IMG/VR virus record: IMGVR_UViG_3300020045_007174
Location: 1-34,993 of that record
DNA from: a virus
Taxonomy: Duplodnaviria > Caudoviricetes
Length of the DNA: 34,993 nucleotides
Direction: 5' to 3' (one strand)
In this document: positions 1 to 34,993 of the stretch, in pieces
Numbering within the stretch: the first letter of the stretch is position 1
Layout of the letters: every line of letters starts with the position of its first letter
Made by a program: the position numbers and the translations under genes
The notes under the pieces: generated by a model
The model's input: only the letters and a program-made list of their open reading frames with translations
Told to the model about the DNA's origin: nothing
Database searches by the model: none

Positions 1-122
1 TGGGACGGTATCTGTCGGACATTGGGTTTAATACTAAAAAAAGCAGTGGAATATTTAGAGTATTTGGAACTCTTGACGCGGCAATTGAAGCGTTTGAAGT
101 GTTCGAAAAGGTGAAAATCTAA
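1..122 (+). CDS. 3' end of a gene, probably a primase-helicase (DUF5906/NrS-1-like); partial
   Basis: Frame from base 3 reads GRYLSDIGFNTKKSSGIFRVFGTLDAAIEAFEVFEKVKI* (TAA 120-122). Resembles C-termini of phage primase-helicases; lies upstream of an iteron array. Confidence 0.4.
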   Translation, partial: GRYLSDIGFNTKKSSGIFRVFGTLDAAIEAFEVFEKVKI

Positions 123-129
123 TGAATTA

Positions 130-138
130 TGATATAAT
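130..138 (+). promoter_or_regulatory. Extended -10 promoter (TGaTATAAT)
   Basis: TG 130-131, TATAAT 133-138, just before a structured leader. Confidence 0.6.
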
Positions 139-144
139 GTACTC

Positions 145-246
145 GCCTTAAAAATACGGTGTAGGAAGCCTTGATTTTTAAGGCTAAAACCTTAACCCGC
201 GCTATTGCCTTTGTTCCTACCACTGGCGGTACGCGGGTATTTTTTT
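145..246 (+). promoter_or_regulatory. Structured leader/attenuator of the antirepressor gene
   Basis: Stem GCCTTAAAAAT 145-155 / ATTTTTAAGGC 174-184; terminator stem 195-209 / 225-238 plus T-run 240-246; loops GTAGGAA and TTCCTAC are complementary. Confidence 0.65.
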
Positions 247-263
247 GCCTAGGAATTAATAAA

Positions 264-836
264 ATGAATAATTTAAAAGTTTTTAACTTTCAAGGAATGG
301 CGGCGATTAGATTTGTTGAATCATTCCCGGTTGCTAATGATGTCGCTTTAGCCTTGGGATATTCTAAAAAATCGCTAGCATCCACCATCAATAAAAAAGT
401 TTTTCCACAAAATAGAACCCTTGCCAAAATGGCAACGGTTACAGGGGAAAAAGAAACCACTGTTTTAAAAGAAGCGGGAATCTACCAATTGATTTTCAGC
501 TCAAAACTAGAATTAGCACAACAATTCCAGCAATGGGTTTTTGAAGAGGTGCTACCATCAATCCGCAAAACAGGCGAGTACAATTTACACAAACAAATAG
601 ATAATCTAACCTTGCAACTAGAGTTTATGCCCTCTCAAAGCCAGATAGATAAGGTTTTAAGCGTTGTTGAAAAAGCAGGATATAGAGGGGCAACATTTAG
701 AACGCTAATCACACAGTGCGAGGTATTTACCTTACATCCATATCGATTCGAGGAAATAATCAGAGCGTGTGGACTACTTAGATCTCCTTGGGATAATCGA
801 CTTAATCGGTTTATAAAAATATCGAAAAATGAGTGA
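264..836 (+). CDS. Bro-N domain antirepressor-like protein
   Basis: ATG 264 after AGGA. Bro-N motifs FPVANDVALALGY, EAGIYQLIFSSK and AQQFQQWVFEEVLPSIRKTGEY. Confidence 0.88.
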   Translation: MNNLKVFNFQGMAAIRFVESFPVANDVALALGYSKKSLASTINKKVFPQNRTLAKMATVTGEKETTVLKEAGIYQLIFSSKLELAQQFQQWVFEEVLPSIRKTGEYNLHKQIDNLTLQLEFMPSQSQIDKVLSVVEKAGYRGATFRTLITQCEVFTLHPYRFEEIIRACGLLRSPWDNRLNRFIKISKNE

Positions 837-846
837 AACCGTTCCA

Positions 847-1138
847 AACTATCCCAAAAAAACGCAAACTATCCCAACTTTTAGCCCAACTATCCCAAAT
901 CATAAAAACGTAAGTTATTGTTTAAAGTATATTAATTATTATTTTGGGATAGTTGGGATAGTTGGGATAGTTATAAAACGCATATACGCGCGCACACATG
1001 CGCACGCACATGCACATGGAAAAATCACCAAAAAACTATCCCAACTGTCCCAACCGTCCCAATCCCTTGCTATTCGTGGCTTACAGACTGGGATAGTTTT
1101 GGGATAGTTTGAAAATTTGGGATAGTTTTGGGATAGTT
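847..1138. repeat. Putative replication origin: 13 AACTATCCCAA-type iterons in alternating orientation
   Basis: Forward copies at 847, 867, 888; reverse at 944, 953, 962; forward at 1034, 1043, 1052 (two degenerate); reverse at 1088 (one mismatch), 1099, 1117, 1128. AT-rich spacer 899-943. Confidence 0.8.
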
Positions 1139-1159
1139 TATTAACAACGGGAAAATACT

Positions 1160-1396
1160 ATGACCTGCAAACACTTCAAACCCGACCACTCAACCGAATT
1201 AGACGGCTGGGGGCAGTGCCAGAAAATTATCGAATACAAAGCCAAAGGAGCAACAACCGCTATGTGCATATCAGTTATCCACGAAAAGCTCAACGGTGGG
1301 CTAAAACAGGGCTTAAATAACTATATTTTTGAAAAGGCTTGTTGCACGGTTGAGAAAGGCTGTGAGAAGTTCGAAATTAATGATAATTTAAAATAA
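1160..1396 (+). CDS. Small Cys-containing hypothetical protein
   Basis: 78-aa ORF, CKHFKP...GWGQC. Confidence 0.6.
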   Translation: MTCKHFKPDHSTELDGWGQCQKIIEYKAKGATTAMCISVIHEKLNGGLKQGLNNYIFEKACCTVEKGCEKFEINDNLK

Positions 1397-1406
1397 TTTA
1401 AAAATA

Positions 1407-1434
1407 TTGACAATTAGTTTAAATAGTTTACAAT
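1407..1434 (+). promoter_or_regulatory. Sigma70-type promoter for the recombination operon
   Basis: TTGACA 1407-1412, 16-bp spacer, TACAAT 1429-1434. Confidence 0.6.
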
Positions 1435-1483
1435 TACCAAACCTTAACGAATACGCGAAGGTTAATTAAAAATTGGAGATGCT

Positions 1484-1720
1484 ATGGAAATCGAAAAAAG
1501 AAAAGTCGGAAGACCGCGAAATTTAAAGGTGGTCGTCGATAAAAGACCAGTTGGCAGACAAAAATCTCGATATGAACCAACAAAAAAAATACACGGGGAT
1601 GTAACACATTATGTTTTTGATCGCTTGGACGCTTATTGTAGATTTAAAAAAGCAGTAAAGTGTAGAGTAGTTGAAAAAGCAATCATTGAGTTTTTGGATA
1701 GAAACGAGGTGGAGAAATGA
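1484..1720 (+). CDS. Ribbon-helix-helix-like DNA-binding protein with basic GRP N-terminus
   Basis: GGAG RBS; KVGRPR, then KKIHGDV...FDRLDAYC...CRVVEKAIIEFL (strand-helix-helix pattern). Confidence 0.6.
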   Translation: MEIEKRKVGRPRNLKVVVDKRPVGRQKSRYEPTKKIHGDVTHYVFDRLDAYCRFKKAVKCRVVEKAIIEFLDRNEVEK

Positions 1721-2286
1721 GCGTACATAAAAAACTACAGGCAGCGCGGATAGCACTGTATGCAATGGGTTTGAAGCAAAGCGGGATTAACAAGCACAGC
1801 GGCATGGCTTACTACGAGCTTATTGATTTTACAGTTGACGCACAGCGGATTTTTAACGATGTTGGGCTTTCATCTACATTCAACATGACCTCAGAAAACG
1901 CAGTATTAGCGATAGTTGATACAGACGACGGAAGCAAAGCAGACTTTTCATGCCCTGTCTATTTTGCAGCACTAGCCAAAGAGCCAGAAAAAAGCGTTAA
2001 AAACTTGGGTGCAACCATCACTTATCTTCGCCGCTATTTGTGGATGCTGGCGTTAGAAATACCGCAAAAAGAAGTCGTTGAGCTAGTAAAGAACCACGAG
2101 AAAACCGAAGTTGACAATAAACCGCCATTGCCACCTTATCCAGATGAACGGTTTAATGAAAACTTTGAAGGGATGGCTGCAAAAATACGATCAGGTGAAA
2201 CAACAGCGGCAAGAACTATCAACGCGATACAGTCATTGTTTACGATGACTAAAAAGCAGATTGACACACTAACGGCAGTCGTTTAG
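1717..2286 (+). CDS. erf: ERF-family single-strand annealing protein
   Basis: KSG.N.H...YYEL.D N-terminal pattern and the ERF signature LGATITYLRRY. Confidence 0.8.
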   Translation: MSVHKKLQAARIALYAMGLKQSGINKHSGMAYYELIDFTVDAQRIFNDVGLSSTFNMTSENAVLAIVDTDDGSKADFSCPVYFAALAKEPEKSVKNLGATITYLRRYLWMLALEIPQKEVVELVKNHEKTEVDNKPPLPPYPDERFNENFEGMAAKIRSGETTAARTINAIQSLFTMTKKQIDTLTAVV

Positions 2287-2297
2287 GAGTTTGCGCC

Positions 2298-3050
2298 ATG
2301 ATTGATGAAATCAGACAACAACGACGTGGATTATTTACTGGGTCACAGTATCACCGCTTGATGGCAGGTAGCGCGGGTTACTTGACCTGCGATTTTACCA
2401 ACGAACACACCTGCTATGAGCGTGTAAAAAACGAAGACGGTTTTATCTATGTGCCAGTGCAAGAAGCACCAAAGGGAAAAAAGACGTGGAAAAAAGACGA
2501 TACTTTTTTACCTGAAGGAGCTAAAACCTACGTTATCGAAAAAGTCGCCGAACTAATCGACAGCGAACAACGCGAGTTTTACACATCAAGAGCCATGCAA
2601 GACGGCATTGATAACGAGCTGTTTGCCGTTGAACATTACGAGCTACAGCGTGGCATAAAGCTTGCACACACCGGTGACGAGCAGGTATTTTTTAACAACG
2701 GCGAACACGGCTCGACACCGGACGGCGTGGTTTACAACGATGATTTTGAGATTGTCGAAGTACACGACTTTAAATGTCCAATCGCAGAGACGCATATATT
2801 TAACCGTCTGTATGTCAAAACAGCAGCGGATTTGTTGAAACATTACCCTGAATATTACTGGCAAGGTATTGGGCAGATGTTAGACACTGGCGCAGAAGTT
2901 TTTAAATGGCACAGCTACAGACAGCAGCAAGATGTGCAAATTCACACGGTTTGCGTCTCGTGGCGACAAACCGACATAGACGCATTAAAAAATCGGCTTA
3001 GTCTTGCGATTAAGCTAAAACATAAAATCATTCAGGAGTTAATGGCATGA
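2298..3050 (+). CDS. YqaJ/lambda-exo-like exonuclease
   Basis: RRGLFTGS, AMQDGIDNE, STPDG, DFKCP and YYWQGIGQM motifs. Confidence 0.88.
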   Translation: MIDEIRQQRRGLFTGSQYHRLMAGSAGYLTCDFTNEHTCYERVKNEDGFIYVPVQEAPKGKKTWKKDDTFLPEGAKTYVIEKVAELIDSEQREFYTSRAMQDGIDNELFAVEHYELQRGIKLAHTGDEQVFFNNGEHGSTPDGVVYNDDFEIVEVHDFKCPIAETHIFNRLYVKTAADLLKHYPEYYWQGIGQMLDTGAEVFKWHSYRQQQDVQIHTVCVSWRQTDIDALKNRLSLAIKLKHKIIQELMA

Positions 3051-3415
3051 GCAACAATTTTTCGGGAGTTTTAAGAGTAGGGAAAGACGCAGTAACACGC
3101 CAAGCTGGCAGCACAACTGCAACAGGTTTTAGTGGCGCGTGTAATGTTGGTTGGGGTGATAAGCAACAGACGCTATGGTTTAACTGTACTATTTTTGGTG
3201 ATCGTGGCACCAAGTCAGCACAGTACATTTTAAAAGGCAACCAAATATGGGTATCTGGCGAGCTATCACAGCGGGAATATGAAGGTAAACAGTACCTTGA
3301 AATTAACGTATCTCAGTTTGATTTTGTCGGCAAACGTGGCGAATCAGAAGCAAACGTTTACACGCCAACCACGCCAGTCACCGACGCTCCTTACGACGAC
3401 TCAATTGATTTTTAA
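3047..3415 (+). CDS. ssb: Single-stranded DNA-binding protein
   Basis: OB-fold motifs WFNCTIFG and KGNQIWVSGEL..REY; acidic tip YDDSIDF. Confidence 0.92.
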   Translation: MSNNFSGVLRVGKDAVTRQAGSTTATGFSGACNVGWGDKQQTLWFNCTIFGDRGTKSAQYILKGNQIWVSGELSQREYEGKQYLEINVSQFDFVGKRGESEANVYTPTTPVTDAPYDDSIDF

Positions 3416-3463
3416 ACAGTAATAACCCACGCAAGGACGCGCATAACAATCTGGAGAACAAAA

Positions 3464-3619
3464 ATGAACCTATTTAATCAAGCATTAAAGCTCCATAAAG
3501 CTTTAATAGAGGCAATCAATACGGCTATAGCAGAAGATGGTGATTACATCCGTTTAGCTAATGCCATCAAAAAAGCAGATAAACGCTTAATGCGTCGGGC
3601 GGTGAATTATGGACGTTAA
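3464..3619 (+). CDS. Small helical hypothetical protein (51 aa, not in ORF track)
   Basis: GGAG RBS; MNLFNQALKLHKAL...RRAVNYGR*; overlaps the next start. Confidence 0.6.
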   Translation: MNLFNQALKLHKALIEAINTAIAEDGDYIRLANAIKKADKRLMRRAVNYGR

Positions 3620-3905
3620 TTTAAACCCAGTCGAACAAGAAGACAACCGCCCACAATGCCCACACTGTAACGCCGCTCTTGATGACGATGGTGTAACACA
3701 CTGCTCATATAGATGCTGGCATCTTGATAACCTTGGCGATGTAAAAACTGTGATTCTTTGCTGGCTTAAAGCTGGTAATGACGATAAAAAAGTAATCAGA
3801 ATGTTATCAATCGGTGATGATGATAGCTGGTTCGGCGGTATGACAGAAAGTACTGTAGGCAGATGGAAAGCAGCGATAGAGGCGTATCATGCTAAACACA
3901 ATTGA
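3609..3905 (+). CDS. Hypothetical protein with CxxC...CSxxC zinc motif
   Basis: CPHC...HCSYRC. Confidence 0.65.
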   Translation: MDVNLNPVEQEDNRPQCPHCNAALDDDGVTHCSYRCWHLDNLGDVKTVILCWLKAGNDDKKVIRMLSIGDDDSWFGGMTESTVGRWKAAIEAYHAKHN

Positions 3906-4356
3906 AATCAAAAGACCGGCAAAAAGCATCGGATTTAATGCCCACATAGTCCATATCGGTACGATTTTGGCACTATCACAAGCACGCCAAAAAATACGCG
4001 CACCGCGTGGGATCCAATTAGCGTGTGAAGCCGAAAAGGCTAAAAAAATGAAAGAAGTCGGTGCTAGATGGTGCAAGCACTGTTACAAGGAATTGCTACC
4101 AAAACAAGCGGTTTTTTGTTCTATCAAGTGCCTAGCCGTCCATCACGCACACACACCTAAGGACGGCTTTAACCAAAATCGTAAAAAGCGAGAAAAGCCA
4201 GTGCTGAATTTAGTTTTGTGTAAAAATCCATTTTGCACAAAAGAGTTTATGCAGCGTAGCAGAGGACAACTCTGTTGTAGTAAGTCATGCAGTGCTAAGC
4301 TATCAAATATCAAACGGAGAGAAAATAATGAAATGCAACGACTGCAATCACTTTGA
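3889..4356 (+). CDS. Protein with two zinc-finger-like (CxxC...CSxxC) repeats
   Basis: CKHC...FCSIKC and CKNPFC...CCSKSC. Confidence 0.65.
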   Translation: MLNTIEIKRPAKSIGFNAHIVHIGTILALSQARQKIRAPRGIQLACEAEKAKKMKEVGARWCKHCYKELLPKQAVFCSIKCLAVHHAHTPKDGFNQNRKKREKPVLNLVLCKNPFCTKEFMQRSRGQLCCSKSCSAKLSNIKRRENNEMQRLQSL

Positions 4357-4561
4357 TACTTGTGCTAATCGCAACAAATATGGAAAAGGCAAGGAAATGT
4401 ACCCGCCACCGACACGGCTTGGAGTAAAACCGTATTGTTATGAGTGTCTACACATTTGGATGATAGTAGGTAATACGCACAGAAAATGCGTAAATTCGGA
4501 TTGTGGATTAATAAAACCGCTTAATGATGACAGCGTGCAAATTAAGCACACAAGGGGATAA
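4328..4561 (+). CDS. Small Cys-rich hypothetical protein
   Basis: GGAG RBS before ATG 4328; CNDCNHFDTC, C.H.W and CVNSDC. Confidence 0.55.
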   Translation: MKCNDCNHFDTCANRNKYGKGKEMYPPPTRLGVKPYCYECLHIWMIVGNTHRKCVNSDCGLIKPLNDDSVQIKHTRG

Positions 4562-4562
4562 G

Positions 4563-4922
4563 ATGAGAGTAATTGAATTTAGAGGAAGCGATGGTACCGA
4601 TTGGATTTACGGGGATTTAATCCATACGGAAAAAGGAAACTTGAATATTTTAAGCAATGGCAGTCAGTATCAAGTGCTCCCAGAATCAGTCGGGCAGTAC
4701 ACAGGGATTTTAGACAAAAACGGCACAAGGATTTACGAGGGTGATATTGTCAAGTACAGAGGTATCGGAAAGAAAGAATATGCAAATGCAGAAGTGACGT
4801 TCAGTGATGCAGCATTTTATGCGTGCTACAGATTATCTGACTTAATGCCGGTTAGCGTGTTCGATACTGAAGTTGTCGGCAATGTTTTTGAAAACAAGGA
4901 TTTGTGTCATGGCAAAGCCTAA
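4563..4922 (+). CDS. YopX-family protein
   Basis: MRVIEFRG, VGQYTGILDKNGTRIYEGDIV, EVVGNVFEN. Confidence 0.9.
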   Translation: MRVIEFRGSDGTDWIYGDLIHTEKGNLNILSNGSQYQVLPESVGQYTGILDKNGTRIYEGDIVKYRGIGKKEYANAEVTFSDAAFYACYRLSDLMPVSVFDTEVVGNVFENKDLCHGKA

Positions 4923-5100
4923 CGAACAACAGCTTTTAAATGCCCGCGCCCGTGCAGTCGGTCATCGAATCGAAAACTTAGGTGCGGCGGGTAGTTATCG
5001 GGTGCATAATAAAGCAACTGGAGATTTTTATCAGGTGTCAAAAAACTCAGAGCTGAGAGAACTGATAAGCAATTTGGAGAATAAACATGACAGGAAATAA
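4909..5100 (+). CDS. Hypothetical protein
   Basis: AAGGA RBS before ATG 4909; overlaps both neighbours. Confidence 0.55.
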   Translation: MAKPNEQQLLNARARAVGHRIENLGAAGSYRVHNKATGDFYQVSKNSELRELISNLENKHDRK

Positions 5101-5323
5101 TTTTAAAATTGGTGATAATTGCAACTGGAAAAACCAACCAGAAAGGCTTATTTATTTAGGGTTTAACTATTCTGGCAATGGATATTGGCATCAATTTGCT
5201 AAAATAGATAATCCAAAAGTAGTTTGGTGCGAGGTTTTACCAGAAGATTTAAAAATGCTTGAAATTTCCATTGAAAAAGAGGCGTTAGTATTACTATGCA
5301 CTGCACAAACACATCCTGCTTAA
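5087..5323 (+). CDS. Hypothetical phage protein
   Basis: GGAG RBS; FKIGDNCNWKNQPERLIYLG...WHQF. Confidence 0.65.
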   Translation: MTGNNFKIGDNCNWKNQPERLIYLGFNYSGNGYWHQFAKIDNPKVVWCEVLPEDLKMLEISIEKEALVLLCTAQTHPA

Positions 5324-5553
5324 TCAGACAAACGTGCAAAAAAGGTCTACCGATGCAAGACGGACAGCGAGTAGAATTTTTACGCCCAAAAAACGGATTC
5401 TTACAATGCCAAGACTTTGAATGCTTAGACTGCCACTTTAACCACGTCCATGGCGAGACACGCAAGCAGTGCCGAAAGTGCGGCAAGTATGAGAATGACG
5501 GGGTAGAGTATATTTGTGTATGGCAGTTGACACCCGATGCTAGAAATGCTTAA
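5296..5553 (+). CDS. Cys-rich hypothetical protein
   Basis: Several CxxC-like pairs; overlaps the previous ORF. Confidence 0.5.
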   Translation: MHCTNTSCLIRQTCKKGLPMQDGQRVEFLRPKNGFLQCQDFECLDCHFNHVHGETRKQCRKCGKYENDGVEYICVWQLTPDARNA

Positions 5554-5617
5554 ATACGTCTAACAGTTCTCCAGCCTGTTGCTTTTCTTTCTCTATAATA
5601 TGCTTTCTCCTAAATTG

Positions 5618-5655
5618 ACCGCTACTTGAATTCCAACAGGTAGCGGTTTTTTTTT
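5618..5655 (+). terminator. Rho-independent terminator
   Basis: ACCGCTAC 5618-5625 / GTAGCGGT 5640-5647 followed by a long T-run. Confidence 0.8.
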
Positions 5656-5681
5656 GCCAAAAATTCCATCTATGGTACTAT
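5654..5681 (+). promoter_or_regulatory. Candidate late promoter
   Basis: TTGCCA 5654-5659, 16-bp spacer, TGgTACTAT extended -10. Confidence 0.5.
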
Positions 5682-5705
5682 TAATTTATTTTCGGGATTT
5701 TTGTT

Positions 5706-5996
5706 GTGTCAGAAAGCCATACTTTAAGCGAGCGTGTAGCGGTTACGGAAAACGATATTGAGCATATCCAAGCTGATATAAATAATATCGGTGACATAAT
5801 GCGAACCACGGCAGAACGACACGATGAAAAGTTCGAGCAGGTATTGTCGATAGCTTTGGAGTTAAAAAACGAGCTTACTCGCTACAAGATTGTAAGTGGA
5901 ACGGCGGTTATGATTTTAGGCGGATTGTTAGCAGGTGCTAACTATTTAATGGGTGTTTTTGGCGTTAGTATCGCCGATATTTGGAGTAAAAAATGA
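5706..5996 (+). CDS. Coiled-coil protein with C-terminal TM helix (holin/XhlA-like)
   Basis: LSERVAVTE heptads, then hydrophobic GTAVMILGGLLAGANYLMGVFGV. Confidence 0.6.
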   Translation: MSESHTLSERVAVTENDIEHIQADINNIGDIMRTTAERHDEKFEQVLSIALELKNELTRYKIVSGTAVMILGGLLAGANYLMGVFGVSIADIWSKK

Positions 5997-6163
5997 GCTG
6001 GATTTTAGAGCGCGGCAAAGAACAAGGTACATGGAGAGGATTGATTATGTTAGCCGGAGGTTTGGCTGGTTTTGAAGTTGATGATGGTGTGAGTGATGCG
6101 GTAGTAATGCTTTGCACGGCAGTTAGTGCGGCAGGGTTTCATAATATTGTGACCAAAGGCTAG
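5993..6163 (+). CDS. Small holin-like protein (56 aa, not in ORF track)
   Basis: GGAG RBS, ATGA overlap; MSWILERGKEQGTWRGLIMLAGG...; two hydrophobic segments. Confidence 0.65.
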   Translation: MSWILERGKEQGTWRGLIMLAGGLAGFEVDDGVSDAVVMLCTAVSAAGFHNIVTKG

Positions 6164-6164
6164 T

Positions 6165-6575
6165 ATGACTGATGACACATTGCTAGACAAAGTTAGTCCA
6201 AGCCATTACCGATCCCATCCAAGCGGCATAGAGTGCATTGAAATAAGTAAACACCTAAGTAGTTGCTTAGGTCAAAGCTTCCAATATCTTTGGCGGTGCG
6301 GTCAAAAAGACGACCCAGTGCAAGAATTGGAAAAGGCGATGTGGTTTATTGAGGCTGAATTGACGGTTGATAACAAGCACTATCTTTTACCTTCGATGGT
6401 CAATAGTAAATTAAACGATGTGTTAGCCGCTGAGCAAGATGCACAGAAAGCCGAGGCGTTTAAGCATATCGTGTTAGCTAATCAACATGACAATGGCGTA
6501 CGTCAGATACATCTTGCAAAAGCGATTAGCATTATTGTGGATATGGTTTTGATTGAAACGGGTGGGATAATGTAA
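6165..6575 (+). CDS. DUF3310 (SaV/T7 gp1.7-like) protein
   Basis: PSHY...GIECIE...YLWRCGQK...ELEKAMWF. Confidence 0.85.
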   Translation: MTDDTLLDKVSPSHYRSHPSGIECIEISKHLSSCLGQSFQYLWRCGQKDDPVQELEKAMWFIEAELTVDNKHYLLPSMVNSKLNDVLAAEQDAQKAEAFKHIVLANQHDNGVRQIHLAKAISIIVDMVLIETGGIM

Positions 6576-6707
6576 TGCCCCCCATCAATTTGCTTAATTA
6601 CCATTTACTAGGCGATAGAAAACCACATAGCCGCGAGACTATGAATCGTGTACAGATAAAAGCAGTTGAACGTAAACAGCCGCGTGAATTTATGAGGAGT
6701 AGATAAA

Positions 6708-7067
6708 GTGGCAAAATATAGCCATGAGCTTGTCGAAAAGATAGCGGGTTATATAGCGCGTGGAAACTTTGCAACCGTCGCTTGTGCGGCTTCTGGAATA
6801 ACAGAAACAACGTATTACGAATGGCTAAAAGACCCTAATAAACCTGAGTTTTCTAAGTCTATAAAAGAAGCCGAGGCATTAGCCGAGATTGATGCGGTTG
6901 AAAAAATACAGAAAGATGAAAGTTGGCAATCAAAAGCATGGTTTTTAGAACGCAAGTTTAAAGACCGCTGGTCAAAGACTGAAACGAAGAATATCAACCA
7001 CAGCGGCTCAGTTGATCCAAGTAAACGAACGCTAGACGACTATTACAAAGACAGTGGCACTACTTAA
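6708..7067 (+). CDS. terS: Terminase small subunit
   Basis: GAGGAG RBS and GTG start; HTH ACAASGITETTYYEW; WQSKAWFLERKF; directly upstream of TerL. Confidence 0.8.
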   Translation: MAKYSHELVEKIAGYIARGNFATVACAASGITETTYYEWLKDPNKPEFSKSIKEAEALAEIDAVEKIQKDESWQSKAWFLERKFKDRWSKTETKNINHSGSVDPSKRTLDDYYKDSGTT

Positions 7068-8442
7068 TCCAGCATTACGTACATTTTGGCAGCAGCGAGC
7101 CAGAAACAGAATATTGCATGGCGGTCGTGCCAGCTCAAAAAGTCACGAAGCAGCGGGAAAAGTAATTGATATTGCGGCAAATTGCCGCGTTCGTGTGCTA
7201 TGCGTTCGCCAGTTCCAAAACAAAATAGCCGATTCGATTTACACGCTTTTAAAAGCTAAAATTGAGCAATTCGGCTATGAGCATCTATTCAAAATTACCG
7301 ATAATTCAATAATTTGCTTAACTACTAAAAGCGAATTTATGTTTTACGGTCTCGCTAGAAACATCACAGAGATTAAATCGCTAGAGGGTATCGATATTCT
7401 TTTAAGCGAGGAATCGCACCTGCTCACAGAGGAGCAATGGGACATCTTAGAGCCAACGATACGAAAGGAATCAAGCGAATGCTGGTTGCTCTTTAACGCC
7501 CGTTTTGCAACTGATTTTATCTGGAAACGATTTGTAGTAAATCCACCACCTAACACGATAATCAGACACATAAATTATGATGAAAATCCGTTTTTATCTA
7601 AGACCATGCTGGATATTATTGAGGCGGCAAAGATTGAGGATTACGATAGGTACACGCATATCTATGAAGGACAGCCGTTAAATGATGACGATGAAGCGGT
7701 AATAAAACGCTCATGGATTATGGCGGCGATTGACGCACACATTAAGCTAAACATCGATGTGTCAGGACGCAAGCGAATAGGTTTTGACGTAGCAGATAGT
7801 GGCGAGGATGAATGCGCAACGGTCGCTACTTATGGATCACTAACAACAAAAGTAACAAAGTGGAAAGCTAAAGAGGACGAGCTTTTACAGTCATGTACCA
7901 AGGTCTGGACGATGGCGAATGAGGACGAATCATTAATCTTTTATGATGCAATTGGCGTAGGCGCATCATGTGGAGCAAAGTTTAAAGAGATAAATGAGAT
8001 CAGGAAATCAGACATAAAGCACAAAAAGTTCTTTGCAGGTGGTGGTGTCGATAATCCAGACGCTTTTTGTAAGGGGACAACGGTAACAAACCGAGATTAT
8101 TTTGCTAACATCAAAAGCCAAAAGTGGTGGGACGTGGCAAAAAGGCTAGAGAATACTTACAACGCTGCGATAAAGGGACAGGCATTTAAAGACGATGAAA
8201 TGATTTTTATTGATGGCAATATTAGTCATTTAGAACAGCTTGTTGAGGAGCTATCTACTCCAAAGAAATCATTTGATAATGCGGGTCGGGTTATGGTTGA
8301 AAGCAAAAAAGATTTAAAGAAACGGGGTATTGCAAGTCCAAATATTGCCGACGCATTTATAATGGGGCATTTGGTGCCATTTGAACGACCCACGCCACCA
8401 CAGCACACACACAAAGGACACGCAACATCATGGCAAAGCTAG
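7054..8442 (+). CDS. terL: Terminase large subunit (PBSX/Sf6-like)
   Basis: Walker A GGRASSKS, Walker B LLSEE, PTIRK, nuclease motifs GFDVAD and SPNIADAF. Confidence 0.95.
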   Translation: MALLNPALRTFWQQRARNRILHGGRASSKSHEAAGKVIDIAANCRVRVLCVRQFQNKIADSIYTLLKAKIEQFGYEHLFKITDNSIICLTTKSEFMFYGLARNITEIKSLEGIDILLSEESHLLTEEQWDILEPTIRKESSECWLLFNARFATDFIWKRFVVNPPPNTIIRHINYDENPFLSKTMLDIIEAAKIEDYDRYTHIYEGQPLNDDDEAVIKRSWIMAAIDAHIKLNIDVSGRKRIGFDVADSGEDECATVATYGSLTTKVTKWKAKEDELLQSCTKVWTMANEDESLIFYDAIGVGASCGAKFKEINEIRKSDIKHKKFFAGGGVDNPDAFCKGTTVTNRDYFANIKSQKWWDVAKRLENTYNAAIKGQAFKDDEMIFIDGNISHLEQLVEELSTPKKSFDNAGRVMVESKKDLKKRGIASPNIADAFIMGHLVPFERPTPPQHTHKGHATSWQS

Positions 8443-8735
8443 AAGATTCGCTAAAACAACTATTATCGCAAATGAATACTCGCCTATCTGAGTTAGAAGA
8501 CGATCAAAAGCACATTCCAAGTATTGCCCTATCTGCAAGAATTAACGAGTTAACAATGTGCGTTGTTGGTGTTAAAACAATATTGGACGGTGCGAATAAC
8601 AACACCGAAGATCTTGGCGACGAACGTAGAGCAGAGTTAAAGCGACTCTATCCAGACACTTTAACGATCGAAGAATGCAATAGAAAGATGCTAATAGACA
8701 TACTAACCGAGCAAGGTTTAAAAAATGACAACTAA
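8430..8735 (+). CDS. Hypothetical protein between TerL and portal
   Basis: AAGGA RBS; 101 aa; overlaps both neighbours. Confidence 0.7.
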   Translation: MAKLEDSLKQLLSQMNTRLSELEDDQKHIPSIALSARINELTMCVVGVKTILDGANNNTEDLGDERRAELKRLYPDTLTIEECNRKMLIDILTEQGLKNDN

Positions 8736-10887
8736 AGACAAGGTTGACGGCGACAAAGACGAAAAACTAATTGCACGCGCCAAACAACGCTTCACAGACT
8801 CGATGAGCGAGGAAGCGACGCAACGCGAGGAAATGTCACGAGATACTAAATTCGTTAAACTGGGGGGAGTGCATCAGTGGGATGATGCGGCGGTTCAGTC
8901 ACGGCAAATGTCAGGGCAGGAGCGACCAATACTTACTATCAATAGACTATCAGCGTTTATTTTTCAGGTAGTGAATGAGATCAGGCAAAACCGTCCTGCT
9001 ATCAAAATACGCCCATGCGATGACTATGCCGACACTGAGACAGCCGAGATTTTCCAAGGTGTAATTCGCAACATTGAAAGTCAATCAAATGCAGGTATCG
9101 CTTACGAAACCGCAGCCGACGCAATGGTTACTCAGGGGCTAGGGTATTTTCGCATTATCCCGCAATACATCACGAATGACGCATGGGAGCAAGAGCTGGT
9201 TATTAAGCGCGTACCCGATATTTCTAAGGTGGTTTTTGACCCTAATAGTTCAGAACCAGACGGATCTGATTCACGGTGGGGCGGCATCATGGAAGAAATA
9301 CCGCGTGATGACTTTGACGAGCAGTACCCTGAAGAATCACAAGGTTGGGTTGCTTCGGGCGCAACTGATAGCGAATGGACCAATAAAAAAGTGGTTCGTA
9401 TTTTTGAATACTTTGAAAAGAAAGAAACGCCTGAAAAAATCCATGTTTTAACCGATGGTCGTGTTATTTGGGATAGTGAGCTAAAAGAAGGCGACGTTAT
9501 CAAAGATAGTCGCAAGTCATCAAAAACTAGCGTGATGTGGTACAAATTAGGTGCTGATTGTATTCTTGAAAGCACCGAGCTACCCATTACCTCAATTCCG
9601 ATTATCCCGTGCATTGGCAACGAAGTATGGACCGATGGCAAGCGAACTATTTACGGCTTAACACGTCATGGTAAAAGCCCGCAACAACTTTACAATTATC
9701 AGTCGAGCTGTGAAGCCGAGTACTTAGCTCTATCGCCACTAAGTCCTTTTATGGCAAGCGTTGAAGCGGTACAGGGCTATAGTGATGACTACGCAGTAGC
9801 AAATCGCTCACCCAAAAGTGTACTATTTTACAATGCTTATGATGAAGATGGTAGGGCATTACCAAAGCCCGAACGCCAACAGCCAGCACAAGTACCAACA
9901 GGCATAGTTAATGCAAAAGCAGCGGCTATCGATGACATCAAAAGCTCACTTGGCATCTATGACGCAACGTTGGGTAATAACCCCAGTGACCAAAGCGGAA
10001 AGGCGGTACTGTCACTACAACGGCAAGCCTCACAAGGCACGTTTCACTATTCCGCAAATATGGCGCGTAGCATTAGACAAGCTGGGCGCATTCTTGTCGA
10101 ATGGATACCAAAAGTCTACGATACAGCCAGAATAATGCGCATCATTGGCGAAGATGACGAGATTGACCATGTTAAAATTGACCCTGAATTGCAGGGCGCG
10201 AAAGGAGAAATAGAAAATGAACGCGGTGAAATACAGAAAATATACAATCTTTCAGTTGGTCGTTACGATGTTTATGCAGATGTGGGAGCTAGTTACGCAA
10301 CAAAGCGACAAGAATCAGCCGAATCGATGATGCAATTGGTACAATCGTATCCAGATATTATGCCCATTGCAGGTGACTTGATTGTAAAAATGCTCGATTG
10401 GGCAGGCAGTGATGCAATCAGTGAGCGCATGAAAAAGATGTTGCCTCCTCCACTTCAAGAGCCAGAGAAAGGGCAACAAGCTCCAGATCCAGCGGCACAA
10501 CAAGCCGAGCAGCAAATGGGACAAATGGCTGACCAAATGGAACACATGAGCCAAGAAATTGCACGGCTTAGTGATGACAAAGACCTTAAAATGATGGAGC
10601 TCGATATTAAACGGTACGATGCAGAGACTAAGCGCATTAAAACCATTGCTGATATTGAAGCTGGGACTCCAGAGGGTATTGAACCAACCACGCTTGAAAT
10701 TGAAGCGCACGCTAACCAAATGATGAACGATGAACACGCCCGTGAGCTTGCGATTAAGCAAGAAATACACAGACAGCACATGGATTTAAATCCACCACAA
10801 CAAACGCCGCAGGAATCGCCACAGGGTGAAGCGGTAGAACCAGTACAAGAACCGATAGCCATTGAACAAGCAGAACCTATGCAATAA
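8725..10887 (+). CDS. P22 gp1-like portal protein
   Basis: 720 aa; QWD...RPILTINRL, SGKAV..LQRQ, GRYDV..DVG.SYATKRQE; C-terminal helical barrel-like region. Confidence 0.95.
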   Translation: MTTKDKVDGDKDEKLIARAKQRFTDSMSEEATQREEMSRDTKFVKLGGVHQWDDAAVQSRQMSGQERPILTINRLSAFIFQVVNEIRQNRPAIKIRPCDDYADTETAEIFQGVIRNIESQSNAGIAYETAADAMVTQGLGYFRIIPQYITNDAWEQELVIKRVPDISKVVFDPNSSEPDGSDSRWGGIMEEIPRDDFDEQYPEESQGWVASGATDSEWTNKKVVRIFEYFEKKETPEKIHVLTDGRVIWDSELKEGDVIKDSRKSSKTSVMWYKLGADCILESTELPITSIPIIPCIGNEVWTDGKRTIYGLTRHGKSPQQLYNYQSSCEAEYLALSPLSPFMASVEAVQGYSDDYAVANRSPKSVLFYNAYDEDGRALPKPERQQPAQVPTGIVNAKAAAIDDIKSSLGIYDATLGNNPSDQSGKAVLSLQRQASQGTFHYSANMARSIRQAGRILVEWIPKVYDTARIMRIIGEDDEIDHVKIDPELQGAKGEIENERGEIQKIYNLSVGRYDVYADVGASYATKRQESAESMMQLVQSYPDIMPIAGDLIVKMLDWAGSDAISERMKKMLPPPLQEPEKGQQAPDPAAQQAEQQMGQMADQMEHMSQEIARLSDDKDLKMMELDIKRYDAETKRIKTIADIEAGTPEGIEPTTLEIEAHANQMMNDEHARELAIKQEIHRQHMDLNPPQQTPQESPQGEAVEPVQEPIAIEQAEPMQ

Positions 10888-10970
10888 CCCTGATTTTATC
10901 GAAGCCGTTGAACACGCATATTTTTTAGGTGTACTAACTAAAAAACAATATTATGATTTGTTGAAAGGTG

Positions 10971-11042
10971 TATAATTATTTTGTCACGGTATTCAACAAG
11001 AGCGGCTCTAAGTGGTTAGAAGTTTTGCGGTTGTTTCGTGAC
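10971..11042 (+). ncRNA. TATAAT box followed by a long imperfect hairpin (first element of an RNA cluster)
   Basis: TATAAT 10971-10976; GTCACGG 10983-10989 / TCGTGAC 11036-11042 with inner AACAA/TTGTT and CTAA/TTAG. Confidence 0.4.
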
Positions 11043-11058
11043 TTGCTTAAATTAAGAA

Positions 11059-11140
11059 GCGTGTGTATATGACGGGGGCTTGATGGAAGCCCGACTAACA
11101 CCAGTGGGTATAGCACATAAAAACTACTGCACACGCACCA
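11059..11140 (+). ncRNA. tRNA-like RNA with acceptor stem and encoded CCA
   Basis: GCGTGTG/CACACGC 7-bp stem plus ACCA; internal GGGCTT/AAGCCC and CAGTGG/CTACTG stems; no canonical D- or T-loop. Confidence 0.55.
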
Positions 11141-11165
11141 TCCTTAGATTTTTGTTTGTAATAAT

Positions 11166-11259
11166 TGTGATGTAGCGTAGAAATACGGTAAAAGCCAATA
11201 AGTATTGATTGGTGATATAGGGCGGGAACCCTACGCAGGTTTAAATCCTGTCATCACGA
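11166..11259 (+). ncRNA. Degenerate tRNA or tRNA-like RNA with long variable arm
   Basis: Acceptor TGTGATG/CATCACG; T-arm GCAGG-TTTAAAT-CCTGT; CCAAT/ATTGG arm with 8-nt loop; TAGGG/CCCTA variable arm; no CCA; no assignable anticodon. Confidence 0.55.
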
Positions 11260-11266
11260 GTAATAA

Positions 11267-11352
11267 ATGACGGTGCAACGTCATAACAATTTTTATCAAA
11301 CCCGCTATATTTCTCATTGTTGCACCCGATGAGCGATGTATGCGGGTTTTTT
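11267..11352 (+). terminator. Hairpin plus terminator with complementary loops
   Basis: ATGACG/CGTCAT hairpin; AAACCCGC/GCGGGTTT stem plus T-run; GGTGCAAC versus GTTGCACC. Confidence 0.6.
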
Positions 11353-11360
11353 ATTGGGGA

Positions 11361-11531
11361 ATGGAAGTGGAAGAATTACATAATCTTTGGCAAGATAAAG
11401 AATATATGGACATGGTAGAGGAATTACCGCTAGAGCCTTATTTGGCTTTAACTAATGAGCAGTTTGAAATAGAAGAATCGCACAGGGCAACACTTTTAAA
11501 AAGCAGTGAAGAATTTGAGGCAATGCTATGA
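11361..11531 (+). CDS. Small acidic hypothetical protein
   Basis: 56 aa from ATG 11361; 16 D/E against 3 K/R; ATGA overlap with the next ORF. Confidence 0.55.
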   Translation: MEVEELHNLWQDKEYMDMVEELPLEPYLALTNEQFEIEESHRATLLKSSEEFEAML

Positions 11532-11692
11532 GAACAATATTTTTCTGCGCTTTTTTATATATTGCTCAGATTTCATGTTTAATTGTGAGTGTAAGTATTG
11601 GAGACATTAGAACAAAAAAACAATTCATTTTTTGGCTTAACCCGCTAGCATTATTATTTTATGTGATAACAAAATTTAAGGAAATGGAATAA
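11528..11692 (+). CDS. Small membrane protein (54 aa, not in ORF track)
   Basis: GAGG RBS; MRTIFFCAFLYIAQISCLIVSV...FIFWLNPLALLFYVI; TAATG coupling to the next ORF. Confidence 0.55.
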   Translation: MRTIFFCAFLYIAQISCLIVSVSIGDIRTKKQFIFWLNPLALLFYVITKFKEME

Positions 11693-11937
11693 TGAAAACA
11701 ATACTACTAATCGGCTTACTGCTATCAAGTACAGTAAACGCAGAAGAACCTCATTACTCGTGGGACGAGCCACAACAACGCAGCGACCAACACAACTACG
11801 CACTTGATGACTTAGAGCGATACAACGAGCAAGCACGGGAACGCAGACAAGCACAGCGAGACTATGACCAGCGCGAACGGCAATACCAACAGCAACAAAT
11901 GCAAATGCAGCAATTACTTAATGAATTTAGACGATGA
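11692..11937 (+). CDS. Putative secreted/periplasmic Gln-rich protein
   Basis: Signal-peptide-like MKTILLIGLLLSSTVNA|EE; Q/R/E-rich helix. Confidence 0.65.
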   Translation: MKTILLIGLLLSSTVNAEEPHYSWDEPQQRSDQHNYALDDLERYNEQARERRQAQRDYDQRERQYQQQQMQMQQLLNEFRR

Positions 11938-12113
11938 TAGCACTGTCCTGTCCGAACTTACGCAGTGAAATGGATGATAAGCAATTTGATGATTATCATC
12001 TTTTTTTAAAGCAAATAAAGCTTGAGATGAAAGAAGAAAGAAGAAGGCGGGATATTTTACAGCATGAGAGAGATCAAAAATTTAATGAATGGCTTAATGA
12101 GTTGAGACGATGA
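11934..12113 (+). CDS. Small charged hypothetical protein (59 aa, not in ORF track)
   Basis: MIALSCPNLRSEMDDKQF...EWLNELRR*; ATGA overlaps at both ends. Confidence 0.5.
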   Translation: MIALSCPNLRSEMDDKQFDDYHLFLKQIKLEMKEERRRRDILQHERDQKFNEWLNELRR

Positions 12114-12499
12114 CCGAGCAATGGACAATAGCAGCGAACCATTTATTTATTGAAATAAATAAACCCGATTTACCACAAACAAACTATTTGCCGCCTTATG
12201 GCTACCCGCGCAAATGCAAGTTAATCAAGGATAAATCAGAAGATGGAGATCCGCAGTTTGTGCATGACCAGCAAATAGAAGTCAATGGCGAAACGCTAAT
12301 CACTTGCAAGGAGTTTTTATTCAGCACAGAGCAAGAAGCGCATGATTATTTACGGCAAATACTAAGACCAATGAGCCAAGACATTAACAGCACAGTAGCT
12401 CGGTTGATTGCAATATTGGATTATATCCGTATGCCAACAATGTACACTGAACAAGATGAAACGCCGATTAGTCACGATCACACAAAGGTAAACAAATGA
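12110..12499 (+). CDS. Hypothetical protein
   Basis: 129-aa ORF coupled to both neighbours. Confidence 0.65.
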   Translation: MTEQWTIAANHLFIEINKPDLPQTNYLPPYGYPRKCKLIKDKSEDGDPQFVHDQQIEVNGETLITCKEFLFSTEQEAHDYLRQILRPMSQDINSTVARLIAILDYIRMPTMYTEQDETPISHDHTKVNK

Positions 12500-12744
12500 C
12501 TGAAGAAATTAAATTCACGCCACCAACACACATAGTATTAACGCTGTTTGACGACAGACCAATAGTATGCCCCGTCAATTACTGTATTTTTAGAGGGGCT
12601 ACGATTAAAGGCAGTTATGTTTTATTTAATGATAAAGAAATATCGGTAAAAGAGTCGATTAATGAAATAACGGCGATAATTAACGCTCCGTATAATGCAG
12701 CAATGATACCAGAAGCACACCACCCAGACGAGGATTTAGGATGA
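12496..12744 (+). CDS. FlbD-like small protein
   Basis: IVLTLFDDRPIV...ISVKESINEI resembles the FlbD pattern. Confidence 0.5.
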   Translation: MTEEIKFTPPTHIVLTLFDDRPIVCPVNYCIFRGATIKGSYVLFNDKEISVKESINEITAIINAPYNAAMIPEAHHPDEDLG

Positions 12745-13592
12745 CCGAACAAACAGCAGAACAATCAACACCAGAGCCACGCTACGCAATTTTAAGTAAC
12801 GAAGCACCAGTGGAGGCGGCAGAAGTTGAGCATATACCAGCAGGCGAAGAAGCGGCAGCGGTTGAATCAGAGCCAGAAGTTGAAAGCGAGGTTGAGCAAA
12901 CGCCAGAGGTACGCAAGAAAGACGCACAGTCACGCATTCGGGAGCTTGCTAATAAAGCACGGGCGGCAGAAGAACGAGCGCAAGCAGCAGAAGCAGCACT
13001 CGCAGCGAGAGCTAATCCACCGCCTGATAAGCCTAACCAAAAAGATTATGTGGGTGGTCGTTATAATGACGATTATCAAGATGATTTAGACGCATGGCGA
13101 GACGCACAGACAGAACAGCGTATCAGTCAGGCGTTAGTGCAAGCCGAGCGAGACAAAGCCGTAAACTCACAAAAGTCAGTGATCGCAGAGCGTGAAGCAG
13201 AATTTAAATCTGTTACGCCAGACTATGAAGAAATGATAGCCAATGCTTTGCCGTTGTTCGATGACCCAGTGACTAACAGCGCAATTACTGAGATTGAAAA
13301 TATCACAGAAATAGCCTACGCCATCGGAAAAGACCCTGAGTTACTGGCACAATTTGAACGCATGACCCCAAGTCAACGTCTTGTGAAAATGGGTATGATG
13401 GCGGCACAAAGCGGCACATCCCCCGCTCAAAAACCCGTAAAAATCAGCCAAGCGGCAAAGCCAATTACACCGGTGTCAGGCGGCAAAACTGTATTGTCAG
13501 GTCAAGCGGCAATTGAGGCGGCACTTAAGCATAATGCTAACGGTCATATTGATTATGACGCTTATAAAGCGGCGGTTAGGGCGGCGAAATGA
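12741..13592 (+). CDS. Scaffolding protein
   Basis: Acidic N-terminus, QSRIREL coiled coil, EIAYAIGKDPE, ISQAAKPITPV, C-terminal DYDAYKAAVR; lies between portal and coat. Confidence 0.85.
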   Translation: MTEQTAEQSTPEPRYAILSNEAPVEAAEVEHIPAGEEAAAVESEPEVESEVEQTPEVRKKDAQSRIRELANKARAAEERAQAAEAALAARANPPPDKPNQKDYVGGRYNDDYQDDLDAWRDAQTEQRISQALVQAERDKAVNSQKSVIAEREAEFKSVTPDYEEMIANALPLFDDPVTNSAITEIENITEIAYAIGKDPELLAQFERMTPSQRLVKMGMMAAQSGTSPAQKPVKISQAAKPITPVSGGKTVLSGQAAIEAALKHNANGHIDYDAYKAAVRAAK

Positions 13593-14389
13593 GCCAGCGC
13601 ATAACAACTGCTATGATGGCGTTAGAATGCTTGTCCGAACTTGGCAACCAAATTAATCTAAAAATTAACAAGGAGTGCGATGAGCCGGATGTTGGTGTTA
13701 ATAAGCATATATTTGTCGCGCTGAACTTTGATGGCTATGACCTAGAGAAATCAACATTTCAATCTATAAAGGATGGTGTTATTAATCCGGCAATAAAAAA
13801 ACTTGTTGAAATTATTAGCGATGATTACCTGCAACTTAGAAAAGACAATCCAGAAAGTGATTTCGCTATTTGCTTTAAAACCCCACTTATGCCAGATGGA
13901 TTAAGCGGGAACGTTGCATCTTCAAAATCCGCCGGTTTATCTGTTCGCGTAGCAACGCAGTATCTTTGTAAAGACGATATGATTATTCATAGAGTCGATG
14001 TTATTTATGAGTTTAAGAGGGCGGTAATGACAACAGCAACAGTTGAAAAGATTATAGCGGTTTACCCTGTGCATCATGAAGAATGGTCATGTGATGTATT
14101 ATGCACGGATGGGATTATCCGCAAAATAGAATACGCTAGATTAGATGAAAACGGGCATATGATAGAAGACGATGTTATCAAGCAAGGCTATCAATTCGAG
14201 TACGAAAGCGAATTACCGCCACATTTATGCCAGCCAGACTATAAGACAGCCTATGAAACAATTGATAAATTTTTAATTGAAAGCGAGGATGTGTTGCTGG
14301 GTAATATTATGAAGGCATTGAAAGGGCGCATTAACCCAGAAGTGGCTCGTAATATTATTAGACAACGATTACTTATTGACAAAAGCTAA
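13589..14389 (+). CDS. Truncated coat-protein paralogue fused to an unknown region with a GatB/YqeY-like tail
   Basis: Residues 1-142 align in three colinear blocks to the downstream coat protein; C-terminus LLGNIMKALKGRINPEVARNIIRQRL. Confidence 0.75.
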   Translation: MSQRITTAMMALECLSELGNQINLKINKECDEPDVGVNKHIFVALNFDGYDLEKSTFQSIKDGVINPAIKKLVEIISDDYLQLRKDNPESDFAICFKTPLMPDGLSGNVASSKSAGLSVRVATQYLCKDDMIIHRVDVIYEFKRAVMTTATVEKIIAVYPVHHEEWSCDVLCTDGIIRKIEYARLDENGHMIEDDVIKQGYQFEYESELPPHLCQPDYKTAYETIDKFLIESEDVLLGNIMKALKGRINPEVARNIIRQRLLIDKS

Positions 14390-14404
14390 TAAGTAAAGTA
14401 GATT
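14376..14404 (+). promoter_or_regulatory. Candidate coat-gene promoter
   Basis: TTGACA 14376-14381, 17-bp spacer, TAGATT 14399-14404. Confidence 0.55.
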
Positions 14405-14413
14405 ATTCGAAAC

Positions 14414-14437
14414 AGTGTTATGTTATAACATAACACT
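14414..14437. repeat. Perfect 24-bp palindrome (operator or hairpin)
   Basis: AGTGTTATGTTA-TAACATAACACT. Confidence 0.85.
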
Positions 14438-14546
14438 CGAAGCCTAACGTAACAGGCACTGCCTTACCATCAAACACAGTAAAAAAGCGTTAATCGGTTT
14501 CGCTCCCCGTCTGGAAAATTAACTTTTTTCAATAGGGAGCAGCCAA

Positions 14547-15806
14547 ATGGCTAACCAATTACTTACTAACGCAGCAATTACAACCAAATGCTTAGAGGTT
14601 TTAGAAAACCAACTAACATTCTCAAGCCAAATCAGCAGACAATACGATAGTCAATTCGCAGGTTCAGGCGGCAAAATCGGCGCAACTGTCAACGTTCGCA
14701 AACCTTCACGCTATCAAGTGACAACTGGGCAAGCCCTTGTGGTTCAGCCTAGCATTGAAACCTATACGCCTGTCACACTGACTAACCAAGACCATGTTGA
14801 TTTAGGCGCAAGCTCAGTCGATTACACATTAAACATTAACGACTTTGAAGAACAATTCATTGTTCCCGCGATGGCAGCCTTGGCGAATAAAATCGACTAC
14901 AACGGCTTGCAAATGGCAATGAAAAATACCTACAATTTTGTAGGTACAGCAGGTCAATTAATCGGCACACCCACAAGCGCACAGGCTTTAATGGCTATCG
15001 CGCAATCTGGTCAAAAACTCGATGAAAACGCCTGCCCACGAGACGGCAAACGTTCTGCGATTATCTCGCCAGCAACTAACACTGGGTTGGTGACTGCTAA
15101 CGCATCTCTGTTCAACCCACAAACATCAATCAGCGACCAATATAAAAACGGACGCATGGGTTCCAACGTATTGGGCTTGGATTTTTACGGCGATCAAAAC
15201 GTACCAATGTTTACCGCTGGCACGCAAAACGGCACATTTGCAATCAGCGCGGCAGCTCAAGGTGGTGGTAATACTATCCAAGCAGATGCTACTACGCCGT
15301 TTACACTGGCGACAGCGGCAATCACTGGCACATTGACAGCAGGTACAGTTTTTACTATTGCTAACGTGTATGCGGTTAACCCACAAAGCCGTGTTTCAAC
15401 TGGCTCACTGCAAAACTTTGTTGTTAAAGCCGATACCCTAGCAGGTGCGACTTCGGTCTCAATCTCGCCTTATCCGATTTTCAGCGGTGCGTTCCAAAAC
15501 GTAACCAGCACCACTAATACTATCGCGGCATCGGCAACTTGTACAATTTTGTCAGGCTTAAACAGCGCACAGTACCCGCAAAATATTATCATGCACAAAT
15601 CGGCGTTTACTTTAGCGTGTGCGGATTTAAAACGCCCTACTGGCAACGGTGGATCTGAGATTGCGAACAGCAAAGCGGCTGGTCTGTCTATCCGTTTAAT
15701 CAAGGATTGGTATGATGTCCAGAGCGACAATTTTTACACCCGTATTGATGTTCTGTATGGCTTTGCCGCGTTGTACCCTGAATTATCAGTCAGGTTAACC
15801 GGATAA
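14547..15806 (+). CDS. Major capsid (P22 coat-like) protein
   Basis: KIGATVNVRKP, FIVPAMAALANKID, GTVFTIANVYAVNP (I-domain), GLSIR...RIDVLYG. Confidence 0.95.
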   Translation: MANQLLTNAAITTKCLEVLENQLTFSSQISRQYDSQFAGSGGKIGATVNVRKPSRYQVTTGQALVVQPSIETYTPVTLTNQDHVDLGASSVDYTLNINDFEEQFIVPAMAALANKIDYNGLQMAMKNTYNFVGTAGQLIGTPTSAQALMAIAQSGQKLDENACPRDGKRSAIISPATNTGLVTANASLFNPQTSISDQYKNGRMGSNVLGLDFYGDQNVPMFTAGTQNGTFAISAAAQGGGNTIQADATTPFTLATAAITGTLTAGTVFTIANVYAVNPQSRVSTGSLQNFVVKADTLAGATSVSISPYPIFSGAFQNVTSTTNTIAASATCTILSGLNSAQYPQNIIMHKSAFTLACADLKRPTGNGGSEIANSKAAGLSIRLIKDWYDVQSDNFYTRIDVLYGFAALYPELSVRLTG

Positions 15807-15825
15807 CGCTATAAATCAATAGCTT

Positions 15826-15852
15826 AGCCACTCAGTTAATCGAGTGGCTTTT
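15826..15852 (+). terminator. Terminator after the coat gene
   Basis: AGCCACTC/GAGTGGCT plus Ts. Confidence 0.75.
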
Positions 15853-15875
15853 ACCAATTTTAAGAGGATTTCCCC

Positions 15876-16238
15876 GTGGCTTCAACACCAAATATCGTAA
15901 CAGCATCACTTCCAAGTTTTGAACATTTAACAATTGTCTCTCTAGCACTGTCACCCGCCGCGTGCGGTGCAGCAACAGCAACCGAGCAGACTTTTACAGT
16001 AACAGGCTTATCAATGGGTGATGCTTTGCAAGCCCGTGATGTGATTTTAAACGTATATAAACCAACCGCACAGACTGGCTTAGCCATTGGCTCGTGTCGC
16101 GTTAGTGCGGCTAATACCATTTCAATTCAATTCATCAATCCAACCGCTGGCAGTATCACACCCACAGCGGCAGAGATTTATACAATTACTGTGTGGAGAC
16201 CTTGCCAGTTGGCACAGAGTGACGCAACCGTAGTTTAA
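15876..16238 (+). CDS. Probable head decoration protein
   Basis: GAGGA RBS and GTG start; beta-rich (EQTFTVTGL..GD, RVSAANTI.I.F.N); follows the coat gene. Confidence 0.6.
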   Translation: MASTPNIVTASLPSFEHLTIVSLALSPAACGAATATEQTFTVTGLSMGDALQARDVILNVYKPTAQTGLAIGSCRVSAANTISIQFINPTAGSITPTAAEIYTITVWRPCQLAQSDATVV

Positions 16239-16249
16239 GCTAGACAATC

Positions 16250-16278
16250 GCCCTCACCGTGCAAAGTGAGGGCTTTTT
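16250..16278 (+). terminator. Terminator
   Basis: GCCCTCAC/GTGAGGGC plus T5. Confidence 0.8.
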
Positions 16279-16298
16279 AACATCAAAAAGGGCTAGTC

Positions 16299-17027
16299 AT
16301 GGCAACAAATACAGTACGCGATTTAATCCAAGACAGCCTAACTCAGCTCATGGTTTACTCGCCCGATGTGATTTTGACGGCGGAAGAATCCAATACCGCA
16401 TTACGCACACTAAACAGTTTAATCGAGTCGTTAGCTAACGAGTCATTTACGATTAACACGGTCACGAAAGAAAGCTTTAATTTAGTCGGCGGTCAAGCGA
16501 CTTACACATTTGGCACCGGCGGGAACTTTAACAGCACGCGCCCCATTAGCATTGAAGCAGTCACAACCGCGATCACTGGCACGGCTGGCAATATCGATTT
16601 CCCTGTTGTTTTAGTAAATTACGATGACTACGCGGCAATCAGTCTAAAAACGCTTCAAACTAATTACCCTCAATACTGCTACGCAGACGGCAATTACCCG
16701 CTAAACAACCTAACTTTTTACCCTATTCCAAGTAGCGCGATACCTGTCACGATCTACAGCTATAAGCAGATTAGTGAGTTTGCAAATGTGACAGAAACCG
16801 TAAGTTTCCCACAAGGCTATTACCGTATGCTTGTGGCTTTGTTGGCGATTGAGCTTGCGCCTAGCTATCAGGTCCAAGCAAGCCAAAACATTATCGATAT
16901 TGCACATCAAGCTAAACGTAACATTATGCGCACTAATGCTAAGTCGTTGACCATGCAAACAGATCCAGTTTTAATGGGTTGTGGCGGTTCTTATAATATT
17001 TGGAGCGATTCTTGGAAGGGTAGATAA
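16299..17027 (+). CDS. Head-to-tail adaptor (P22 gp4-like)
   Basis: TVRDLIQDSL...ALRTLN.LI...FPQGY...LAIELAP.Y; synteny. Confidence 0.8.
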   Translation: MATNTVRDLIQDSLTQLMVYSPDVILTAEESNTALRTLNSLIESLANESFTINTVTKESFNLVGGQATYTFGTGGNFNSTRPISIEAVTTAITGTAGNIDFPVVLVNYDDYAAISLKTLQTNYPQYCYADGNYPLNNLTFYPIPSSAIPVTIYSYKQISEFANVTETVSFPQGYYRMLVALLAIELAPSYQVQASQNIIDIAHQAKRNIMRTNAKSLTMQTDPVLMGCGGSYNIWSDSWKGR

Positions 17028-18475
17028 TGTCTTTTGACCTGCGAATATTCGGCAATAACGTAAAATCTAAATCCAGCACTATCACAGCCGAGGACAGAAC
17101 CAACGTGTATTTTGATATTCCTACCGAACCAGACCGCGCACCTGTTGCGGCTTATGGAACGCCGGGGACAGAAGCGTTTTGTTATCCATCGGGCGCGGTA
17201 ACTCGCGGTATGTACTATATGCCAAGCACGGGCGGCGCGCTGGTATTGCAAGGACGCAAATTATTTTTGATTACTATCAGCACACCCACACTTGTTGCCA
17301 CGTTACCCAATAGCAATGACACGGACGGTAGCGCACACTTTACCGACAATGGCACGCAGCTTTTAATAGTCACAAGTGGCTTTGGCTACATAGTCGATAC
17401 TACTAACGCGTATAAAATTTACGACATAAGCGCAAAATTACCGGAGGGCGGCAGTGATTCGTGTACTTTTTTGGACGGGTATTTCATTGTTAACCGCCGC
17501 AATACTCAGCAGTTTTATATTAGCTCTCCTTATAACGGATTAGTATGGAACGCCTTAGACTTTGCCAGTGCAGAGTCTAGCCCTGACAATTTGGTAGCGG
17601 TATCGGCTAACAACGGGTATTTGCATTTATTAGGCGAACTCAGTACTGAAATTTGGGTGAACAACGGCGGGGCACTTTTTCCATTCGATAGGATTCAAGG
17701 CGCGACCATTACTTACGGCTTGGTTAGTATCGACAGCTTAGCGGTTATCAATACCTCACTTATCGGCTTAGTGCGTGACCGATATGGAATGTTAGCCATT
17801 GGTACTATCGCAGGTGGGCAGTTTGCCGCCATTAGTACGCCTGATATTACCTACATAATCAATAAATACAGCGCAATCACAACAGCGGTGGGTTTTGTTT
17901 ATGGATTAAACGGGCGGTATTTTTACCAGATTACGTTCAACGGTAACGCCTCATGGCTTTATGACTTTAAAGCACAAGCTTGGAGCAGAATAGCGTCATG
18001 GGATCAGGATTTTAGCAAGTATCAATTTGGGTTAGCATTTGGGACAAAGTTTATCGTGTCATCGGCTACCACAGGGCAACTGGCATCGATAAGTGCCGAT
18101 GTGTACACCGAGGAAGGGCAGCCGATTGTTAGAGAGATTACCTTTAACCAAATCTTTGCACCCACACAGAATTTTAGTTTGATTAGTCGGATTAGAGCAT
18201 GGATGGAAACAGGGCAGGGCTTAGTAGGCACTAATTTACTGACTACGCCCCAAGGGATTAATCCAACTGTGTATCTGCAACTAAGTCGCGATAGCGGTCA
18301 CACATGGGGCGAAAGACTACCTACAGAAATAGGGCGGCGTGGCGAGTTTACCAGTCGTGCAGAATGGCGTAGGCTTGGACAGGCTCGGTCATGGTGTATT
18401 CGCTTGCGCATGACTGATCCTGTAAAGTTCGTTTTAACGGATATTAGTTTGGCGATAGGCGAGGCGAATCAGTAA
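17027..18475 (+). CDS. Tail hub/DNA stabilisation protein (P22 gp10-like)
   Basis: TPG, DGYFI, AESSPD, STEIW, SRDSGHTW and WRRLG motifs. Confidence 0.92.
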   Translation: MSFDLRIFGNNVKSKSSTITAEDRTNVYFDIPTEPDRAPVAAYGTPGTEAFCYPSGAVTRGMYYMPSTGGALVLQGRKLFLITISTPTLVATLPNSNDTDGSAHFTDNGTQLLIVTSGFGYIVDTTNAYKIYDISAKLPEGGSDSCTFLDGYFIVNRRNTQQFYISSPYNGLVWNALDFASAESSPDNLVAVSANNGYLHLLGELSTEIWVNNGGALFPFDRIQGATITYGLVSIDSLAVINTSLIGLVRDRYGMLAIGTIAGGQFAAISTPDITYIINKYSAITTAVGFVYGLNGRYFYQITFNGNASWLYDFKAQAWSRIASWDQDFSKYQFGLAFGTKFIVSSATTGQLASISADVYTEEGQPIVREITFNQIFAPTQNFSLISRIRAWMETGQGLVGTNLLTTPQGINPTVYLQLSRDSGHTWGERLPTEIGRRGEFTSRAEWRRLGQARSWCIRLRMTDPVKFVLTDISLAIGEANQ

Positions 18476-19032
18476 TGACCGTAAAAGTTCCATTACCACC
18501 ACTAAGCAACCCAATCACCGATAAGCCGGTGAGCTTAATATGGAGAGCGTACTTTAGTGGTCTAAAAAACTACATCGACACGCTAGACACAGCCGTGCGG
18601 GTACGCTTGCACAATGCGCTCGACCAGCTTCAAGGCGGAAGCACAACAGAACGCTATCACCTAACACAAGCAGAACATGACAACACGGCGCAACTGCCAG
18701 CATTTAACGGCGATGCAACCCAGTTTTTGAACGGTGAGGCAATATTTGCAACACCAGACCACAGTTTATTATTGAGCTTGCAAGGCGGTACAGACGGCGA
18801 GCATTATCATTTAACGGCGGCTCAATATGCCAATCTTGCACCGATAGGCTATGATGGCAATGCTAGTCATTTTTTGAACGGACAAGGCACGTTTAGCGCA
18901 CCTAATCACAACGATACGATAAACATTCAAGGCGGTACGGTGGGCGATTATCAGCATTTGACCACAGCACAAAAAAACAGTATTGCTAATATCAACTCCA
19001 TTATTTTTGGATATATGAGCTTAGGACTATGA
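18475..19032 (+). CDS. Tail needle/fibre-like protein with three His-containing repeats
   Basis: Occupies the gp26 position; H-x5-(L/I)QGG-x4,5-Y-x0,1-HLT occurs three times. Confidence 0.65.
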   Translation: MTVKVPLPPLSNPITDKPVSLIWRAYFSGLKNYIDTLDTAVRVRLHNALDQLQGGSTTERYHLTQAEHDNTAQLPAFNGDATQFLNGEAIFATPDHSLLLSLQGGTDGEHYHLTAAQYANLAPIGYDGNASHFLNGQGTFSAPNHNDTINIQGGTVGDYQHLTTAQKNSIANINSIIFGYMSLGL

Positions 19033-20354
19033 TAGCTACCACCACGATTAGCTTACGCGTAAAACTACTAGCAGCGATAGCGACAGCACAAAGTCCGATA
19101 ACTGGGCATTATGTTGGCATGACCACGGCTGGTATTGTTTCTACTGTGCAAGCTATCCACATTAATACCAACAGCACGACAGCGGTTACGATTGTCCCCA
19201 ATGCCACGACTGGTAATGTTAATATCCTTAAAAACTTGCAGGTGTCGAACGCCGATAGCGCAACAATATCGGTCGTCGTTGAGCAATGGGACGGCGTGAC
19301 CGCCAAAGTAATGGCGACAGTACCGCTGGTTATTAATCAATATCTAACGATTGATAGTGATGGCAAGATTACCGTTAGCACCACAGGCGGACTTGCTGGC
19401 ACTGGCACGGTGACGCAAGTACAGGGCAATGGAACTGTAAATGGTCTAACACTGTCGGGAAATGTCACAACCAGCGGTAATTTGACACTTGGCGGAAATT
19501 TAACAGGCACAGCTCCCGACTTAACAGCGGGTAATGTCACAAGCTTGACGGGCTCAACGGGAACACCGAGCGCGGTAAACCTAACCAATGGTATCTCCTT
19601 GCCATTAACTAGCCCAACATACAACGGCTCTTATGATATTAGCGGCTGGTTTTCGTTAGGGGCTTGCACTTACGAGACCGCAGATAGCCCGACTTTTCAG
19701 TTTTCAATCGCCGCTGATGTAACTGGATTTATTGGTCTCGGTTATCGCATAAAGCTAACTCAGACCACGGTTAAATATTTTGTGGTCACAGGTGTGGGTG
19801 CATATAGCGGTGGTAAAACGATTATTACTGTTCATGGTGGAACAGACTACACGCTTGCTAATGCGGTGATCACACTGCCATATTTTAGCAATCACAAAGC
19901 CCCGTTTGGCTTTTCGCTGGATAACAATAAATGGGATGTGGTAATTACATACGCCACAACAGTTTCGCAAGCAACGCCGACACAAAACGTTTATTACAAT
20001 CTAGGCACAACAAACAGCCAGATAACCGTACCGATTGGACTATGGGATTTATCTTTTGATGTGATTGCGCAATCAGTATCAAATGCAGCACAAACTCAAA
20101 ATAACATTTTTATGGCGTTATCAACAAGCAATAGCTCAGCTTCTAATGCAAATTTACGTGGGTACTTAAGACAAGACTGTGCTTCTGGTTCTTTAGTTGT
20201 AGCTGGAAAAGTATCTGCTAAAGACCCGGTTATTTTAACATCAAAAACACTATACTATTTAATAGCAGGAACAACATTAACGACATGTGCAGCTATTTAT
20301 TTTGCTAATGCAAACACGCCAATGGTATTAAGAGCAAGGTTTTTATATTTATGA
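19029..20354 (+). CDS. Tail fibre/receptor-binding protein
   Basis: T/G-rich; GTGTVTQV...LSGNVTTSGNLTLGG fibre motif; beta-rich C-terminus. Confidence 0.7.
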   Translation: MIATTTISLRVKLLAAIATAQSPITGHYVGMTTAGIVSTVQAIHINTNSTTAVTIVPNATTGNVNILKNLQVSNADSATISVVVEQWDGVTAKVMATVPLVINQYLTIDSDGKITVSTTGGLAGTGTVTQVQGNGTVNGLTLSGNVTTSGNLTLGGNLTGTAPDLTAGNVTSLTGSTGTPSAVNLTNGISLPLTSPTYNGSYDISGWFSLGACTYETADSPTFQFSIAADVTGFIGLGYRIKLTQTTVKYFVVTGVGAYSGGKTIITVHGGTDYTLANAVITLPYFSNHKAPFGFSLDNNKWDVVITYATTVSQATPTQNVYYNLGTTNSQITVPIGLWDLSFDVIAQSVSNAAQTQNNIFMALSTSNSSASNANLRGYLRQDCASGSLVVAGKVSAKDPVILTSKTLYYLIAGTTLTTCAAIYFANANTPMVLRARFLYL

Positions 20355-20767
20355 GCACACAAATAACTAAGAACCATCTTTACGATCTAGGCATGGCAGC
20401 AATGCACCAAGAGCCAATCGCCTTGGAATTATCCCATTTATTTGCCGATGGCTTGTATGGGCGGATTATCACTATGCCGTCTAATACATTAGTAATGACC
20501 GCAGTTCACAAGCATGAAAACATCACAACCGTAGTGACCGGCGTATGCGAGATTGTCAAACCAGACGGTGAGCGCGAAACGATTATTGCACCTGCTTTTT
20601 TTGTCACGCCAGCTCATACTCAAAGAGCGGTTTATGTGATTGAAGAATCAACATGGATAACAGTACACGCTTGCAACGAAAAGACGATTGAAGGCGCAGA
20701 AGCGCATATCGCTGAAATGCCAGATTTTTATAATGATTTTGTAGCACAACAGGAGCTATTAACATGA
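20351..20767 (+). CDS. Cupin-fold-like virion-module protein
   Basis: HLFADGLYGR...HKHE...APAFF...WITVH. Confidence 0.65.
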   Translation: MSTQITKNHLYDLGMAAMHQEPIALELSHLFADGLYGRIITMPSNTLVMTAVHKHENITTVVTGVCEIVKPDGERETIIAPAFFVTPAHTQRAVYVIEESTWITVHACNEKTIEGAEAHIAEMPDFYNDFVAQQELLT

Positions 20768-21927
20768 CAGTAGCAATAACAGCAGTTGGGGTTACAGTGG
20801 CAAGTACAGCGGCAACTGTCGGAAGCCAGATGTATGCAGCCAACAAGCAAAGCAAAGCAGCAGGTAAAGCCCAAGACTCGCAAGACAAAAACCTAGCGCA
20901 ACAGCAGCAATACGCCAAAGAAGCGCGGGACGCTAATATTCCTTTATTGGATAATGCAGCACGCCAAGCAATGGGTTATGTCTCGCCTTATGCGCAAAGC
21001 GGTGAATTGGCTAACACGGCGTTACAGCAAGGCATGGGGTTAATTCCCGATGCTAACGGCAATCTGAGTAACCCACTGACTGAAAACTTTAACGCGCAAG
21101 ATTATCAAAACAGCGTAGGTTACACGCCTTTAACGCCCAATCAGCTAAGCCGTGAGCAGTACAGCCAAATGACAGGCGTACCAGCTTTGGTCGATAATAA
21201 TATCGGCATGGACGAGTATAAAAAAGATGTTGGATATAGTCCGATGGCGAATACGCTAGAGGAGCTACAGGCAACACCCGGTTATAAATTTCAGCTTGAA
21301 CAAGGCTTACAAGGGATTGACCGCACAGCGGCAGCGCGTGGCGGCATGTTGTCGGGCAGAACGATTAAAGAGGCGAATAATTACGCACAAGGGCAAGCTG
21401 CACAAGGTTTTCAGTCAAATTGGGATAGGTCTCAGCAAGCTTACCAAAATTTTGTAAACCGAAAAAATACCCAATTTACCCAAGGACAGCAAGGATTAGC
21501 GGCTGAACGCGCCTACACAGGTGACGTGTACAACCAAGGTCAAACGGCTTTAGGTAACGAATATAATCGATTTACCAATAATCAAAACAACGCTTACAGT
21601 AAACTAGCGGGTGTCGCTGGCACGGGCGCAAATGCAGCGCAAAATATGGGTAATATCGCACAGCAAAACGCTCAAAACATTGCCCAACAGAATACCCAAT
21701 ATGCACAAAGTGGCAGCGGATCAAGCCAAAACTATGCCGATAACACCGGCAATATTGCGTATGGTCAAGGTCAAAATCAGGCGAATATGGCAATCGGTAT
21801 CGGCAATCAAATCGGCAGTAGTTTAACTGATTTGGCGGGTAAATATGCAGCCAGTGGAACTACTGGTCTAAACGGCGATATTGGCGCAAGCTATGGCGGC
21901 GGGACTCCAGCAAAGAGGATTAGATAA
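20764..21927 (+). CDS. DNA ejection/pilot protein (gp7-like)
   Basis: Hydrophobic N-terminus; Q/N/A/G-rich; PGYKFQLEQG...AAARGGMLSG core. Confidence 0.8.
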   Translation: MTVAITAVGVTVASTAATVGSQMYAANKQSKAAGKAQDSQDKNLAQQQQYAKEARDANIPLLDNAARQAMGYVSPYAQSGELANTALQQGMGLIPDANGNLSNPLTENFNAQDYQNSVGYTPLTPNQLSREQYSQMTGVPALVDNNIGMDEYKKDVGYSPMANTLEELQATPGYKFQLEQGLQGIDRTAAARGGMLSGRTIKEANNYAQGQAAQGFQSNWDRSQQAYQNFVNRKNTQFTQGQQGLAAERAYTGDVYNQGQTALGNEYNRFTNNQNNAYSKLAGVAGTGANAAQNMGNIAQQNAQNIAQQNTQYAQSGSGSSQNYADNTGNIAYGQGQNQANMAIGIGNQIGSSLTDLAGKYAASGTTGLNGDIGASYGGGTPAKRIR

Positions 21928-23168
21928 TGGCTTTAAATGTACCGATGCAAACAGTTCAACAGCCTATCGTGCAGTCATTGAGTGACGCGGTAGCTAAGTG
22001 GACAGACATCAATAATGCACAGCAACAAGGTCAACTCGCTAAGCAACAAGAGGCTAGATTGCAAAGCCAAAACGCACGGGAAAATAAACTTGGTGATTTG
22101 CAGTTTGGACAACACCAACGCAAGGCACACAATGAAGTGATGACTGAATTTAAAACTGTATTGCAAAAGAAAGCGCAAGCGGCTGGGATTCAGCCAAATA
22201 CGCCAGAATATCAGCAATTAGCGAACGCCACTTATGCAACCGGATTTGATAAAATCATGCAGAACACCGGCGCACCTCCTTATAAAATTGGAACTAATAT
22301 TGACCTAGGCGCGGTTGATGCTTTGATAACGCCAGCAGAAGCCCAAGCCAATGAAATGCAATTACAAACAGCTAAGCAAGATGCAATATTGAGAAATCAA
22401 ATGCAGCTAGGGCAGTTTAATAATGAGTATAAAGACCGAGCAGACCAGCGCGATTATGAGCAACAACGTCAGCTAAAAGGCTACGATTATCAACATGACG
22501 ATATTGTTAACAATGAAAAGTACCAGCGCGATTTAGAGCTTGCTAGAATTAAACAAGGTGACTCGCCAAATGGAAGAAAACCATTAACCGAATATCAGGC
22601 TGCACAGCTACAAGAAAAGCATGATAAGTTAGAAAGTGATGCAAGCGACGCTCTACAGGGTATAAAAAGCACCAAAGACGAGCTTTTAGGGCTAAAGGAT
22701 TTACAGGATAAAGTAGCTACAGGCTCTATTATCGGCAGTGATATTGCCGTGGGTGTGCGTAAAATGTTGCCAGAAAAATGGGGGCATGGTGAGGATTTAA
22801 ACGCATTGCAGAAAGGCTATGCTAATGCCAGCTTAAAAGCCATCGGCGCATTAAAAGCAGGTGGTACAACGCTTGGAGCTATGAGCGAGAAGGAAGGGCA
22901 ATGGGTGCGAGATGCGCAAGCAAGTCTCAATTCGACTGGCACAGTCAATAAAGACATTTTAGACAAAGGGATTGCACTGCTTGATGAACGAGAAAAAACT
23001 ATTAACAATACGTTGGGTTTACATCGGCAGACATTGAATCGCGTTTTGAATGGTGAGCAAACTAACTTTAATCAGCAACAAGCACCCAAAACACCACCGC
23101 CAAAACCAGACAATATAAGCCAAGAAGACTATGACGATTACGTTAAAACCTACTTTGGAGGTAAATAA
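21927..23168 (+). CDS. DNA ejection protein (gp20-like position)
   Basis: Q-rich helical protein; LKAGGTTLGAMSEKEG motif; synteny. Confidence 0.7.
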   Translation: MALNVPMQTVQQPIVQSLSDAVAKWTDINNAQQQGQLAKQQEARLQSQNARENKLGDLQFGQHQRKAHNEVMTEFKTVLQKKAQAAGIQPNTPEYQQLANATYATGFDKIMQNTGAPPYKIGTNIDLGAVDALITPAEAQANEMQLQTAKQDAILRNQMQLGQFNNEYKDRADQRDYEQQRQLKGYDYQHDDIVNNEKYQRDLELARIKQGDSPNGRKPLTEYQAAQLQEKHDKLESDASDALQGIKSTKDELLGLKDLQDKVATGSIIGSDIAVGVRKMLPEKWGHGEDLNALQKGYANASLKAIGALKAGGTTLGAMSEKEGQWVRDAQASLNSTGTVNKDILDKGIALLDEREKTINNTLGLHRQTLNRVLNGEQTNFNQQQAPKTPPPKPDNISQEDYDDYVKTYFGGK

Positions 23169-25636
23169 TGGACAATAATAGCATCGTTGATTATTTTGTT
23201 AGCAAGGGTTACGCGCCACATCAAGCGGCTGGTATCGCTGGAAATTTAACACAAGAATCTGGAAATAACCCATCTATCGTAAACAAAACCAGTGGTGCGT
23301 TTGGCTTGGCTCAATGGCTAGGTAGCCGGAAAACACAACTACATCGTTTTGCACAAGCGAACGGCGCAAGCATTCATGACCCACGCTTGCAAATGGATTT
23401 TATCGATCACGAGCTAAATACAACTGAGAGCAGGGCGCGTGAAAAGCTAATGCAAACCCGTACAGCAGGGGAGGCAGCGGCGGCGTTTAGTGACCATTTT
23501 GAACGTGCAGGAAAGAATGAAAAAAATAATGCAAGAAGGCAACGCATAGCAGACCAAGCCTTGAATAATTATGGCGGTGGTAGCGGATATAGTGGTGGGG
23601 CAGGTGGGGCTAGTGATATTCCATCACTTGAAGATTTTGTTGCGGCAAAGAAATCCAAGCCACAAATGCAATCACCGCAACCAGAAGCGTCTAATAAAAT
23701 ACCGTCCTTAGAAGAATTTGTTGCAGCTAAAAAATCTAAGCCAGCACAGCCAGAATACACCGAGGGCAATACTGTCGCAGGTGATATTGGTCACAGTGCT
23801 GGCGTAACTGGTCGGTCATTACTTGAAGGTGCGGTAGGATTACCCGCAAGTATCTACAATACTATGAAAATAATCCCGAATTATATTAAAGATAAAACGG
23901 GGGCTATGGACTTAAGTAATCCTTTACTTGCAATGACAGGCGCGGTTCCATTGCCTGATTTTTTGAGTGATGATGGCGGCAGAACGGCAAATACTGAACA
24001 ATACGGAACATCACTGGCTGATTATATCGGCTTGCCAAAAGCGACTAAAGACGACCTTATGAACCAGCAAATAAGCAAGGGCTTAGGCGGCTTTGTAATT
24101 CCAACGGCGGCTATGGCTAAGCTTGGTAAAGCAGGTGGTCTTATTGAGGGTTTTGGCAAGGCAATGGGTGGCGCAAACCCTTTTACAGCTTCGGCGGGTA
24201 TCATCGGCGGTGGCGCAGCACAGGAAGGTGCGCGTGAAATGGGCGCAAGTGACAATGTGCAATTGGCGGCTAATATTGCTGGTAATGTGGCAGGTGGTGG
24301 ATTGGCTGGCATAGCTAACATGGCAGGTCGGACAGGTGCGCGGGTCGGTAGAGCCTTAATTAATAGCAATGAAGGCGTGGCAGGTAGGGTGCTAAACCGT
24401 GCGGCAGGTGAACAAGCCCCGCAAGTAATAGCAGACCTTGAAAGCGGTGTTGTGCCATCAATCACGGGGAAAATGATTAAAGGCTACCAGCCAACCAGCT
24501 CAGAGATAGCGGGTAATGCTGGCGTGTCTAGTATTTTGCGGCAAGCAGGGCTAGATCCTGATACAGCGGTTTCTTTAGCCGATAGACAGTTTCAAAACTC
24601 AAAAGCTGTTAAAGATTATCTCGAAAAAGGGGCGGCTGGCGGCTTATCAAAACGGGCATCGATCAAAGGCGATGCTAAAACACTAGCAGAACAAAAGCTA
24701 TGGAACAAGGTAGACACGATTAGTAAGCCTATGCGCACCCGCGATTTACCCGTTGATTTAACACCTGTTGAATCCGCAATCGAATCGGCTCTACTAAAAA
24801 ATAAAGGAAACCCGTCGATTGTGGCAGGTATTGAGAAGTTAAAATCCAGTATGCCAACGGGTGGCGCGGCGGGTTTTGATGAAACATACAATTTTAAACA
24901 ATGGATTGATGAGTTATTGAGTTCTACCGATGTTAGAGATATTGACGCGCTAAGCGTGCAGAAGGCGAAAACAGCACTTGAGAGCGTTAAGTCCGCTTTA
25001 GCTAATACGATGACCGCAACCGAACCAGAGTTTAAGCAATTTTTGCAAGAACAAGCAAAAGGATTAGGAAGAATAGAGCAGCGGTCTTTAGCCGATAAAA
25101 TCATCACTGCTAAGTCTGCAACTGTGCCAAAAGTAGCCAATACGCCAGCGGGACAGGAAGAGCTTTATTCGCTTACTGGCAGTAAATTAAAGACTGTCAC
25201 AAAAGACCCTAAGCTAATGGCACAGCTTAGCCCTGTACAGCGGCGAATGTTTGAAAAAGCGCAACAACATGCGGCTTTAGAATCACGCGACCAAGCAGGC
25301 GCAATGGTGGGCAGTAATACCGCACAGAATTTAAACATTCGTGATGTGGTTGCTCAAGACATTATGGAGGCGATAATTGGGAATAATAAAGCGTCTAACC
25401 TTATTGGCAAAGCAGCGGGCGGCTTAGCTTCGGCTGTCATGCCGCGCGGTTTGATTAATTCTCGAACTATGAGTAGTACTGGCGTTGCAAATATTTTGGC
25501 AAAGGCAAAACTTGACCCTAAATATGCAGCGCATTTGATGAAAACTTACGGCTTAGGTCATAAGAACTTTAACGACACAGCAGCACGGGCAACATTACGC
25601 GGCTTGATGACTAACCCACCAAAAACAGGACAATAA
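23168..25636 (+). CDS. Large ejection protein with N-terminal phage tail lysozyme domain
   Basis: AAGIAGNLTQESG...GAFGLAQWLGSR...FERAG; G/A-rich membrane-type segments; GSNTAQNL. Confidence 0.85.
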   Translation: MDNNSIVDYFVSKGYAPHQAAGIAGNLTQESGNNPSIVNKTSGAFGLAQWLGSRKTQLHRFAQANGASIHDPRLQMDFIDHELNTTESRAREKLMQTRTAGEAAAAFSDHFERAGKNEKNNARRQRIADQALNNYGGGSGYSGGAGGASDIPSLEDFVAAKKSKPQMQSPQPEASNKIPSLEEFVAAKKSKPAQPEYTEGNTVAGDIGHSAGVTGRSLLEGAVGLPASIYNTMKIIPNYIKDKTGAMDLSNPLLAMTGAVPLPDFLSDDGGRTANTEQYGTSLADYIGLPKATKDDLMNQQISKGLGGFVIPTAAMAKLGKAGGLIEGFGKAMGGANPFTASAGIIGGGAAQEGAREMGASDNVQLAANIAGNVAGGGLAGIANMAGRTGARVGRALINSNEGVAGRVLNRAAGEQAPQVIADLESGVVPSITGKMIKGYQPTSSEIAGNAGVSSILRQAGLDPDTAVSLADRQFQNSKAVKDYLEKGAAGGLSKRASIKGDAKTLAEQKLWNKVDTISKPMRTRDLPVDLTPVESAIESALLKNKGNPSIVAGIEKLKSSMPTGGAAGFDETYNFKQWIDELLSSTDVRDIDALSVQKAKTALESVKSALANTMTATEPEFKQFLQEQAKGLGRIEQRSLADKIITAKSATVPKVANTPAGQEELYSLTGSKLKTVTKDPKLMAQLSPVQRRMFEKAQQHAALESRDQAGAMVGSNTAQNLNIRDVVAQDIMEAIIGNNKASNLIGKAAGGLASAVMPRGLINSRTMSSTGVANILAKAKLDPKYAAHLMKTYGLGHKNFNDTAARATLRGLMTNPPKTGQ

Positions 25637-25639
25637 ATA

Positions 25640-26653
25640 ATGGCATCATTAGCTGATTTAGTCGGTAGACCTATAGAAAAAACCAAGCAGTTTTCCTTAT
25701 ACGACAAACTAAGGCGACAGCACTTTGGCGAGAATGACAGTACATTAGCCAGCGTATTAATGCACCCGATTGAAGCCGCAGGGCGTGGAGCTGATTGGTT
25801 TCAAAACCAAGTAAACACGGCAGCAGGTACGGGCGGCGATGACTACGGCGGCGACCCATATCTGCAAAGAGACCAACAAGCGGGAGCGGCTTTGAATTTG
25901 GCGGGCTTGGCGAATATGGGAGCTATGCCAGCCGCGCCTAGGTCAGCGGGTGGGACGCTGGGGACTGTTATTAAGTCAACTCAATACGATGAAGCGCATG
26001 AAATAGCGAGGATTAACGCGGCATTACCTAAAAAAATGGGCGGCTTAGGATTGCCAGAAAACAACACAGCTATGGATAGAGCTAAAGCATTAGGGTTTGA
26101 CATAGATAAAAAATGGTTTCATGGCACTAATAGGGATTTTGATGCTTTTGACCCTGCAAAAACCAGACCACAATCAAAAGGAAAAACAGACCAAGATGGA
26201 GCTTTTGTTTTTTCCGATAATCCTTTGGTGTCAGAAACTTATGCTAACTATGGAGGTGGGAGTAGTCAAATAATGCCAACTTTTTTAACCCTTGGTAAGC
26301 AGTCAGTTAAAGACGCTAAAGGCAAAAACTGGAACAGAATAAAATATAAAGGCGATGAATGGTCTACTGATGACCTTGCAAATGAAGCAAGAGGAAAAGG
26401 GAAAAACTCAATGCTAATTAATAATGTTGTTGATAGTGGTCAGAGTATTAGCGGCAATAGAGATACAATGTTAGGTACAACAGGATTTGTTTTTGATCCT
26501 TCACAAATAAGAAGCGTAAACGCAGCTTTTGATCCATTAAAACGTAATAGCGCAAACCTATTAGCCAGTATTATCGGTGGAACGGCTTTAGCTAATGAGT
26601 ATGATAAAAAGAAACGTAGACCCAGTTTAGCAGACAAAATTAAAGGAAAATAA
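25640..26653 (+). CDS. ART-PolyVal-like (ADP-ribosyltransferase-fold) protein
   Basis: FHGT..DFDAFD, FVFSDNP.VSETYA, IMPTFL, VFDPSQIRSVNAAFDP. Confidence 0.75.
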   Translation: MASLADLVGRPIEKTKQFSLYDKLRRQHFGENDSTLASVLMHPIEAAGRGADWFQNQVNTAAGTGGDDYGGDPYLQRDQQAGAALNLAGLANMGAMPAAPRSAGGTLGTVIKSTQYDEAHEIARINAALPKKMGGLGLPENNTAMDRAKALGFDIDKKWFHGTNRDFDAFDPAKTRPQSKGKTDQDGAFVFSDNPLVSETYANYGGGSSQIMPTFLTLGKQSVKDAKGKNWNRIKYKGDEWSTDDLANEARGKGKNSMLINNVVDSGQSISGNRDTMLGTTGFVFDPSQIRSVNAAFDPLKRNSANLLASIIGGTALANEYDKKKRRPSLADKIKGK

Positions 26654-26656
26654 ATA

Positions 26657-28090
26657 ATGACCACCGTATTTTTATCGCCATTTTTTAACGAATACAACGA
26701 CCTAAACGACTTACCAAACAACGGCGGATCAGTCACAATATACCTAACCGGAACAACCACGCCCGCAGCGGTTTACGCAGACCACACGGGCAATGTTGCC
26801 AATACCAATCCAGTTGTTTTTAACTCGCAGGGTTACCCAATAGCCCCAATTTGGCTTGATGTAACGAACGACTATGACGCGATTGTAAAAGACGCGCTCG
26901 GTAATGTAGTCTATGAGCTGGATTTTATCGGCTTGCCTCCCCTTGTCCCCGCAAGCACCACCGGTGTCGATGGCGCGACTATTATTTGGGTAGATACGCT
27001 ATCAGCGGCAACAAAAACAAGTGCGACTACTTTTACAATCGCCGGTGTGTGGGACGTTATTTTTAGTCAAGGCAGACGCTTAAAAATAACTAGCGAAGCA
27101 ATTAAATATTGCACGATTAAAACCGCGACTTACAACAGCGGTACGGACTTAACCACTGTTGAGGTTGTTGTTGATGGCGGCGGGTCGGTTCCATCGATAA
27201 CTTCAGTTTTTTATTCTGCACTTGATAGCATCCATTTAGCTGTGCCATATATCAGTTACACAGCGGCTAATGTTGGCACAGAAGATGCTTTAGTTGTTAA
27301 TTTGAGTCCGGCGGTTTATGCGTTGACCGACAAGCTAATGTTGACTGTCGATATGGGTGCGTTAACAAACTTAACGACTACGCCAAACATCATGGTCAAT
27401 GGTTTGTCAGTAACTAATATCGTGTCGAATGGCGGAGGCGCGATTGCCATCGGCTCATTACCGCGCTACACAGACTTGGTTTATGATGTTGCTACCAATG
27501 TTTTTACGCTAAAAAATCCTAGCACATCGAGTAATGATGCTAAGTGGGCGGCGTTTCCTAAAGGTTATTATCAGGCATTTATACCTGAATTAATGGGTAC
27601 AACGTTGGCTTTATGGCTTCCAGCGCACACAGACTGGATAAAGCTAACTAATACACAGGTTGCAGACATTGAGGGAAGGGTAATAGCGGTATCCAGTGCC
27701 GCGCATTTAGGAGCTACTCAGACTGGTTCAGATGATTCTATTGTGCCGGCGCATGGTCATACCGGCACAGTAGCCGCTCATACTCACCCCGGTAGTTCAA
27801 CGGCAGCACATAGTCACACAATCACAGACCCCGGTCACGCGCATCCTATTCCGCACGCAGCAGTTGGTGATCCGTCAAGCTCTTTTTCGGCAACAGCGGC
27901 GGTTGGCGTATGGCTAGGCTCAGGCGATGTTGATAGTGCAACAACAGGCATCACGGTAAATTCAGCCAGCGCGGCGATTACTATCGCCAGTGACACGCCA
28001 GCGGTGACAGTAGCAAGTGCGGGCGTATCAGCGACAAATGGCAATATTCAACGCACTGCTTATTATGATTATATAGCTAAAATCGCTTAA
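26657..28090 (+). CDS. Tail fibre with tailspike-type virion-binding N-terminus and HxH needle tip
   Basis: GGSVTIYLTGTTTP...NTNPVVFNSQG; C-terminal HGH, HTH, HSH and HAH motifs. Confidence 0.8.
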   Translation: MTTVFLSPFFNEYNDLNDLPNNGGSVTIYLTGTTTPAAVYADHTGNVANTNPVVFNSQGYPIAPIWLDVTNDYDAIVKDALGNVVYELDFIGLPPLVPASTTGVDGATIIWVDTLSAATKTSATTFTIAGVWDVIFSQGRRLKITSEAIKYCTIKTATYNSGTDLTTVEVVVDGGGSVPSITSVFYSALDSIHLAVPYISYTAANVGTEDALVVNLSPAVYALTDKLMLTVDMGALTNLTTTPNIMVNGLSVTNIVSNGGGAIAIGSLPRYTDLVYDVATNVFTLKNPSTSSNDAKWAAFPKGYYQAFIPELMGTTLALWLPAHTDWIKLTNTQVADIEGRVIAVSSAAHLGATQTGSDDSIVPAHGHTGTVAAHTHPGSSTAAHSHTITDPGHAHPIPHAAVGDPSSSFSATAAVGVWLGSGDVDSATTGITVNSASAAITIASDTPAVTVASAGVSATNGNIQRTAYYDYIAKIA

Positions 28091-28102
28091 TATTTGGCAA
28101 TA

Positions 28103-28128
28103 AAAAGCCGCTAGTGATAGCGGCTTTT
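28103..28128. terminator. Bidirectional terminator between convergent operons
   Basis: AAAAGCCGCTA-GTGA-TAGCGGCTTTT. Confidence 0.85.
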
Positions 28129-28136
28129 GTTTAATA

Positions 28137-28475
28137 TTAGTTATGATCTGTTGGTAGTGGCATCCATTTAATCGGGTACAAAATTCTTTTCTCTGTCCAG
28201 AACGAATAATCAGCGCAATTTGTAGCAATTACTCCATTTTCAAATAACAATAAAATCTCGCTTCCATCCCTCGGCGCACTATTCACATCCTGCCAAGGCA
28301 TAAACTTCCATATTTCATCGGAGGTTAGCGGGGTTAAATTTTCTGGATATGTTTCTATGCTGTTATTATAAATAACTATATCTCCTTTTTTGTTGTTAAC
28401 GATAACTAGCACACCATGACGGTTTGTTGCTAATAGACCATTTTCAGGGATATTTTCGTGCCATTCTTTACTCAT
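28137..28475 (-). CDS. Hypothetical protein with DUF551-like C-terminus
   Basis: WQDVNSAPRDGSEILL...KWMPLP. Confidence 0.7.
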   Translation of the reverse strand: MSKEWHENIPENGLLATNRHGVLVIVNNKKGDIVIYNNSIETYPENLTPLTSDEIWKFMPWQDVNSAPRDGSEILLLFENGVIATNCADYSFWTEKRILYPIKWMPLPTDHN

Positions 28476-28872
28476 TTAATGCTCCTAGTTTTGATTTTGC
28501 CAAACTGTACAAAACGTACCGTATCGATGTGGGCTCTTTATTTACTGCTCTTATTGCCACACAATCCGCTTTAAATTTTAAGTGCGGTCTTAGAGAGTCG
28601 TTTAAAAATCTTCGATATTCTTTGCACAACATTGCGACAATATCCCGCGCCTCTTTACCGCCTTTTCGTGGCTTGCGGATTGTTATTACATTAGAAACAA
28701 GGACGTTTTCAGACAACCCCATATCCCCGCGCATCACTCTTATAACTAAATGAGCGTTTCCTATTTCCGACATACACGCCGACGTGACCTCGGAAAATAA
28801 AATCTCAGGCTCTAGCGTTACCAAGTCTTTAGCTCTATACACCACCCAATCTCCAGTTTCAATTGGTCTCAC
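28468..28872 (-). CDS. Hypothetical protein
   Basis: GAGGAGG RBS before GTG 28872; overlaps both neighbours. Confidence 0.6.
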   Translation of the reverse strand: MRPIETGDWVVYRAKDLVTLEPEILFSEVTSACMSEIGNAHLVIRVMRGDMGLSENVLVSNVITIRKPRKGGKEARDIVAMLCKEYRRFLNDSLRPHLKFKADCVAIRAVNKEPTSIRYVLYSLAKSKLGALNE

Positions 28873-29215
28873 AATTAACCTCCTCACCTAGCTTGCTTTT
28901 AACAAAACAGGCGATTATTGCGCGGTTTGCGGTTGCTCCGTGTGTTGCAGAGTCTCTAGTGTCATCGGCGATATTGTAATTATCCGCACTCCAGCACCCT
29001 TCAAACTCAAAATTAACGCTTATTTTCTCACGTTCCTGAATTTCATCGCACTGCACGGCGTTTGCTGTTGGGTGATAGTCGCCAATATTATATTTAAAAA
29101 TATCGTCTTTCACCCAGTAGTCATATAAATAATATTCCACTTTCTTCCACCCCTGCGCAATCGCACAAAAATGGTCAAGTTGTTTGTCGGTTAGTTCTTC
29201 GATTTTGATTTTCAC
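28859..29215 (-). CDS. NinX/DUF2591-like protein
   Basis: GTG start overlapping the upstream stop; ELTDKQLD..CA.AQG, YHPT, GAT..RAI..CFV.SKLG. Confidence 0.7.
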   Translation of the reverse strand: MKIKIEELTDKQLDHFCAIAQGWKKVEYYLYDYWVKDDIFKYNIGDYHPTANAVQCDEIQEREKISVNFEFEGCWSADNYNIADDTRDSATHGATANRAIIACFVKSKLGEEVNCETN

Positions 29216-29913
29216 AACGCCACCTGCGCATTCATGGCTTGCATGGCTGATAGGTGTTGTTTTGCCGCTTCTTCGGTTAGATGGATAAGACCAGCGTTTA
29301 ATCTGCCTGTATCCCATAAATTACCGATCCAAAAACTATCCGTAACATTATTAGTGCCTGCAAAATAATAAACTTGATTTTCACTCAAAGCCTCGCGCAC
29401 TGGCTCAGGAAACTCCATTTTTGTACCGTCTTGCAGCATAATGAAGCAAGCGCGTGGGCGTATTCGATACTTACTTGATTCAACCCATGATGGCTCGCCA
29501 TCTCCATTATCATGCCAAATAGAGCAGCCGTTTTCGGTATATTGCCAACGCTTTTTATCCTCCTCGCTGCACGCATTAAATTTTATGATATTTTCGCGGT
29601 GCGGGTGTTGGCGGTATTCATAATCTGGGCTAAAACTATGGTCGTCTGTAATAGAAAACCATTTGCTTTCATTATGGTTTGCCCATTGCCACAATTTCCA
29701 CCAAAACTCAGGATAAGCCTCTTTATCGGCTTCGGCTTGTGCGATCTGGTCTTGAAGCGAATCGGTGTCAATAGGTTTTTGAATTAATTCAATTCTTGCA
29801 CGTGCCATCCATGCACACGTCACCGCTTCTTTTACATCTAGCGGAATTTTAAAAAAATATTCATTACACCATTCATTAAATGCTTCCAGCTCTTTTTTTT
29901 CTTGCTCTGTCAT
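29212..29913 (-). CDS. Hypothetical phage protein with duplicated WQ...W...YR module
   Basis: AAGGGG RBS before ATG 29913; WQWAN...W...YEYR and WQYTE...W...SKYR. Confidence 0.7.
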   Translation of the reverse strand: MTEQEKKELEAFNEWCNEYFFKIPLDVKEAVTCAWMARARIELIQKPIDTDSLQDQIAQAEADKEAYPEFWWKLWQWANHNESKWFSITDDHSFSPDYEYRQHPHRENIIKFNACSEEDKKRWQYTENGCSIWHDNGDGEPSWVESSKYRIRPRACFIMLQDGTKMEFPEPVREALSENQVYYFAGTNNVTDSFWIGNLWDTGRLNAGLIHLTEEAAKQHLSAMQAMNAQVAL

Positions 29914-29923
29914 CACATACCCC

Positions 29924-30082
29924 TTAAAAATTAATAAACCCAAAAATAACCGCCGCAAAAGCAGCCGCGACACCGAACCAAAACACCAATCCAATCCATC
30001 GAGGGTAAGGCGGCGTGTTGATTGCCATCGGGTATTTTGTGCCGATGTGGTTAAAATCTTGACCTACTTTACTTGCTTTCAT
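29924..30082 (-). CDS. Small membrane protein (52 aa, not in ORF track)
   Basis: GGAG RBS; C-terminal WIGLVFWFGVAAAFAAVIFGFINF. Confidence 0.55.
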   Translation of the reverse strand: MKASKVGQDFNHIGTKYPMAINTPPYPRWIGLVFWFGVAAAFAAVIFGFINF

Positions 30083-30539
30083 GTTCTATCTCCAATTGTT
30101 GGCGTGCCTTAATAGCGTGGTGCAATTGCATTTGTAGTCGTTTTATTTCTATTAGTTCTTCGGGTAAATCTGCGGATTTTATATTAAAAAGTCTTGCTGT
30201 TTTTAAGTATCTTATTGCAACAACTACACAAGCATTTGAAAATGGATTATTTTTTACCCATTCTTTTCGAGATGCTGTGCTTTTTTCACGATTTTCTATA
30301 TTATATTTTCTATGGTATTCAATGTTTTTTATTCTGTAATGATTGAATTTTTCAGTGTTTTTTGATCTATATATTCTTGCAGACAAATTACTTCTTTCTC
30401 TATTATTTTTCACCCATTCTTTATATCGATTATTTGCACATTGTTTACACTCGCCCCCCCTATTTGTTGCATCGACACCCCCACATTTCTTGCACGGCTT
30501 TGTTAATTTTTTACAAGGCTTCGCTGTCAATGTAGTCAT
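30069..30539 (-). CDS. Basic zinc-finger protein (HNH N-terminus-like, no HNH core)
   Basis: CKKC...CKQC, K/R-rich helix, LPEELIEIKRLQ tail. Confidence 0.65.
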   Translation of the reverse strand: MTTLTAKPCKKLTKPCKKCGGVDATNRGGECKQCANNRYKEWVKNNRERSNLSARIYRSKNTEKFNHYRIKNIEYHRKYNIENREKSTASRKEWVKNNPFSNACVVVAIRYLKTARLFNIKSADLPEELIEIKRLQMQLHHAIKARQQLEIEHESK

Positions 30540-30729
30540 TCTCAATCACCTTTTGCACATTATCAGGGTTCGCTTTAGTCGCGGCAATCTCAACTAACCA
30601 CGAATTAATCACGCCGTTAGCCAAGTTACTCACTACTTTAGCTTGATTGATTGATACCGTGCCATTTTGCACTCCTTCAATTTCAGCTAAAATGCGTTCT
30701 CTTAAAATTGTCATATCAGGGGTATTCAT
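30511..30729 (-). CDS. Small helical phage protein
   Basis: GGAG RBS; QAKVVSNLANGVINS. Confidence 0.65.
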   Translation of the reverse strand: MNTPDMTILRERILAEIEGVQNGTVSINQAKVVSNLANGVINSWLVEIAATKANPDNVQKVIENDYIDSEAL

Positions 30730-30732
30730 CTA

Positions 30733-30960
30733 TTATTCTCCAAATTGTTTAAAAATTACGTTTCTGCAATTGACGCACGATAAGATTCGTCTTGATTGAG
30801 CCCCGCATTCTTTCGGGCAATTTTCAAGCGGGTGAGTAAAAAAATAACAGCCTAAGCATGAATCAAGTGGATCAGTCATTTCTAGCACCACGCCTTCGGG
30901 TAATTTATCGCCAATCGTTGTAGGTTCAGTGTGGCAATAATTCAGTATTACTTTTTCCAT
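30733..30960 (-). CDS. Small Cys-rich protein
   Basis: AGGAGG RBS before ATG 30960; CLGCYF...C...C...RNVIFK. Confidence 0.6.
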   Translation of the reverse strand: MEKVILNYCHTEPTTIGDKLPEGVVLEMTDPLDSCLGCYFFTHPLENCPKECGAQSRRILSCVNCRNVIFKQFGE

Positions 30961-31135
30961 AAATACCTCCTTTCTTAATTTGTTGCTCAATTTCTTCTAT
31001 TGTTTCTTTAATAGCTTGTGCTGTCCCGAATGCAGGCGAACTTATCAAAGTTTCCTTTCCAGAAACCCAAGCTCTAAAGGATGTTGTATCAATTAGACAA
31101 GGTTCATTATTTAAGTATGTAAGCTTTATTATCAT
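30926..31135 (-). CDS. FlbD-like small protein
   Basis: MIIKLTYLNNEP...IKETIEEI. Confidence 0.55.
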   Translation of the reverse strand: MIIKLTYLNNEPCLIDTTSFRAWVSGKETLISSPAFGTAQAIKETIEEIEQQIKKGGIYGKSNTELLPH

Positions 31136-31231
31136 AAACCTAATCCTTTTGACTTCTACGCGGCTTAGTGCGGCTTGTGGGCAGTGACAGCCGTTTATGG
31201 CGTTTATCTGCGGCGATTTGGGCTGGTGTTT

Positions 31232-31372
31232 TCATTTAAAATGTCCTGCAATTTGACCGAATAAAATAGCAATAATAAATGATAATTCAGCAAGGTTATT
31301 TTCTCCGAGAAGAATAAAAGTAAAACCTGATAAGGCACTTACTAACTGCACAAAATATAAGGTTTCTTTCAT
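31232..31372 (-). CDS. Small membrane protein (46 aa)
   Basis: MKETLYFVQLVSALSGFTFILLG...LSFIIAILFG; ATGA overlaps. Confidence 0.45.
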   Translation of the reverse strand: MKETLYFVQLVSALSGFTFILLGENNLAELSFIIAILFGQIAGHFK

Positions 31373-31584
31373 TTGTGCGCACCACGATGGTAGAATGGCT
31401 GAACGCTTTCAATTGCGCATAAGTGCAAGTCAAACTCAAGCATTTCTTTGACTGCTTTGATTAGTTCTTTCATGACATCCGCCCCCCATTCACCGACATT
31501 CATTAAATGACTTAGCCAAAAACTAAGACCTGATTTTATCGCCTCATGACAGCTTAGGCGGTTTTGTTTTCTTTGGTTTTTCAT
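31369..31584 (-). CDS. Hypothetical protein
   Basis: GGAGAAGG RBS; 71 aa. Confidence 0.5.
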   Translation of the reverse strand: MKNQRKQNRLSCHEAIKSGLSFWLSHLMNVGEWGADVMKELIKAVKEMLEFDLHLCAIESVQPFYHRGAHK

Positions 31585-31601
31585 AACCTTCTCCAGTTGT
31601 A

Positions 31602-31627
31602 AAAAATGCCCACCGTTCCCAGTGGGC
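31602..31627 (-). terminator. Terminator within the leftward early operon
   Basis: Minus strand GCCCACTG-GGAA-CGGTGGGC-ATTTTTT. Confidence 0.65.
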
Positions 31628-31633
31628 TGTCTA

Positions 31634-31777
31634 CTATTTTTTATTGCGTTCTAGTGAGTCAATAAATCGTCTTTCACCTTTTGAACCTTGCTTCATTGTA
31701 CGAGAGCGAGTCAAAAAGTAATTTTTACGGGTTGAGCCGTGTTTTTGTTTATTACCCATGCGATTGGCTTTTGCCAT
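31634..31777 (-). CDS. Small basic protein (47 aa, not in ORF track)
   Basis: GGAG RBS; MAKANRMGNKQKHGSTRKNYFLTRSRTMKQGSKGERRFIDSLERNKK. Confidence 0.6.
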   Translation of the reverse strand: MAKANRMGNKQKHGSTRKNYFLTRSRTMKQGSKGERRFIDSLERNKK

Positions 31778-31825
31778 TTTAGTAACTCCAGATTATTGCG
31801 GTCTAATCGCCGACCGCTTAGCGTT

Positions 31826-32044
31826 TTAATTGATTGAATAATGTTTTTCGATGTTTTCTAAAATACCGAATGTTTCCACGTCGAAAAAAGCAACAATAAT
31901 TTCACTATCTTCTAAATCTTCCAGTGACTCTGCAAATAATCCCGCTGGCAACACATCCTGTTCAGCGTCTTCCAAAATATCTCCGATAAATGTAATTCCG
32001 TTTGCAGTGTCAGCTTGATAATAGCCAGTTTTTAATGTTGTCAT
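31826..32044 (-). CDS. Small acidic early protein
   Basis: First ORF after the leftward promoter; 16 D/E against 2 K in 72 aa. Confidence 0.7.
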   Translation of the reverse strand: MTTLKTGYYQADTANGITFIGDILEDAEQDVLPAGLFAESLEDLEDSEIIVAFFDVETFGILENIEKHYSIN

Positions 32045-32086
32045 GATTGCACCTGTTTTGTTATTGGTTTTTAAAAAGTATGGCTA

Positions 32087-32115
32087 ATAGTAAACTTGTT
32101 TTTGCATTGAGTCAA
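32087..32115 (-). promoter_or_regulatory. Leftward early promoter
   Basis: Minus strand TTGACT (32115-32110), 17-bp spacer, TACTAT (32092-32087). Confidence 0.75.
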
Positions 32116-32123
32116 CAATTTTT

Positions 32124-32144
32124 TTTACTAAATAATTTAGTAAA
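32124..32144. promoter_or_regulatory. Operator-like palindrome in the divergent control region
   Basis: TTTACTAAAT-A-ATTTAGTAAA. Confidence 0.6.
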
Positions 32145-32196
32145 TGTTTTTGTGATGTGATAATATAGCACATCCTTAACAACATGAGTAAAAAAA

Positions 32197-32421
32197 ATGA
32201 ATCACAAAAAACTTGAGCGGCACGGGCGGAAGCTTTTTGTGCTGGATACGGGAATTAAAATGGCTGGCAAGCTTGGGCTAAAGCCTAGTTTTGTTAGTCA
32301 GATAAAGAGTGGACGGGCTTACTTGCCATCAAAATACATCGCTGTCTTAATTGAGCTTTATGGAGAAAAAGGCATTGATGAGGAGTATCTAATTAAACTA
32401 ACTAAAGATGGCGGGCTGTGA
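32197..32421 (+). CDS. Cro-like HTH regulator
   Basis: KMAGKLGLKPSFVSQIKSGR..LP; first rightward gene of the divergent region. Confidence 0.7.
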   Translation: MNHKKLERHGRKLFVLDTGIKMAGKLGLKPSFVSQIKSGRAYLPSKYIAVLIELYGEKGIDEEYLIKLTKDGGL

Positions 32422-32612
32422 TGACTGAATTACCAGAAAAAGTAATTGTATCGAACGGGTGTCATGACTGTCCGTTCGAGGGCAAGAGAGCATCGACATG
32501 GGCGTGCGTTCTGTTGATAGATGTTAGAATTGACATTTATGCGCATAACAGTGAAAGACACCCAGAGTGTCCTCTACTAACACATAGCATCAAGGCGGTG
32601 AAAAATGATTGA
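32418..32612 (+). CDS. Small Cys-rich protein
   Basis: CHDCPF...C...RHPECPL. Confidence 0.6.
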   Translation: MMTELPEKVIVSNGCHDCPFEGKRASTWACVLLIDVRIDIYAHNSERHPECPLLTHSIKAVKND

Positions 32613-32973
32613 TTTAAGTCAACTAGAATTCGGTGATGCTGTTGAGTTAGTAGGCGGAAAAATCAAGGCTGTTATTAGTGTGGAAGCAATGCGAAGGTCA
32701 GGGGGTAGACCTGATAAGTATGTTTTAATAACGGCATCAAAGCCAAAGCATAAAGATGATGAAGTCACTTGTGCTTACGAGTCATTTACGCACGATGGCA
32801 TATCACTGAAATTAGGATGTGACAATATTGTTAGGATTTTGAAAAATAAAAACCAATGGACTGACGAAGATATGCTGAACGCCTTTTACGCTTCTGCAAC
32901 GAATGAAATTTCATGTAAGCCGTTGACTGCGGCACAATGGATTAAACAATATAAGGTGGTGAAAAATGGATAG
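32605..32973 (+). CDS. Hypothetical protein
   Basis: 122-aa ORF overlapping its neighbours. Confidence 0.65.
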   Translation: MIDLSQLEFGDAVELVGGKIKAVISVEAMRRSGGRPDKYVLITASKPKHKDDEVTCAYESFTHDGISLKLGCDNIVRILKNKNQWTDEDMLNAFYASATNEISCKPLTAAQWIKQYKVVKNG

Positions 32974-33045
32974 TATGGTGCACGTTTATGAGTTTTTTCT
33001 AATCATGATTGTATTTATTGTTTGGATAGGGTGGGATGGTGATTT

Positions 33046-33228
33046 ATGAATTTATTAGATTGTGAAGTTACAGTGGTATTAAGTAGTCCGTATCAGATCG
33101 ACCCGCCAAAATATTGGTTTGTCGATGTCAAATATAATTGCTACGGCAGAGAATCAGAGACTTCTGTAATGCTAAAAACGGAAGCTGAGGCTAATAACGT
33201 CTCAGTTGGTTATATTTTTCAGGGGTGA
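33046..33228 (+). CDS. Hypothetical phage protein
   Basis: 60 aa; VT.VLS.PY...WFVDVKYNCYG. Confidence 0.6.
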   Translation: MNLLDCEVTVVLSSPYQIDPPKYWFVDVKYNCYGRESETSVMLKTEAEANNVSVGYIFQG

Positions 33229-33231
33229 TTT

Positions 33232-33786
33232 ATGAGCAATATCGAAGATGATGTAAAAGCGGCGATTGAGGAGTTTGGTGATTTGGCGTTTGAGCGGTTT
33301 GAGGTAGAGACGGCACCTAAATTTTGGATTAGCTCGACAAATAATAGTCAATTGATTACGGCATTCGCCAGACTAAAACCACTGCCCGAATTACTCGCCC
33401 ACGATATTAAAGTATATGGCGATAATGCGTATTTGATGTGGTCAGGTAGCGTGGCTTATGATGATGCTTTTGGAGGTTTTTATGAAGTGCGCGATGTTGT
33501 TTTTGATGACAATGCACACGTCTTAAGTGAATTTGAAGTATCGACTCTTGACAGCGTGTATCGCAAAACATCCTCCGCACTACCTTTTGATTTAGAGCGG
33601 GCTAAGGATGGTGATGTGGTTGAGGTATTTGATGGCAATCCTGATTATGGATGGAGCTTGGCAAAATACGAGGGAAATTATGAGCAAGATGGTTTAATTA
33701 TAGTGAGTAGAGTAAGCGATAATTACAGAATGAGAGTCTATGATAATGATCTACGAATGAAATTTACTAAACAGGTGCAATTATGA
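33232..33786 (+). CDS. Hypothetical phage protein
   Basis: 184 aa; PFDLERAKDGD.V motif; internal repeat of the D.K..GD.A pattern. Confidence 0.65.
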   Translation: MSNIEDDVKAAIEEFGDLAFERFEVETAPKFWISSTNNSQLITAFARLKPLPELLAHDIKVYGDNAYLMWSGSVAYDDAFGGFYEVRDVVFDDNAHVLSEFEVSTLDSVYRKTSSALPFDLERAKDGDVVEVFDGNPDYGWSLAKYEGNYEQDGLIIVSRVSDNYRMRVYDNDLRMKFTKQVQL

Positions 33787-34055
33787 ATATTAAAAACTGG
33801 ATTTTCGATAAGTTGTGTGGCAATAAATTTGTTTATGATGTTGATATTTTTGAAACATTGCACGGACAGATTGCAAGACTAACCAAAGAGCTTGAATCGG
33901 TGCGCGATGATAGAGATAGAAAGCTTAGTAATATTAGAAGATTAGAGTGTCAACTACAATCAATGGAAAGCAATAGAGATGGCTGGAGGCTTTGGTTTTG
34001 GGTTGCATGGGCATTTTCAATAATATTTTCTGCTTTAGTTATACTAAGTCGCTAA
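33783..34055 (+). CDS. Coiled-coil protein with C-terminal TM helix
   Basis: Heptads, then WRLWFWVAWAFSIIFSALVIL. Confidence 0.6.
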   Translation: MNIKNWIFDKLCGNKFVYDVDIFETLHGQIARLTKELESVRDDRDRKLSNIRRLECQLQSMESNRDGWRLWFWVAWAFSIIFSALVILSR

Positions 34056-34061
34056 TAAAAT

Positions 34062-34095
34062 AAAACCCGTAACTGGCAACGGTAGCGGGTTTTTT
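34062..34095. terminator. Bidirectional terminator
   Basis: AAAACCCG/CGGGTTTT between convergent genes. Confidence 0.75.
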
Positions 34096-34141
34096 ATTGG
34101 TTAAAACTTTCTAAATCTTGAGCTTCCGGCGCGTAAATCTG

Positions 34142-34633
34142 CTAATTAAACCCTAGAATTTTATCGATGTCTTCAATGCTTCTGGCGATCCCTGCATACG
34201 CATTTGCTAATAACGCTTTTGCTAAAAAATCGTCCTGAGCTTGCGTGGGCTTACCTGTCTTACTTTTTACTTCAATAAAAAACGCCTTTCCTGTCTTCAT
34301 AACGCCCATAATATCGCTCATTCCCTTTTGGCTATTAAATGCCGTGTATCGTCTATCTTGCTCCATGACACCGGAGTTTATGCGGATTACTATGCCTACG
34401 CTTGGGTGAGCGCGTAAATACGCCATAATAGTTTTTTGAATATCGGACTCAGATAGCGTTGGCGGCGCGTTGGGGTCTTTTGGTTTCACGGTTCTGGTTC
34501 GCTTTGGCTTGTCGGTTGATAGTTCGCTAAATACTGGCGGCTTATTACCGAATAAACGCGCCATACCTGTTAGATCAGCACGGTTTTTTGCAATGGTTTC
34601 TCTTAAGCTTGGTTTTTGTGTGCGTGGTTTCAT
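34142..34633 (-). CDS. VRR-NUC domain nuclease
   Basis: SESDIQ, GMSDIMG, FIEVKSKTGKPTQAQ. Confidence 0.9.
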   Translation of the reverse strand: MKPRTQKPSLRETIAKNRADLTGMARLFGNKPPVFSELSTDKPKRTRTVKPKDPNAPPTLSESDIQKTIMAYLRAHPSVGIVIRINSGVMEQDRRYTAFNSQKGMSDIMGVMKTGKAFFIEVKSKTGKPTQAQDDFLAKALLANAYAGIARSIEDIDKILGFN

Positions 34634-34698
34634 TATATTTTAATATTGAATTATTTGTGTTATTATGTAGCTCCATTGTAACACAACAGGATATTAAA

Positions 34699-34866
34699 AT
34701 GTCACATGCATTAAAAAAAGACACGACATTGAGGGCGAGGGTTCAGCGTAACTTTGCCGATAAAATAGACGTGGAGGCGCAAAAAATAGGTCTTAATTCT
34801 AGCGAATATGTGAGACTTGCACTTATTGAAAAGTTGGCGCGTGACGGCAAGCGTGGCGGGTCATGA
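34699..34866 (+). CDS. Ribbon-helix-helix regulator
   Basis: AGGA RBS before ATG 34699; TLRARV...GLNSSEYVRLALIEKL. Confidence 0.75.
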   Translation: MSHALKKDTTLRARVQRNFADKIDVEAQKIGLNSSEYVRLALIEKLARDGKRGGS

Positions 34867-34993
34867 GTGATATAGCTAAAAGAAAAACAAGCCCTCCGTA
34901 TTCCAAGACACTAAACAAAGACATGGGGTTTTTTTGGCTCTATGTCGGAATTAACGCATGGGAAGCAAGAAAAAAATTATCTGAGCAAGGGAA
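34863..34993 (+). CDS. 5' end of a gene running off the window
   Basis: ATGA overlap; MSDIAKRKTSPPYSKTLNKDMGFFWLYVGINAWEARKKLSEQG with no stop. Confidence 0.55.
   Translation, partial: MSDIAKRKTSPPYSKTLNKDMGFFWLYVGINAWEARKKLSEQG

Follow-up and report, generated by a model that had tools for sequence, protein, structure and literature searches.

A probably folded, minimal N-arm and P-domain paralogue of a P22-type coat protein in a variable slot rich in coat fragments

The vertex protein of phage T4, gp24, is built into shells as pentamers. The same is reported, in the available part of the study, for Ccm of SaPIbov5 (PMC8569155), and both proteins are capsid-protein homologues that have been given a second job. 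A different kind of accessory protein is DSAD1, which, in the accessible text of its description, competes with the trigger of DSR2 and thereby blocks DSR2 (PMC11087589). Capsid proteins trigger several bacterial defences, and their assembly limits mutational escape, such that a folded paralogue of the trigger that does not assemble would be a simple way out. We found none described: the literature covered, chiefly papers outside subscription and their main texts, holds no stand-alone N-arm/P-domain coat paralogue, and none appears in the available portion of a 2026 review (PMC13728456).

Here we describe a real, probably folded minimal coat paralogue that is encoded in a variable slot rich in coat fragments and for which we infer a function. 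The gene lies in a 34,993-base linear virus record (the window) with an estimated completeness of 52%. The N-arm helix, spine helix and P-domain sheet of this mini-coat are homologous to and colinear with those of the P22 coat protein gp5 (PF11651; PDB 8I1V, 5L35, 8SKG), but the protein is about one third as long, is without the F-loop, E-loop, A-domain and I-domain, and is optional and fast-evolving. In contrast to Ccm and gp24, it does not have the whole HK97 fold with the capsomer-forming A-domain, the part that forms pentons and hexons, and it is an exchangeable cassette in the phage's own head operon. It resembles DSAD1 in being a small, optional, variable accessory gene (the mini design is present in four of 15 close loci) for which competition with a trigger is proposed. 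However, DSAD1 is not described as a paralogue of its trigger in the text available (PMC11087589), whereas the mini-coat is a cut-down paralogue of its presumed trigger.

The mini-coat frame and its match to the coat protein

The head and tail gene module of the window is P22-like and comprises terminase, portal (PF16510), scaffold (PHROG 8865), coat (PF11651), adaptor and head closure genes. The head scaffolding protein (283 aa; 12741..13592, + strand) matches PHROG 8865 with an E-value of 1.4e-24, and the true P22-type coat protein (419 aa; 14547..15806, + strand) matches PF11651 with an E-value of 1.3e-32, while its predicted model matches the P22 procapsid subunit 8I1V (E 9e-21, TM 0.73). 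As reported in the first-pass annotation, the mini-coat frame is coupled to the scaffold stop, its start at 13589 overlapping that stop (ATGA). The annotation had drawn a gene of 142 residues at 13589..14026; the start was correct, but the open reading frame runs from 13589 to 14389 and encodes 266 aa, of which residues 1-146 alone are coat-like. The mini gene had also been placed directly before the coat gene, and the order is right, but 157 bases lie between the end of the frame and the coat ATG.

Residues 1-146 (13589..14026, + strand) correspond to the N-arm plus P-domain of a P22-type coat, as judged from shuffles, hhalign, the predicted model, a fold search and stand-alone homologues. 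Of the three coat-matching blocks claimed earlier, two were recovered in pairwise comparison, block 3 (BLASTP E 5e-6 against coat 351-406, with a score of 73 that was reached in 0 of 2000 shuffles) and block 1 (1 of 2000), but block 2 alone was not (722 of 2000). Block 2 was recovered at the profile level: when a profile of the six-member mini family was compared with a profile of 100 coats, hhalign aligned mini 3-86 with coat 4-127 (E 2.3e-9) and mini 89-143 with coat 351-407 (E 8.4e-12). The mini family profile also matches each of the three blocks separately in the coats of five of five related records. On the basis of DSSP of both models and the alignment, the predicted N-arm helix spans residues 7-21 (13607..13651, + strand) and equates to coat 8-22. 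Profile alignment and DSSP place a P-domain strand and the spine helix at residues 35-86 (13691..13846, + strand; coat about 74-127), and BLASTP, shuffles and hhalign place the C-terminal P-domain sheet at residues 89-143 (13853..14017, + strand; coat 351-407).

In the alignment, the mini retains coat columns 2-32, 74-123 and 354-409. These columns coincide with the domain borders of P22 gp5, for which the available text gives an N-arm of 2-30 and a P-domain of 31-33, 79-127 and 358-416 (PMC9965877), so the protein equates to N-arm plus P-domain. Neither coat 33-73 (F-loop and E-loop; alignment) nor coat 124-350 (A-domain and I-domain; hhalign and alignment) has a counterpart in the mini. The E-loop, A-domain and I-domain are missing, as first noted, and the alignment adds that the F-loop and the last A-domain strand are lost too and that the strand before the spine helix is retained. 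Identity between the mini and its own coat in blocks 1 and 3 is just 33-37%, and several near-invariant coat residues (N21, R31, D117, G379) are kept in only one or two of the six minis. The mini-coat is a coat paralogue that stands outside PF11651: it has neither A-domain nor E-loop, the window ORF has no PF11651 match, and the homologue P0014 scored 11.2 bits against a cut-off of 24. Profile alignment, a confident model, the fold search and stand-alone homologues with the same deletions all bear out the earlier view that this coat paralogue has been pared down to the N-arm, the spine helix and the sheet of the P-domain.

The predicted model supports a P-domain fold. The AlphaFold2 model, built from six sequences, is confident (pLDDT 88.5, pTM 0.84); its secondary structure consists of a short helix, one strand, a helix of 30 residues and four further strands. 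In a VIA search of 48,161 solved chains, the best 17 of the 50 matches listed were HK97-fold shell proteins (capsids and encapsulins), among them T4 gp24 (1YUE) in seventh place. The best of these matches had a Z of 8.1, with rmsd 3.5-4.2 and 120-129 of 146 residues aligned, and the coats of P22, Sf6 and CUS-3 gave Z values of 6.5-7.1 with 122-123 residues aligned. Such Z values are intermediate by the standards of VIA; support for the fold comes from their agreement with the sequence evidence. The small cellular folds 1Y2I, 2GTC and 3QKB (DUF74) ranked below the HK97-fold proteins (Z 4.9-5.6, 89-92 residues aligned), and alongside this DUF74-fold structural likeness the sequence homology of the mini points to coat. 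Foldseek against the PDB gave no match at E <= 0.001, yet phage capsids were nine of its top ten rows; a profile search of PDB sequences returned weak unrelated rows only, and neither half of the ORF had a usable counterpart in the ESM Atlas. The best viral match by Foldseek was A0A6J5NY35 (BFVD), an uncharacterised 116-aa protein of an uncultured phage (E 2e-4, TM 0.56/0.69) that is 19% identical to the mini model and is possibly another stand-alone P-domain. The mini itself is predicted to fold independently. Irrespective of function, the family suggests that the N-arm and P-domain of the HK97 fold can together exist as an independent protein of 140 residues, and minis could serve as soluble reagents for studies of scaffold docking and capsid sensing without polymerisation.

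The mini-coat family and the scaffold-coat slot

Homologues with the same deletions exist, in line with the first reading of the locus: five stand-alone minis (P0001, P0013, P0014, P0016 and P0017) of 134-147 aa share 23-85% identity with the window domain. Six matches came from a search of 1.84 billion representatives, three of them stand-alone minis and three tail matches (P0011, P0012, P0015). P0001 has 147 aa and 86% identity, P0013 and P0014 have 142 aa and 34-36% identity, and two further minis were found in loci L016 and L078. As a single query against viral contigs the mini gave no matches, a mini scan of GTDB genomes likewise gave none, and tblastn of GenBank phages returned full coat genes only, or nothing. 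Two loci from a scan with P0013 were dropped as chance; the family profile does not match them.

A tree built on 133 shared columns with 50 coats separates the six minis from the coats by a single branch (99/96) and places them with the coats of the clade (100/99), on long branches for which mutual attraction is possible. On the same columns, end branches were 0.9-2.1 for four minis compared to 0-0.2 for clade coats. When minis were placed singly, four of five grouped with clade coats, and the L013 mini fell outside in a free search. Independent origins of the 140-aa design were also considered, and the constrained tree for L013 was not rejected (p-AU 0.63). The simplest reading of these trees, though not proven, is a single old origin from a clade coat followed by fast change.

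We compared the slot between scaffold and coat in 15 loci with a visible scaffold end and coats 74-100% identical to that of the window, leaving out duplicate contigs (L077, L080, L160-L166) and L017, which is without upstream DNA. Because several of the 15 share a dataset number, they do not count as independent samples. In four loci (L004, L005, L006, L082) the slot is empty, and in 11 it is filled with small genes; seven of the filled slots carry coat-derived genes of three designs, and an eighth (L014) carries a remnant, eight codons of a window-type mini. The 140-aa design is present in the window, L013, L016 and L078, in each case coupled to the scaffold stop. L003 and L079 carry the 81-88-aa design, in which an N-arm-like helix and the beginning of the spine helix are combined with a basic tail (0 of 1000 shuffles for each of the two genes). 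A 75-aa gene in L084 includes part of the E-loop and shares 80% DNA identity with the L084 coat along 75 bases. Judged from such sequences, coat fragments have entered the slot repeatedly, more than once. A 70-aa ORF in L084 starting MANQLI was not counted as coat-like (24 of 1000 shuffles).

The slots also differ in how cassettes are combined and preserved. L013 stacks two different mini alleles: P0014 comes first, and behind it a P0001-like gene is cut down to 21 codons by a deletion that joins it to the 3' half of the 88-aa design. In the L078 mini, an in-frame TGA lies a few codons ahead of the last strand. Near-identical coats (96-99%) occur with an empty slot or another cassette. Cassette order is conflict-free across five multi-cassette slots, but the chance expectation for this is ~7/8, and we draw nothing from it. 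Among 61 more distant loci with a visible upstream gene, three have a gap ORF of at least 45 aa, none of them coat-like. The scaffold-coat gap holds a GroES-like gene (PF00166) in one more distant phage (L085:4501-4758) and a gene of the N4 gp49/Sf6 gene 66 family (PF13876) in another (L103:4274-4621).

The junction motif GGCGGCGAAATGA (13580..13592, + strand) forms the scaffold 3' end with the ATGA overlap and recurs at inner cassette junctions in relatives. The 13-base motif GGCGGYRAAATGA occurs nine times in the 143,840 bases of the 15 loci, at six scaffold ends and three inner junctions and nowhere else. Cassettes may be gained and lost by recombination between these repeated 13-base junctions, from which they would inherit their translational coupling; slot junctions that copy the scaffold 3' end point to a way of adding small coupled genes to the head operon. 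In the window, the inner junction GGCGGTAATGA (14020..14030, + strand) is two bases shorter than the usual stop/start junction, so the mini and the next cassette are in frame; P0001 stops at the equivalent place. This second cassette (120 aa from M147; 14027..14389, + strand) stands alone in L015 and L081 and is not coat-like, with no coat similarity for ORF residues 147-266 (977 of 2000 shuffles). The 266-aa fused sequence is on record from one contig only and is either real or an assembly artefact. C-terminal helices at ORF residues 234-261 (14288-14371) weakly match GatB/Yqey (E 4e-4, below the Pfam cut-off), and tail homologues match it at E 1e-4 and 4e-5, also below the cut-off. The tail of GatB binds tRNA, and the tail cassette is therefore a possible host-protein mimic.

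We computed dN/dS only for sufficiently close pairs. Values were 0.30 for the window mini (first 21 codons only, 7 changes), 0.38 for the 88-aa design, 0.10 for a 49-aa cassette and 0.13-0.50 for the tail against its stand-alone copies; for scaffold and coat they were 0.02-0.21. Diverged synonymous sites had been put forward as an argument for selection at the protein level, but that argument falls away because synonymous divergence between the mini and the coat is saturated; synonymous sites are also saturated between the 140-aa alleles. Open frames at 23-35% identity and one shared design argue for long retention of the minis, against which stand the in-frame TGA of L078 and the two remnants (L013, L014).

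The same observations bear on whether the cassettes are short-lived recombination debris, that is, copies of parts of the adjacent coat gene that decay after landing in a slot that tolerates them. Broken copies in L013, L014 and L078, the fusion in the window, recent coat-derived fragments with DNA similarity to their own coat, and the rarity of the family (three mini-type homologues among 1.84 billion representatives) would all be expected of debris. We nevertheless regard this explanation as improbable, given that six family members at 23-85% identity share open frames of 134-147 codons and the same multi-deletion design, that the minis form one side of a branch (99/96, with the long-branch caveat), that the fold is confidently predicted, and that measurable cassettes have dN/dS values of 0.10-0.50.

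Candidate functions of the mini-coat

The C-terminus of the P22 scaffold, in the text available, docks on N-arm residues D14, E15, E18 and N4 and on P-domain residue R101 (PMC9965877). Because these docking regions are those kept by the mini and the gene is coupled to the scaffold, scaffold binding is the main rival to the reading that we favour below. The mini would here be a soluble module that binds the scaffold (or portal), titrating or chaperoning the phage's own scaffold and thereby adjusting when or how accurately heads assemble. Coupling to the scaffold stop in all four loci with the 140-aa design fits such a module, as do the N-arm helix and spine helix start retained by the 81-88-aa design and the GroES-like gene held by the same slot in L085. 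However, in phages whose coats are 96-99% the same, the slot is empty or filled by another cassette. The mini also changes rapidly, whereas the scaffold tail and the N-arm of the coat are conserved, and the window mini has S and G at the positions of coat E17 and E20. On balance we think this function unlikely. A role as a minor virion protein, for example at the portal vertex, would suit a gene of the head operon that keeps inner-surface parts of the coat, but the full design is missing in 11 of 15 close relatives, evolves fast and tolerates a 120-aa fusion, and we give this role very little credence.

A conflict role fits better than a building role, as the gene is optional and fast-evolving, alleles are stacked, and new coat fragments appear repeatedly. 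One such role would be that of a chain-terminating poison against co-infecting relatives or satellites, offering foreign coat or scaffold a P-domain surface without the A-domain or E-loop needed to continue the lattice. Some minis indeed score best against foreign coats, with the own coat at rank 41/99 for L013 and 52/99 for L078; allele turnover is compatible with any conflict; and interference by a capsid homologue has a precedent in SaPIbov5 Ccm, as far as the available text goes (PMC8569155). The window mini, in contrast, scores best against its own clade (own coat at rank 6/99), and a late gene product would meet its own coat first. A search for a tyrosine integrase found none in four of four records, none of which is 90% complete, and resident-prophage exclusion is therefore not indicated. 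Overall, a poison seems rather improbable to us.

We favour, with slightly less than even confidence, the reading that the mini acts as a decoy, occupying a host defence protein that senses capsids but leaving it inactive. The mini is likely unable to build a shell. It would be made late with the scaffold, from a transcript upstream of the coat's own promoter-like site, and its target would be a host sensor that touches the P-domain sheet and spine helix and needs A-domain or E-loop contacts to fire. In the accessible text, modelling places CapRel(SJ46) against the P-domain sheet and the spine helix of its trigger, the region of the escape mutations, with extra contacts to the A-domain (PMC9712102), and a Thoeris escape mutant is described, in the part available, as binding ThsB1 with the complex not completed (PMC12578639). 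Taken together, these two cases suggest that a P-domain without A-domain and E-loop could bind without firing, much as DSAD1 competes.

Several points count against a decoy. Avs7, Avs8 and Avs10, as described in the available text, bind the A-domain (bioRxiv 10.64898/2026.01.04.697583), which is missing from the mini. In addition, the mini has drifted far from its own coat, broken copies are common, a partial trigger could activate a sensor rather than block it, and the parts kept are the scaffold-docking parts of P22 too. Extending the decoy reading to the whole slot is a more tentative step: the clade might keep an exchangeable array of self-capsid decoys, in which pieces of the own coat are repeatedly copied into the scaffold-coupled slot and stacked or swapped via the 13-base junction, and in which the N-arm/P-domain protein and the smaller fragments absorb host capsid sensors before the real coat accumulates. 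If true, the phages would counter defences with truncated paralogues of the very protein that triggers them, and the array would provide a bait set for unknown P-domain sensors.

The coat leader and other variable regions

The downstream edge of the slot is marked by a promoter-like site, TTGACA-N17-TAGATT (14376..14404, + strand), ahead of the coat gene. The count of promoter-like sites in the region is not above that in shuffles; this site is conserved in close relatives. Between it and the coat leader is a 24-base perfect palindrome (14414..14437, without strand assignment) that is missing from all four relatives aligned. We also noted other inserts at about the palindrome position in L078, L079, L081 and L082. 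The coat leader (window 14440-14546, about 105 bases) is conserved across close relatives and had no match in Rfam. A 151-base stretch gave a fold z of -4.1, which is partly palindrome-driven, and a hairpin covers the ribosome-binding site.

Other coat-like or variable sequences were seen elsewhere in these phages. A separate 266-residue frame at L051:9494-10291 matches the coat profile in its I-domain part, at positions 221-334 (E 1.6e-6), and a 245-aa gene directly behind the coat in L078 (L078:6721-7458) is HNH endonuclease-like by eye. The terminase genes of L003 (L003:60-1732) and the window (6708-8442) apparently differ despite 99% coat identity. A gene 3' of the ejection-protein-like cluster (window 25640-26653) has an ART-PolyVal ADP-ribosyltransferase-like domain (E 8e-12, below the cut-off). 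Finally, the portal-scaffold interval (window 11340-12744) is a second variable array of small overlapping genes, in which the ends of two successive genes (11912-11937 and 12088-12113) carry the same 26 bases at 85%, resembling the junction repeats of the scaffold-coat slot.
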